64,000 nt of DNA from Oopsacas minuta (lineage: Eukaryota; Animalia; Porifera), in NCBI GenBank assembly GCA_024704765.1, contig JAKMXF010000015.1, positions 1 through 64,000 on the forward strand. Reading direction: 5' to 3'. Shown here in pieces: positions 1-64,000 of the stretch. Each line of letters begins with the position of its first letter. The stretch's first letter is position 1. The translations under genes were made by a program, and so were the position numbers. Under the pieces are notes generated by a model. That model was not told where the DNA came from. It saw only the letters and a list, made by a program, of their open reading frames with translations, and searched no databases.

Positions 1-373
1 TTTCTGAGCCCATAAACAAGAAGAAATTTGAAAGTATTATTAGTTAAATAATTTTGGGTACTCAATCACTTGTTAGAACTCTATTTTCAGATTTACTACT
101 AAACCTTTGATATTATTCATACTTATCTTATTAATTCATTTACCGGTATATTGTTTGAATTTTGTATTAGAAATTAAGATATATTCAATTGAATTTGAAA
201 TACCGCTCCCATACTTATAATTAGAGCAGGACATCCCTGGCCATCACTCCACCCAGATTAGAAGTGCATTGCCTATCAACACTATAAATAGCAGAGAACT
301 CTCATAATAACAAAGTGTTTGGTTTCATTTCGTTATAACCGATAGTTTGTTGTAAGCGAAGTAAAATCAAATA

Positions 374-544
374 CAGTAGAACCTCGTTAATACGAACACG
401 ATCGGACCTTACTTTCCAAATTCGTACTTATTATCCGGAGTACGTATAAACTAGCCAATGTAGGGACATGATTTTGTGTAAATATTTGTTGTCTTATCGG
501 AATTTGTATTAACCGTGTTCGTACTAACTAAAGAAATTTGACTG
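374..544. mobile_element. pogo/Tigger-type MITE
   Basis: TA|CAGTAGAACCTCGTTAATACGAACACG ... CGTGTTCGTACTAAC..TTTGACTG|TA: imperfect TIRs with CAGT ends and TA flanks. Confidence 0.65.
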
Positions 545-949
545 TACTTTCAAGCTATAGGGGGTAAAGATCAAAGAATCACTTCGTTATAACTTACATA
601 TAACGCGAGTTTCGTTAGATCCGAATTTGTCTTATATAACAGGAGTTTACTCTACTAGTGTTTGATTAATGATATACCTTCTAGCGCTTTCTTTGATCAT
701 GCTTTCATTACTTTATGAAGATGTGATGAATTACGTTACTATAACTCAAGCATGTAATATTTCTCAAAGTATCTGTTGGAGAAGTGTAATGAGTTCAAGA
801 ACAGATCTTCTACATCCTGATTAATGTAACTACAGAGTTTGAGTATCTGAGAGAGAAGGTAAATATTTGTTGGAGTTATCTCGAAACTTGAAAGAGTATT
901 TACTTTCTCTTTCAAATACTTGTACTCTGTGGTTAAATAGCTTCAATAA

Positions 950-1520
950 TGAAGAGATTGAGATTATCTATGTCTCCACCTCAAAATGAAATCCTCTACA
1001 TCAAGATAAAGTTCAGGTTTTGCTGAGATATTCTATTGGGATTTCTCTGACAATTACAGAATCGATTTTGCAGAATATTTTTGGATGAAGAGATTTACTA
1101 TTTATTATGCGACTATTAATACATCCAAATATATTCTTCCACAACTAGAAGATGGAATAATCCTACATTGCCTCATGAACTGATTAATCTAGAATATCTC
1201 TCACTACCTTATTCTATTCTATTAGCAGTGGAGATAAAGTCTCCATGAACTACGCCTTCTCGCTTGATTGATTTCCTTAAATATTAATGAGTGTAGTTGG
1301 ATTACTGTTATTTTAATTATTCCTTGAGTATTAACTTGATTATACGATTACTTTTCTTGTTTCAGTTCCTCATAATTGATTCGTGTGGTATTAGAACATT
1401 ATTTTTCGGGTTTTGTTTAGAGGCTTTCAATAACACTGAATGGTGGATTACCCCATTTATACTATCGATTCAGGTTGTAAGAACAACTTTGGGGCTTGCA
1501 TATAATACATATATTCTGTA
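950..1520 (+). pseudogene. Heavily decayed LRR-receptor relic (tentative)
   Basis: Broken-frame peptides DFAEYFWMKRF, PTLPHELINLEYLSLP and FQFLIIDSCGIRTL resemble segments of the LRR-EGF protein at 58528 (DFFDYFTGLRRI, PSFTNLQSLYFL); many stops. Confidence 0.3.
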
Positions 1521-1807
1521 AATCTAACTATAATCCTTATACATATTCTTAATAGCGGGTGTTCTTATAAATCAGGGATTTACTGTATTTTCTCTAAATT
1601 TGATTTCATAGGTTGCCACTGAGCCTAACTGGAACAAATATTATTCAAAACATTCCAATTAACAAATATGATATCTTATTGAAATACTGTAATATTATAA
1701 TTAATATGATAAGTAATGTAGTACACATATATTCCAATGATCTACTCTGGTTACTAAGGGTAAATATACATAACTCAATTGAATAATATACTATTTGTAA
1801 TAAGTAA

Positions 1808-3010
1808 TCAGTATAGTTGGGTTGAATAAGGTTCAACACATATTTTCAATAGGAGAGAATCACCACCTGAGAATTTAGCTTGTCTAACTAAATCATGACT
1901 TGCGAATACGGTGAATCCTCTACCTGGTTTTACGTCATCATCTGGCTTATGGAAATTCTTGTCATCTTCACCTCTTACTTCTACACTGCGTATCTTGTTC
2001 CTATTCTCCTTCTTCTTGTTAATCATTGAGAATGTGAATCTTCCATTAAAAGGCCATTTTAGTTCATCATCCCATTCCCCTTTGACCACACGTACATATA
2101 CCCCTATTACTTTCCTGCTTCTATCGTTCAATTCTATGATAGCCTGACATTTGTATAGACACACATAGAAAGGTTCACTCTCTAATCTAACCTCCTGGCC
2201 ACCTTTCAGTTTACTTTCCAATTCATTGATTTGCATTACAATTGTTCCATTTGTGTTACGCATTATGGTGGATTCTAACCTCTTAATGTATGAATTCAAA
2301 CATCTGAGATGCTCGCTTTGATACACATTTTCGTGTTCCACCATTTCGTTACGAGCTAGATTCACTTCACAGCCTGAATGACTGTATACACAATTAACAA
2401 CAGCTAGCTTGCATTCCTTGTTGATATGTTGTTCTAATTCCTTACGTTTCATTTCATTTGGCTGGCAATCATTCGGACACATTACTGGATGTTCTGTACA
2501 CTCTAACAGATGGTTATCCATGTCTGCTACCTTCAAGTTATCTGAGCAGTATGCACAGCCTACCATACGGTTTTCGCATTCATTTTGAACGTGTTCTTCT
2601 ACTTCATCTGGTAACAGCAACTTTTCACAATTCAGTTCACAAGCTACTGGGTAGAACTCACAATTAGCTAGATGATCCTCTATAGTACTGATGGTCTCTT
2701 TACGCTCACATCCCTTATGTCTCATAGGGCAGAAAACCTCAATGGTATCGATAGCCGGCTGTTCCACTCCAACCGTATTCTTATCATCACCCTTTACACA
2801 GTTAGAGCACTTGTAACCTTTCTCAGTAAACATCGTCCCTCTCAACACTCCCTTACAGCTACAACATACTACATACTTTTCTTCTAAATCACTGAGATCT
2901 CTCACTAATAATTCCTTCTTCAATCCGCCGTATTTTGGGTTCTCTTCATCTTCACTGATTGGAACATAAATCAGTTCGTCTTTGCTTATTTCCCGTGTGC
3001 TTGTGCTCAT
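1808..3010 (-). CDS. TRAF-like protein (degenerate RING, TRAF zinc fingers, coiled coil, MATH domain), 400 aa, intronless
   Basis: CxxC..CxxC remnant RING; repeated CP..GC..HL..C/H..EC zinc fingers; MATH motifs SEPFYV, KGEWDDELKWPF, GRGFTVF, DSLLLKICV. True ATG at 3010 (ORF track starts at a TTG). Confidence 0.9.
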   Translation of the reverse strand: MSTSTREISKDELIYVPISEDEENPKYGGLKKELLVRDLSDLEEKYVVCCSCKGVLRGTMFTEKGYKCSNCVKGDDKNTVGVEQPAIDTIEVFCPMRHKGCERKETISTIEDHLANCEFYPVACELNCEKLLLPDEVEEHVQNECENRMVGCAYCSDNLKVADMDNHLLECTEHPVMCPNDCQPNEMKRKELEQHINKECKLAVVNCVYSHSGCEVNLARNEMVEHENVYQSEHLRCLNSYIKRLESTIMRNTNGTIVMQINELESKLKGGQEVRLESEPFYVCLYKCQAIIELNDRSRKVIGVYVRVVKGEWDDELKWPFNGRFTFSMINKKKENRNKIRSVEVRGEDDKNFHKPDDDVKPGRGFTVFASHDLVRQAKFSGGDSLLLKICVEPYSTQLY

Positions 3011-3149
3011 TTCTCCCAACTATATTTTGGGTAATTAATTTATAATACGGTTTTTATACTTCCATATGTTACCACTCCAATATAAAGTGTTCGCCTATTG
3101 TTCTTACGAAATCTTCAATGTATTCAAACACTATGGCTTTACTGTATCT

Positions 3150-3470
3150 GGTAGGTGTTTGACAGATTGTCGCAGGCGATTACAACGAATTGAATCCTTT
3201 AATGAAGTTTCTACTCGATTTAGGTAAGGCCTGAATTCCATAGCTGATGTATTCAATTGATTAAATGACGAAGTAATTACTACAGCATGGGATTGGTATT
3301 TTTTATAATATATATTGGTTTCACTATTCTGAGTATTTGTATATTTATGTTATCCTGAAGTAACAGAAGTAAAATTTATAAATTCTGGATAGATTTCGTA
3401 CTACTGCTTCAGCTAATACATACGCTTGTGGTTGTAATTTAATGGATAATGTATTTGATAATCTGTGTTC
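3150..3470 (+). pseudogene. Decayed LRR-receptor relic (tentative)
   Basis: RRRLQRIESFNEVST resembles GLRRIETFET, and NTYACGCNL resembles the LRRCT DPFICDCKL of the 58528 gene; frames broken. Confidence 0.3.
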
Positions 3471-4044
3471 TGGAATTGCTTGAGTGAATTATTAAAACTC
3501 CAATATTGTATTTAAAATTTTAAATATCGAGGAATGATATTCTCGATATTTTATCATTTTTAGATAATCAGATGATATAATTGTAATTCGATTTCACTTT
3601 TCGAAAAGTATGTCTTAACCAACTATAAGTCTTAAGCCGAGTTTTACTGTACCTTATTGATGATATAACTTAATGACTATTGGTGTAAACTCAGAATTTG
3701 TTTTTATAATATCTTTATTAGCAAAACACATGTTGTAGTATATTTATACCACCAATATTCAATTATACACTGTCCAGTTTGTTGTACAGTTTTTGAACTT
3801 TACTGTCTAGGTCACCCTACTCCTAATGAGAAACTTGTTTCAGCTCTACACAAGATCCACCTGAACATGCATGCTTGCGGGCTGGCTGCTCATTATCATT
3901 ACCACATTAGGATTATTTCCTGACATATCATAGGGAAAATTGATTTATTCATAAACAATATTCAAATGACTAAGTCAAATTTGATATTAGAATGTGATAA
4001 ACGAAGAAAAGTAATCTCTAATACACTCTTAGCTAGTTTATATA

Positions 4045-4287
4045 CACTCCCTGGCCAAAAGTATTGGAACACCCTGCCACAATTGACACCTGGCGCCAAA
4101 GGCATGTTACCTTAGTTGTATACTAATAGGCTAAAGGTGATCTTTAAAATATATAACTTAAATATATCATAAGCAACGAATGATAACACGAAATTGTCTA
4201 CTTTCTGCAATTGCATAGAATCTTTCAACATATTAATCCCTTGTGCCACAAGTGGTAAAGTGTTCCAATACTTTTGGCCAGGCAGTG
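4045..4287. mobile_element. Tc1-type MITE (243 bp) between the TRAF genes
   Basis: TA|CACTCCCTGGCCAAAAGTATTGGAACAC ... GTGTTCCAATACTTTTGGCCAGGCAGTG|TA: 28-bp TIR with 1 mismatch, TA target duplication. Confidence 0.9.
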
Positions 4288-4652
4288 TACTTTAATACAC
4301 CTTGTAGTTTAATTACATTGATGAAAGCGAAATAATGACAAAAATTCTAAAAATGACAATATTCGTGAGTTGGCGAAATCAGATGCGGGCGGTGGAGCTG
4401 AGACATGTTTCTAACTAACAGTGGCCTAATATGTTTCAAATCCACATTATAATATAACCAATTGTGTCTCAATTATAGTTAAAGATAAGAACTTTTATTT
4501 AACACATATAAAACATAATGAAGACATTAATAACAATGCAAGAATACCGTAGATAAACCTTGCCCGCTATCTACAAAGTAAATGAAAAAAACTATAATAC
4601 ATAACCAGTATAAAATGTTAAATTACCTCTTGGGGGGTAGGGTGCTATGAGA

Positions 4653-5945
4653 TTAGAATTCTACAGGTTCAGCAGTACACTCAACTTTGAATTCAATATA
4701 AATAGAATCGTTCTTACAGTACTTCTCATCCACAACCTCTGAATGCTTCATGAATGTAGGAATACCATATCCGTCATTCCGTGTGTTCACAGGTCGCTGG
4801 AATATGTGTCTCCGCTCGGGTAGTTCTGACGTGTTTAAGATCATGACGTAGTTATCGCTTTGACTCCTGCTACCGAGTAGTGTGAATGAATACATGCCCT
4901 TTAATGGCCAGGGTACCTTATCGTCAGAATCCCCTCGCATCAAGTACAGATACACACCGATAAAGTTAGCATTCTTGTCGTTGAACACTACCATAGCGTG
5001 GAATTTGTATAAACCTACGTAGAAAGGCGGTCCCTTCATTGCATAGTCACGATCATGTTTTTCACAATCTTCTATCTTCTTGCTGACACTATCAAACACT
5101 AATACATAATCTCCTTTATAAGAAGACACAATCATTTTCATGAGTACATCTTTACTGAGGTCGTAATAGCCTGCTATCCTCAAGATTTGATTCTCTTCTT
5201 TCAGCTTAACTACGTCGTTCTTCAATCGATTCATTACTGCATTCATTTCATTTGTTTTAGCTTCTAACTCGAATATCTTATCTTTATCCATCTCGTTCTC
5301 ACTGCGTAACATTTCGAGATGATCTATAGATTTATCATTCACGTGTGTTTTCAATGCTTTCCGCTCTACCATTGCCTCACAGCCGTATTTAGCATATACA
5401 CAGGGAACCACAGCGAATGGACACGAATTTATTGTATGTATTTTCATATCTCTTTTTCGTAACATCCCAACTCCGCAATTTCTTTCGCATTCGATCATTA
5501 CTTCTTCACATACTCTAGAATGTGTCTCAATATTCGCTCTCTCCATCACAACTCCGCAACTCCATTCACAATCCAACAGTACGTATTGACACATATCTAA
5601 ATGATATGATACCTCACTGATTTTACCTTCCCATTCACAACCTCGTGTTTTTAATGGACAAATAGAATCCAAGCCTTCTATCGCGTTATCAGTCACAGTG
5701 AATGGAATTGTATTTCTGTTGTTTACATCTGTACAAGGTTTACACTTTTGTATGCCTTCACTTGTTACATGCGACTCTCTTAACAAACCCCCACACTCAA
5801 GACAAGAAAACATTTTAACTTCCTCTTTCGTCAATTCACGTGATAATAAATCTCTTTTGTATCCACCATATTTGCCTTCTCCTTCCATAAAATGGTATAC
5901 CAGTCTAGGCTTTAAATCTGGAGCCACTATATTTTGTGTTGCCAT
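4653..5945 (-). CDS. TRAF-like protein (degenerate RING, TRAF zinc fingers, coiled coil, MATH), about 430 aa, intronless
   Basis: CLECGGLL..CKPC; CPLKTRGCEW..HLDMC; MATH motifs GPPFYVGLYKF, RGDSDDKVPWP, GYGIPTF, NDSIYIEFKV. Likely ATG at 5945 (MATQNIV). Confidence 0.9.
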   Translation of the reverse strand: MATQNIVAPDLKPRLVYHFMEGEGKYGGYKRDLLSRELTKEEVKMFSCLECGGLLRESHVTSEGIQKCKPCTDVNNRNTIPFTVTDNAIEGLDSICPLKTRGCEWEGKISEVSYHLDMCQYVLLDCEWSCGVVMERANIETHSRVCEEVMIECERNCGVGMLRKRDMKIHTINSCPFAVVPCVYAKYGCEAMVERKALKTHVNDKSIDHLEMLRSENEMDKDKIFELEAKTNEMNAVMNRLKNDVVKLKEENQILRIAGYYDLSKDVLMKMIVSSYKGDYVLVFDSVSKKIEDCEKHDRDYAMKGPPFYVGLYKFHAMVVFNDKNANFIGVYLYLMRGDSDDKVPWPLKGMYSFTLLGSRSQSDNYVMILNTSELPERRHIFQRPVNTRNDGYGIPTFMKHSEVVDEKYCKNDSIYIEFKVECTAEPVEF

Positions 5946-7117
5946 TTGGAATTTAATTTGAATTCCAAATCGTTTTGCCTTTTTAATATGAAATGTTCTC
6001 AATGATTTGTAGGCTCAATCTATAATTATACTTATTATACTATTCTATATGGTTACTATTTGTGGCACAATTATTGCAATGGTTAATCTATATCAATTTC
6101 ATATTTTATGGATTCTGGTGTAGTTGAACTTTTTCACTGAAAGAAGATAGCCGTAATAATGCTCAAATATTAAATATTACTATACTATTGCACACATGGC
6201 TATTACATAATAGTATTTCTATGTAATTTATCCGTGTTACAACTTCTGTCGTGCAATATTCAATAACATATTCCTAAAGGTTTAACTGTTGATGTAATAT
6301 AAGTAATGTCTTATTCAATTCTGTAACTACGGATATTATTTCAATACAGAAATGAATGCTATATATTGCAAACTGGGTTTTACAATATTAGTGGTATATA
6401 CTCGTATATTATGGTATTAATATATGGATTGGTGTTTTAATCAGAAGATCGATGTATGAATAATTCACAATTCAAGGTATTGAACCCTGTTATGAATTAC
6501 TAATCATGAATCTGTTTATATGAATGTATACTCTAAATCTAAAAATCTCTGGGAAGTTAATTTTGTTCAATTTATATATCGATTAGGCTTAATTTATGAT
6601 TCCTGGAAGGTTATTTATGTAATAATTCATTGATATATTCAAATAATATAATTGTAAAATCGACATTTTAAGATGTTTTGGAGATTTCTATTTTACAAAA
6701 TCAACTCTTTTATGCATATTTTATATGTTGGATTATACAGAATTAACATTATTAATGTTGGCTATGTAAATCTACGAGTTTACAAAATCTATCTGCTATA
6801 ACTAGTAACAGAACTATTAAAATATCAAAAACCAAATCAATACAGATTAGAATCAAGATTCACATGTTTAACCTTATAAACAATCCTTACGTATAATGCT
6901 AACGATGATGAGTTATTGCTTCATTTACAATGATTTGCTGGACTAAAACTATTGTAAATATTAATATTAGTATTACACAAGATTGAATACAAAAGATTCC
7001 TCTATTTTGATTTTAATATTTAATAGTATAAATACACCAACGATTGAAATAACTATAAATTTTTAATACGATCCTCATAGCTAATAATTCTACTATCAAT
7101 AATGATAGTATTCTTCC

Positions 7118-8164
7118 ATGGATAGAGTAGTTATCATTTGTATGATGCTAGGCTTCTGTTTCTTTTGTATATTCATATTGTCACTAGTTTGGTCCATCAA
7201 CTTGATTATTCATATCATAAAAGATAGAATTCTCTTGAAAATATACGCTAAAGAGTTATTGCATTCAATTCATTATGAATTGTTGAGGTTAAAACTTAGA
7301 AATATTAAAGGCAATATGGTTAAGAATTCATTTCTATTCACGATTTGTACTATAGAATAGCTCACAATGTTTATCCTACATTTTTATATCTTAAAAAGAA
7401 TTGGAGGCATATTTTCACTCCAAATCTAGTTGGAATACAATCATTAGACATATCTAATGCATTATATTCAGCTTTAACTAATCATTTATTGGATAAATGC
7501 TGATAATAATCAGAATATTAACAGAATATTTATCACCACAATACACTTTCTTTCCTGATGCAAATTTCAACTTAGTACATTATTCAAACGAATAGTTGTG
7601 ATGCTATCTTTCATCTTTATTCTTGGTTTAGTTCACCAAACAATCATTTTACAATTGGTCACTATTTGCATATATTTTGTGAAGGAATTCGTATGTTTCT
7701 CAAAGGAAACAAATATCTTACCAAACTCGTTATGCCAGCGTTATTTGGATGCTAAAATACATGAAAACCATTCAAAGAATGTCGTCCGATATTACCGAAT
7801 GGCTTATTCAGATTTCAAGATAGGATCATGCCTATTAATTACTTGATTCTTCCTGTATACAATTGGCTTGATTGCATTGCTTATATTCTCACTGGTATTG
7901 TTTATCCTATCTTCTAGCAATTGGATTGGTATTATTTTATTCAATGTTATTAGAGTTGATGCATTTCCACTGCTATTTCAACATCAACTGGATATATTTA
8001 CAAAATATTATACTGTTATAGAATTGCTCATCCTCCTTGTTTGTCTTGGATTGCTTGTTATTCCATATGTTACTGTGTCTCTGAGATTATGCTTTTACGG
8101 ATTTTGGAGAAAGTTGGAAGAGAGATTGGATTATCCTAATCATGACAATACAGGAAATGATTAG
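7118..8164 (+). pseudogene. Disrupted paralog of the 7TM-like gene at 24668
   Basis: Three hydrophobic ORF pieces; KGNMVKNSFLFTICTIE matches KTDYVKSIFLFNINILE of the 24668 protein; similar total span; several stops and frameshifts. Confidence 0.6.
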
Positions 8165-8269
8165 AAATAAATAGTAAGAATATTTGAGATTCTAACTTGA
8201 TTGTTACAATGGTTTAACTATTACGTAATTAAGTGTAGCCTATATATGGTATATAAATATAGATATATT

Positions 8270-8305
8270 ACAAGTCGCTTCGCTTCCTCGCGCTGCGCGG
8301 CTTGC
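8270..8305 (-). mobile_element. Helitron-like 3' end (degenerate)
   Basis: Reverse strand GCCGCGCAGCGCGAGGAAGCGAAGCGACTTG|T, same motif family as 9374, 42864 and 46689. Confidence 0.35.
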
Positions 8306-8839
8306 AAACACAAAGTGTTTGCAATTAAATCGCCCCAATAAGTAGCAAGTGGCGGAAGATCAATTCAAATTTATTACGTACTAAATACAGTATATTGGGA
8401 GTCTGTTATTTATGAGGTCTATAGTAATTCAATACAGAAATTGCTAAGTACTACAATCAGCATTCGTAAATCGGTTGCTGACGTGTACTTCTCTCCAGAG
8501 GCAAACTGAGAGCCAAAAATAGTCTTATCAATTGAATAACCATTATAGGGCCCTGATTTGTGAATTTTCTGTTCGTCTAATCAGGAATTTGTATAAACAG
8601 TGTTCGTATCAGCGAGAGTCTTCTGTAATCGTTTTAGCGTCTAATTTCCCACTCTGTAATTCCCATACTATTTACTTGGAATTTACAGCAGAACTACATA
8701 TGCCTGTCCCCTCATTACTGGCTTCAATTTCATTCTATAGTAATACCACACAAATTCTACTTTTAAGTTATAACACGTTGCACTACTGTAAATAGTTGTA
8801 AATGAATTAATACTATTAACTTTACCAAGTAATATATAC

Positions 8840-9260
8840 TAGGAGAATCTTTGCAATCTATGGTACCAATCAGTAATTTGAAGAAGCCTCCCACCATTCT
8901 TACGTTCATTGGACAAACAACAAAGGAGACTTAATGATATTGATTATTATTAACAGTATACACTGTGCACATCAGTAAATACTCTAACACAGGAGTTAAT
9001 CTACAAATACCAAATACAATATGGAGTTGTATTTTGTAAATTAGGGAAATATTTATGATTAAATAATCATTGTACCTATCATGATTAGTTCGGAGCTAAT
9101 ACACGTATTGCTGTATGAATCTGATAAGTAACTTTGATTGTACAGAATTCTGGAATAGTATGATGTCATTGTCTTTAAATTCGTTACTCTTTATGTTTGC
9201 TGAAGGGAATAGAGTTGATTCGTTGACTTTCTACCAAATTGGTTAACAATTATTGGTTCA
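8840..9260 (-). pseudogene. Decayed NHL-repeat gene relic (C-terminal part)
   Basis: Minus strand GGRLLQITDWYHRLQRFS* matches the NHL C-terminus NIVAVDCKDHNRLQAFSYL* at 32748; upstream frames broken. Confidence 0.35.
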
Positions 9261-9373
9261 TTTTTCCAAGATGCGAACACGCGCGGCTTGGGAACACTTT
9301 GTGTTCGCATGAGACTCGGCACCCCGTGCCAAGAATTTAGCAAAGTCTAAAATCGCAAAATGAATTAATAAAT

Positions 9374-9407
9374 ACTAGCGCGCTTCGCTTGCTAGTTCGC
9401 TGCGCGA
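9374..9407 (-). mobile_element. Helitron-like 3' end
   Basis: Reverse strand CGCGCAGCGAACTAGCAAGCGAAGCGCG-CTAG|T: GC-rich hairpin-like tract followed by CTAG|T. Confidence 0.45.
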
Positions 9408-9740
9408 CAGCTTAGGGTCTTAGGTTAGCTTAAGTATTAAACAACTACATTTCTTGATGCTTTTGGTGGCTACACGACGGGATATACTCAGCACTATGTG
9501 CCTCGGGGTTAAATTTTTGTGGAAATTTTAATTTATTATTTTCCATGGTCCATCCAAATTCCATTTATGGTTTTTGTAGTAATACTGCCGCTCTTACGTG
9601 GCTTTTGGTTAGTAATCTGGGCCCTTTATGCCTCAGGTATTTTGAAATTCAGAATTTTTCGATTTTTACACTTTTGGATTAATCATATGTAAATTTATTG
9701 GTATTCGCATCAATTTAGGTAAGGCGAAATTCAAGAATAG

Positions 9741-9830
9741 TTCTCTATTCTTAAATATTCCATAAGATTGATGATATTAATCCGGAGTAATGACAGATAT
9801 TGTTAAGCGAGTGGTTAGTAAACAATCTTT
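9741..9830 (+). pseudogene. Degenerate copy of the start of exon 2 of the ferritin-like fusion gene
   Basis: ttctctattcttaaatattccataagattgatgatattaatccggagtaatgacagatattgttaagcga aligns with 12761-12830; it carries a TAA stop and a 1-nt deletion. Confidence 0.8.
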
Positions 9831-10214
9831 GATAATCCAATTCTCATCTTACAGAGTCAATATGCAAAGATAGTGCATACAGATTCACAATAGCATAGAT
9901 TAACTAACATATTCCTTATGAATTCACGGAAAGTATATAAGCACTAGCCAAGTCAAGTCTATTACTTAATTCAATCCAGAACACAGATTTGTAGAATATT
10001 CTGAAATATTCAAACAAATTCTATTCAAGTGAGTTTAGTATAATTACCAATACAAAAACGTCATAAATCTGAGTTAATTAAACTCTTCAGTTGTTAATAT
10101 TTACTTTCGGTTCGAGTTTAGTAATATATAATTAATCCGTGAACACAATTTAATAATATCTTCATTTTAACAGAACACAATCCTAACGTAATATCTCTCA
10201 GCAAGTTTGAAAGA

Positions 10215-13200
10215 ATGGCAACATCTTCAGCAGGCACTGGGACACTGAAAGGTGAGTAATTGACTCTATATTTGTACAATAGAATACGATATTTAGCATT
10301 TATTACAAAATAGCAAGCAAGCTTAGTTTACTATGCGGCTGGCGAACCCTCCGCTGAAGGGACCATATGGATTCGTCTTGTATTCATATTGATTTACTAT
10401 TGTACATACATTCACTACATACATATCGCCCTGGATTAAATAACTAAAATTACGGTTCCATGCAACACTCTACTAGCTCATTAGGAATATTTAGCATAGT
10501 TATGTTTATTCGAGGTGCATTTTAATAATATTACAAGTTGGAAACATTATGTAATTATTTGCATTCAGATTAAACTAAAATTGGCCATAAAATTATTAAT
10601 TTCTGATTAAGTTTACTAATTCATTGAAAAATCGTCAAGAAAATTCTTTTTGAAGAGTTGACTAATTTATGTGTTTATATAATTCATAATGATATTGAAT
10701 AATATATGCCAGTGTCGCGAATTCTGAACCACTAGGGGACTAGAGAAACTGTTCGTAATATAGAGAATTCATATTTATCAACTCGACTTAATACAAATCC
10801 TATTTATCTCATGTTTAAGAGAATACATAATTGTTCACACTGTTGCAAGTACCTTATTTTCAATGCATAATTTCTTCATTTTCGCATTGATTCATCTTAG
10901 GGTCCATTATTTCTGAATTATGAGGTTTTCTTCATTTTAATGCATTATTCTTCTATTTGTTTTATGGAAAACAACTAATTATTCCCTAAAGTGTTTATAT
11001 TTGAATATGCACACTTTAATAAGAATAAATAATATCTAATTCAAAATAATTATCTCATCGGAATAACGTAATTTGTACCTTTAAAGCTATTTAGATTATC
11101 AAATCCGATTTGTATCTGTGTGTATGTTAAAACTCTGTATCAAATATTCTATGTTGAATTCAATCTCGCATTTCCGAAGTCTAAATACAAACATGTACGT
11201 AGCACATTTAAATTCAAAGAAATTCGATAAAAGTTGTTAAAATATATCACAGAAGTATATTCATATGGTGAAATCAAGGTTGTTATGTTTATATTTGTTG
11301 CGAATTCATTCATAGATTTTGCGATGTTCACAATCCTCAATTAATTCTAGGCACAAAGTGCAGAGAAATATTTCTCTTACAAGGATAATAGTAATAATTA
11401 TATTTTCAATGCCTTTAGTTATACCTGTACGTAGAGTTTCATTTGGCGGGGGACCCTAAATTTGGGGGGAACCGTCCAAATACAAAAGTCTTTCAAAACA
11501 TTTGGGGAAGTCTCTCCAAATTTGGTGGGCCTCCTCCAAACATATCTTTTTAACTATATTCATTTTATTTAAGTAATTTGAGGTGAAATCTCTTCAAATA
11601 TTTTTGAGAATAATATGGGTTTGTAACGCAATATTCAAAATGTGTGATATTCAAAAGCATGCTAGAGATTAGCGTTCAACATGCCGTCACAGCACAGGTA
11701 GGTCCGCATTGAGAAATTCACAGATTTTTCATATGAGTAATCATGTTTTGGCGCCTTTAGGCTTATACATAGCATGGCTTATACTAGAAATATATATTAA
11801 TATATTAACGACTAATCATTATTCATTGGGTAGAAGCATGACTCAGAGGCCCCACCCTGAAATTATCGCTATATCCATTATCTACTCTAGTAACATTTTC
11901 ATTGACAGAAAGTCCTTTGTTGAATGGTATTGAGCTACAAACCCATATTCTTTTCAAAAAAATAAAGATTTTGGGAGACTTCCCAAGTGCAGATTCAAAA
12001 ATGAAAATGAGAGGGGGTCTCCCCAAAGGGGTTCAAATATTTTTGTATTTGGAGGAGTCCCCTCAAAAAAACCTTCATATCGAGTATCATATCTACATTA
12101 CTTTGTCGAAAAATTCACTTTTGGAGGGAGGGTATCGCATTTTTGTAGGCCAGCAAAGGCAACACTGACTGTTTGATGCAATGGTTTATTAAATAATTAA
12201 TTGTAATAATTGATTATGTCGAAATAAGTTTATTTATATGAATTAAATAACAAATACAGTGCAACCTCTATATGTGGGGTCTCTATAATGGGGAACCTCG
12301 ATAAGCGGTGCAATTTTGGTCTACCTTCATTTATTTACATAGAAACGAACCTCTATAAGCGGGGAATTCTACGAAAATTTTCTGGGATAATCAATTTTTG
12401 TTCTAAATTTGTGATGAAACACATATTTACGTATTTATCGCTATGATGAATTGAAATTTTTGGGTTTCTCAGAAAAAATTTCTTACAAATGTTCATATTC
12501 AACCAACACCTTTGGGCATATTATAATAATCAAATTTTGTTGAAATGCCAGTCGTTAGATGAAGTGGCTTTACCTTTGACTCAAATATGTCTCGTTCGAG
12601 GACATTTACATTTGAGATTATAAATGGGGAATGAGGGGTTATCTGGAGATTCGCCGACCCGACCTCCCCCTCTTATAGAGGTTCTACTGTACACAGCAAT
12701 TTGTATCATAAATTCATTTTCTAGGCTCAGAATTTGCGGGTAAATTAGACCAAGATGCGTTTCTCTATTCTAAAGTATTCCATAAGATTGATGAAAATAA
12801 ATCTGGAGTAATGCCAGATATTGTTAAGAGATTGGCTAGTACACAATCCTTCACATTCAAACTTCCTATTAAAAAAGCTAAAGACTTAACAACTATCCAG
12901 AATATCAGTACATTAAAGGAAGGCTTACAAACTGCTGTAGAATTAGAGATGACTGTCATGTTTGAATACCTTTTTGCATGTTTTAGCGTTATAAATAACT
13001 CGGATGAAGTTAACAATGAGCCCGGAGCCCTCAAGGATATGTCACCATATTTATCTGAACTAAGGCGAGAATATAAGAACCAATTCATGATAATCTGTAT
13101 TCAAGAGATGCAACACATGAGCATGGCCATAGATATGCTAATTTCAATTGGTGGCATGCCAAACTTACAGAAAGTTAGCTTTCCATCTGAAATAGGTGTA

Positions 13201-15720
13201 AGGGATGCGAAATCAGATTTAATAAGACTAAACCTTCAATCATTATTCATGTTTGCAAAGAATGAGGAACCTTACCCTGATTCAAAAACAACTGCTGATA
13301 TAATACCAGAAATACCATTGACTCCAGCTACTGATGTCGACGGATTTCAATACTATAGTATTGCACAGCTGTATGATGCCCTCGCTGACGGATTTCGTTA
13401 TGTCCATGCACAAATCGGTGATTCAATGTTTCTAATCAATCCGCTAATGACAAATATGAGCCAAACTTATACATCCCTGCCTAAGGTCCTAGAAGATATA
13501 GACATCATTCAAACAGAAGGCGAAGGTGCTAAAGGTGGAAAACTATTTACTACTATTATAAGTGACATTTTGGTGTGGATTTCAAATTTCGCTTTAGTTG
13601 ATGGAACTCCTGAGAATCAGTTACGAAATGAAATTATCAAGCTATCCAATGCTATCTTATCAGACCTGGACGATTTGACAAAATTGCTTCCTAATATTCT
13701 GGAATTAATACAGTTAATTGAGGAATTTCGAGAGATTGAGGATATTAAGCTTCCATTTGATTCACCCATCTTTATTACGTTGAAATCTATTCAGCCATCA
13801 CACTGGGGAAGGTTTTTAATGATGATAACAAATTATTTGATGTTAATGGATGAAACATTGCAAGTGGAAAACGAGAATAAAATTTCGGCAAATTTTTCCC
13901 GGCCTTCAAATCCACGACCTGATGCTGGCGGCTACCATCCTATCACACAAGTAATTGTTGATATGACCAATACATCATATCATCTATTACTCAAAATACT
14001 TGAAGGAGTTATCATCTCAGTGCCTGATGAACTGAACGCTACCTACGATATAAGTGAACGATATAATAACATAAAATTCTATCCTATAATGTCCATCCTA
14101 ATATATCCATTAGGCGAAATTTTAAGTTATTTCCAACTAAACAAAGTAGGCGTAGATGAAACAGCAGGATTCCCATTCGTTCCTAATACCGATGAACCAC
14201 TTATTACCACACCTCTTGAGAAGTTCTTTGATGTTATTTTAACATTGAAAAACCTATATAATCAAAGCCTGAAGCTGAATCAGGCATTCTTTGACAGCTT
14301 AAAAGATTGTGTAGGGACTTGGGTCAAGGATGCTAATAAACAAAAAGCCATTGTTGATCGTGTTTCATATATACTCGAAAAGATTATAACTAGTATTAGG
14401 GTGCTCTATCTAGGATTTTCAAACGGTATTCCACTTCCAACTCCTGCTTCTGGTACTACTATTACCGCTAAAGCAAAACCTAAAGCTAAAGCAAAACCTA
14501 AAGCTAAAGCAGCAAAACCTTCCAAACCCATTAGAGACAAATTTTATCTTAATGTTGAGTACGACGGATACGTTATATACAGTATGGCAACCGACAACGA
14601 TCCAACATTTGAAACCAGAGGGTTTAATGGTAATCAATTCATGTTCGAATACAATAATGATCCTGATTTCACGGATGAATTTCACACACAAAATACACTC
14701 AAACAAGGTGACAAGCCTTTTACAAGAGACTTTATCCCCGAGAACTTCTATAAGGGCGTAAAGGTAACTTCTGCTAATTTAGTTCCTCCTTCATATTTGA
14801 CTGCAGAAGAGTTACATAACTTAAATTTTGAAGAGCTACAACTGGCAATTAGAGATGATTTCATTAAAAACCCGACTGATTTCCGTTTTGATTCTATGAC
14901 CACGAATGACGTGAAATCTTACCCCAAATTTAGCCAATTAAATTATGCTCTAACTAGGCAAATTGGAATAGATCCAATCAATGTTGGATTCGACACGAAA
15001 AGTTTCACTATCTCAAGGGCGAATCTATTATACGATGAGAATATGAACGTTGTGGATTACGAAACGGCTTGTTTAACCGTTAGTCAAAACTTTGGTAAAT
15101 ATCCTGAAGCTGCAAACGATCGCATGCCTAAGAGTGGTGGATATCTTGATTGGGCTAATCCATTTTATGTAAATAATGGGCTATTAGCTAATACTAATCG
15201 GATTAATTCGAAAACTGGCACAGGGCAATGCCTCGCTGATCTTCTTAATAAATACGAGAAAAGGGGAGAAGCAATAATGAAAGAGATCAATCCGATTATT
15301 GCAAACCATCCTAACGATCCATTAGTACAATTAATTCCTACTTTCCTAAAATATTATCCTGAATCAAAGTTGATTTGTATTGCACTAATGGTCAATATCC
15401 CGGATCCTGCTGTTAAGAATAAATTGTCCTATCTCTGTACTAGATACTTAAACGTTGTAGCATTGATTGCAGCTGGAGGTATAGCTGGTAGCCGTCAGTG
15501 TTTTTATCATGTACCATTAAATGGTCCAAAGGAAGAAGACAAAGCAAACCACCTGGTAGCAATCAACAGAGCCACAGGACCATTGTCTGCTATTGAATTT
15601 GATAAAAATCAAGAATGGTCTGCTGACTTTTGGGTTGGAGGAGTGGATTATGATGCGCTCACATTTTACCTATCAGGAAGCTTAATGATCCCAGTCTATT
15701 TGAATCCACCAAGCCCGTAG
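10215..15720 (+). CDS. Two-exon 1010-aa gene, join(10215..10251,12725..15720): bacterial-type ferritin-like domain (PF12902, VioB/RebD/StaD-related) + K/A/P linker + uncharacterised C-terminal domain
   Basis: Motifs LQTAVELEMTVMFEYLFACFS, IQEMQHMSMAIDMLISIGGMP, FAKNEEP, YSIAQLYDAL, IQTEGEG, SHWGRF, TAGFPF. Exon 1 MATSSAGTGTLK-G ends AAAG|GTGAGT (phase 1); acceptor TTTTCTAG|GC at 12724 is also phase 1 and opens a stop-free frame into the 969-aa ORF. Confidence 0.8.
11445..12150. mobile_element. Foldback/MITE-like element with G/C-run-rich subterminal inverted repeats, inside the intron of the ferritin-like gene
   Basis: TCCAAATACAAAA pairs with TTTTGTATTTGGA; GGGGAAGTCTCTCCAAA pairs with TTTGGGAGACTTCCCA; boundaries approximate. 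Confidence 0.5.
12257..12689. mobile_element. pogo/Tigger-type MITE in the intron of the ferritin-like gene
   Basis: TA|CAGTGCAACCTCTATA ... TATAGAGGTTCTACTG|TA. Confidence 0.8.
14467..14520 (+). repeat. 18-nt coding tandem repeat (AKAKPK)n linker
   Basis: GCTAAAGCAAAACCTAAA twice plus a variant third unit. Confidence 0.9.
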
Positions 15721-16055
15721 TATTTGGAATGGTCATACTAGTGCTCTTCCTCTTTAGATGTGTGTTAATATGTGTGTTTACTCGTAGTTCTTCTTTTCTA
15801 ACAATTTTAGATTTGTTTTATCCCCAAACATTTGCTATAAATATTTATAGCTATTTAGTGTGTATTATGTATATATCCTATTACCTTTAGATTTCATGCA
15901 TCTTCTTGCTAAAGTTTTGAAATATTTTTATTGTGTATTTTGTTGATTTGATGAGAAGGTAATTTATTATTTCTTAGTATGAATTGAAATCTGTCTAATA
16001 AGTATATTACAATGGAACCCGCTTAACCTGAACTACCGAAAAGCCATGACTATCA

Positions 16056-16230
16056 TACTTAAATCTTTTGCAACATCTTCTAACTATTTTCCTGAATATT
16101 TTATCCCGAAATCTATGGATTTCTAATTTTAAATGAAAAAAATTATTCCCTAATCTAGCAGAAATTTCCCAAAAGTAGCCAATACTTTCCCTGGATTTTG
16201 TAATTTTCCCATGGGTAGTTGACAATTGTG
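16056..16230. mobile_element. Degenerate member of the CATAC-TIR MITE family
   Basis: Starts CATACTT and ends GTAGTTGACAATTGTG; internal TTCCCTGGATTT motifs shared with the 22226 and 62234 copies. Confidence 0.3.
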
Positions 16231-19016
16231 GGATACGCGCCGGGTGTAGCACTCCACGAATTTGAAAACAACATTATTAAATAGACTTGAATAAAGTCGA
16301 AGGTATCATCTTCACGAAAGAAACTGCGTCGATGCCCTTATTCAAGGAAATACAGTATATTCCAATTCTTCTAATTTATTTCGTATTATTATTATTGTAT
16401 GCTACTCGCCTTAAGAATTGTTTTACCATTGTTTCAAATTGTCATAGTGCCATGTGTTTGTATTGTGATACTAAAAGGGGTAATAGTCTAATACAACCTG
16501 TACTTGTGGTGGGGAACAATGTATTCAATCTTAGTGGCCTAATGTACGTATACATATTATCCAACCCTCGCGATTTCGTTCAATTATGCCGACTCACATA
16601 GCAAGTACCTTCGGGACCTATGTTACTTATTTAATGTCCCTATTTCACCCAATATAATTAAATCAAATTTTAAATTAAATACTCTCCGACCCTTTTATCG
16701 TAGATATTATCCCAAATTGGTTTTAATATGCGTCGCGAGCCTTCAATACCGAATTGATCTATTTTATTCCGATACTCTACGTATTATAGATTTCTCTCAA
16801 GGCCAAATAATCGCGAAAGTTGGTTGAGAGTCACTTCTTCACATCCCATATGCTTAGGGCATTTTTGTACTGAAATATACTGATCCTCAGAAATTCGAGT
16901 CTAAAGATCAACACTTTTAACCATTAATGCTCTGCTGAAATTGTACTATACATTGCCTGCCACGCACCTAAATACACCCTGTCCCGATATAGCCCTATTA
17001 AACTATTGTACTAAAAAAAGAGTCCCAAAGGGGAATATCTCACCCTAGGGCGAGATGTCCTGGGATAATTGACGAGAAATAATTTATCAACTAATTCGAT
17101 AGATATCCCTCTGTCACTGCCATTAACGCTTCAAAGCACGTAACCTCACAACAACCACAAGGCAGCCAAGAAGTCCGGGCCAACATAGACACTAATGCAA
17201 GCCAAAATTCCAAACAACAAATACTTATTCTTTCACTAATACGACAAAAATCCTTCCACTAAAATAGACTTTCTAATATTGAGTATATTTGTGAATACTT
17301 GAATAGATAAGGAATTATTTTGTAAAACTTGAGCAGATTCAGAATTTCACTTATTTTGAAGTTCTTTATAGACAGATATTTCGAAATATCCGAAATTTAC
17401 TGTATTCAGCAGTATCTTCAAAGAATTATACCTACTATCCTAGTGTATGTCTTCTTCTAATAGGGATATTACATATATGCATGGGAACTAAATTTGGTTA
17501 AAAAAGTAATACATGTAACAATGTCCTATATGTTGTAACTACAGTCCACCTATGGAACTAGATCCTATTAGTGAATTGTATATTTTGCCCGAGGAAAGAA
17601 TCGGAAATGCATGGAGAGCTTCGAGTAAATCATCTCTTTCTTAATTATTTTGTGATCTAATAAGTCAGAATAATTTCAATATAATACATATATATGCCAT
17701 AAACCTGACATACACATCTTCTCTAATTTCGTCTAAGAATTTATTAGCAAGTATGATTTAAGCTATCAGTTTAAGTTACATTTCAAATAACAACATTCCA
17801 GTCCTCCTCCTCAATATTTGATACTCTCACAATTCTGGAAAAAATGTATCTTTCAATGTGGATATTACTGAGGCTATCCGTAGCAAGGCATCATGTAACT
17901 AACAACTATTACTCCATTTTTGAAACATTGTGATAAAGTATAATGTTACTGCAGTTGTTGCACAATAATATTAATCTCTTAGTGACCCAATTAGACTAGA
18001 ATACTGTCCATAAGATTGATATTACCACCAGTAGATCTAATAGCACCAAGTACTAAATATTATAATTCAATGGGAATCTTACAGATCACTGATCTAATAG
18101 TGACAAAACATAATGTATTTATTTCAAAAATCAAGAAAAAATCATATTTTGATTTTTAGCGTGATTTTAATCATATTTTAAATCAAACAACTCTGATTAT
18201 TCTTATTCGGATAAGACATATACTATGATAGTACTTATTTAATTATGTTCCAAAAAGTGTACTTCTTATCAGAGTGCTACTGTATATCTTTTAGGTGCCT
18301 AACTTTCGTAGGCCTGGGGCACAGTACCTCTAGTGTCCTATGGATAATCCGGCCCTGTATCCGTGGGTAATTGTACACAGGGTCCGAGTACACAACAACT
18401 ACAAATATATATATACAATGGATGTGTAAATTTACAAACTAAGTTCTTAATAAAATTCCCTAAATAAGATAATAATAATAATTTCAGTTTGAGTTTGGGG
18501 ATTTATAGCTTGTTTTGTCTAGAAATATACTTGCGAGTTTGGACATCTTGACTATACTTGAACATGTCTCTCATATAATTGGGGAGTAACCAATTCAAAG
18601 ATTTATATACACCTAGAGCAATCTAGTGTTCTCAGTAACGATTTAGAGCTTACTCCAATATCTTTGATATTTAATATTATTCAAGCTGATCTCCTCTGTA
18701 GTTTTTCCAGTTTATCTATGCTCGAGCAACTACCCCATGCGGTTATTGAATATAATATGGTCAAAACAATTGTGTGTAATGAAATGTTTTCCTTGTTTCA
18801 GTTGGTAAATACTTTTTATCTTTAATAGAAGAGACAATTTACGGTTGATCACTGATAGAACTGATTCTATCTGTTGTTTCCAACTTTCCATAGTGGATTA
18901 TTATCAATAATTACGTAACCTATTATGCAAAGTTACGTTTTCAAAACTAACTTTTAGAAACGTTTGTAGGATCAGGGTGAGCGTTAGTTAGGATGATTTG
19001 GGAACAGTTCATTGTA

Positions 19017-19400
19017 CAGTGGAGTTCGCTTATTAGCAAGTCGGGTTTTGCATGAGAAAAACTTGTTAATATGCGAACTTGCTAATAGAGCAACTCCATC
19101 AATTGATAAATATTATTGTTGTATGTACACGTACATACGTGTATGTGATAATATAATATGTATAAGGATATTGTAGTACACGTGTGTGTGTGTATCGTAA
19201 AGAGTTCGAAGCTAATAAACGAACTAAAAGTTCTCTTATTAAGTTATTAGCAAGTCGTGTTTTTATGAGGAAACTTGCTTATAGGCGAACTTGCTAATAA
19301 GGGAACATAATAAATGCAATTTGGGCCATTGTGACCCTAAAAAACTTGCTAATAAGCGAATCTTGTTAATAAGGCAATTGCTAATAGACGAACTCTACTC
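19017..19400. mobile_element. pogo/Tigger-type MITE
   Basis: TA|CAGTGGAGTTCGCTTATTAGCAA ... TTGCTAATAGACGAACTCTACTC|TA, with repeated CTTGCTAATAAGCGAA subterminal motifs. Confidence 0.75.
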
Positions 19401-21018
19401 TATAACTATTTCTTTGAAAACCCAATAAGTTAGACAGTTGGTATTGCTAGATAAGAATTTGGTCAATCTGCCTAACCCCCTTACTTCCTTAATTATTAAA
19501 CGCGCGAACGAGCGTAGCGAGTATTGGTGCAAAGCGGAAATGAGCGCGATTGACACGCGAATTGCTGTCCCAAGTCTTCGTGCCTATTTAAGACTTGTAT
19601 TCAGACTAATCAAGGTTTCCCAGTAATTCCTACATAAAATAATTCGACCTAATCGACCACATATATGAAATCAATATTTTACAATTATATGATGTAAAAT
19701 ATTTAGCAATTATTTCAATACTGGGTCACAATATTAGCTTATTTTCGAGACTGTAAAAGGATTGAGAACCAAATAAATATACCGCTAAGATGGGCCTGTT
19801 ATGCGAGAGTGATGCAATTAATGATGCTTACCTATTTTCAAGCAATTCGTGTCATTAATAAATGTTAATTAATCACCACAGTAAAAGTTTGTACTTAAGT
19901 TTGAACTTTGTGCTTAAACCCTTATTGAATACGACTGCTGATCAGTGGGCAATTAGTTATCTTGGGGCACCGGCCCAGGCCAGTTGGATAGGAACCTAAA
20001 CCCCCTATATTACACCGAAAAGTATCCAGAAATATATCACTAAATATTTTTTTTTTCCCCAGGAAATGAAATTTATAATTTATGATTATATAAATATCAC
20101 TAAATGGTACTGTACGAAATTTGGTTTTTAATATTTGTTTGTAGACTGAAAATTTTGGTCCCAAATGTGAGTAGGTGAGGTCTCCATAAGAATCTTTTAC
20201 AACACATGGAGCCTCAGGGACAACAGCTGAGCGGTCGAGATACTCTTGTGAACAACAAGAACAACCATAACTACAACTCTGGAGCTAGACCGAGAACATT
20301 GTGACTTGTGAGTAGGGGAGGTTAAGATATTGACTAATTATTCTTCCATCGGGCGTGAAAACCCAAACGGCTGAAATATTTTCTCTATTATAAATTATTT
20401 CTGAAACATTCCTTTATGAGTTTATGTCGCCCTCTCATAACTTGACATCCCACAATTTAGAAAATGTGATTTACTGATGTCATCATAAAGAAAGTTATAC
20501 ATATATTTGATAGTCGTATACCAGTTAACTGTCTAGCCATTGAAATTTTGCTTACATCCATTTTTTGAGAAATTATTTTTCTAGGGTATAATATTACTGA
20601 AGTTGTTTTCAATATACAATCTAGATCTCTCAAAGAGCACCCGATTAATCAGAGAATTCTATCCATAATAATATAACTATAGCAAATACTGATTATATTG
20701 TCTCCAGTTAATTTTGTCATAATTATCTGAGTTGTTTTTTAAGGCAGTGCATAACTAAAATAACTTATTTTTCCCTTGAATTGAATGTAGCCCCCTCGAA
20801 TAATCGAAACAATTGAATAATCGTCCCTCTTGAATGATACTTGCATCGTGTACATACACCCAAGTTACCAGCCTAATTCTGGTTCGACCATCATTTGTAG
20901 CAATATCTTGTATTACGAAATTTTATATATTCGAATTATTCTTGTAAGACTACTAAATGGAATGAATTATCGTCACCACATTTGATAGTTAATTAGGGGT
21001 TTAATCGTAGCAACATAT

Positions 21019-21142
21019 AGGTCTGTTCAAACGTTACGTAACGCACAATTACCTAAATTTTGACACCCCCCCTCCCCTACCTGTCACACTTTGAATACCA
21101 CCCCCTCCCTTAGTAGTGTTGAGGAACGATTGAACGGTCCCT
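21019..21142. mobile_element. Short MITE, PIF/Harbinger-like termini
   Basis: AGGTCTGTTCAAACGTTACGTAACGC ... CGATTGAACGGTCCCT imperfect TIRs; internal C-runs. Confidence 0.45.
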
Positions 21143-21449
21143 ACGTTGTTGTTAAATAAGTATGTAGTAAAATATGTTTGCTAAGAATAAAGATTCATTC
21201 ATTAATTCTTCAGTATTTGTACATAATGTAGCAGAAGCGGAAGGGGGGCAAGGAGCCTGCCCCCCTTGGGATATCATGTTATATAGGTAGCTCAGGTTTA
21301 TCTATTCTTTTGAATATATTTACATTGAATCAAGAAATATTATGACTGTAGTTTGGACTTCTGGCTGTTCTTATATTTTTAATGGACAAAATTATATTTT
21401 TGAAAATTGGATAGACTTTGTTACTCTATAGTTTCATCCATATTCGTAC

Positions 21450-21848
21450 AGGCTTGCTCTAAACAGCTACCTAGGGATAACTAAGTACGCCGAATCCGAA
21501 TTTCGCATTTTCAAGTTTCTCAAATGTAATATATTATTGTTTTTATGAATATAAAGTAAACAAATTTCAAAATTGAGGTAGAATCATACTTTCAACGACT
21601 ATACTCGGGTAATCGAGTATGCTGAGTCCGAATATGGTATTGTAAACAACATCTATATTATTAAATCTCAATTGTTGTTTGTCTGTTTGTTTGTCCGTTG
21701 ATATGTAAATATATTGTTGTTTTATGAATAGGCTTGCTCTAAACGGCTACACAGGGGTAACACAATAAGTTGAATCCGAATTTCGCATTTTGAAGTTTCT
21801 CACATGTAAATTTATTGTTGTTTTTATGAATATAAAGTAAATAAATTA
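21450..21848 (+). repeat. About 120-bp direct repeat (period about 280 bp) of a dispersed repeat family
   Basis: AGGCTTGCTCTAAAC..GAATCCGAATTTCGCATTTT.AAGTTTCTCA.ATGTAA at 21450 and 21730; related AATCCGATTTC motifs near 28250 and 37410. Confidence 0.75.
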
Positions 21849-22225
21849 GCAAAATCTCAAAGTTTACGTAGATACTTGCTCTCAACAGTTACAAAGGGGT
21901 TGATCTTACAAAATAATTCAATAATATATTTGCCATATACGTATATTTGTGAATTACATTTTCTAAATATATTCAAAAGGGCCGTAAATTTGGAGAATAA
22001 TGGATACCTCGAGGCGCAATGCGCCGAGTTTATCGCGAAGCGACGAGCCTTTAGCTCGTATTTTATAATTCGAATTATCAACCCAATATTATGTTAGGTT
22101 CATATTATTCATAGAAAATATTATCATTACTTGTCTATAATTTGCAACAAACCGTAAAAACGGTGTAATGACCAGAATATGGAGAGTAATAGGTTGGAGT
22201 CTATGCTATAGTTACATAGGTTGTG

Positions 22226-22420
22226 CATACTTACCAATCCCTTATAACTGTTTCCCTGGATACTGTCTCGAAATCCCTGGATTTTCTAAAACTTCCCTGG
22301 ATTTCAAATTTTCTATACAAAAAATATGATTTTTCCCTCTTTTATGAGAAAAAAAAGCCCCAAATATCCAATTTTCATCTGGGCCATAGGTCAAATCCAG
22401 GGATCTCTGGATGGTTGTGG
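22226..22420. mobile_element. CATAC-TIR MITE, right end damaged
   Basis: Starts CATACTTACCAA; body aligns with the reverse complement of 62234-62403. Confidence 0.65.
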
Positions 22421-22725
22421 GATTGTGTGTATAGTTTATTGCCACTAATACATTTAGTCTGCCTACAGTGTACCATTTGATACTATAGGAATATTAAGAT
22501 TCCCTTTATACATTGATTGCAATATATCTCTGTTTCTGGTCTAATATTCCAATGGACTCATTGCCTTAGTATATAGAATGCTATGGATAAGCCAAATGGG
22601 CCAATAGACTCCCATGTACAAATTCCCCTTCAATGGTAGTACATATATATATTGCCTGTCTAACTTCAGGTGTTTATGAATTTTAGCAATGCACCACATA
22701 TATACGTATGAAAAAGTGTGACAAC

Positions 22726-22861
22726 CATAGGCGTAGCTAGATGGTTGCTGGCAACCCCGGAGCTACTGCCGGCAACCCCTGGATTATTGGGGATATACGC
22801 AATCTCTATCTTATTGGGGTTGCTAGCAACCCCAAAAGAGGAAAAGCTAGCCACGCTTCTG
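22726..22861. mobile_element. hAT-type MITE (136 bp)
   Basis: CATAGGCGTAGCTAG ... CTAGCCACGCTTCTG with 8-bp flanks GTGACAAC / GTGATAAC; internal GGCAACCCC repeats. Confidence 0.75.
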
Positions 22862-22869
22862 GTGATAAC

Positions 22870-23090
22870 CACAAAACTCAAAACCAGAAATTTTAGAATT
22901 GTGTCACTATGTGCAATACACTCCCCATATACAACTTCCTATTCAACTATAATACATTTTATAACAAAATACTGAATAGTTTTAAAGATAACCATAGTTT
23001 GATAGCCCGAATTGGAGAGTCAACGAAATTTGATAAATCATTTGAGTGACAGTTGGGACGGTTTATTCTAAGCGTCTTAGTACAGAGAAA
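22870..23090. repeat. Dispersed repeat, inverted copy at about 57240-57465
   Basis: CATATACAACTTCCTAT, GAATTGGAGAGTC and TTCTAAGCGTCTTAGTACA recur reverse-complemented at 57240-57465. Confidence 0.75.
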
Positions 23091-23405
23091 TTAGAACATT
23101 ATCCACTCGAAATGATATACCTGTCTCACTTTGGGTAATTTCCGTTGAACAGTGAACAGCAGAACTTCACATATGTGCGCATATATATTATGCCCATCGT
23201 GCGAGGATTACTATTTTTCGTTGTTCTGTACAGGACAGGGGTTTAGTAGATTTGTACATGGATTTTGGTTGCGATAAACTTACTGATTGTGTGAGCCCAA
23301 TAACCTAAACTGCTAAAGCATGTACATTTTGTAATGTAAATCAACAGTTCTCATTCAAGTATACAGTTAGTTTTTCTCTTTTCCAAATTATCATTTTGAT
23401 ATACG

Positions 23406-24015
23406 TCAACCATGTAGGGTTCTATTTGGGGGAGAACAATTTCTTAGCTTAAGGAGTCCTGCTGCGAAATTTTGGTCATTTTTAGCCAAATTTGTTTTAA
23501 TATTTGTTGTTTTGATGAATTCTTTTGGATCCTCAAATTCTATTTTAGATTTAGTATCCCTAAACTTATTCTTGGCGACACTTAAATGTAATAAATAGGC
23601 TTTCATCGCTGAAGAGTAAACCTTTGTGATGAAATGTAAAAGATAACTATTTCAGACAAAATTCATGTATACAATCTTCAGTAACACCGCACTGTTCACA
23701 ACGGTGCTTTATAGATGGATTTTGTAGCTCGCAAATTTAATAATAGTTTAGTCCTCTGTCATCATCTCTTCTACTACGAAACCAATGCTGTAGATACCCT
23801 AGGTGATCTGTAAAATTCTTTGATGTCAAACATCTAAGAGTATAGTCGCTGTTGCTTGAATCAGGATCATACTGGATAGAAAAGGCCTTGGAACAATACT
23901 GGCCGAATAAAGAATCCAATATTTCAAAGAGTACTTCACCGTGATATTTAAAACTGTTCCATTCCATTACATGTTTCCTGAAGTAAATAGTATATATAAT
24001 TATAACTTTCTGCAT
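23406..24015 (-). pseudogene. Possible decayed coding relic of unknown family
   Basis: Protein-like ORF FKYHGEVLFEILDSLFGQYCSKAF...HWFRSRRDDDRGL continues past stops into HRCEQCG; family not recognised. Confidence 0.25.
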
Positions 24016-24667
24016 TGATCAAATACACTATACTAGAAGCCGCTTTAATCTTGAGACGGATAGTCGTGATTTAGCAACCTTGATTTTCCGTAAACTCCGG
24101 GATCTGGTAAAACAGTTCGGATAATCGAGTTTACACATAATTCACAACAAGCCGCAAATATTCATGATTATGTGACCTCCATTGCATATAGTAATTCGTG
24201 TGATTTAACTCATTTTGATTTGGCAAAATCAGCTCATTTTCTTGAATGAGTTGAATGAGTCGACAAGCCAAATCGGGCCTGGACTCGGTATGAAACGTTG
24301 GTACATTTTATGTTCCAAGAATTGGGAATCATCCAGGGAAATGAAAATAATTTATTTTGCTTCCACCGTAACTGCAATGCATCAGGGATAATGTTTTAAC
24401 TCTTGATTATATAAATGAGTTAGTAAAATCAACTCCTTATTTTGTTAGGATCCTTAATAACAGAAGTTAATATTAACAACTCCTTTTTCTAAGAAAAATG
24501 TCTTACATAAGCAGATCCCATTGGATATATACCCTACATTATAATGGTAATAGTAAATTATTCATAATTGATTACATTATGTATTTTCAGTTAATACCTT
24601 TTGCTACTACTATACATGATTTCAGTAAAAGTATAAATTTTGATTTGTTAATCGAGTAATTAAACTG

Positions 24668-25789
24668 ATGGTTCAAATACAGTTAATTTGCCCAATCTTC
24701 TTTGGAATTGTTTTTCCAGTTTTCACTCTTGTATTCATTTTCTGGTTTGTGTTTCTGCTACAAGATGTTATAAGTAGGAGAGCATACTACAAATCTGCAT
24801 TGAGAAGCTTTCAAGAATCTCATGACCATTATCAACAACAAGAAGTTTATAAGGCAAAGACGGATTATGTTAAGAGTATATTCTTATTCAACATCAACAT
24901 TCTTGAATGGCTTGCAGTCACAATGTCTTCTACTGCATTTGTTTATCTGAACGTGAGTATTGGTTTGATTTGTAAGAGGAAAATTCAATTTATTCATTCT
25001 GGAAATACTTCATTGTCTAATTTAACTTATAATAATTGTTTCAAGGATGAGTACAGTATTTTCTCGAATTCCCTAGTTTACTCAAACATATACTTTATGG
25101 CATATAGCGTATTCCTTTTCAGTTTAACATTAATTGCTTGTCTTTGTAATTATCTCACAGCAAGATACTCTAGAAAGAGTTGGATTAAACACAACAGAAT
25201 TCCCTACTTCATTACTCTCATTATTTTAGTCATAATAGTAACTCATCTCTCAACACTAGTATGCGCCTTAACTTTGATTGTGAGAATTATCCATTGGATT
25301 GTATCGATAATTGTGTTAGCGATAGCAATACAACAATCTAGAAGACTCAGGATGGTATTAAACTGGACAATTGTTGATTTAGAGATCAGTAAGAATAATC
25401 CTAGATTATTGAAGATGTTCAAACAAAGGAATAAACAGTTGAAGATGATATTTTTAGTTATATGGTTAGGATGCTTCTTCATTCTGATTTCATTCCTAAT
25501 AGACACTGTTGAAATTGGAACCCAATTTTTGTTACAACTCATCACTGAAGAGAAGATCAATTACAACTCCTTCTGTACTCTTCAAAAGAATTATATTCCA
25601 ATTCATATTTTTGAAGGTTTCTCAATTCTAGCTCTTTTATTTACTTTTTTTGGGTTGGTCTTTGCTCTCATGCTTTACTTTATCTGCGGATTTGGTACAA
25701 TGTTAGTTGTGATATGGTTTCGTATCAGAGGAAAAACCGGTTATAAAACACATTTCCCTAATCCTCTCAGGAAACCTCTTGTGTCATAA
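24668..25789 (+). CDS. Orphan multi-pass membrane protein, about 7 TM helices (GPCR-like topology), 373 aa, intronless
   Basis: Seven hydrophobic segments; YLTARY at the end of helix 3, where rhodopsin-class GPCRs carry DRY; basic loop between helices 5 and 6. Confidence 0.75.
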   Translation: MVQIQLICPIFFGIVFPVFTLVFIFWFVFLLQDVISRRAYYKSALRSFQESHDHYQQQEVYKAKTDYVKSIFLFNINILEWLAVTMSSTAFVYLNVSIGLICKRKIQFIHSGNTSLSNLTYNNCFKDEYSIFSNSLVYSNIYFMAYSVFLFSLTLIACLCNYLTARYSRKSWIKHNRIPYFITLIILVIIVTHLSTLVCALTLIVRIIHWIVSIIVLAIAIQQSRRLRMVLNWTIVDLEISKNNPRLLKMFKQRNKQLKMIFLVIWLGCFFILISFLIDTVEIGTQFLLQLITEEKINYNSFCTLQKNYIPIHIFEGFSILALLFTFFGLVFALMLYFICGFGTMLVVIWFRIRGKTGYKTHFPNPLRKPLVS

Positions 25790-26155
25790 AATGCAGTAGA
25801 TGTTTCCACAGTTATTTGTAATAATTACAGTGGAGTTACGCGTGATGACCAAAGTGTGGTAATATCAAGGCTGTACTCTTAAGCTAATAGTTATCTACAC
25901 AAAATTATTATTTACATTAATTAATATAATATTTAAGAAAGAAATTCATATTTTGATATCAATCCTATATTAGTAGCTATCCCTTGGACAAGACGTTCTC
26001 AGTACATCTATGGTTGAAAGAAAAATAATATTACATCAACGTAACACTTAACCGATTACTGTCTGAGTTTTACACTCGTAATGGAAAGGAATACGAAAAT
26101 TCAAAATTACTCTACTTTAAGCTATTAGGGTCGGAGTTTGACGCATAACTATGTA

Positions 26156-28186
26156 CAGTGGGACCCCGCTTAACGGCCACCCCAGAATAGCGGCCACCTC
26201 GATATGCCGGCCACTGTTTAAAGTCCCGTTTAATATACTATAGACATTAACATTAATTTATTTCAGAATTCCGGCCACTCCGCTATTCCGAATTACGGCC
26301 ATACTTTTAGAACAAAACCCTACTTTAACCTCAGAATTACGGCCAATCTTAACAATAGGAATCACTATTGGATGTTTGAAAACGAAAACAATTTCTGGAC
26401 AATTAAATAACAATACATTGGAGTGTATACATACAAATGCAAAGCAGATAATGAGACAGTAATTCATACGTTATTAATGGCATCGAGCAAACGCAATGAG
26501 CTGGATCTCAAACGAAAAGTGGAGTTAATTCATAATTCTTCTGGACAATCGCATCGGCAATTGGCAGTAAGATTTAATATAGGAAAAACCCAAGTTTTTC
26601 CATACTCAAACGAAAAACAGAGTATTTGGCCGCTTATGAGGAAAATCAAAGAGGAAACAGAAAGCGGCATTGCTATTCCAACGAATTTAATGTACTTGAC
26701 ACTGCTATGTGGGATTGGTTTCAATCTGCTCGTTCAAAAAACATACCCCTCTCCGGGCCCTTGATTCAAGAAAAAGCTTTAGAATTCTCAGCAACTTTAG
26801 GGGTTGACGAGTTTAAAGCTTCAAACGGCTGGCTAAATCGTTTTATAAACGTCATAATTAAGTGTGTGGAAAATAAGTGGAGAACGGGGATCAGTAGATG
26901 ATACTACAGTGATAGAATCGAAGGAGAAATTGCCATCTTTAATTACAGGTTATCAATTGCACGATATATTCAACATGGACGAGACGGGCATATTATTCCG
27001 TGCCCTTCCAGACAAGACTATGCATGAGCGGACTAAAGGATGTACTGGAGGAAAACGCTCGAAAGATCGAGTGACTTGCTTACTTTGTGTTAATGCGTTG
27101 GGAGACTTTGAGCAGACATTGATTATTGGACACTCTCTAAATCCCAGATGTTTTAAGAACATTCCGTCCTTTCATTTACCCGTAACATATCGTGCAAATA
27201 AGAAAGTTTGGATGACTAGCGCACTATACAATGAGTGACTAAATGCTTTTGACGCCAAAATGCGTAATCAAAATCGGCATATCCTAGTGTTTTTAGATAA
27301 TACACCATGTCACCCAAGAGGAGCTTCTTTAACCAACATAAAATTAGTATTCTTACCAGCAAATACCACTTCTGTTCTACACCCACTCGATCAAGATATT
27401 ATCCAGTGTATGAAGTTGCTTTACAGAAAACGTCTTCTCCGTCGTGTGCTAAGCCAGATCAATAATGGTTGTGAAGATGAAACAGTAGCAAAAAGCATTA
27501 ACATCCTAGATGCTTGCCACTGGATAGTAGCTGCAGTAAAGGAAATACGTCCTAGTACAGTACAGAAATGTTTTTCAAAATGTGGAATAAATTTGAATTT
27601 CGAAGATGACGCAGCAAATAACGAAGATGAAGAAATTCAAACACTAACGAAATTGCTCAACATTTCCTCGGAGCACAACATTTGTGATAATGCTATTGTT
27701 GATCCTCAATCATACGTCAACATGGATAGTGAAATTCAAGTTAATGACAATTTAGAAGGAGAATGGGAATCGCGTATTCTGGAAAATTTACAAGAAAATG
27801 TAACACAGGAATATCTCTCTGACGAAGGTGAAACAATTGAGCACCCAGGGACCGAAAAATTTGGTTTCAGCGATGCTTTATCCTGACTTACGAATCTCAA
27901 AGTATTCTTGAAAGATAAGCCAATGACTGATGACCTCACTTTGATATCTTCTATTGAAGATAGAGTTAACGAAAAGGCCATTTCTGCATGTTTTTCAGCT
28001 AGCAAACAATCAAAGTTAGATGTATATTTTAACTAATAATTATGTATTAGCATGTTATAATTATTATAGTATGGTAAATATTAATAGAATATGGTTTCTT
28101 TCAAAAAGTTTCACAATTACGGCCACCCCGAAATTACGACCATTTTTCTCGGTCCCGTGGGTGACCGTATTTCCGGGGTTCCACTG
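26156..28186 (+). mobile_element. Full-length pogo/Tigger DNA transposon with disrupted transposase (ATG 26477 to about 27886+)
   Basis: TA|CAGTGGGACCCCGC..ACGGCCACCC ... GGGTGACCGTATTTCCGGGGTTCCACTG|TA; HTH-psq, CENP-B HTH (FKASNGWLNRF), DDE_1 motifs FNMDETG, VFLDNTPCH, PLDQDII; 2 frameshifts and stops; ATTACGGCCA subterminal repeats. Confidence 0.92.
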
Positions 28187-30307
28187 TACTTATGATTTAT
28201 CGTGTAATCAAGAAAGTAAACATAATTGAATAAAACTTGACTAAATATGCAGAATCCGATTTTCACGCTTCTGAATTAATCACATGTAAACTTTGTTGTT
28301 TATTAATATAAAGTAATCAAATAGTTAATTTGTATTCAATAACCATTAATAATACTTATTGTTGTTGACATCTGATAATTCGACCTTAAAAAAGTATATC
28401 AAGCGTGTATACGGGCAACCTTCGAGATATAGCACAAAATAATTCCCCGATGATGCCGTTTCTTGGAGGTTTACCTGTAGATTTGAAAATATCATAATTA
28501 GAATTTACATACTCAATTACTCCAACAAGTAGTTGGAACGAAATCTCTCGCATAATTTTGATATAGATGCATAACGGTGTGAAAATAAGAGTAGTCATAT
28601 GACAAATCATCTAGATTGAGATTTGAAAATATTATAATTGGAATCTCTATACCCAATTACCCAGGCGGCGGGGATCGGCCATGTCAAGCAGTTAAAACTA
28701 AGTTTATAAGATTGTATTTAAATATATGCCAAAGGTGTGAAAATATGATTAATCATATGATAAATCAGTGCAATTGTTACTTTAAAAGGCTTTGAGCAAG
28801 TTTCGGCGGGACATTAGCCTCATTGCCCTCAACACGTTCTAAAAAGCTGGTCGTTCAGCCAAAAAGGGACAGTTACATAGACCCCGATTTAAGATAAACC
28901 AATTGGCCACTTTCATAAAGTGAAATGGAAATCTATAATTGACTTCAAGACTTGAAACATTACAGTGTTCAAGCATCCATCTCTAAAATATTTACTATCA
29001 AAATAAAAATTTTTCATTTTTCTAGATAGTCTCCTGACATGGAGGTGATTATTCATGCTGCAGATTTGCCAAAAGAATTTATATTTTTTGAAATGCTGGT
29101 TTTATTGTGACTTGGTTGGTCTGTTGGTTTGGCCAACAAATTCTGCTCACTTGGGGTCTACGCAGTTGCCAAGCATGCTTGAATTATGATTACTACTATT
29201 TTCTGATTGAGAATAATCATTTCAATTACCTAAGTGAGTTTGACGTATTTGGACAACCTCACTTCCATTTTACCCTCTCTAATAAATTATTAAGGGAGGG
29301 GTCCATAGAATGTGCTAAAATTGGTATAGGGGTCCACAGGTGAAAAAGGTTTTTCCCGGAATGATTGTCCAGCTAAAAGCGGAACGCGGGACTACCTCCA
29401 AATTTGGCCCAAAAGACGGGACGGTTGACATGTATGCAACCCGTTAGTCTAAGTTAAAGTTTTCTTCAGTTATCCGGAATTTTTACGACGCCCACCGTCA
29501 GATGTGCCTCACCGAAAGTTAGGGAGAACACTGTACACAACCGACCGCATGAGCACTGTATACATTGTCCATTTTTCGTCCCCTCCGCTTAAAACCTATC
29601 CAAAAGGTCTAGAAAGATTATGGAAGGATTGACATCCTGATCCTCTTAATTCTTCCTATAATCAGGGCTGTGTACGCCAGAGTTGGAATCGGGCTCTCTT
29701 TTTTAGAACCAAAATGAGCCGAATCTCAATCTGTATCTTAACCCGAACATGGCCCGCACCCAAAACTGAATAGAGCTCGCGAGAATTCAGGGCTCTCAAG
29801 TCTCAATCTGGGAATTTTCAAAATCATGAGATTCATAACAATCTCACGAAAAATCAAGGGGTTTACGATTTAGTATTAGTTTTCTATCAAAAGACAAAGG
29901 ATTGCGATTGGGTTGTAAGTGCAGACGCGAAATCGTGATAGGTGTGAGTCATAAAAATTACGGAAACAATTTGTGACCGAAACTTTCCAACTCTGGTGTG
30001 GGCTTGGCTGAGGTGGCCTTGTCCATTAATGAGAAGGTACTTCTATAGAATAGGGGCTGTTGAGCAGAGAAGGAACTGGTCGACACATCGGGTAGGGTCA
30101 GGTTATATAAGAGCTGACTGGTTCATCTCATTTGCTGAGCTGCCCCACTTTCCATTGGTTTCTTCGGGCCCTTACCTATACAAAACTATACTATTTATCT
30201 TGTATAACTCGGATAGACGTACTTATATTTGTTTCCTGAGGGTGTAACGTCTTATCCGAATTCTCGTACTTACAGTCTTACACTACCTATATTACTAGCT
30301 TATTATA

Positions 30308-30586
30308 ATGGCAAAGCGTACGAAGAAAGTAGGCGTGGTAGGCAAATACAGAACCAGATATGGATCATCTCTACGTAAGATGGTAAAGAAGATAGAAATA
30401 TCACAACACGCTAAGTACCAATGTCCTTTCTGTGGTAAAACCTCTCTCCGTAGGATGGCGGTTGGTATATGGGCTTGTAAGCACTGTAGTAAGAAAATCT
30501 CCGGTGGAGCTTATGTCGTCACTACAACAGCTGCTGCTAACGTACGTAGTGCTATCAAGAGGAACAAGGACACCAGGAATTTATAG
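30308..30586 (+). CDS. RPL37A: 60S ribosomal protein L37a (eL43), intronless coding region
   Basis: [53 protein letters not shown]; zinc ribbon intact. Confidence 0.9.
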
Positions 30587-31464
30587 GGATTTAATTAGCT
30601 TAGGCAGTTATAGTGATGTTTGTTGTTTATTATACAACTCTAGTAGAAATTCTTATAATATAAAGTCATATCCGCATGCGGAATTAGCAAGCGCATTCCG
30701 TCTTGCGTTATCCAGATCCACGGACTACCACCATAGGTGTAAACTACACATTCTGGGGGTTTGGTCCCCTTAGGCCTGGAATCTGGAATTCCGCCGCCAA
30801 GGTTTTCCGGAAGTTAGAAAGTTTTACTTCTGGTCTCATGTTTGCCATACCCTGGGACCGCCTCTTTTAATCTTACTTCGGAAGGGAAACAAGAATTCGA
30901 GGTTGGGCATAGCCCTCCATGCCTATAATTGACAACTCCAGTATTTGTGGTGCTTATATAAGCCACCAACAAGTACTAATAAAGCTAATTGGTCTCAGTA
31001 ACGCCGAAATTTGTCCGAGCAAAAATTTGTTTTGGAATACCTCACTTCAGACATTATTATTAGTTTCGCTCATTTTAATAAGATTTGTCATAGATATATT
31101 AGGCTTTACCATGTGGCTCAGAAATGACAGGTTAACCACTTTGGGAGATTCAATTCCTTAGGTTTTCGCATTTAGGGCTGATAAATCACGAAATAATGAT
31201 AATGAACTATCACAGTACCTGCCAGCATGCTCAGGTGGCTCTCAAGTGGATCTGAAATATGTTTCTCATTAACAATGGATAAGACAATAAATTTTCGGAC
31301 CTCATAAATTGGTGACATTATCCACGTCTTAGTATCTTACTTAGCCACTTTCATAATACCTAGCGGATACACTATACAGTGTGTATTAATTATGTGGTCA
31401 ATATGCATAAGCCACTTTCTAAATATAATATCAGTACTATAGTGATTGCTTTGTAAACTAAGAA

Positions 31465-32748
31465 ATGGCTACTGCATCAATCAACGAGAATCCTGTCTGT
31501 GGACCTGTTAACTTGATGCCAGTCCCTAACAAGCTACAGGACAGAATGAATACACTGAGAGAAGTGATTGATAGCAAGAAGTCACTCGTGAGAAGAGTCA
31601 GTGAAGAAATGAAAGAGCTAATTGAAGACAAGGCTCACTTGATTATCGGGGAATTGGAAGGTATCTGGGATGAAGCTAACCAAAGGATGAACAAGAGAAG
31701 AAATGAAATCAATAAACAGATAGAAGAGATAAACAAACGTAAAAGTGAACTGGAAAAACTCTTCCAAGACTTAGACCCATCTCTACCCAATCCTCTTGAC
31801 AAGATACCTGAAGCAATAGAGTCAGTGAAAAGAGAAATGAATATAGACATCCCTTTTATCAAAGTGAATTGTAAAGTGAGAGAGTTGAGAGAGAGTATCA
31901 ATACACTGTTTAGTTGTGATCAGAGAATTGTAAAGTTTGAAGAAAACACTCCTATTCAACTGAAATGGAGTTCTTGTGACAGAGGCAAGCAAGATAATCA
32001 ACTATATAATCCATATGGTATAGCTATTGATTCTATTAATGATGATATTTATGTAGCAAATTCCATACACAGAGTAGAGATATTCTCTAGAAATGGAGAA
32101 TGGGTTAAAACTCTCAAAGATGAAGTAATGGCTTGTCCAGAGAATATCCTCATTCTACATGACTCTATATTTGTACAGTGCGTTAAGAGAATAGTTAGAT
32201 TCAACAAATCTACCCTCAAGATGGAATCTCATAAAACTTACGAGTATCGACTATCAGGTATCTGTAATGACAATACACATATCTATGTGGGTGAATATAG
32301 GAATATGAAGTTAACAGTCCTAACCTCTGAGATGAATGAAGAAAAGAGAATATCTCTAATCACTCAATTCAAGCAAGATAACACTTTTATCACAGATATA
32401 TCACTAACTAAAGATGAAGTATACGTTTGTTTCATTGACTCAGATTATCCTATACAAGCTTTCTCTAAACAAGGCAGACTGACTAGATGTATTATACACA
32501 AAGATATGTTGAATAAGGTTTGGTACTTCTGTATGGATCAACAACTAAATATAATACTAGCAGATAGAGGTTGTTCTCAAGTCAAGATATTCTCTAATGA
32601 AGGGAAACTGATTACTAAATTCGGTAAGGGCGGACCAGCTCCAGGAGATTTCACTTATCTAGGTGGAATAGCAGTAAATGACTTATTCAATATTGTAGCA
32701 GTAGACTGTAAAGATCATAACAGACTACAAGCATTCTCATATCTGTAA
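31465..32748 (+). CDS. Coiled-coil + NHL-repeat (beta-propeller) protein, TRIM-NHL-like but lacking RING and B-box, 427 aa
   Basis: N-terminal coiled coil; NHL motifs GKQDNQLYNPYGIAIDS..IYVAN..HRVEIFS, IILADRGCSQVKIFSNEGKLITKFG..G.APGDFTYLGGIAV. Confidence 0.88.
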   Translation: MATASINENPVCGPVNLMPVPNKLQDRMNTLREVIDSKKSLVRRVSEEMKELIEDKAHLIIGELEGIWDEANQRMNKRRNEINKQIEEINKRKSELEKLFQDLDPSLPNPLDKIPEAIESVKREMNIDIPFIKVNCKVRELRESINTLFSCDQRIVKFEENTPIQLKWSSCDRGKQDNQLYNPYGIAIDSINDDIYVANSIHRVEIFSRNGEWVKTLKDEVMACPENILILHDSIFVQCVKRIVRFNKSTLKMESHKTYEYRLSGICNDNTHIYVGEYRNMKLTVLTSEMNEEKRISLITQFKQDNTFITDISLTKDEVYVCFIDSDYPIQAFSKQGRLTRCIIHKDMLNKVWYFCMDQQLNIILADRGCSQVKIFSNEGKLITKFGKGGPAPGDFTYLGGIAVNDLFNIVAVDCKDHNRLQAFSYL

Positions 32749-33597
32749 TATCTTTATATTTTCACGTATTCGAATTGATTCTAAAAATATTCACTACTTT
32801 TTTCTTTGTAATAAATATAATTGATTATATCTTAGTAACATATCTCGAAAGACCTTGACATTTGCCAACGAAGCGCGATAGTTTATATTGTTGCTCGTTA
32901 ACCTATTTCAATTACTTACTTTGATATTCATATGCTGGTGTTATGATAGACCCACATTTATTGCTCGTGTATAGCTCTCATTATAATTTACTAGTTTTTG
33001 CATCATCAACTGCTTACACATAAATCAGTATTGATTAGTAGAACTCTGAAATATTTATACACTTCCCCAGTAAATGAATAATATTCTAAAATAGTGTAGT
33101 AGGTGAAATCTTCGCAGATCTACGACTGAACAAGATAGATAATATTATTTATACAAGCTAAACGAATAATATCCTAATACACACTTCAAACTCGAAAAAT
33201 AATAGACTTCAAACTTGAATCTGAATTTTCAAACAGCAATGCTACCAATTCCATTAATATCCATGTAATATTCTCCCAAATTATCTAATTTATCCTCCTC
33301 ATTTTTATTTGAATAAATGTGTTCTTCTTCCTTGTTTATTGTTGTATTTCCAATTCTTGTCAGTATTATTCCCTCCACTGGAGAAGATTTGTTATCCACT
33401 GTGCTATTTATTGTTTTCCTTTGTATGAACCAATACCATACGAATATAATAGTAACTAAGATTACTGCTATTATTATAACGAATATAATTAGTGGTATCA
33501 CAATACATGCCACACAGGTTGGATCAGCAGTAGCTATGTGAGGGAAATTAACATAAACTTGAGAATTCTATTATTCATCTAATATAATTAGTGTATA

Positions 33598-33866
33598 CAC
33601 TAGAACCTCAATTAATACGAACACTGATGGAGGGTTAAAATAAGCTCACTGTATTCGGAATACAATGCAACCTCAATTATCCGAACTCGTTGGGACCGGT
33701 CAAAAGCATTCGGATGATCGAGGTGGTTTATAAACAGTGAGATAGGAATTGGAACCAAGGGCCATGTTCGGATAATCGAGGTTGTATTGAATTCCAAATG
33801 AAAAACCATTGTAGGGACCTGATTTAATATATAATGGTTAGTGTTCGTACCAACGAGATTCTACTT
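33598..33866. mobile_element. pogo/Tigger-type MITE (intronic)
   Basis: TA|CACTAGAACCTCAATTAATACGAACAC ... GTGTTCGTACCAACGAGATTCTACTT|TA; same family as 374-544. Confidence 0.7.
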
Positions 33867-34077
33867 TATTCACAAACTGTTGCATTTAACTTAGAAATTC
33901 TTACAATTCTTAACATACCTCGAGTGTACTTCCAAGTTAATCCGCTTTCATTTACTTTAACTAAGATATCTTTGTAAATGCATAATAGCGAAATTTTCGA
34001 ATTCCACTATTTCTGTTTGTAAAACAATAATATATTTCTCTATGCGTATTATGTATGATATTGTATATGCATTAGAT

Positions 34078-34130
34078 CAGTGGTTCTTAACGCAACGCGT
34101 GTGCCGTGGAACTCCGGTTGAGAACCACTG
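34078..34130. mobile_element. 53-bp hAT/Buster-type mini-element
   Basis: CAGTGGTTCTTAAC ... GTTGAGAACCACTG; flanks are inverted rather than direct. Confidence 0.65.
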
Positions 34131-37100
34131 ATCTAATGCGTAAACTCGAAAATTTATTATACTTACAGGCTCTGAAGTAATTAGCAGAAGCTCCCATAGT
34201 AGCGAATGCTGGAGATGTTTGCTAGAAAATTGGAAGACTCTGGTTAATCAGTGCATGCAATAATTATAGAAAATATCAAAAATGTATCGGAAAAATATAT
34301 GAAATATCATAATAACAATTCACAAATTTTCGGTAAATTTTCGTAGTTACCCATATTTCTATTTTCAGGAATTTGATTTATAATAGGAAGAGAACACATA
34401 TTTTCGTATCAGAAATTCTAATTAACCAATGTGGATATTAAATAATAGTATAACTCGGATAAGATGTATCCCCCTTGAGAAACGAAAATTAGTATAGTAC
34501 GTCATGGCCGATTACTCTTCCTGTGCAATTAATACAAGAATTGATGATACTTTTTGGAGAAAACTTTGATTATCTTCTACATTCATTTGTTAACAGTACT
34601 ACTTACCCCATTCTCATCATAAAATAGAATATAATAACTGAGTTCGTATGTAAGATCAGATTGCAGTGGATGATTCACATAGATATTCCCGTTAATTTCA
34701 GTTTCTGTATTATCTCCTACCAGGAATAGAAAATAAGATTCATCTTCACTGAAATAAGTGTTATCTAATACTGCTTGTATTTTAATATCTGATATCCCAG
34801 TCATAGAGAATACATCTAGTATAGATGAGGTGATTAGACTGTAAGCTTGTTGTATTGAGAGTGTAGTGAATACTAGAGGAGAGTTAGTGTCAGATATTAT
34901 GTAGATTAGCCTGAAGGAGAAACAGAGTGATAATACTATTCATATGTACATATATACAGTTAACTCGAACACTTAGGGGAATTAATATCTGTTCGAGACT
35001 TCGAGTTAACGGAAGTACTAAAGTACATTGAAGCAATTTTAGTGATAGCCCAAATGAAAATTATCCTTTCTCTGGTCCGGTTCTCCAACCTTTGATAATT
35101 AGGGACTATTTATCGTAATTAACCACTGATTTCCCCACCAAATACTAGATTTTCAGATTCGTCACCCACAATCGTAAATTTAGATCTAGGAATTTAGTTA
35201 TTACATGCAAGCAGGTGTATGTTTAACTTTTCTTATTACGTAATCAGATTGTAGATATTGCTTTATCGTGCGGGGGCGCGGGGACGTACGAACTCTATAT
35301 GAGTGGCAAGCTGCAATAATATTTAATATTTAAACTTGGCGGTTAGTATGTGTTTGTGTGTAGTAATTACTTACGCAATATTGGCAGTTGGGAATAATCC
35401 TTGTGAAGGAATTCTTAACTCATATCTTCCACCAGTCTCAGTTGATGGAGGAGGAGTAACAGGTAGAGGCCTGTCTGTACTTTCTGGAGCTAAATGGAAT
35501 AAATAATATCAATTATTTTACATTTGAAACTGTTGAACAAGTTATCTAATAACTTATCCAAAAGAATGCAGATTTAATAATGTTCATAAATTATCATAAT
35601 AGATCGATATCACCTTTACTCACCAGTAGGAAAGGTAGTTTCCCAAATTTCATTAGATATCGGTCCCTCACCGATCTCGTTTACAACAGCAAGAGCAAAT
35701 GAATAGTTAGTATTTGGATATAAATTTGATAAGATAAACGTGTAAGGTCCTAGCGTGTTGACAGGAAATTCCATTAGAGTATCAGGTTGTCCTATCTTTG
35801 CATAGTATAGATTGTATGACATTAAATAGACATTGATTGTAGTTAGATTCTTGTCCCAGGAATAGGAAATAGCAGAGGAAGAGATAGTAGAAGATTGGAT
35901 GTTTATTGGGGGACTGTTAGGTACTGAAGAATAGATGTTAATTGTTGGAAGATTATTTTAATAATTACAAGTTTACAACACATTCCCTGTAATAATTTTG
36001 AATGAAGCTTTGAGTTCATTCATGAAATTAGGCGAGTTAATTGTAATCTGTTAGCCATGGCCTTAGAATATCCGCGTATGATGTGTGCATATTAATCGTT
36101 TTATACTCTGAAGAACCTTCAAATTTTATTAGCATCTTAATCCACCCTCTCTTAGCTTATTAATTCATAAAAAATTGGGGTAAGATTTCTGAATTTTCAT
36201 AATTTGAAACACAAACAAAGGATTAGATAAAATAGCTTAAATAGATTCTTAACCTATTCATCTGTAAAATATTCCAGTTTTAACAAGATGTAATGACAGT
36301 TGAGATGTCATGACAGTTGAGATGTCAACATTTGAATTTCCGTAATTAATTGTGTAGTTCATGTATTAGTCAATTTTTGCACTACTATGTATAATTACTT
36401 ACAATCACTGTCTAGAGGATTAATCTGTAATTGAACTGCAGCAGTAGTACCCATAAGATTGTTAGCAGAGACATTAACAAAGTATTCAAAATGTGGCTGT
36501 AGCCCTGTCAACATAAACTCATTTCCTGGTCCCGTAATGACAGTAATAATATCTGTTGTACTAATAATAGTTATTTCTCTTCTCGTTATTTGTGTTAAGA
36601 ACACATTGCCTGGTGTTAAGAATCCTTGTAGAGTAATTGTAAAGCCGGTTAGTTCTCCACCAAGGAATTCAATGGATACATCAGGTAAGATTATGGTGAA
36701 ACTAGCTGATGTCTGTGAGAGGACACTGGTCTCGTTGACCTGAAATGGTATTGCATTAGGTGGACCTGTGAGAAAGAATTTATGTTAATTATCTGGAGAA
36801 AATTTTCTTGCTATTATTTATCAAGTTTTAGGAATTTACGATTAAGTCAATGCAAATATTCTCAAGCACAAACTTACTAACAACAGGTGTTATTACCATT
36901 ATAACATCTTCACTGGGTAACCCTGCTCCTATTGAACTTACAGCAGTCACAGTGATGTTATATAAAACTCCCTCTTCTAACCCAGTGAATGCCTTTGCAT
37001 ACAATACGTTGCTAGGGATTGGATAGGTACTGTCATCAAGATATATTATTCTATCATCCACAGAAAGCTCAGTGTTTGTAGCATTGAATGTTATTATGAA

Positions 37101-38504
37101 ACTGAGGATAATTCCGTTCTGTTCTATCTCAATGGGAGCTCTCTATGATACTCCAATCTCTGTTCCACTCAATGCATTAGCTCCCACAAGTATTGGCGGA
37201 CCAGGTACTATATGTCTATTATAATTAAAGTTATTATTCAATATCAATTGTTGCCTGGTTGTAGGTCTGTTAATTCGTTGTCATGAAAAGTATTTATGGT
37301 ATGTTATTTGAATTAGAATGTCTCGATCCGTTTAACATATCTATTTACAATGTTAGTTTAATTCAAGAATTTATTCAGAGTTCAATAATATTAGAGAAAA
37401 TATCAAATATGCTAAATCCGATTTCTAACTTTTGAATTAATAATTTTAAATGTACTTGTTTGTTTTTATAAAAATTAGTATACAAATACTTGAAATCTCA
37501 AAAATACTTAGAGACTTGCTCTTAATGGCTGCAATGGTGTAACAAAGTATCTATCAAATTTCATTATTTTAACAATGAAATATATGCATATGATATTTTT
37601 CGATTTATCCGCATGAATCCGTCAGTTGCCAATTGTTTTGCTTTCAACTTACATGCTTCATCTGTTAGCACGGTTATATTCTCAGTGAAAGGACTTACTC
37701 CCTATTCCATTGACAGCAGCAACCTGAATAAGATACAAATCGTATTCTTCCAGATTCTGTAGATAAACTATTGTAGTATATATCAGAGGATATTCTACAG
37801 GATATACTTCTATTAGGCTATATTGAGTTTCTCTTTGGGATCGTACTGCTTGATAGGTTACATTGAAAACAAGATTGGACCGTTTTGATCTATTAGTGAT
37901 GGTTCGTCAAATTCTAACATAATTGTAGTTGAGTTTATAGCTAATCCTGTGAAATTTTGTGGTGCTGATGTAGGAGCTAAATGAGTAGGAATATTATTAT
38001 ACCTCCTACTATCAAATTGAATTAGTGTGATTTTGGTAAATGTCCACATAGTGAAGTAAATGCACAAATGGAACAGTACACACATTTTATCAACTAGTCG
38101 ATAAAAATCCTTCTACTCATCCCAATATCGCTTCAAAATACACCAACCAGCAACCACCTGGGAGGATCTGGACATCTCTAGATTTGGAGGCGGAAACTGC
38201 ATTTATGGGAAATTTACATAGAGGTTATGTAACAGCAATTTCTCATGGTGGACCCACCCGCCAGGTTTGAATTAGTTTCCTAAAACTTGGCGCAAATTAC
38301 CTCAATGATCTGTTTGGTTGGAGAGGATTATATCTGTGTGCCAATATACCTCATATATTAATCTCTGATATATTGCAACCAGAAATTTATAGTATAACAA
38401 TTGACAAATTCTTGTAATTTTGAGGTTAACAACACTTCAGCTCAATTTATATTAGCTAAATTTAGGTTAGTAGCTGTAATAATAATATAATTATTATACT
38501 TATA

Positions 38505-38827
38505 GAGTGGATACCGGTTATAAGAACATCGTCGGGAACTGGACATGTTGTTCTTATAACCGGTTTGTAGTATATAGTGAAAACACTTCATTTAAACATA
38601 TTTGGATGTAGGAACCTACCATATATAGAAAATGGTTATCATATCTACTGAATAATTTATTCCGATTCTACAAACACACCGTATTATGAACCAATTTTGC
38701 TACTACTCTAAGAGTGTTCTTATAACCGGCATAATTATATTTGGGTATTTGGTAACCGTTTTCAAGTACAATGTTCCTATACCCAGCATGTTCTTATAAC
38801 CTGTGTTCTTATATCCGACATCTACTG
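38505..38827. mobile_element. pogo/Tigger-type MITE (intronic)
   Basis: GAGTGGATACCGGTTATAAGAACA ... TGTTCTTATATCCGACATCTACTG; repeated GTTCTTATAACC motifs. Confidence 0.65.
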
Positions 38828-39890
38828 CATTATCAATATATTATTCAATATCTTACCTGTTTGCAATGTTCTAATGACAATTTCTGAACTCAGCGGTCCC
38901 TCCATACCAGAATTAATTGCTCTTATAGAGATAGCATAATTGTGTAGTTGTGTCTGAGAAAGCTGTTACATTCCTTGGTGACATGTCTGGTGCTATAGAA
39001 TGTAGAGATATGCTTATAATTTCATTCTTATCATAAAATTATTGTAAGTAGACCCCGCTTAATAACGGTGATCTTCCCAAAGTACGAATAATATTATGGT
39101 AATAACATATCGACAAGACATAGATTTATTCAAATTATACCTTAGATAAGTAATTGGCAGCCCAGAATATGTTTACTTCTGGACCAGGTCATTTTGAATA
39201 GATTAAATGAATTCATTCTACTTACCTGCTGGTAAGGTTTCTTGAGTCAGTTCATTGGTATAAGGGCCAATTCCTTCAGAATTAACTGCAGCTACGCTAA
39301 ATGTATAATTATTGAATTCTTCAGGTCCACTCAGTAGATAAGTAACAGTATCTGTTGCTGGGTAATCCGTTGTAATGTTTGAAACATTAATGAACTCATT
39401 CATAGAAGGAAATGGATTTCCTACCACTTGTATTATATATGAAGTTATAAGTCCATTTTGTGCTTCAGTAAGAGGAGGTAGCCAACCAAGAAGAATCCTG
39501 GTTTCCTCGAAAAATTCCACTATTAAAATCTGTGGAGGTTGATCAGGAGCTAAATTGAAATAATAAATAATACATGGAAGTTTTAAATAATGATGTACCC
39601 TGGTTAATAGGTAGCGATTATTAATTTCAAACCTCCTAGAGAGGGAAGTTGCGATTATTGTAAACACTACGTTAATTTCTATATAATCATACTTATGTGT
39701 TACATTATGTGTATTTATCCAACAAACAGTAGCTAAATTAAAATACAGGGGAATGACTCATTATAAGCAGTTATTATTAGTAGGAGAAGGCCTTATTCGA
39801 GGTAATAGGGTACATAATATAGCTGGTATTGATGCCAACCAATCTGTTGTCCTTATAGCACTGACAGGTTTTCGTTATGACTATCCTTTA

Positions 39891-40081
39891 CATACTTTCC
39901 AACCTGGGTGAAGGAAAAAGCGAGCAGAAAGTAGTGATTTAGCAGGACATCGCGGGACATTGCATATTTGCATTAGACTGTACTACAAAAATGCCAGAAA
40001 ATAAAGATTTTGCCAAGTTTTGGCGGGATTTTGGTCAGAAAAGCGGGACGTCCCGCCAAAACCTGACAGTTGGCAAGTATG
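39891..40081. mobile_element. CATAC-TIR MITE (191 bp, intronic)
   Basis: CATACTTTCCAAC ... GTTGGCAAGTATG, 13-bp TIR with 1 mismatch; internal GCGGGAC repeats. Confidence 0.75.
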
Positions 40082-41246
40082 TTCTAATATCAGGTTAGAG
40101 AAGGATGTAACATGGACAACTCGTATAACCTCTTGGGACTAGAAAAACAATCGCTGTATTCATTTAGAAGTTAATTTGAGCTTATTGCTTTAGTGAAAAT
40201 GGTGACTGGATCGTTGTAATATCATACACCTCAAGTGACAAGAATTGCAGCAAAAAATTGAGTTACGATATTTTTATATTTCGAATATTTCGTGCTTATT
40301 GTGTGAAATATTGATTCTTTCTAGTGAAGTACTGTAGTAGTGTTTCTAGTAAGTTATGATTAATGTATGACTATATTCTACAGTAAACCTACATACACGA
40401 TACATGATACAACAAATACATGCAGCAACCTGTTGCTTGAAAAAATTTTGGAATTAGAGGGAAATTTGTTGCAGACAGCATTGTTATACCGTGTACATGT
40501 ATGGTAAGAGTTGCATCAAACAAAGTTGCATCATGTATGCTGGCCTAAATATACAATAAGTATGATGACAAGTATTGGAGAGTAATGTAGGGGTCTATAA
40601 CTCTAAGTCATATATCAAACATGTATACAAAGCAATAAAAATTTCAACTCACCAGTTGGCTGAGTTTCTATGTACATCGGCTCACTCTCCATTCCTACTC
40701 CAATAGAATTTACAGCACTAATAACAAATGTGTAATTGTTATACGCTTCTAAGATTACATAATAGATACTGTTTTCTTGGTTTGGACTAGCCATTACCTC
40801 TTCTACTGTTAGATTTGTGTCAATTGGATTTCCATAATATGTAATATTGTATGAGAGGATGATATCATTACGTTCTATAGCTAGTGGGGGGAACCAGTCT
40901 ATAGGTATTGTATTATCTGATAGTGTTAGAATAGTGATGTTGGTTGGAGGTCCACTTGCCACTGAAATACAAGATTTAGATAAAATAAAATTCCTGTTAT
41001 ATCGAACTCATGGGACCGCAATATTTCTTCAATAAAATTGGAATTCGACATAGACGATGCCCCAAATATTGGAAATGTGGGAGTACTCGTAATTGAAGCT
41101 AAAAGAAAATAACGAATGGTGATTGCTATGTATATGTTATTTGCATTATAATCACAATCTTTGATTTATGAACGATGCTCAAATTTGCAAAAATACAAAT
41201 AAAATATTTCCGGATGGGGAACCGATTTTGGACAGGTGGGTATAAG

Positions 41247-41581
41247 CAGTGTTCCCCCTAAGCGTTTTGTTGACCGACCGGCTTGCCGCCCAAAACGCCA
41301 ATTTGGCATTCCGCCAGCCGGTCAATTCGGATCTGCAGTCGATCAAAATACATTGAGTAGATATTATTAGTATAGGCATAGGCTTAACAGCTATTAATAT
41401 AATCATATACGATTTGAATTCAGCGATTTTCCACAATATCAATGTTGGGTTTCATTTGTATGTTCTGAAAAGTGTCGTAATCTCCAGCAGGAACTTTGCC
41501 GGAATTAGATGTTTTCGGCCGATAAAACAGGCCATGAGGCCGACCAAATGTGACCCATAACTTGGCTTAGGGGGAACACTG
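41247..41581. mobile_element. hAT-type MITE (335 bp)
   Basis: CAGTGTTCCCCCTAAGC ... GCTTAGGGGGAACACTG perfect 17-bp TIR; 8-bp flanks GGTATAAG / GGTATGAG. Confidence 0.88.
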
Positions 41582-42863
41582 GGTATGAGAAACAATTATG
41601 TATATTACTTTACACGGCCTAAACTCCTAATTTAAATCCTTGAATATTAACCTACTTATTCAATACTAAAGAAAATAAGAAAGTAAAAATAACAAATACG
41701 ATTCATAAAACATAGAGTTCTAGCTACCTATCGAATGCAATATTACAAACTGAGGTGGGAGGGCCTCGTCCCTAGTAAGTTAGAGAAATATAAATTTATA
41801 TAGAATAAAACTATATACTCACAAGATGATGGAATTATTGTTGTAGTTATCTGAAGACGAATCTATGGAAAAATGCGAGTAATATTGTTATTAATTTTAA
41901 ACATATATAATAATCTTACCAGGCAAAGCAAAAGTTGAAGAAGTATAACGTTGTTCCCCATATTTCCAGATTTTTCCCTCTCAATCAATGCAAACTGTAT
42001 TTATAGAAGTGAATCAATTCATTTTGTTTGTAAATTTTAAATTTGGTTTAATCAAATGCCTAAAGTCAATTTGATTAATTTTTGTAATGAAAGCGCTAAT
42101 CTATAAAATTTATAATATTAATTATGATATATTTAATATTAACTGTTATTTGATGATAATTTATTACTAATTTAGATTGTCTGAGTAATTTAATATAATA
42201 TTTTATACTTTGTGCTCCGCTATAGTGTTGCAGTAGTCCAGTTCGGTTTTAATTTTTCCTAGCATATTTCATGTGGGTAAAGGCTCATTGAATGTATTGC
42301 AAGATGTCTAAATGATATTGAAATTGTGTGGCCATGTCACAGAGTATTCCTTGTAAATGACAATTAATGGATTTAGAGGAGTAGGGACTTTATAGATAGG
42401 AACATTCTTGATGATAATATGTCGGTTCAGTCCACAAATTGTAGCAAACTGCGATAGTAGTAACATTATTCGGTCATAGGATTCATTTTGTAAATTCCGA
42501 AATCACTAAGTTAGCATCTAATTATAATTGAACACTTATTCAAAGGATGGTAAGACTTACAATCAAAGGCTACTTCTTTACAATTCATGTCAAAATATCT
42601 CAAAATGTATTAACAAAAGCAAATGAACTATTATATTATCAGTGAATAGGAAGTTGACTATGGCGGAACTACTGGTATAAAGTTTAGAGTCATAGGACTC
42701 ATAGTTTTTAACAAACAGAAACATATTTCCTTAGCGACACAGGAATATGTACACTCCATTCATACCAACCATTTTTTTCAAATAAATATTTCTCCATTAT
42801 CATTATATACAACTGTCAAGCATTAAAAACACTGACACCATGGTTTAAACACAGCTTGAAAAA

Positions 42864-42896
42864 GCGCTTCGCACCTAGCAAGCGAAGTGCACTAGT
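42864..42896 (+). mobile_element. Helitron-like 3' end
   Basis: Hairpin GCGCTTCGC-acctagcaa-GCGAAGTGC followed by aCTAG|T. Confidence 0.55.
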
Positions 42897-43132
42897 CTTT
42901 ATTAAAATTTTTGTTTTTTAGTTTTTGTCTGAGCTAATTGAGGTACTGGTAAAAGCTATAAACTTGAAAGTTGACATGTATGTGTAATATGGTCCGAACA
43001 TGTATGAAGTTTAAGATCAATATTTGTATGCATATTTGTGCTATATGTGAGAATTTGAATGACTGATTTTCATTAGTTAGAAATCGAATGTATATAGAGC
43101 TATAGTAAATGTGAGTTGATGCAGAAGTAGTA

Positions 43133-44446
43133 CAGGGCGGCTTTTAAGTTCTGTCCCATGATTTATAAGAACCATTTTTCCATGCTGAGTCTTTGCTATT
43201 AGATATATCTTATTAGTTTACCTTATTATACTGTATTTAACATAAATATACAGTTTCAGAGTACAATTGTAGAGAAATTTCAATTTTATTAGTGATGGAA
43301 CGTGAGAGGTCGGCAATTGTAGAATTATTTACAAAAGGACATCCTTCAAGGGAAATTTTGAAGATCCTGAAACTCCCTCTAAACAGAAGGAAATTTGTAT
43401 ACCGCACTATTAGGCGATACAAGGATACTGGAAAAGTTGAAGATATGGCAAGATCAGGCCGTCCGTGCTCAGTAACCACCCTCAGCTTAGGGAAAGTCAT
43501 CGCCCAGCGAATTCGCCGAAATCCTAGACGTTCCATAAGGAAAATGGCTCTAGATCTGAAAGTATCAAGATGTGCAATGACTAAAATTGTGAAAAGGGAT
43601 TTAGGGATAAGTTCATTCAAGCGTAAGAAGGTACACTTCCTTTCTCAATTGGTAAAGGAAAAAAGGGTTTGCAAGATGCAAAGGTGCGTTGGGCCGGTAC
43701 GCTGTTGAAAATCTAGAAAAAATATTATTTTCAGATGAGAAAATATTCACTATCCAGGAGGCAACCAATGTACAAAATGATCGTATACTTGCATCATCTC
43801 CTTCCAAAGTCGACGAGAAGTTCAGATATGTTAGCCGAATACAGAACCCTAAGTCGGTGATGGTTTGGGCAGGGGTGTCAAAAATGGGCCGGACACCATT
43901 GGTTTTTGTACCACAAGGGGTAAAAATCAATTCAATTAATTATCGAGAAATGGTTTTGGAGCCAGTATTGAAGAATATAGGCCGAGACATGTTCGGAGGT
44001 ACATCATTTGTTTTCCATCAAGACGGGGCGCCAGCACACACTTCTAATGTTACCCAGTCATGGTTACATGACAATTTTCCTGGTTTTATAACCAAGGAAG
44101 AATGGCCTCCTTACAGTCCTGACCTGAATCCCATGGATTATTCTGTGTGGTCAATTCTCGAGACGAAAGCTTGTGTTAACTCTCACACAAGTATCAAGTC
44201 ACTGAAGAGGAAACTTTGCCAAGAGTGGAATAAAATTCCCCAAAAAACCCTCCGTGCTGCTATTGAGGCCTTGCCAGATCGAATTACACGTGTAATACAA
44301 AATGAGGGAGGCTATATTGAATAAAATTCGCGAAATATGTTTTGTCTCTGAATCATAAATTAGAGCAATAAATATCATTACCAAGCTATATATATATATT
44401 GATAAATAATAGTTTTTGCATGGGACAGAACTTAAAAGCCACCCTG
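43133..44446 (+). mobile_element. Tc1/mariner superfamily, maT (DD37D) transposon, 1314 bp; transposase 43295-44324 with one +1 frameshift near 43667
   Basis: 28-bp TIR CAGGG(C/T)GGCTTTTAAGTTCTGTCCCATG, TA duplication; ILFSDEK, FHQDGAPAH, WPPYSPDLNPMD with 37 residues between the second and third Asp. Confidence 0.95.
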
Positions 44447-46688
44447 TATTTGACTGCAGATAAGGTTAGAAAAATGTTTGGATACAGATTATAAATTTTC
44501 TAACTGAAATTAATGCTTTGTGATGTTAGAGTTGCCTAATAAGCATCAATTGGATTTCATTCCAGGTTGCATATTATCCAGTAGTCAATAGGACATAAAC
44601 TATCATGAGTAGCTTATTGAACGTTTGGAGTTCCATTTGCCGGTATCGGATAATATTGGCTTACAGTAGCTGTAAGACAATTTTATAGGATGTAAATTTC
44701 TAAACAACAGGGGAAAATCCAAAAAAAGTACTGCAATTTAAATAAGGCGCATGCATTAGCTCGACTTTCCATTTTCGACCACCTTAGCCTAATTATATAA
44801 ACCAGAAAACGTGTAAAGAAATTTATTGGTTCCCATATCATTTTGACTACAGTTATTACGTTGCATAACATCTTTCAATTGTCAATTTAGCAAGAATTTA
44901 CTGCTCCACATATGAACACATTTACCTACATTATAATATTGTCTTTTAATCTTGATATTAACAAGTTTGTGATAGTTAATATAAAGATAATATTGCTGAT
45001 GTAGATGTATAATACAAATCTATGTCAGCAATATGAAGTCAAATTGTATTGACTTCATATTGCTGATGTAGATTTGCATAAAAAGGTTAGCAACGAACAT
45101 GTAGATTTGAATGTAAAATAATAAATCAGTATATTATCAATGAAAGTACTATTATACCAGAAATTCTCAATCTCTAAACAGCTATCAAACACAATACATT
45201 TTGTTAACAAAGTTCGCCAACTTACATCAGCTGTGTAGAAAATTAAAACGTTTTATTGTTGATTATTACCTTTAATATGACTAATAGGAGTCTTTGACTG
45301 GTGGTTTTGTGATGAACTTGGCGCTTTGCCCATCGATTACAAGGTTGCCGTGGTAATCAAATATTACAACTATTCCCATAGGATTACATTGTATTATTTT
45401 CTAGATATGATTACTATTCATCATACACAAGAATTCAAATACCATTCCGTAACCTTACCTGACAACAGACGATCAAACGAATAAATAAACAACAATTGAG
45501 ATTAAATAGTATATTGTATTATATAATGTGGGATAATTAATATTATTCGTATAAATATTCACTGAACTATTTAGTGAGTCTGCCGGCCAGAGCTGTATTA
45601 ATTAATTAACTCATTTTGAGTTAGCAAAACTCTAAGTGAGTGAATATTCACAATATCTACCTATTATTGCAATATTATAATGCGAACAAAGTACAATACG
45701 TAGTATTCCAACATTTCTATATGTAGTGTTACTTTCATCTAAGAGAGTTATTCAATCTATGGTTGATGTAACTATACTATACGTCATATATTACTGTAGC
45801 TTTACAAAGTAATATATAGAAATGAATTTGTAGATTTGGGTCGTAGGAACATCTTCAAACATGATGCACACTGCATAAATCATATACAAAATTACTGAGT
45901 AAGGGATTTTGTGTCCATTTTGGAAACGAATTACAGCAAATGAAGACAATTCGTGTGTCACGTAATTATTGCATTGTATTTCTAGAAAGCACGATGACGC
46001 AAAGAGCATGACAACGGAGCAATATCATGGCCATTCTTTAAGAAGGATACTTTACACCTTCTTAAATGACGGTCATGATACAAGTTCTGATATACCGACA
46101 GTACCGTAACAAAAATATGAAAGAAGAGTCCAGACAATGGCGCGCTCCATAAAACAAGGCCTAAGGATAACCGCTAGTACACCAGAATGCAATTTCTACC
46201 ACACAGCACCTGCCAATAATACTTTCGGACCAAAAATTTCTGTTTCTTGTCAGAGAACATACTAAGATAACAAATTTGTCCAGGGCCAAACATGATCCGG
46301 CCTAGATTTCTATCAGAAATGGAGCTAATTCATACAATCTTTCTGGAAATTCGTACTAACTTGGTTCCAATTAAGAATATTCCACTGTATTAACATCGGA
46401 ATATGAATATCAGTATTCTCAATACAGTTCCCGAAAAGAGCCAATATAGTACAGCGCAGTTCCTTACTTCCCCAATTCTTGTTGTGGCTCTGAATACCGA
46501 TCAATGGATTGTGTTCAGTCTGGCCTACTCGTGGCACGGATGCTATATTCCCCATAACATATGTACAGTGAACATTCTCTAATCGGAACAAGGTATTAGT
46601 CTGAATCAATCTTAGAAAATAATCCAAAATAGTTATAAATACTTATTTTGTCCAATTGTGTCAAGAAATATAATGACAAAGCTGTCGA

Positions 46689-46718
46689 CAAGCGACCAAG
46701 CAAGCGAAGCGTGCTAGT
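46689..46718 (+). mobile_element. Helitron-like 3' end
   Basis: CAAGCGACCAAGCAAGCGAAGCGTG-CTAG|T, same family as 42864. Confidence 0.4.
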
Positions 46719-47131
46719 ACGTATAAAGAAAGAAAATATGTTGATAAAACTTTCAAAGTAAATCACCATTTTGAGGATCGTAAATATGAATGTGATCAGA
46801 TCGCACGTTTATGAATTAGGAATATAGGATCAGAACCGAGACACCTATCCTGATTTCAGCCAAGAAAGGTATCTAGATTTCTAGATAGATTCCTGAATAT
46901 TACCATTGCTTAAGACAGCATTTCCAAACACATGAGAATAAGAACGTCATGTTAAGCATCTTAGAATAACTATATAAAGAGGTATTGCACAAAGAATGAA
47001 CTAACAATTTCAATAATATATACATAAGGTCAGTTAGCAAAATTATACAGAAACTATAGTATTTTGTATAAATAAGATTTGGAAAATTGAAGTTTATTAA
47101 GAATATTTCGCTTGTATCAAACTAAATTCAA

Positions 47132-48644
47132 ATGAAAAAATCTGACAAACAAGTTGCTAGAACCTTACCAGTCCTGATAGCATGCATTGCATCATCCCTG
47201 TCATCATTTGTTTGTGGATTCAGCCTAGGATATACATCTCCAATTGAGGAGGAGATTAAGAATATTGGAATCCTCGATGATGACACCTTTCCTGTTTTCA
47301 GTTCTTCTCTGTTCTTTGCAGCAATAACTGGGGCGTTGTTAGGTTCATTAGTTACAGATTTGATAGGGTAAGAAGGCTCTCTTAATATTCTCTTCGGTAC
47401 CAAACGCAATTGGTTGGTTATTGGTTACATGTGGATACGATTGGGTTGTAATGGTGATAGGTAGAGTTATAATAGGATTATCATTAGGTTTAATTATCCC
47501 AATTATCTCTATATATATTGCAGATTTAGCTCCAAAAGAACACAAGGGATTCTATGGTAGTATTTTTGAACATGCATTCATAATTGGTATTTTAATGAGT
47601 CACTTCATTGGGATATTTGTGTCATTCCGATGGCTTGCACTGGTTCCTGTAGTAGTGTTATTGTTTCAATCCCTGCTTCTCACATGGCAACCTTACTCTC
47701 CTTACTGGTTAGTATCCAGGGGGTTAGAGAAACGAGGCTTTCGTACCGTGAAGTATTTGAGAGGACCGAAGTACGATTTTCTGTCAGAGTTTGAGGAAAT
47801 GAAGGATGTAGTCAAGGAAAATGCTACATGGACATTCATGGATCGTGTTAAAAGTTTAATCTTCAATTTAGCCTATTTGAGGGCTATCATCATCATCTCG
47901 CTCATTATGGTCTTCGTGGAACTAACTGGGATATCAGTTGTAGCTTCATATTCGACGAGTTTATTGGAACATAGTATCTTGATTCATCCTAAAGTTGCGT
48001 CTATCCTACCTACAACTATTCAATGCATTTCAGTCTTGATATTCACTTTTCTTGTTGATCGGATTGGTAGAAAGCCCCTATTGATAGTATCTGGAGCTGG
48101 TATTGCTCTCAGCCATGTGATTCTCTCCATCAATTCATTTGGATTACAATTCTTCTGGCCACAGTGCACTCAATTCGAAACAACAACAAATTTCACTCAC
48201 ACTGTTTCTGGCAATCTAGGCGTGAGTGAAGATTTTTGCAATCATATAACCCTCATTCCATTGCTAGCTCTGGTGATCCTGAGGTTTATGTATGGACTGG
48301 GGTGGGGGCCTATACCGTTTGTATTGTTGGGAGAATCTCTTCCTTCTAAAGTTCGGTCTATATCCGCTTCTGTTGCTATTTGCGTGTTAACATTTTCAAA
48401 TGCATTAACTCTCCTATTATTCCCATATCTTGAGAGGTTAATTGGAGATTATTTTGTATTTTTGCTTTACGTTTTGGTGAATCTTACCTCTTGTGCTTTT
48501 ATCCTCTTTTTCGTTCCTGAAACAAAAGGTCTAAATTTGACCCAAATTGAAGAGTTGTTTAAAGGGAAAGTGATTTTTCTTAGATGTAAAGTGCGAAACC
48601 CTTTTGTTAGAAGAGATGTATATGTGGTAAAGACAGATTGTTAA
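47132..48644 (+). pseudogene. MFS sugar transporter (SLC2A6/8, Tret1-like) with a single +1 frameshift at 47366-47368 (pseudogene or assembly error)
   Basis: GFSLGYTSP, DLIG(t)KK, GRVIIG, YIADLAP, PYSPYWL, VDRIGRKPLL, YGLGWGPIPFVLLGE, VPETKG; both frames flanking the GGG run are coding. Confidence 0.8.
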
Positions 48645-48899
48645 TTTGTATTATTCTATTACTGTATTCATATGTTTTGTGACATAAATCTGTATTAAAA
48701 TACTGCAATTGTAATCTTTTTGTTTGTTCTTTGGCGAGGAATGGTTTCAAGGTATGCTCTATTGAATTAGAATTTCTCAATCCTGAGATGTCGCATAACG
48801 TGGTTTTAGGGTTCATCATTCGACCCATATTGTTAGAATACATAGCTTTCTCCTTCTGTGTTCTGAATGCGGTATTGATCCAGCAAGTTTCAATTGGAT

Positions 48900-49250
48900 C
48901 GGAGTAGATTTAGTGGTAACGCAATGTATTTTGTAAAGTTGTCGGTTTTCATCTTAACTTGGTGAATAATGTAGTGTTTCAGTGATATAGTAGATCTGAA
49001 AAATTGGATTTGAGTAGTTTTGGGGTTGTTTCATGGCAGCCATTAATAGTTTTGATAGCCGATGATATACTGTTTAGAGGATAACTCGCGTCCTTAATTT
49101 GGTTAACCAACCACAGCCCTGAATACAATAATTGAAATATTGAAATATTCGTAGAAACTCGCTTCGGCTATTCCGGCAATATGATATCTCTTACCAAATT
49201 GATGTAATCATGAATACGCCAATTGCCTATTTATAGTAATTTTTACTTAT
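48900..49250 (-). pseudogene. Possible decayed LRR-receptor relic
   Basis: GIAEASFYEYFNI resembles LESSDFFDYFTGL of the 58528 gene; otherwise broken. Confidence 0.2.
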
Positions 49251-50549
49251 TATACTAATATTCTGAACTTTGAATTTATTATGGGTTTCTGTTCAATTTG
49301 TCGCATTAATGTTACGATACATTAGACATAATATTTTACTTTAAATCAGTTTTCCATAGGTTTGTATGGATTATTTATCAATAAATGTGTCCATAGCTTT
49401 AGTACAGTACATGTTGATCCCTTTTACGATTTTGCTTTAATCAATTTTGTCCCGAAATATATTTGATAGTAAAAGGAGTAGTCAATAATCTTCTGTGTTA
49501 ACAGTTCAAAACATAAAATATCACGTTTGAAACATGTTATAGAGATTTAAATACAAGTTGTAATGTACAATAGTTGGGCAATGATACGTAGTACTTGTTT
49601 GGTATTTAATAAGTTTCCTACTTACATTACCTCTAAAATTGTTGGAAATTTTCAATAAGTGGTGAAGATTTAAATTTGCTCACAATTTTGTATGTTTGCT
49701 CAGCAAGTGTAATGCATAGGATTAGTTATATTTTAGATAAAAAGTGTAAACTTGATAAGAAACTAAAACATGTGATCTTACATGTTTTTGGTTAACGAGC
49801 AAAAATATTCACTAAGTTGATAATCTATTTGAATGATTATGTTTCATTTTATGTTTTGAAATACAAGCCAATTTTTCCAAAAAAATTAATTGAATTAGAA
49901 GAGTGTTATAGGAGAATACATTATTGGTAATGACATTCCAGAAGAGCTTTAAGTTGATATAACAGTAAATGAAAATGCGGTTACGTATTAAGAAAAGGCC
50001 CCTTTTGGCAAAAATTACAAGTAAATATAAAGTTAAAGGACAAAAGTATTCGACCACTTACCGTATATAATACTAACTATATCAAACTATAATCTAATTA
50101 CTCTGATGTATAAAATAATTATTAGTTATAAAGCAGAGAATAAGCATAGACAAGATAGATTCATTTATGTAGATTGACGGATATCGATATTTTAAGAATA
50201 TCTTAGTTACATTGGCGAATAAGAATATAACAAAATATTAGCAATTCTGAAATGGTCGAATACTTTTGTCCTTTAATAATATATTTATAGCGTAAATATA
50301 AAATTATATATTCTTGAGTGGCTGATACATCTTCTATGTAGATATTAGAAAAAGTATCTTTGGATTTGATTTCTAATTTTACATTCGTCATCAGTCTTGA
50401 GATTTAAATGAGTTAAATTACCAATGAAAAACCTTTACCTTTGCATAATTGTTAATTTGTTTATTAAATATTTTACTCACTGAATTATGATCTAATAAAC
50501 ATCCAATATCATATCGTTTACTATTGTATAGGTGGTTAGTATATCTTGG

Positions 50550-51075
50550 TTTAATTAATTACCTTCTTTGTGATATGTATCTTGAATTGGAGTGATAGGC
50601 CCTGAACTAATCTCGATACCACCAATGATGAGGAAAAGGGAGACAATACAAGCAAGAAACTAAACAGTAAGGATGTAGCCGAAGAAGCGAAGAACGAATC
50701 AGAAGAAGAACAGGAATTATTTGGTTTACTGAAAGAGTGCAATCCAATGCGAGCACGCCATAAATCAATAGAAATCATGTATATAAATAAGAGTAGAAAT
50801 TGAAGTTGATAAAAACGTCTCTTTACCATTTACAGTTGTGGGACAGACCCAGTCGGACAATTCCTGGCCAAGCCCCACCCTTTGGGACCTATTCGATAAA
50901 ATGTACATAACCATCGAATGATTAAATTGGGGAGGTCAAAGTTTTTACATTTCGTGATGAATATTGTGTGGGTCACATGATCGAAAGCCTTCCGGTAGTT
51001 CAATAGGTGTGAGGCCTTCTTCTGCATTAAGGAGACAGGTGTGGATCATATCAACGAGTGCATGTGTGGTAGATT
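50550..51075 (-). mobile_element. Non-LTR retrotransposon (CR1/L2-like) fragments: RT piece (50820-51075) followed by a 5'-leader-type piece (50550-50770)
   Basis: TTHALVDMIH..NYRKAFDHVTH..IRWL..(F)LSNRSQRVGLGQELSDW are RT motifs; MISIDLWRARIGL resembles the leader peptide seen at 5' ends of marine-invertebrate LINEs (recalled, not searched). Confidence 0.7.
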
Positions 51076-52560
51076 CATGGAATTTAGCCTTGAATTATGG
51101 AATATTTTTGATAAGATTAATGGTTTCTAATCAAGGTTGAAACTACTTTAACTTAATAATGGTCAACAGAAAATCTGTTCAACCAAATAATCACTTTTAT
51201 AGAATCCAATACACATATAAAAACCATAAAAATATTTGTTTGTGTCCAGATCACTTCACGTGAGAACTTGTAATTACAGATATATTTCTACCATGATGCA
51301 TAGCCAAATTATTTGGATCCAATACGAAAATCTCCTATTCACCAAATTTTATTGGTGAATCCGAATATTCGAGAATAATTGTTCCAATATTTTATCCCGG
51401 GTTTCAATCCTGGTAATTACTCTCGTGGTTCATTCCCGGCGGTGAAATGGACCGCCATCCCGATGTTCTAGGATTGTAAGTCCTAATTGTAAGGATTATC
51501 AGTTTGAATATTCCCAATCAGGGTGCTTATATTCATTCTTCATCAAATTAGTTATTTGGCCAGTTTACATGCAAACGAACATTATTTATATTATGAATTA
51601 GCTAATCATAAATCTTCTATTTGTTGTATTAGTGACTCTCTTCTTACTGTAGTCGGCCCTATAGTTTGAATTAGTGTTAGCTTGGTCCTGGATGTCGTCA
51701 GGGTGTTTTATGCACAATTTGAGTTTTTGCAATGGGAGTTCATTAGTTTTACTTTTTCGCTTTCCAGCAAGAAGTAGTCACCACTTTTTGTATTAATGTT
51801 TAATTCGTTTTCATGCAACCTGTTTGCAAACAATTCAGTATAATTTGTTGAGTGTAATCTGAATTTTTCATTGGAAGTAGTTTCCTATTTGTGTTTATAT
51901 TACAGATCTTCACAGTAAGTTTACATTATACACAATTTTAAACCCTTACTATAATAGCTGCATTTTGATAAACACGTAAATGATGGAGAATATTCTTACA
52001 TTCAATGTGTGATTATGTTAAAACACTAATTGACAAATAATGAATTTCAAAGAACCAAATATCACAAAAATGTATTGATGAAGTGTTAGTAGAATTAAAG
52101 TGAAAATGATAATGCAGATAAAGAAAAATTTTGCCTACCGAAGATATTCATTTGTTTCTAGCTTAGCATTAAGTGTTGAGGTTAATAAACGCATCCATTC
52201 TGGCCATTACTTCACGACAAGGCAATCAAGTTTTTAACAAAATTTTGATATTACAATGTTGCGAATTTGTCAAAATTTCAATTATGATTAACTAAGAGTT
52301 GGAAATTCGGATTTAGACAATTATGAAGAATGAATATTCAAGAACTTGAAAATTGTTGGAATACTATGACTATGAGGACAATTCAAGAGGACTTTACAAT
52401 TCTTTTTGTTTGTTACAATGTGATTGTCCAAAATGACAAATAGCAAAAAATGATGACAAAAATGTATAGGCAGCAATAGAAGAGGACTGTCTTTGAAAAA
52501 TCGGACATATGATAATGCTGCGTGCTCTAGTGGGACATAAATAGTATATACAAGTAGTTA

Positions 52561-53841
52561 TTACAGATATGAGAATGCTTGTAGTTTGTTATGATCTTTA
52601 TGGTCTACTGCTACAATAGTGAATACATCATCTACTGCTATTCCACCTAGATAAGCGAAATCTCCTGGAGCTGGTCCGCTCTTACCGAATTTAGTAATCA
52701 GTTTCCCTTCATTAGAGAATATCTTGACTTGAGAACAACCTCTATCTGCTAGTATTATATTTAGTTGTTGATCCATACAGAAGTACCAAACCTCTTCAAC
52801 ATATCTTTGTGTATAATACATCTAGTCAGTCTGCCTTGTTTAGAGAAAGCTTGTATAGGATAATCTGAGTTAATAAAACAAACGTATATTTCATCTTGTT
52901 AGTGATATATCTCTGATAAGAGTGTTATCTTGCTTGAATTGAGTGATTAGAGATATTCTCTTTTCTTCATTCATCTCAGAGGTTAGGACTGTTAACTTCA
53001 TATTCCTATATTCACCCACATAGATATGTGTATTGTCATTACAGATACATGATAGTTGATACTCGTAACATTTATGAGATTCCATCTTGATGGTAGATTT
53101 GTTGAATTTAACTATTCTCTTATCGCACTGTACAAATATAGAGTCATGTAGAATGAGGATATTCTCTGGATAAGCCATTACTTCATCTTTGAAGTTAACC
53201 CATTCTCCATTTCTAGAGAATATCTGTACTCTGTGTGTCGAATAATCTGCCACATAAATCTCATCATTAATAGAATCAATAGCTATACCACATGGATTAT
53301 ATAGTTGATTATCTTGATTGCCTCTGTCACAAGAACTCCATTTCAGTTGAATAGGAGTGTTTTCTTCAAACTTTACAATTCTCTGATCACAACTAAACAG
53401 TGTATTGATACTCTCTCTCAACTCTCTCACTTTACAATTCACTTTGATAAAAGGGATATCTATATTCATTTCTCTTTTCACTGACTCTATTGCTTCAGGT
53501 ATCTTGTCAAGAGGATTGGGTAGAGATGGGTCTAAGTCTTGGAAGAGTTTTTCCAGTTCACTTTTACGTTTGTTTATCTCTTCTATCTGTTTATTGATTT
53601 CATTTCTTCTCTTGTTCATCCTTTGATTAGCTTCATCCCAGATACCTTCCAATTCCCTGATAATCAGCTGAGTCTTGTCTTCAATTAGCTCTTTCATTTC
53701 TTCACTGACTCTCCTCACGAGTGACTTCTTGCTATCAATCACTTCTCTCAGTGTATTCATTCTGTCCTGTAGCTTGTTAGGGACTGGCATCAAGCTATCA
53801 GGTTCACAGACAGGATTCTCGTTGAATGGTGCAGTAGCCAT
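52561..53841 (-). pseudogene. Inverted recent duplicate of the NHL gene at 31465, frameshifted
   Basis: Near-identical protein over 316 aa; 2-nt deletion near 52897 gives a stop at 52891; a further 1-nt deletion near 52795 restores the frame. Confidence 0.9.
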
Positions 53842-53963
53842 TTCTTAGTTCTGTTTACTAAGCAATTAGTATAGAACTGATAATATATTTAGAGTGGATT
53901 ATACCGTTCTCACTCGCTTATGCATATTGAATATCTAATTACTAAATGCACCATGCACTAGTG

Positions 53964-56284
53964 CAGTGTTTCCCAACCTTTACCAATTTAACGCCCCCTT
54001 ATAGACTTAATATTTACAGAACGCCCCCTATTTAATACTTTATTGAATCAGTTTTTAATTACTGACTATATAGGAATATTAAAGATAGACTGATAGAGTA
54101 TCTAGGGACTAATCCCAAGTATCATTATACGTTGGAACATGTGATCCTTGACTTTGGTGGCTCTTTGCTAGTTTGACTACATCCGGTTCTAACTGCGTCA
54201 GAAAGAGTCTCAAGTTGCCTCTTGTTGCTATTTCCAGTCGATTTCTTTGTTTTGTGAGCAGATTAACTACTGTGCTGAATCCCTTTTCGGCAAGATATGA
54301 TGATGGAAATGCAACAAACATTAATTTTACAGTTTGAAAATATGGGGATTAGCGTTCAGAGACTTCCTTCTTCATCCAGAATGCACTATATCCACATTGG
54401 GTGAATATGGCATTGCATTTGATATCATTCTGCAAATCGATGAATTCTTCTTGAAATTGTGATCCAAAGTTTCTATATTTGTTCTAAATGGATTTATCAC
54501 AAAATTAGAGATAACCGGTTAAATCTTTGAATCGAATCAACAAATCTTCGCTAAGGGAATCAACATGTGAACAGTAAATATGAATGTTGTCATCTCTAAT
54601 GATGTTATTATTTACCATATTCAGTTCACTTAAACAAGGTAACTGCCCAAATTCACGACGCGCAATATTCTGTCGGAACAAGGTTAGTTTACTTAAGAAT
54701 GATAGAACAACGCCCTTCGCTTGAATAAGAGTAGTATTATTTCCTTGTAGCTGCTTATTCACTATATTCAGTTTCTCGAATATGTCAGCTAAGTAAGCCA
54801 CATCAGTCCTTATCATTTTAACCTTTTCTGCCAGAGTTGAATCGTATTCTTCTAGGAACTCGACTATAGAATCAAACAGTTGATGGAATCGTTTCAAACA
54901 ATTACCTTTAGAAAGCCACCTAACTTCAGTATGGAGAGGGAGGCGTTTGTAATCTTCATCATTGTTTTCACAAAGTTGCTGAAAGATGCGATCATTCAGT
55001 GAGTTATTTTTTATTTTGTTCGTAGCAGTAATCACGATTTGCAAAGACTGGTGAAGATTAGGTGTTAGGTGCTTGGCGATCAAATTTGACGATGTATGAA
55101 ACAATCAATAGAGAAAACCTTCGGCACAGCTCGTTTCAGATGAGTTATGAAACCACGATGACGTCCAATCATTGAAGGTGCTCCATCAGTAGCACACGCA
55201 ATAATATTTCCCATTGGTATGTTCTTCTCTTCACAAAATTGCTTTACCACCATAAATATTGTCTCACCTTTAGTATCTGTTTCTAGTGGCTTGGAGAAGA
55301 GCATTTCTTCTTTTGATACACCATTGTGAATATATCGTACATATGTCATAAGTAAGTCTTTATTGTCACGTAAGGTTGACTCATCAAGCTGCAAAGCGAA
55401 TTCCGTTGTTTGTAAAACTTTACACAACTGTTGTTCAACATCTATAGCCAATTCTTCAATCCTCCTCGAAACTGAGTTATTACTTAAGGGAATTGATCTA
55501 ACTACACTAGACGCATCTTGATGCATGACAGTAGATATAACCTCTCTTATAGCTGGAAGGATGATTTTTTCACCTATTGTATGAGGCTTTCCACATTTGG
55601 CGATTAAAAGAGATATATTGTAAGAAGCAACAAGACCATCGTCATTTTAGTAGTAATTTTGTTAATCATTCCATCTATGGAACTATGATTTGCAAACTGC
55701 TTGCTTAAAGTCTGGAAATATTTGAGATCCTTGTCTTTCTTATCAGGGTGTTTCTTCGTCAAATGGCCGCACATACGTGAAGGTTTCATGCCCTCATTAG
55801 AGAACACTTGATTGCAAAGTAAACAAAAGGGTAATTGTTGATTAGTAGGTGAAGCGATGAAACCAAATTTCAGATAATCTATGGAGTATTGACGGCATTT
55901 TTTCTTGGGATTTTCAGCCATGATTGGATATGCAAGAAAAATCGTGTCTACTATTGAGGTAATTAATGAAATAACATGGTATGATCACTTTTTATAACTT
56001 CTTTGTTAAGAAGCCGTCTGAACTGTTAATTCAAAACAAAGAAACAATACCATTGAAAGCATTGATTGATTGTAAATGGTGAATACTTAGCTCTTCCTGT
56101 GGGCCCAACGTGTTAGAATTGTCATTATGGGTAAACTGCACGAAATATTAATGATACAATAGTATTTCGCAAAATTTACAGATGCTAGAATAAATCTTCA
56201 TCCAACGGCTCATTATCTTGTCAACGCCCCCTTCCTCCATAGCGCCCCGTGAGGCAAAGCAAACGCCCCCGTTGGGAACCACTG
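53964..56284 (-). mobile_element. Full-length hAT/Buster transposon (ZBED5/SCAND3-like transposase, 55921 to 54109, frameshifted), 2321 bp
   Basis: TIR CAGTG(T/G)TTCCCAAC; perfect 8-bp TSD CACTAGTG; BED finger CLLC..H....H, LQLDES, ACATDGAPSMIG, HTEVRWLSKG, FPSSYLAEKGFS, SQGSH. Confidence 0.95.
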
Positions 56285-56460
56285 CACTAGTGGCTACATA
56301 ATTATACACACTATGGAAGTACGACATTTGTGTACAGATTTTTGTGTAAATCCTTAGAAATCAGTCTAAGGTTTCAGCTCCCTTTAACTCGGCGAACTGA
56401 ACACCAGTAGAATCTTTCATTTGCGATAATAAATTGAATTTCTCTTCTTGCACACATATA

Positions 56461-56970
56461 CAGTTAACACCCGTTATCTCGAAACCTCCGAGGAAATCAA
56501 ATTCTGTTCGAGATAACTAATGTTCTGTTAAGAAAATTCCAAATCTACTCATGTTTCCAGGGAATTTCAAATTCATATTTACATTTGATTCTATTAATTA
56601 AAAGGGTTTGTGTAACGGGCGTTCATCGTTCCGAACGATGAGCACCTATAAGTATTGAAATACCCTATACAACATCTAAAGCTCGCTTTTCAAAAATCCT
56701 AAAACCTAAACAAAGAAAATAATTGTACTACAGTCAACATCCGCTATCTCGAATGCCCGTTAACTCGAACATACGTTATCTCCAACAGAAATTGATTTCC
56801 TCTGAGGGTTCGAGATAACTGATGTTAACTGTATACAGTGGAGTCTTCAAAACGGAAACTCCGAGAAGCGGACAATCCCTCTACAACTGCAACGGAATGA
56901 ATTAGCAATCATACATGTAATACTTTAGCAATCTCCGAGGAGCGGACAACTCCCTATTACGGACATGGAT
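56461..56970. mobile_element. Cluster of short pogo/Tigger-type MITEs (56461-56528, 56731-56831, 56836 onward)
   Basis: TA|CAGT(T/C)AACA.CCG.TATCTCGAA ... TTCGAGATAACTGATGTTAACTG|TA; adjacent CAGTGGAGTC.. element. Confidence 0.7.
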
Positions 56971-58527
56971 TAAACATCATAGAGCATGATAGATTCATTT
57001 TCAGACAGATTCGGCACTATTTTCTAAGAAAAATTTTAGGTTGAACTTGGTAAAAGTTCACTTTCACGAAATGTAGGATTGCTAAGGGATGGTTCTAACT
57101 TATCAGGATTTTTGCCCTAGGAGATATCTCAATATTATAAAAAGTTCGGTGGTTCCTATCACTTCACTCTGAGTTACCTCTCCATATTTGGTGAGGTAAT
57201 CTTAATTATCGTGATTCCTCAGAATATATTCATATTTTCTTGTACTAAGACGCTTAGAATTTTCCGTCCCATGTGTAACTGAAAGTATTAATCAAATTTG
57301 TAAGGACTGTCGACTCTCCAATTCGAGCCATCAAACTAGGGGCATTGCTATCTCTAAAATTATTCAGTATTTTCTTAATAAATGTATACTGTTGGATAGG
57401 AAGTTGTATATGAGGAATCTATTGCACATAGCGACATATTTCGAAAATTTCTTGTATTTGAATTTTACGGTTATCACATCTTTTCATACGTATATCCATT
57501 GACGTATCTGGGAGAGGGCGAGGGGGATAAATATATCCCTATCGTATCAAAATGGTACACTTTCGGCCGACTAAATGTATTAGTAGGTATTAAACAATAC
57601 ACACAATACATAACATTTTCAGGACGAAATGAAGTCACCAGATTGCTTTTAGAGAATTTTATCACCAAAAATTCCCTGTTTGGAAGTTCTGTAGAGTCTA
57701 TTATTATTGCATATCCGATTACAAAATTTTACCATGTGATTTCAGGTTGTTTCATTCAAAATATCAAAAGTTTGTTATGATAAAGTTCGCGCGTTTCAGA
57801 GTTACAGTAGTGACCATGGATGACATATTGTGCCAATGTTCACCAATAATTGACTCCATTCAACGTTATGGTCAAATCATCTTGCACACATAAAGTATAT
57901 CCCCAACTTCCCATACCCTGATAATACTTTATATCTCCAAACTATCTCACTATTCTATCGTGGAACTTACGATTTAGTATTAGTATTCTATGAAAAGACC
58001 AAGGATTCTCTAGTCAGTATAGGCCCAAAAGTCTTGAGAGTTGAGAACCATGCTAATGACTACGCAAAGTTTTCAGTTTTGATAATTATCAAAAGCAATC
58101 ATGTAATACGCATATAAAGCAAAAAACTACATATCAGTATCTGATAATTATACAGAATAGTCTTGCATCGATGTTCATCTCTCATGCACCAGTAGATGTA
58201 TTTCACTCAGCAAATCATTGCATTAACTATCTCAGTGAAATATTAGAAAGTATGAAACATATTTCCCTACTATCAGCATACAAGAAATTACTAATTGATT
58301 ACAAGGTGTCTCCTTGTGAATTCTACTCGTGCTCAGAGTCAGCTATATTAGTTTTTTACAAGTAAACTAACACTATACTCATTGTATATACGTATATACC
58401 GAATAAGCTATAAAATCTATGTTCTTAATTGGTAGCTAAAGATTTTGTATAATTGAATAGTTAGATACATTTTGAAATAAGAGGTATATACATAGTCACA
58501 AATAATTATTTCTTACTTGTATTCGCC

Positions 58528-61047
58528 ATGAAGAAGATTAGCACAGGAGTGTTATTAGTTTTGCTGATATTATACTGGTATGGTCGTTTTGAAGTTGATT
58601 CTGTCGATTGCAGTAATGAAGCCGGATACTGTACCTATCATATTTATAATTATAATATCTTTAGAATCAAATGTTATATAAATAACGATGAAATGCAATT
58701 GATTAAGCTTTTGTTAAAGAATTGCAGCAGTATTGATGCAGAATATACAAATTTGTATGTGTATAAAAACTATGAATCCATAACGTATGGGAATCTAATC
58801 ATTGATCTCGAATTGGCATCAAATATAAATGCTTTATACATCTACAATATCAGAGATAAAGATCAATTCCGTTTAACTACATCAAGTCAAAATGGTGGCT
58901 TAACCAGACTGGAGTGTCATTATACTGTTCAACTAGAGTCGAGTGACTTTTTCGATTACTTCACAGGTCTCCGTCGTATAGAGACGTTCGAAACGAGTTT
59001 GATGATATCAGTAGAGGTACCGTCTTTCACAAATCTACAATCCCTTTACTTCCTTAAAGCTAGGTTAGTAGGTCTAGGTTTAGTAACACATACATTTGAT
59101 AACAAAATCATTAGCGGCTTATCAAACTTGAGGGTTGTAGACTTAAGTTACTCTTATTTCAATAGCATAACTGAGCGAGCATTTGATAACGTGACTAAAT
59201 TAACATTTTTGAGTTTTCACTTCAATAAAATATCCATTGTGGCTGAAGGAGCATTTAGTCAACTGACAAGGCTTAGATCTCTTACCTTATCGTATAATGG
59301 AATAAAAACAGTATCAAAGAACATTTTCAATGCTTCAACCGGTTTGACATTTTTAAAGTTAGGCGGAAATCCTGGTTTTCCTATCCAATCACTCTTAAAC
59401 ACAAGATCTCTCGTGTCTCTACACTTACAGAATAATAAATATCGAACCCTCGATCCATACATATTCCAATTAATGAAGTCCTTGACTATTCTAAGTATTA
59501 AAGATCCATTCATTTGTGACTGTAAGCTAAGGTGGATGTCAGTTGTTAGCCAATATAGAATATCTATCAATATTGATGCATTGTGCACAGAACCTATCGA
59601 ATTCTTACAAAAGTCAATAACCGATCCAAAGCTGTACACAAATTGCACTCAAACAGAATCATACCAATGCTTTGATAAGTCAATTACTTGTCCAAGTAGT
59701 CAAATATGCCTCAACTCAGAGGATAGTTATTTTTGCAGTTGTCCCATTGGTTATTCACAGCTCAGTTCTGGTGTGTGTTTAGATGAGGACGAATGTGCTC
59801 AGGGAACTGATTGTCAACATTATTGTGTGAATACAGAAGGTTCATACTATTGTGCATGTGAAGAAGGATACAGGCTGACTAGTAATGGATATAATTGTGA
59901 TGACATAAATGAGTGTCAAGAATGGATTGATGGTTGTGAATTCGGCTGTGGAAATATCATAGGTTCATATCAGTGTTATTGTGAGGTGGGACACCAGTTA
60001 CATAACAAAACTCATTGTGAAAGTGAGATACGATGCGACATATTAGATATCGGTGGATACCAAGATAATATTTTCACTTGTCAAGAGGGATTTAACCTCA
60101 CAATCACTAATCTCACCTGTCTAGATATCACAGCGGCAACATCAACAACACTAGCAACTACAACAACTGCAACAAATATGGACATAAATACAGGAACTGC
60201 GACAACAACTAACTGTCCCAATGGCTATTCACTACATAGTTCAAATCAATGCATAGATATAGATGAATGTGCTCAAGAAACAAATTGTCAATATTCGTGT
60301 GAAAATACAGATGGTTCATACTATTGTGCATGTACAGAAGGTTATGAGATAGCGACAAATGGATATGATTGTATTGACGTGAATGAATGTCAGGAAGGGA
60401 ATGGCAGATGTGAATATGGCTGCAGAAACACTATAGGTTCATATCAGTGTTATTGTGAAGATGGACACTTATTGTATAACAAAACCCAATGTGAGGAAGG
60501 AATAACGTGCGAATTGGTTGAAAACAGTTGCATTAATGACATGGAAAATACTTATAAGTGTAAAGGGGGGTTTGACATTTTTCTCTTCAATTTTTCTTGT
60601 TCAAACGGAAATTCACAAGTGAAAATTCCACCAAATGAGACAACACTTCAACCTAGAGAATCTACAACTCCATTGAAATCGAGCACTCTGTCAACATTCA
60701 AAAACTCTGGATGGACCATACCAACAATAGTTTTAGTGTTTATTTCTTTAGCCTTAAACTTCTTTCTAATATTCGTGATAATTACCTTATCTATTTACCT
60801 CATAAGAAGGATACACATAGTGCAATATTCCCGAAAAAGTGAAGGCACAAAAGAACAAATTCAGCAAAATTTCTATAACGATGAATCGCTGTATTCTCCA
60901 ATTGTCAAATTGGAAAATACAGATAATTTGGAAGAATCTCCAGCTTCTGAAACTGAGTCAAAGCTGAAGAAAATTTCTAACTACATGGTATCTCAATCTT
61001 ATCCTGGAAGAATGCAAGACGAAACTTCAGGATACATGAGCATGTAA
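58528..61047 (+). CDS. Type I membrane receptor: signal peptide, LRRs, LRRCT, calcium-binding EGF repeats, Thr-rich linker, TM, Tyr-motif tail; 839 aa, intronless
   Basis: LxxLxLxxN repeats (LRSLTLSYNGI, LVSLHLQNNKY), DPFICDCKLRW, DEDECA/DIDECA cbEGF units, hydrophobic TM near aa 735-760, tail SLYSPI and YMSM. Confidence 0.92.
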   Translation: MKKISTGVLLVLLILYWYGRFEVDSVDCSNEAGYCTYHIYNYNIFRIKCYINNDEMQLIKLLLKNCSSIDAEYTNLYVYKNYESITYGNLIIDLELASNINALYIYNIRDKDQFRLTTSSQNGGLTRLECHYTVQLESSDFFDYFTGLRRIETFETSLMISVEVPSFTNLQSLYFLKARLVGLGLVTHTFDNKIISGLSNLRVVDLSYSYFNSITERAFDNVTKLTFLSFHFNKISIVAEGAFSQLTRLRSLTLSYNGIKTVSKNIFNASTGLTFLKLGGNPGFPIQSLLNTRSLVSLHLQNNKYRTLDPYIFQLMKSLTILSIKDPFICDCKLRWMSVVSQYRISINIDALCTEPIEFLQKSITDPKLYTNCTQTESYQCFDKSITCPSSQICLNSEDSYFCSCPIGYSQLSSGVCLDEDECAQGTDCQHYCVNTEGSYYCACEEGYRLTSNGYNCDDINECQEWIDGCEFGCGNIIGSYQCYCEVGHQLHNKTHCESEIRCDILDIGGYQDNIFTCQEGFNLTITNLTCLDITAATSTTLATTTTATNMDINTGTATTTNCPNGYSLHSSNQCIDIDECAQETNCQYSCENTDGSYYCACTEGYEIATNGYDCIDVNECQEGNGRCEYGCRNTIGSYQCYCEDGHLLYNKTQCEEGITCELVENSCINDMENTYKCKGGFDIFLFNFSCSNGNSQVKIPPNETTLQPRESTTPLKSSTLSTFKNSGWTIPTIVLVFISLALNFFLIFVIITLSIYLIRRIHIVQYSRKSEGTKEQIQQNFYNDESLYSPIVKLENTDNLEESPASETESKLKKISNYMVSQSYPGRMQDETSGYMSM

Positions 61048-61808
61048 TAACCTTCATAAGCTTATCAGTGAATTTACTACAGATCAAACTATATTAGGGT
61101 TTGACTATAGGTTTGCCCTTTAGTGTGTAATAATCAGATCTTGCTTGTAATGTTACTTTAATAGTATATTGTATGTTATAGGCCAGTGGTTCTTAACCAT
61201 TTTTTCAATATTTCCCTTTGTATTAAACAATTATGAAATTTCCTTGCTAATCGTATAAAATACCAGTGGTGAAAAGTATTATATTACTATAGATAATCCG
61301 CTAACCGAGAACAAGGAAATATTTTCATGATTGCATCGAATTGCATACAAATGAACCTCGCTAATCGGTGAATCCCAGATAATTAAAGGAGTGGGACTTG
61401 GAGTGCGCTCCATTTATGATTCACGAACTCAAGGCGTCCGTCTACAATTTGTAGGAGCGGAGCATCGCAATTGTAGACTTTTCTCAAGGTATTACATACT
61501 TTCCACTTCTACCATCCGTATGCATAATACTACTTGCTACATGCTGGAAATTTTACAATTTTAATCATTTGGAAAGTATAGAATCATAGAATAGTAGACA
61601 TATTTCAAAAACTGTAAGTGTGGGTTAGGACAAAGTGAGGGAGCTAATTTCTTGTGTTTTACATGTTAGTATACATTAATAGTAGAAATAATGGAGGACT
61701 TAATTCAAGCATCGGTCCCCCTTGGCTACGGGCTTGATCAGGCAATATTAAATAATACACAAAGTGATTTGCTCCCACTACTCTTTATAGTTCTTCCGTG
61801 CCCTACCT

Positions 61809-62169
61809 CATACCTGCCAACATTTATCACATAAATCCCCAAATTTCCCCTGGACTTCAGAAAATTTTCTATTCAATTCCTCTCAACATATACTCATCTA
61901 TTACCTGACATATTTCGTATGTGAACTATTTTTCTCTCAATTTAATCAACGAAAAATACTTGTGTATATCATCCAACTATTTAATACTTTGAAATTGCTT
62001 GTCCACCAGTGAATCCCTGGACTCTTATAATTATGGTATTCTACCAAATGCGAAGTAGAACTGATTATATAATGAATAATTGTTATTTTATGATCCTGAA
62101 TTACAGTATCCTTGCTCCAAGTAAATCTCTGGCCATTTTGACCCAATCCCTGAACGGTTGGCAGGTATG
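61809..62169. mobile_element. CATAC-TIR MITE (361 bp) with 6-bp target duplication
   Basis: Perfect 13-bp TIR CATACCTGCCAAC; CTACCT on both flanks. Confidence 0.85.
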
Positions 62170-62233
62170 CTACCTAATTGTCTTCCAAATCTGTGGGCAA
62201 GTACAGAGGTCACTCGGTTAACCACGCGTAGTA

Positions 62234-62403
62234 CATACTTGCCAACCATCCAGGGATTTGATCTATGATCCAGTAAACAAATTGCTAGATCCAGGGAAAT
62301 TTTAGGATATTCCAGCATTTTATCATAAAAGAGGGAAAATCGTATTATTTGAATAGAAAATTGGAAACCCAGGAAACAGAGTTACATGAGGTTGGTAAGT
62401 ATG
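62234..62403. mobile_element. CATAC-TIR MITE (170 bp)
   Basis: CATACTTGCCAACC ... GGTTGGTAAGTATG; body shared with 22226. Confidence 0.8.
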
Positions 62404-63447
62404 GTAAAACCATCACTGTATTAAAATTCTATGGTACTCGAATACTCGTGGATGATTAACAATGAGAATTATAACGTGGAGAAAAAAGCACAAACTACTA
62501 ACCAGTCAAAACTTATAAATTCGGAACTACGTGTCCCGTTCAGGGATTTACTAGCTACGGTTTTTACCTGGTACTTGCGACCTTTAGTGCAGCTCCTATT
62601 GGGAGATGCACCTGTGGCCATAGACGATGGACGACGTCCGTACGTCAGTCTGCGCTGCATGGCGAAATCTAGCAGTCCGATTAACATGCAAATTGGCATA
62701 CATATAGATTTGGAGTCGGAGAATTGCACCTGGGGTTTGAATTTTTTAAAGTGAATATTTCACACCTTTTTGGTGATTAATATTGTAGTATCTGAGGTAA
62801 TACAATGTTTCTTGGATAACCAGAGCGTATTAAGAAGGAATTAATCAGGCTACTTAGTGTGATTATGAGAGTTAAAATTATTTCTCCTCCCAATAGAGAG
62901 TACAGTACATGGATTGGAGGATCTATTCTACCTTCTATGAATGATTTCCATAACATATGTATATCTAGAGCTGAATATGATGAATACGGAGCTTGTGTTG
63001 GTATAGAAATTTATCCTTTGATATTTGATATTTGTTAAATAAACTCTTAGAGTATAAATAGATCAAATTTTCAGTAGAGATATTACTCATAAGAATTTTC
63101 TAACTAGCAACCGCATGATTCACTTTTTGCTATATAGGTTGCTATAGGATTCATCCCCACTTGAGCGAATCCCATCTATGCTAATACAGATCACAATCTG
63201 TAAAGTTACAAGGCATTACTCGAATCATAGGCGCAAAGTTATGGTACCTGGGGGTGTGGATCCCCCAGGTTTGGACGCGGGGATTTATGTGAAATTTATA
63301 CTAGAGGTAGCAGCAATGAATTTATCCTTACTAATAGACTTTTCACCCACTAGACTAATTGTAGTATAACTTGTACCGAATTGCCCGTATCCCGTTTAGT
63401 ATTGTATTAGTTACTTATTATTCTATTCCTCTAATATTTAGAGTCCA

Positions 63448-63960
63448 ATGTCTGATATTGCCTGTTTATCAAAAGGAAGTTATGTTACATTTAGAAATGA
63501 ATTGAGTGGTATAATAGAAGATGGTGCTTGGATAGCGGGAGCTCTATTCGACCTAAAACCTTTTGTGTCAATTGAAGATTATTATACCAAACTATGCGAT
63601 TTTCTAAGTCAACTGTCTGTAATTGCGCAAGTTGGAATAATACGATGTTATCCTCAGTTAATTAGCACAGATAAAACTACACTATCTAAAGAGTCGACAG
63701 ATGAACATGAAATGCGTTTCAAAAATATTTCCACTTCCAGTACACTAACTATACGCGAACTGAATAGTCAGTATATTGAGAAATTTCAGTTCCCTTTCAT
63801 CAGTTGTGTAAAGGAAAATTCAGTTGAGAATATTCTAGAACTGATGCATGCTAGAATTGGTAATACTTATCAGGAAGAAGTGAAGATGAATATGCAACAA
63901 ATTCAAAGAATTGCGTGGTATCGCTTGGTAGATAAATTCAAATTGGAAGCGAAATTGTAA
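63448..63960 (+). CDS. OHCU decarboxylase (URAD/PRHOXNB)-like protein, 170 aa, with C-terminal PTS1 (AKL)
   Basis: E..AWIA...KPF.S, GIIRCYPQL (canonical GILRCHPDL), ES..E, LNSQYIEKFQFPFISCVK, RIGN...E, IA.YRL; ends EAKL*. Confidence 0.85.
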   Translation: MSDIACLSKGSYVTFRNELSGIIEDGAWIAGALFDLKPFVSIEDYYTKLCDFLSQLSVIAQVGIIRCYPQLISTDKTTLSKESTDEHEMRFKNISTSSTLTIRELNSQYIEKFQFPFISCVKENSVENILELMHARIGNTYQEEVKMNMQQIQRIAWYRLVDKFKLEAKL

Positions 63961-64000
63961 TATAATGATAAATAACTATACATGTTTACATATTATGAAT

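Follow-up and report, generated by a model that had tools for sequence, protein, structure and literature searches.

Among the described proteins nearest to the one studied here are VioB, StaD and RebD, iminophenyl-pyruvate dimer synthases or chromopyrrolic acid synthases (TIGR04492) of bisindole (violacein- or indolocarbazole-like) formation, in which a region of ~640 aa lies ahead of a ferritin-like domain. In the window, that is, the whole 64-kb stretch of Oopsacas minuta DNA that was analysed, the ORF list held a forward-strand ORF of 969 aa (12811-15720) with a ferritin-like half and a second half in one frame. Its total length was similar to that of VioB/StaD/RebD, and the motifs ELxVMxxYLxA, xEMxH and GEG and a (F/M)xPxMxxxIxPLxE helix were common to that family and the sponge N-half. 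However, the domain order was opposite and the two belonged to separate clades. In the sponge protein no VioB-type N-terminal region stood ahead of the ferritin-like domain, only ~60 residues, and no other vio, sta or reb genes were near the sponge gene.

The ferritin-like half (ORF aa 26-541; 12886..14433, forward strand) comprised a PF12902 domain (aa 39-242; 12925-13536, forward strand; Pfam E 2.6e-21) and then a helical extension bearing FYPIMSILIYPLGEIL. The domain scored 76.9 bits against a gathering score of 22.3 and covered profile positions 1-201 of 221. By hhalign, aa 26-527 aligned with residues 17-440 of the 455 in the ferritin-like protein of the bacterial metagenome locus L016 (Prob 97.9%, E 5e-13). 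The same half aligned with the C-terminal half of StaD/RebD over 357 columns (Prob 96.8%, E 2.6e-10), aa 26 to ~514 matching StaD/RebD-type residues ~653-1050, far past PF12902. The sponge N-half and the C-terminal half of the StaD/RebD type of VioB-family protein are thus homologous.

A low-complexity linker rich in K, P and A (14434..14532, forward strand) joined the two halves and included AKAKPK repeats (the AKAKPKAKAKPKAKAAKP stretch, aa 553-570, nt 14467-14520). Among homologues it differed in both length and sequence. Profile comparison placed the C-terminal half, here termed the 'TDPDP' domain (ORF aa 575-969; 14533..15717, forward strand), within an uncharacterised protein family of bacteria, as a divergent member. 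In hhalign against 65 bacterial-type members (Prob 99.5%, E 6.8e-23), aa 577-966 spanned columns 4-285 of 297, i.e., the family from end to end. An exhaustive hmmsearch run with the sponge profile gave 85 hits; the stand-alone ones mostly matched at both ends, and two (P0075 and P0081) were fusions carrying an N-terminal PF12902. A word-index search with the C-half alone returned no matches, and the family matched no Pfam, NCBIfam or PADLOC model.

Free-standing family members were 260-350 aa long (typically ~290 aa), with the N-terminal signature hxFxGWxxxxxxTDPDPxxxxRGxSG and the C-terminal signature WxxxFWxGGWDxDxLxxYxxGxLxIP. A motif picked out by eye in the first-pass annotation (LNVEYDGYVIYSMATDNDP, aa 580-598, nt 14548-14604) proved to be no chance resemblance and marks the N-terminal signature of this unnamed family. 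Its extended form, LNVEYDGYVIYSMATDNDPTFETRGFNG (14548..14631, forward strand), was kept in sponge- and bacterial-type members, and the pattern (F/Y)xG(W/Y/F)x6(T/S)DxDPxxxxRGxxG was found in all 13 sponge-type homologues and about 75 stand-alone bacterial-type proteins. In the AF2 model of the C-half, which was of moderate confidence (pLDDT 67), this signature formed strand 1 and then a low-confidence loop containing the conserved TDPDP. A helical-bundle stretch (domain residues ~228-320; 15214..15492, forward strand; AF2 helices H234-313) lay farther along. The last beta-hairpin carried the C-terminal signature WxxDFWVGGxDYDALTFxxSGSLxIP (15616..15693, forward strand), with W936, W941, G943, D946, D948, G956 and P961 invariant; the bacterial-type family had this motif too, and the best of the weak matches to StaD (residues 256-289) fell here.

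The two-gene module in bacteria

The locus scan used the closer alignment set A4, alignment A3 being too diverse for it, and covered 52 bacterial genome loci from at least seven phyla. In 49 of them a PF12902 ferritin-like gene was directly upstream of the partner gene on the same strand, the end of its ORF coinciding with the start of the domain gene. The module occurred in Actinomycetota, Chloroflexota, Gemmatimonadota, Myxococcota, Pseudomonadota, Bacteroidota/Rhodothermota and Planctomycetota, and the upstream ferritin-like protein was ~450 aa long. The same pair was present in metagenome loci L016 and L017. In L016 the genes overlapped (ferritin-like 1084-2451, partner 2448-3383, encoding P0020). 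Truncated upstream genes in two further loci, L001 and L007, bore the ferritin-like-half motif FFPLMTMFIRPVGEIL. Bacterial homologues adjoining ferritin-like genes, which the first-pass annotation had anticipated, were thus found at 49 of the 52 genome loci and at L016 and L017.

Other genes accompanied the pair. A BBE/FAD_binding_4 oxidase was directly downstream in 10 genome loci as well as in L012 and L016, about a fifth of the bacterial loci. A homologous large ORF was upstream in 31 of 55 loci, and its scanned members (L064, L012 and L016) contained AAA_16 and/or TPR domains. An anti-phage defence role was considered and rejected: PADLOC matched neither the pair nor its fused form nor the BBE oxidase, and the sole kinase-like match was in the upstream STAND-type ATPase.

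The metagenomic bacterial-type proteins P0075 and P0081 were already fused in the order ferritin-like to partner, the halves of P0075 likewise being joined by a P/K-rich linker. Since this order is also that of the bacterial operons, the sponge fusion was in the native order. Where the bacterial genes are split (L016, L017 and the genome loci), the stop codon of the first and the start codon of the second fall at the site of the sponge linker. It had been proposed that two adjacent bacterial genes were fused in reverse order with the low-complexity linker marking the junction; the fusion and the junction were borne out, and the reversal was not. The sponge protein is such a bacterial pair fused in its native order, and this reading as a whole, the mechanism proposed below included, is very probable.

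Both halves of the sponge protein aligned end to end with the bacterial module in the same order. It kept the R, G and G of RGxxG, the GV pair and the C-terminal W, W, G, D, D and G, whereas R19 of the bacterial motif was lost. The sponge version differed in being a single, very divergent polypeptide with a K/P/A linker and an intron in its gene, and no BBE oxidase or STAND-type ATPase gene was adjacent to it. Its partner half was also ~100 aa longer than the bacterial-type members. The alignment was sparse across the helical stretch, and from the lengths and the alignment the extra residues appear to lie mostly in the helical bundle and the low-confidence stretch preceding it.

Possible kinship of the C-half with the VioB family

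The partner family, including the sponge C-half, may be a remote homologue of the ~290-aa N-terminal domain of VioB/StaD/RebD, with the modules in the opposite order. Such homology would be compatible with the fusion of a bacterial pair in native order and would add a deeper link to it. The two domains are equal in size, and both partner the same ferritin-like module. The StaD-like reference came from a genuine sta/reb-type cluster found in plasmid searches, which found no proteobacterial VioB. Three weak profile matches to it were colinear: hxFxG(aromatic)..PT at both N-termini (HMM 8-23 vs. StaD 8-23), a second match with a score of 15.4 (HMM 68-98 vs. StaD 89-120), and the best, at the C-terminal signature (WxxxFWxGGWDxDxLxxYxxGxLxxP vs. 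WxLRGTIAPWxxxExRTYPAGRLLxP; HMM 253-291 vs. StaD 256-294). Once 34 VioB-like N-termini of greater diversity had been included, the score of the third rose from 14 to 25.6. Real StaD sequences always scored above reversed or shuffled decoys, by a few bits only (4.9 vs. -1.9). Predicted secondary structures agreed at 0.537, compared with 0.399±0.055 in shifted registers, and one of 94 shifts was as high. The AF2 models of both domains had weak whole-domain matches in one fold class, some of the entries being common to both.

However, no comparison was significant (hhalign Prob 0.07-2.8%, E 0.016-0.7). Profile-profile comparison with the StaD-like sequences was at chance (14.1 vs. 10-26 in shuffled controls), and that with the more diverse VioB-like N-termini was only borderline (25.6, E 0.016, Prob 2.8%, one of 40 shuffles as high). 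The exhaustive search matched no VioB-length protein at its N-terminus, and at E≤10 the VioB model TIGR04492 matched neither the sponge domain nor any of the 65 bacterial-type members. The hallmark signatures were not shared either (TDPDP..RGxSG vs. WGHYNEYL and NRARVFDxDP). Real VioB-family N-termini read FPR(L/I)HFxG(F/W/T)xxxxxPTG...N, and so have hxFxG(aromatic) and PT in common with the motif, but the DP of the first pass is not a VioB-family feature. Sequence and fold searches of the PDB found no solved VioB/StaD/RebD-family structure, and a search for literature on VioB structure or AlphaFold analyses found nothing relevant. The homology first suggested from that motif therefore has the colinear motifs, the secondary structure and the fold class in its favour, but its profile scores range from chance to borderline, and we consider its chances to be about even.

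It is very unlikely that the sponge protein is itself a working synthase of the VioB/StaD/RebD type making bisindoles. The homology of its N-half to the C-terminal half of that family, and the UniRef label of an Oopsacas paralogue ('iminophenyl-pyruvate dimer synthase domain-containing'), would suit such a function. However, membership in the family was largely refuted. The equivalog model TIGR04492 gave 13.2 bits against a cut-off of 1250, aligning aa 23-64 with profile positions 594-635 only, and the ~340-aa middle region of StaD has no sponge counterpart. In the tree of the ferritin-like half, the sponge protein lay outside the StaD/RebD clade: the six StaD/RebD rows were split from the 57 rows of the sponge and pair families with SH-aLRT 100. 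No Trp oxidase was present in the 64 kb, and neither Pfam models run on ORFs of ≥150 aa nor tblastn with a StaO-like query found an FAD amino-acid or BBE-type oxidase there, in agreement with the earlier remark that a VioA/RebO-like partner is missing. Any oxidase neighbouring the bacterial relatives is of the BBE type rather than the VioA/RebO type, and these relatives have no VioC/D/E, StaP or StaC partners.

Gene structure and origin in glass sponges

The gene comprised two exons on the forward strand. Exon 1 (10215..10251) consisted of the ATG and 12 codons (MATSSAGTGTLK) plus the first base of the next codon, and ended in the donor site aaAG|GTGAGT at 10251/10252. The homologues in Vazella and Oopsacas have N-termini that match its MATSSA start. 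A phase 1 GT..AG spliceosomal intron of 2473 nt followed (10252..12724, forward strand; donor GTGAGT, acceptor ttcattttctAG), and exon 2 (12725..15720) held the remaining coding sequence with the stop codon, both halves being in an uninterrupted frame. Similarity to the homologue N-termini began at ~12718-12733, 5′ of the first in-frame ATG (12811). Run X4 contained the splice joint 10249->12723 (cut +2 = 10251|12725), i.e., a 2473-nt skip. Its depth was 0-26 across most of the intron versus about 1e5 on the exons, and exon-level depth continued through the linker without a dip. Run X4 has no RNA record and was taken as RNA because of this contrast between exons and intron. The gene is spliced and abundantly transcribed.

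The homologues included Vazella transcripts, and one in Oopsacas was flanked by animal genes. The neighbours in the window were likewise of animal type (TRAF, NHL, EGF/LRR and MFS-transporter genes). An artefact, be it contamination by bacteria, a chimera of the assembly or two genes misread as one ORF, might be brought to mind by the bacterial ancestry of both halves and the low-complexity junction, but is extremely unlikely, given an uninterrupted single frame among animal genes, a GC content of 35% as in the remaining window, a GT..AG intron backed by the splice joint, a junction spanned by contigs of three DNA-like runs, and 13 homologues of full length, which came from contigs of eukaryotic size and from a sponge transcriptome.

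In the tree of the ferritin-like half, the sponge sequences were a single clade (SH-aLRT 100) nested within the pair family. The stem branch of this clade was 3.5 substitutions per site and the composition was biased; because of both, the nesting was only moderately supported (SH-aLRT 91) and no donor lineage could be named. The pair was captured once by glass sponges, which then gained the phase 1 intron and several paralogues. Since the gene was seen in glass sponges only and was deeply covered in run X4, the glass-sponge silica proteins hexaxilin and perisilin were considered, and rejected; the paper describing them says nothing of ferritin or of a bacterial source. A literature search on the transfer of ferritin-like genes into Hexactinellida brought up no relevant work.

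Proposed chemistry and significance

The ferritin-like half kept the carboxylate and histidine positions common with StaD/RebD (ELE..EYLFA, QEMQH, NEEP, GEG and SHW) and would be the redox half, with di-iron or haem. The partner half is a predicted beta-barrel with long insertions and would probably bind or steer a reactive substrate or product. Its model had a weak structural likeness to dirigent proteins, allene oxide cyclase and beta-barrel Diels-Alderases, a barrel class represented by AtDIR6, GePTS1/PsPTS1, AbmU, PloI4, AbnU and PyrI4, and a dirigent-like barrel domain is possibly common to this protein and VioB/StaD/RebD. The structure search with the C-half was dominated by the helical stretch, and the barrel matches appeared solely in the second-look list. 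Neither AF2 model had a Foldseek match in the PDB at E≤0.001. In the ESM Atlas, the fold search gave TM≤0.29, and the feature search returned only sub-threshold phage-capsid clusters. Because a BBE-type FAD oxidase directly follows the pair at about one in five bacterial loci, a flavin oxidase may feed the metallo-oxidase, by analogy with VioA feeding VioB.

More tentatively, and with somewhat less than even probability, the partner could be a free-standing relative of the VioB/StaD/RebD N-terminal domain. In that case, the bisindole synthases would stem from a fusion of the same two modules, a dirigent-like barrel and a ferritin-like oxidase, in the opposite order. The sister module, domesticated by glass sponges, would be an enzyme of one chain, abundantly transcribed, for the oxidative coupling or cyclisation of a small aromatic metabolite.

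These results define a widespread and undescribed bacterial module, in which a PF12902 ferritin-like protein is paired with a partner of unknown family and a BBE-type flavin oxidase often comes next. To our knowledge, few bacterial enzyme systems have been carried whole into early-branching animal lineages; this one has been retained by glass sponges as a fused copy, which is spliced, duplicated and strongly transcribed. Should the partner turn out to be kin to the N-terminal domain of the VioB family, the small split pair of bacteria would offer a tractable system for studying how oxidation and directed coupling are combined in these enzymes. The sponge protein may make a new natural product or carry out a cross-linking chemistry.

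The gene and its animal setting

The ORF at 12811–15720 (+) encoded 969 aa, and its GC content (~35%) matched that of the remainder of the window. The Pfam scan of the ORF protein assigned aa 39–242 to PF12902 (Ferritin-like; E 2.6e-21) and found no Pfam match in the C-terminal half. The AKAKPK repeat (nt 14467–14520, +; aa 553–570) and the LNVEYDGYVIYSMATDNDP motif (nt 14548–14604, +; aa 580–598) were recovered at their coordinates, and the first-pass annotation had described both features correctly. Thirteen full-length homologues shared 43–66% identity, and all of them contained both halves, joined by a linker that was K/P-rich yet variable. The named ones belonged to glass sponges (Oopsacas minuta LOD99_8382 and Vazella pourtalesii transcripts), and the remaining ones lay on eukaryote-sized contigs. 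At locus L015, two inverted sponge-type copies of 994 and 1003 aa (8001–10985 and 14519–17530) were 3.5 kb apart, which looks like a recent local duplication; next to the pair, on the same 2-Mb eukaryotic contig, was a gene for a leprecan-type prolyl hydroxylase.

The ORF belongs to an animal gene, and this gene contains an intron. The homologues had ~70 extra N-terminal residues relative to the ORF, and homology of the window frame to them began at ~12718–12733, 5′ of the first ATG. A splice acceptor, ttcattttctAG, had its last base at 12724; an ATG at 10215 started MATSSAGTGTLK, followed by a donor G|GTGAGT at 10251/10252, and the phases of exons 1 and 2 were compatible (g + gc = Gly). Four public sequencing runs contained the stretch. 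Three were DNA-like, with an even depth of 50–150 over intron and exons, and the fourth (X4) was distinct, with a depth of ~1e5 on both exons vs. 0–26 across most of the intron. From this contrast we read X4, for which there was no RNA record, as RNA. It contained a 2473-nt GT..AG skip from 10249 to 12723, which, with the cut at +2, corresponded exactly to 10251|12725. Both halves appear to share one transcript, because the exon depth of X4 did not dip across the linker. Within the intron, all four runs showed spikes in depth, short skips and numerous loose ends at 10640–10810, 11630–11770 and 12250–12660, as expected for repeated elements.

The other ORFs of the window comprised TRAF-type, NHL, EGF/LRR and MFS-transporter genes together with transposase remnants. 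A tandem pair at 1808–3019 and 4653–6002 (−) consisted of intact TRAF-like ORFs with zf-TRAF and MATH domains. A pair of paralogous ORFs, each combining an ApoLp-III-like N-terminus with NHL repeats, lay at 31465–32748 (+) and 52891–53841 (−), in inverted orientation ~20 kb apart.

The C-terminal half and its bacterial partner family

As a query in a word-index search, the C-terminal half alone found nothing. The exhaustive HMMER search with a profile of the 13 C-terminal halves (A2) gave 85 matches, of which ~75 were proteins of 260–460 aa, most with two matching stretches, at the extreme N-terminus and the extreme C-terminus. The family alignment had a very clear signature, with hxFxGWxQCRLATDPDPxDEPRGVSGYTFA close to its start and WxxxFWxGGWDxDxLxGYxxGxLxIP at its end, and by sequence likeness the sponge motif LNVEYDGYVIYSMATDNDP is a divergent form of the former. 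In profile–profile comparison, sponge aa 577–966 matched columns 4–285 of 297 of this family (Prob 99.5%, E 6.8e-23), for which no matching model was found in Pfam, NCBIfam or PADLOC.

In bacteria the family accompanied a ferritin-like gene. A 455-aa PF12902 gene overlapped the start of the gene for P0020 at L016, followed by a FAD_binding_4/BBE oxidase, and a 458-aa PF12902 gene lay upstream of P0021 at L017. The upstream genes at L001 and L007, cut by contig ends, contained the FFPLMTMFIRPVGEIL helix, whose equivalent in the sponge N-terminal half was FYPIMSILIYPLGEIL. The genome scan, with one genome per species, yielded 52 loci in Actinomycetota, Chloroflexota, Gemmatimonadota, Myxococcota, Pseudomonadota, Bacteroidota/Rhodothermota and Planctomycetota. 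In 49 of them a same-strand ferritin-like ORF ended exactly where the partner gene began; of the other three, one was at a contig end, one had a partial match of 26 residues and one lacked a ferritin-like ORF. Sponge aa 26–527 aligned with residues 17–440 of the 455-aa bacterial protein (Prob 97.9%, E 5e-13), and the linker fell at the position of the stop/start codons of the split genes. The bacterial gene order and these alignments together show that the sponge protein unites the two bacterial proteins, one directly after the other, in native order. Fusion of a bacterial gene pair, as proposed earlier, was thus upheld by the abutting ORFs, and the proposed reversal of their order was wrong, since the bacterial order is that of the sponge protein.

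The two long A2 matches, P0075 (750 aa) and P0081 (1134 aa), had PF12902 at the N-terminus and the partner domain at the C-terminus. The neighbours of P0081 (L013:10082–13317) were a class III/IV lanthipeptide synthetase, with domains RamC_N, Pkinase and LANC_like, and a pair of small ORFs (72 and 79 aa); a link to peptide modification is possible. A homologous large ORF was present upstream of the pair at 31 of 55 loci; the scanned members had AAA_16 domains, TPR domains or both, and one of these members also contained a guanylate-cyclase domain and another a kinase-like N-terminus. A different PF12902 arrangement, without the partner family, occurred on Nostoc plasmid NZ_CP151101 (L010:5001–9842), where a radical SAM gene lay between two ferritin-like genes.

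Relationship to VioB, StaD and RebD

The StaD reference came from a plasmid search and belonged to a sta/reb-type cluster of Nocardiopsis flavescens with a P450, glycosyltransferase, FAD oxidase, 1079-aa 'VioB' and FAD monooxygenase; from it, 120 StaD/RebD-like sequences were collected. The sponge N-terminal half was homologous to the C-terminal half of StaD (357 columns, Prob 96.8%, E 2.6e-10). In the ferritin-like-half tree, StaD/RebD stood apart from all other sequences (SH-aLRT 100), and the sponge sequences formed one clade (100) with a very long stem inside the pair family (91). By this placement the protein is related to the pair family and is not a rearranged VioB.

The first-pass annotation had also likened the C-terminal half to the VioB N-terminus. 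Sequence statistics did not establish this kinship. With hhalign, the best local match to the full StaD alignment had Prob 0.07% and E 0.7, and the score against StaD 1–300 was 14.1 vs. 10–26 for shuffled, reversed and off-target controls. The best hmmsearch score against the StaD N-terminal region was 4.9 bits vs. −1.9 for decoys. A later metagenome scan gave 39 further loci, and the profile was enlarged with 34 of their VioB-like N-termini, which were intact and more diverse; hhalign then scored 25.6 (E 0.016, Prob 2.8%), and one of 40 block-shuffles was equally high. The NCBIfam model TIGR04492 matched no partner-family member at E ≤ 10 and gave the ORF protein only 13 bits (aa 23–64 on profile positions 594–635). 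In favour of the kinship, the weak matches were colinear and in the same register, with domains of equal length and the same motif order: hxFxG(arom)..PT at the N-terminus of each domain, 68–98 vs. 89–120, and a W..W..Y..G.L..P block (253–291 vs. 256–294). AF2 secondary-structure agreement along the alignment was 0.537 vs. 0.399 ± 0.055 for shifted registers (1 of 94 shifts equally high), and at structured positions 0.333 vs. 0.14 ± 0.055 (0 of 94). Of the earlier interpretation, the gene-pair fusion stood and the reversed order did not; a relationship to the VioB N-terminus is plausible, though it is not proven.

Possible function

The N-terminal half retained acidic and histidine positions common to StaD/RebD and probably acts as an oxidase that carries a metal or haem. 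Its partner half probably forms a barrel that would bind or steer a reactive intermediate. A FAD_binding_4/BBE-type oxidase directly followed the pair at ~1/5 of bacterial loci (L012, L016, L018, L021–L027, L029 and L032), including 10 genome loci. In the window, Pfam on ORFs of at least 150 aa and tblastn with a StaO-like query detected no FAD amino-acid or BBE-type oxidase. The recurrence of the BBE-type enzyme beside the bacterial pair suggests a pathway of two oxidative steps, with a logic like that of VioA feeding VioB. What the animal has retained is a PF12902 enzyme fused to a partner domain that had not been described before.
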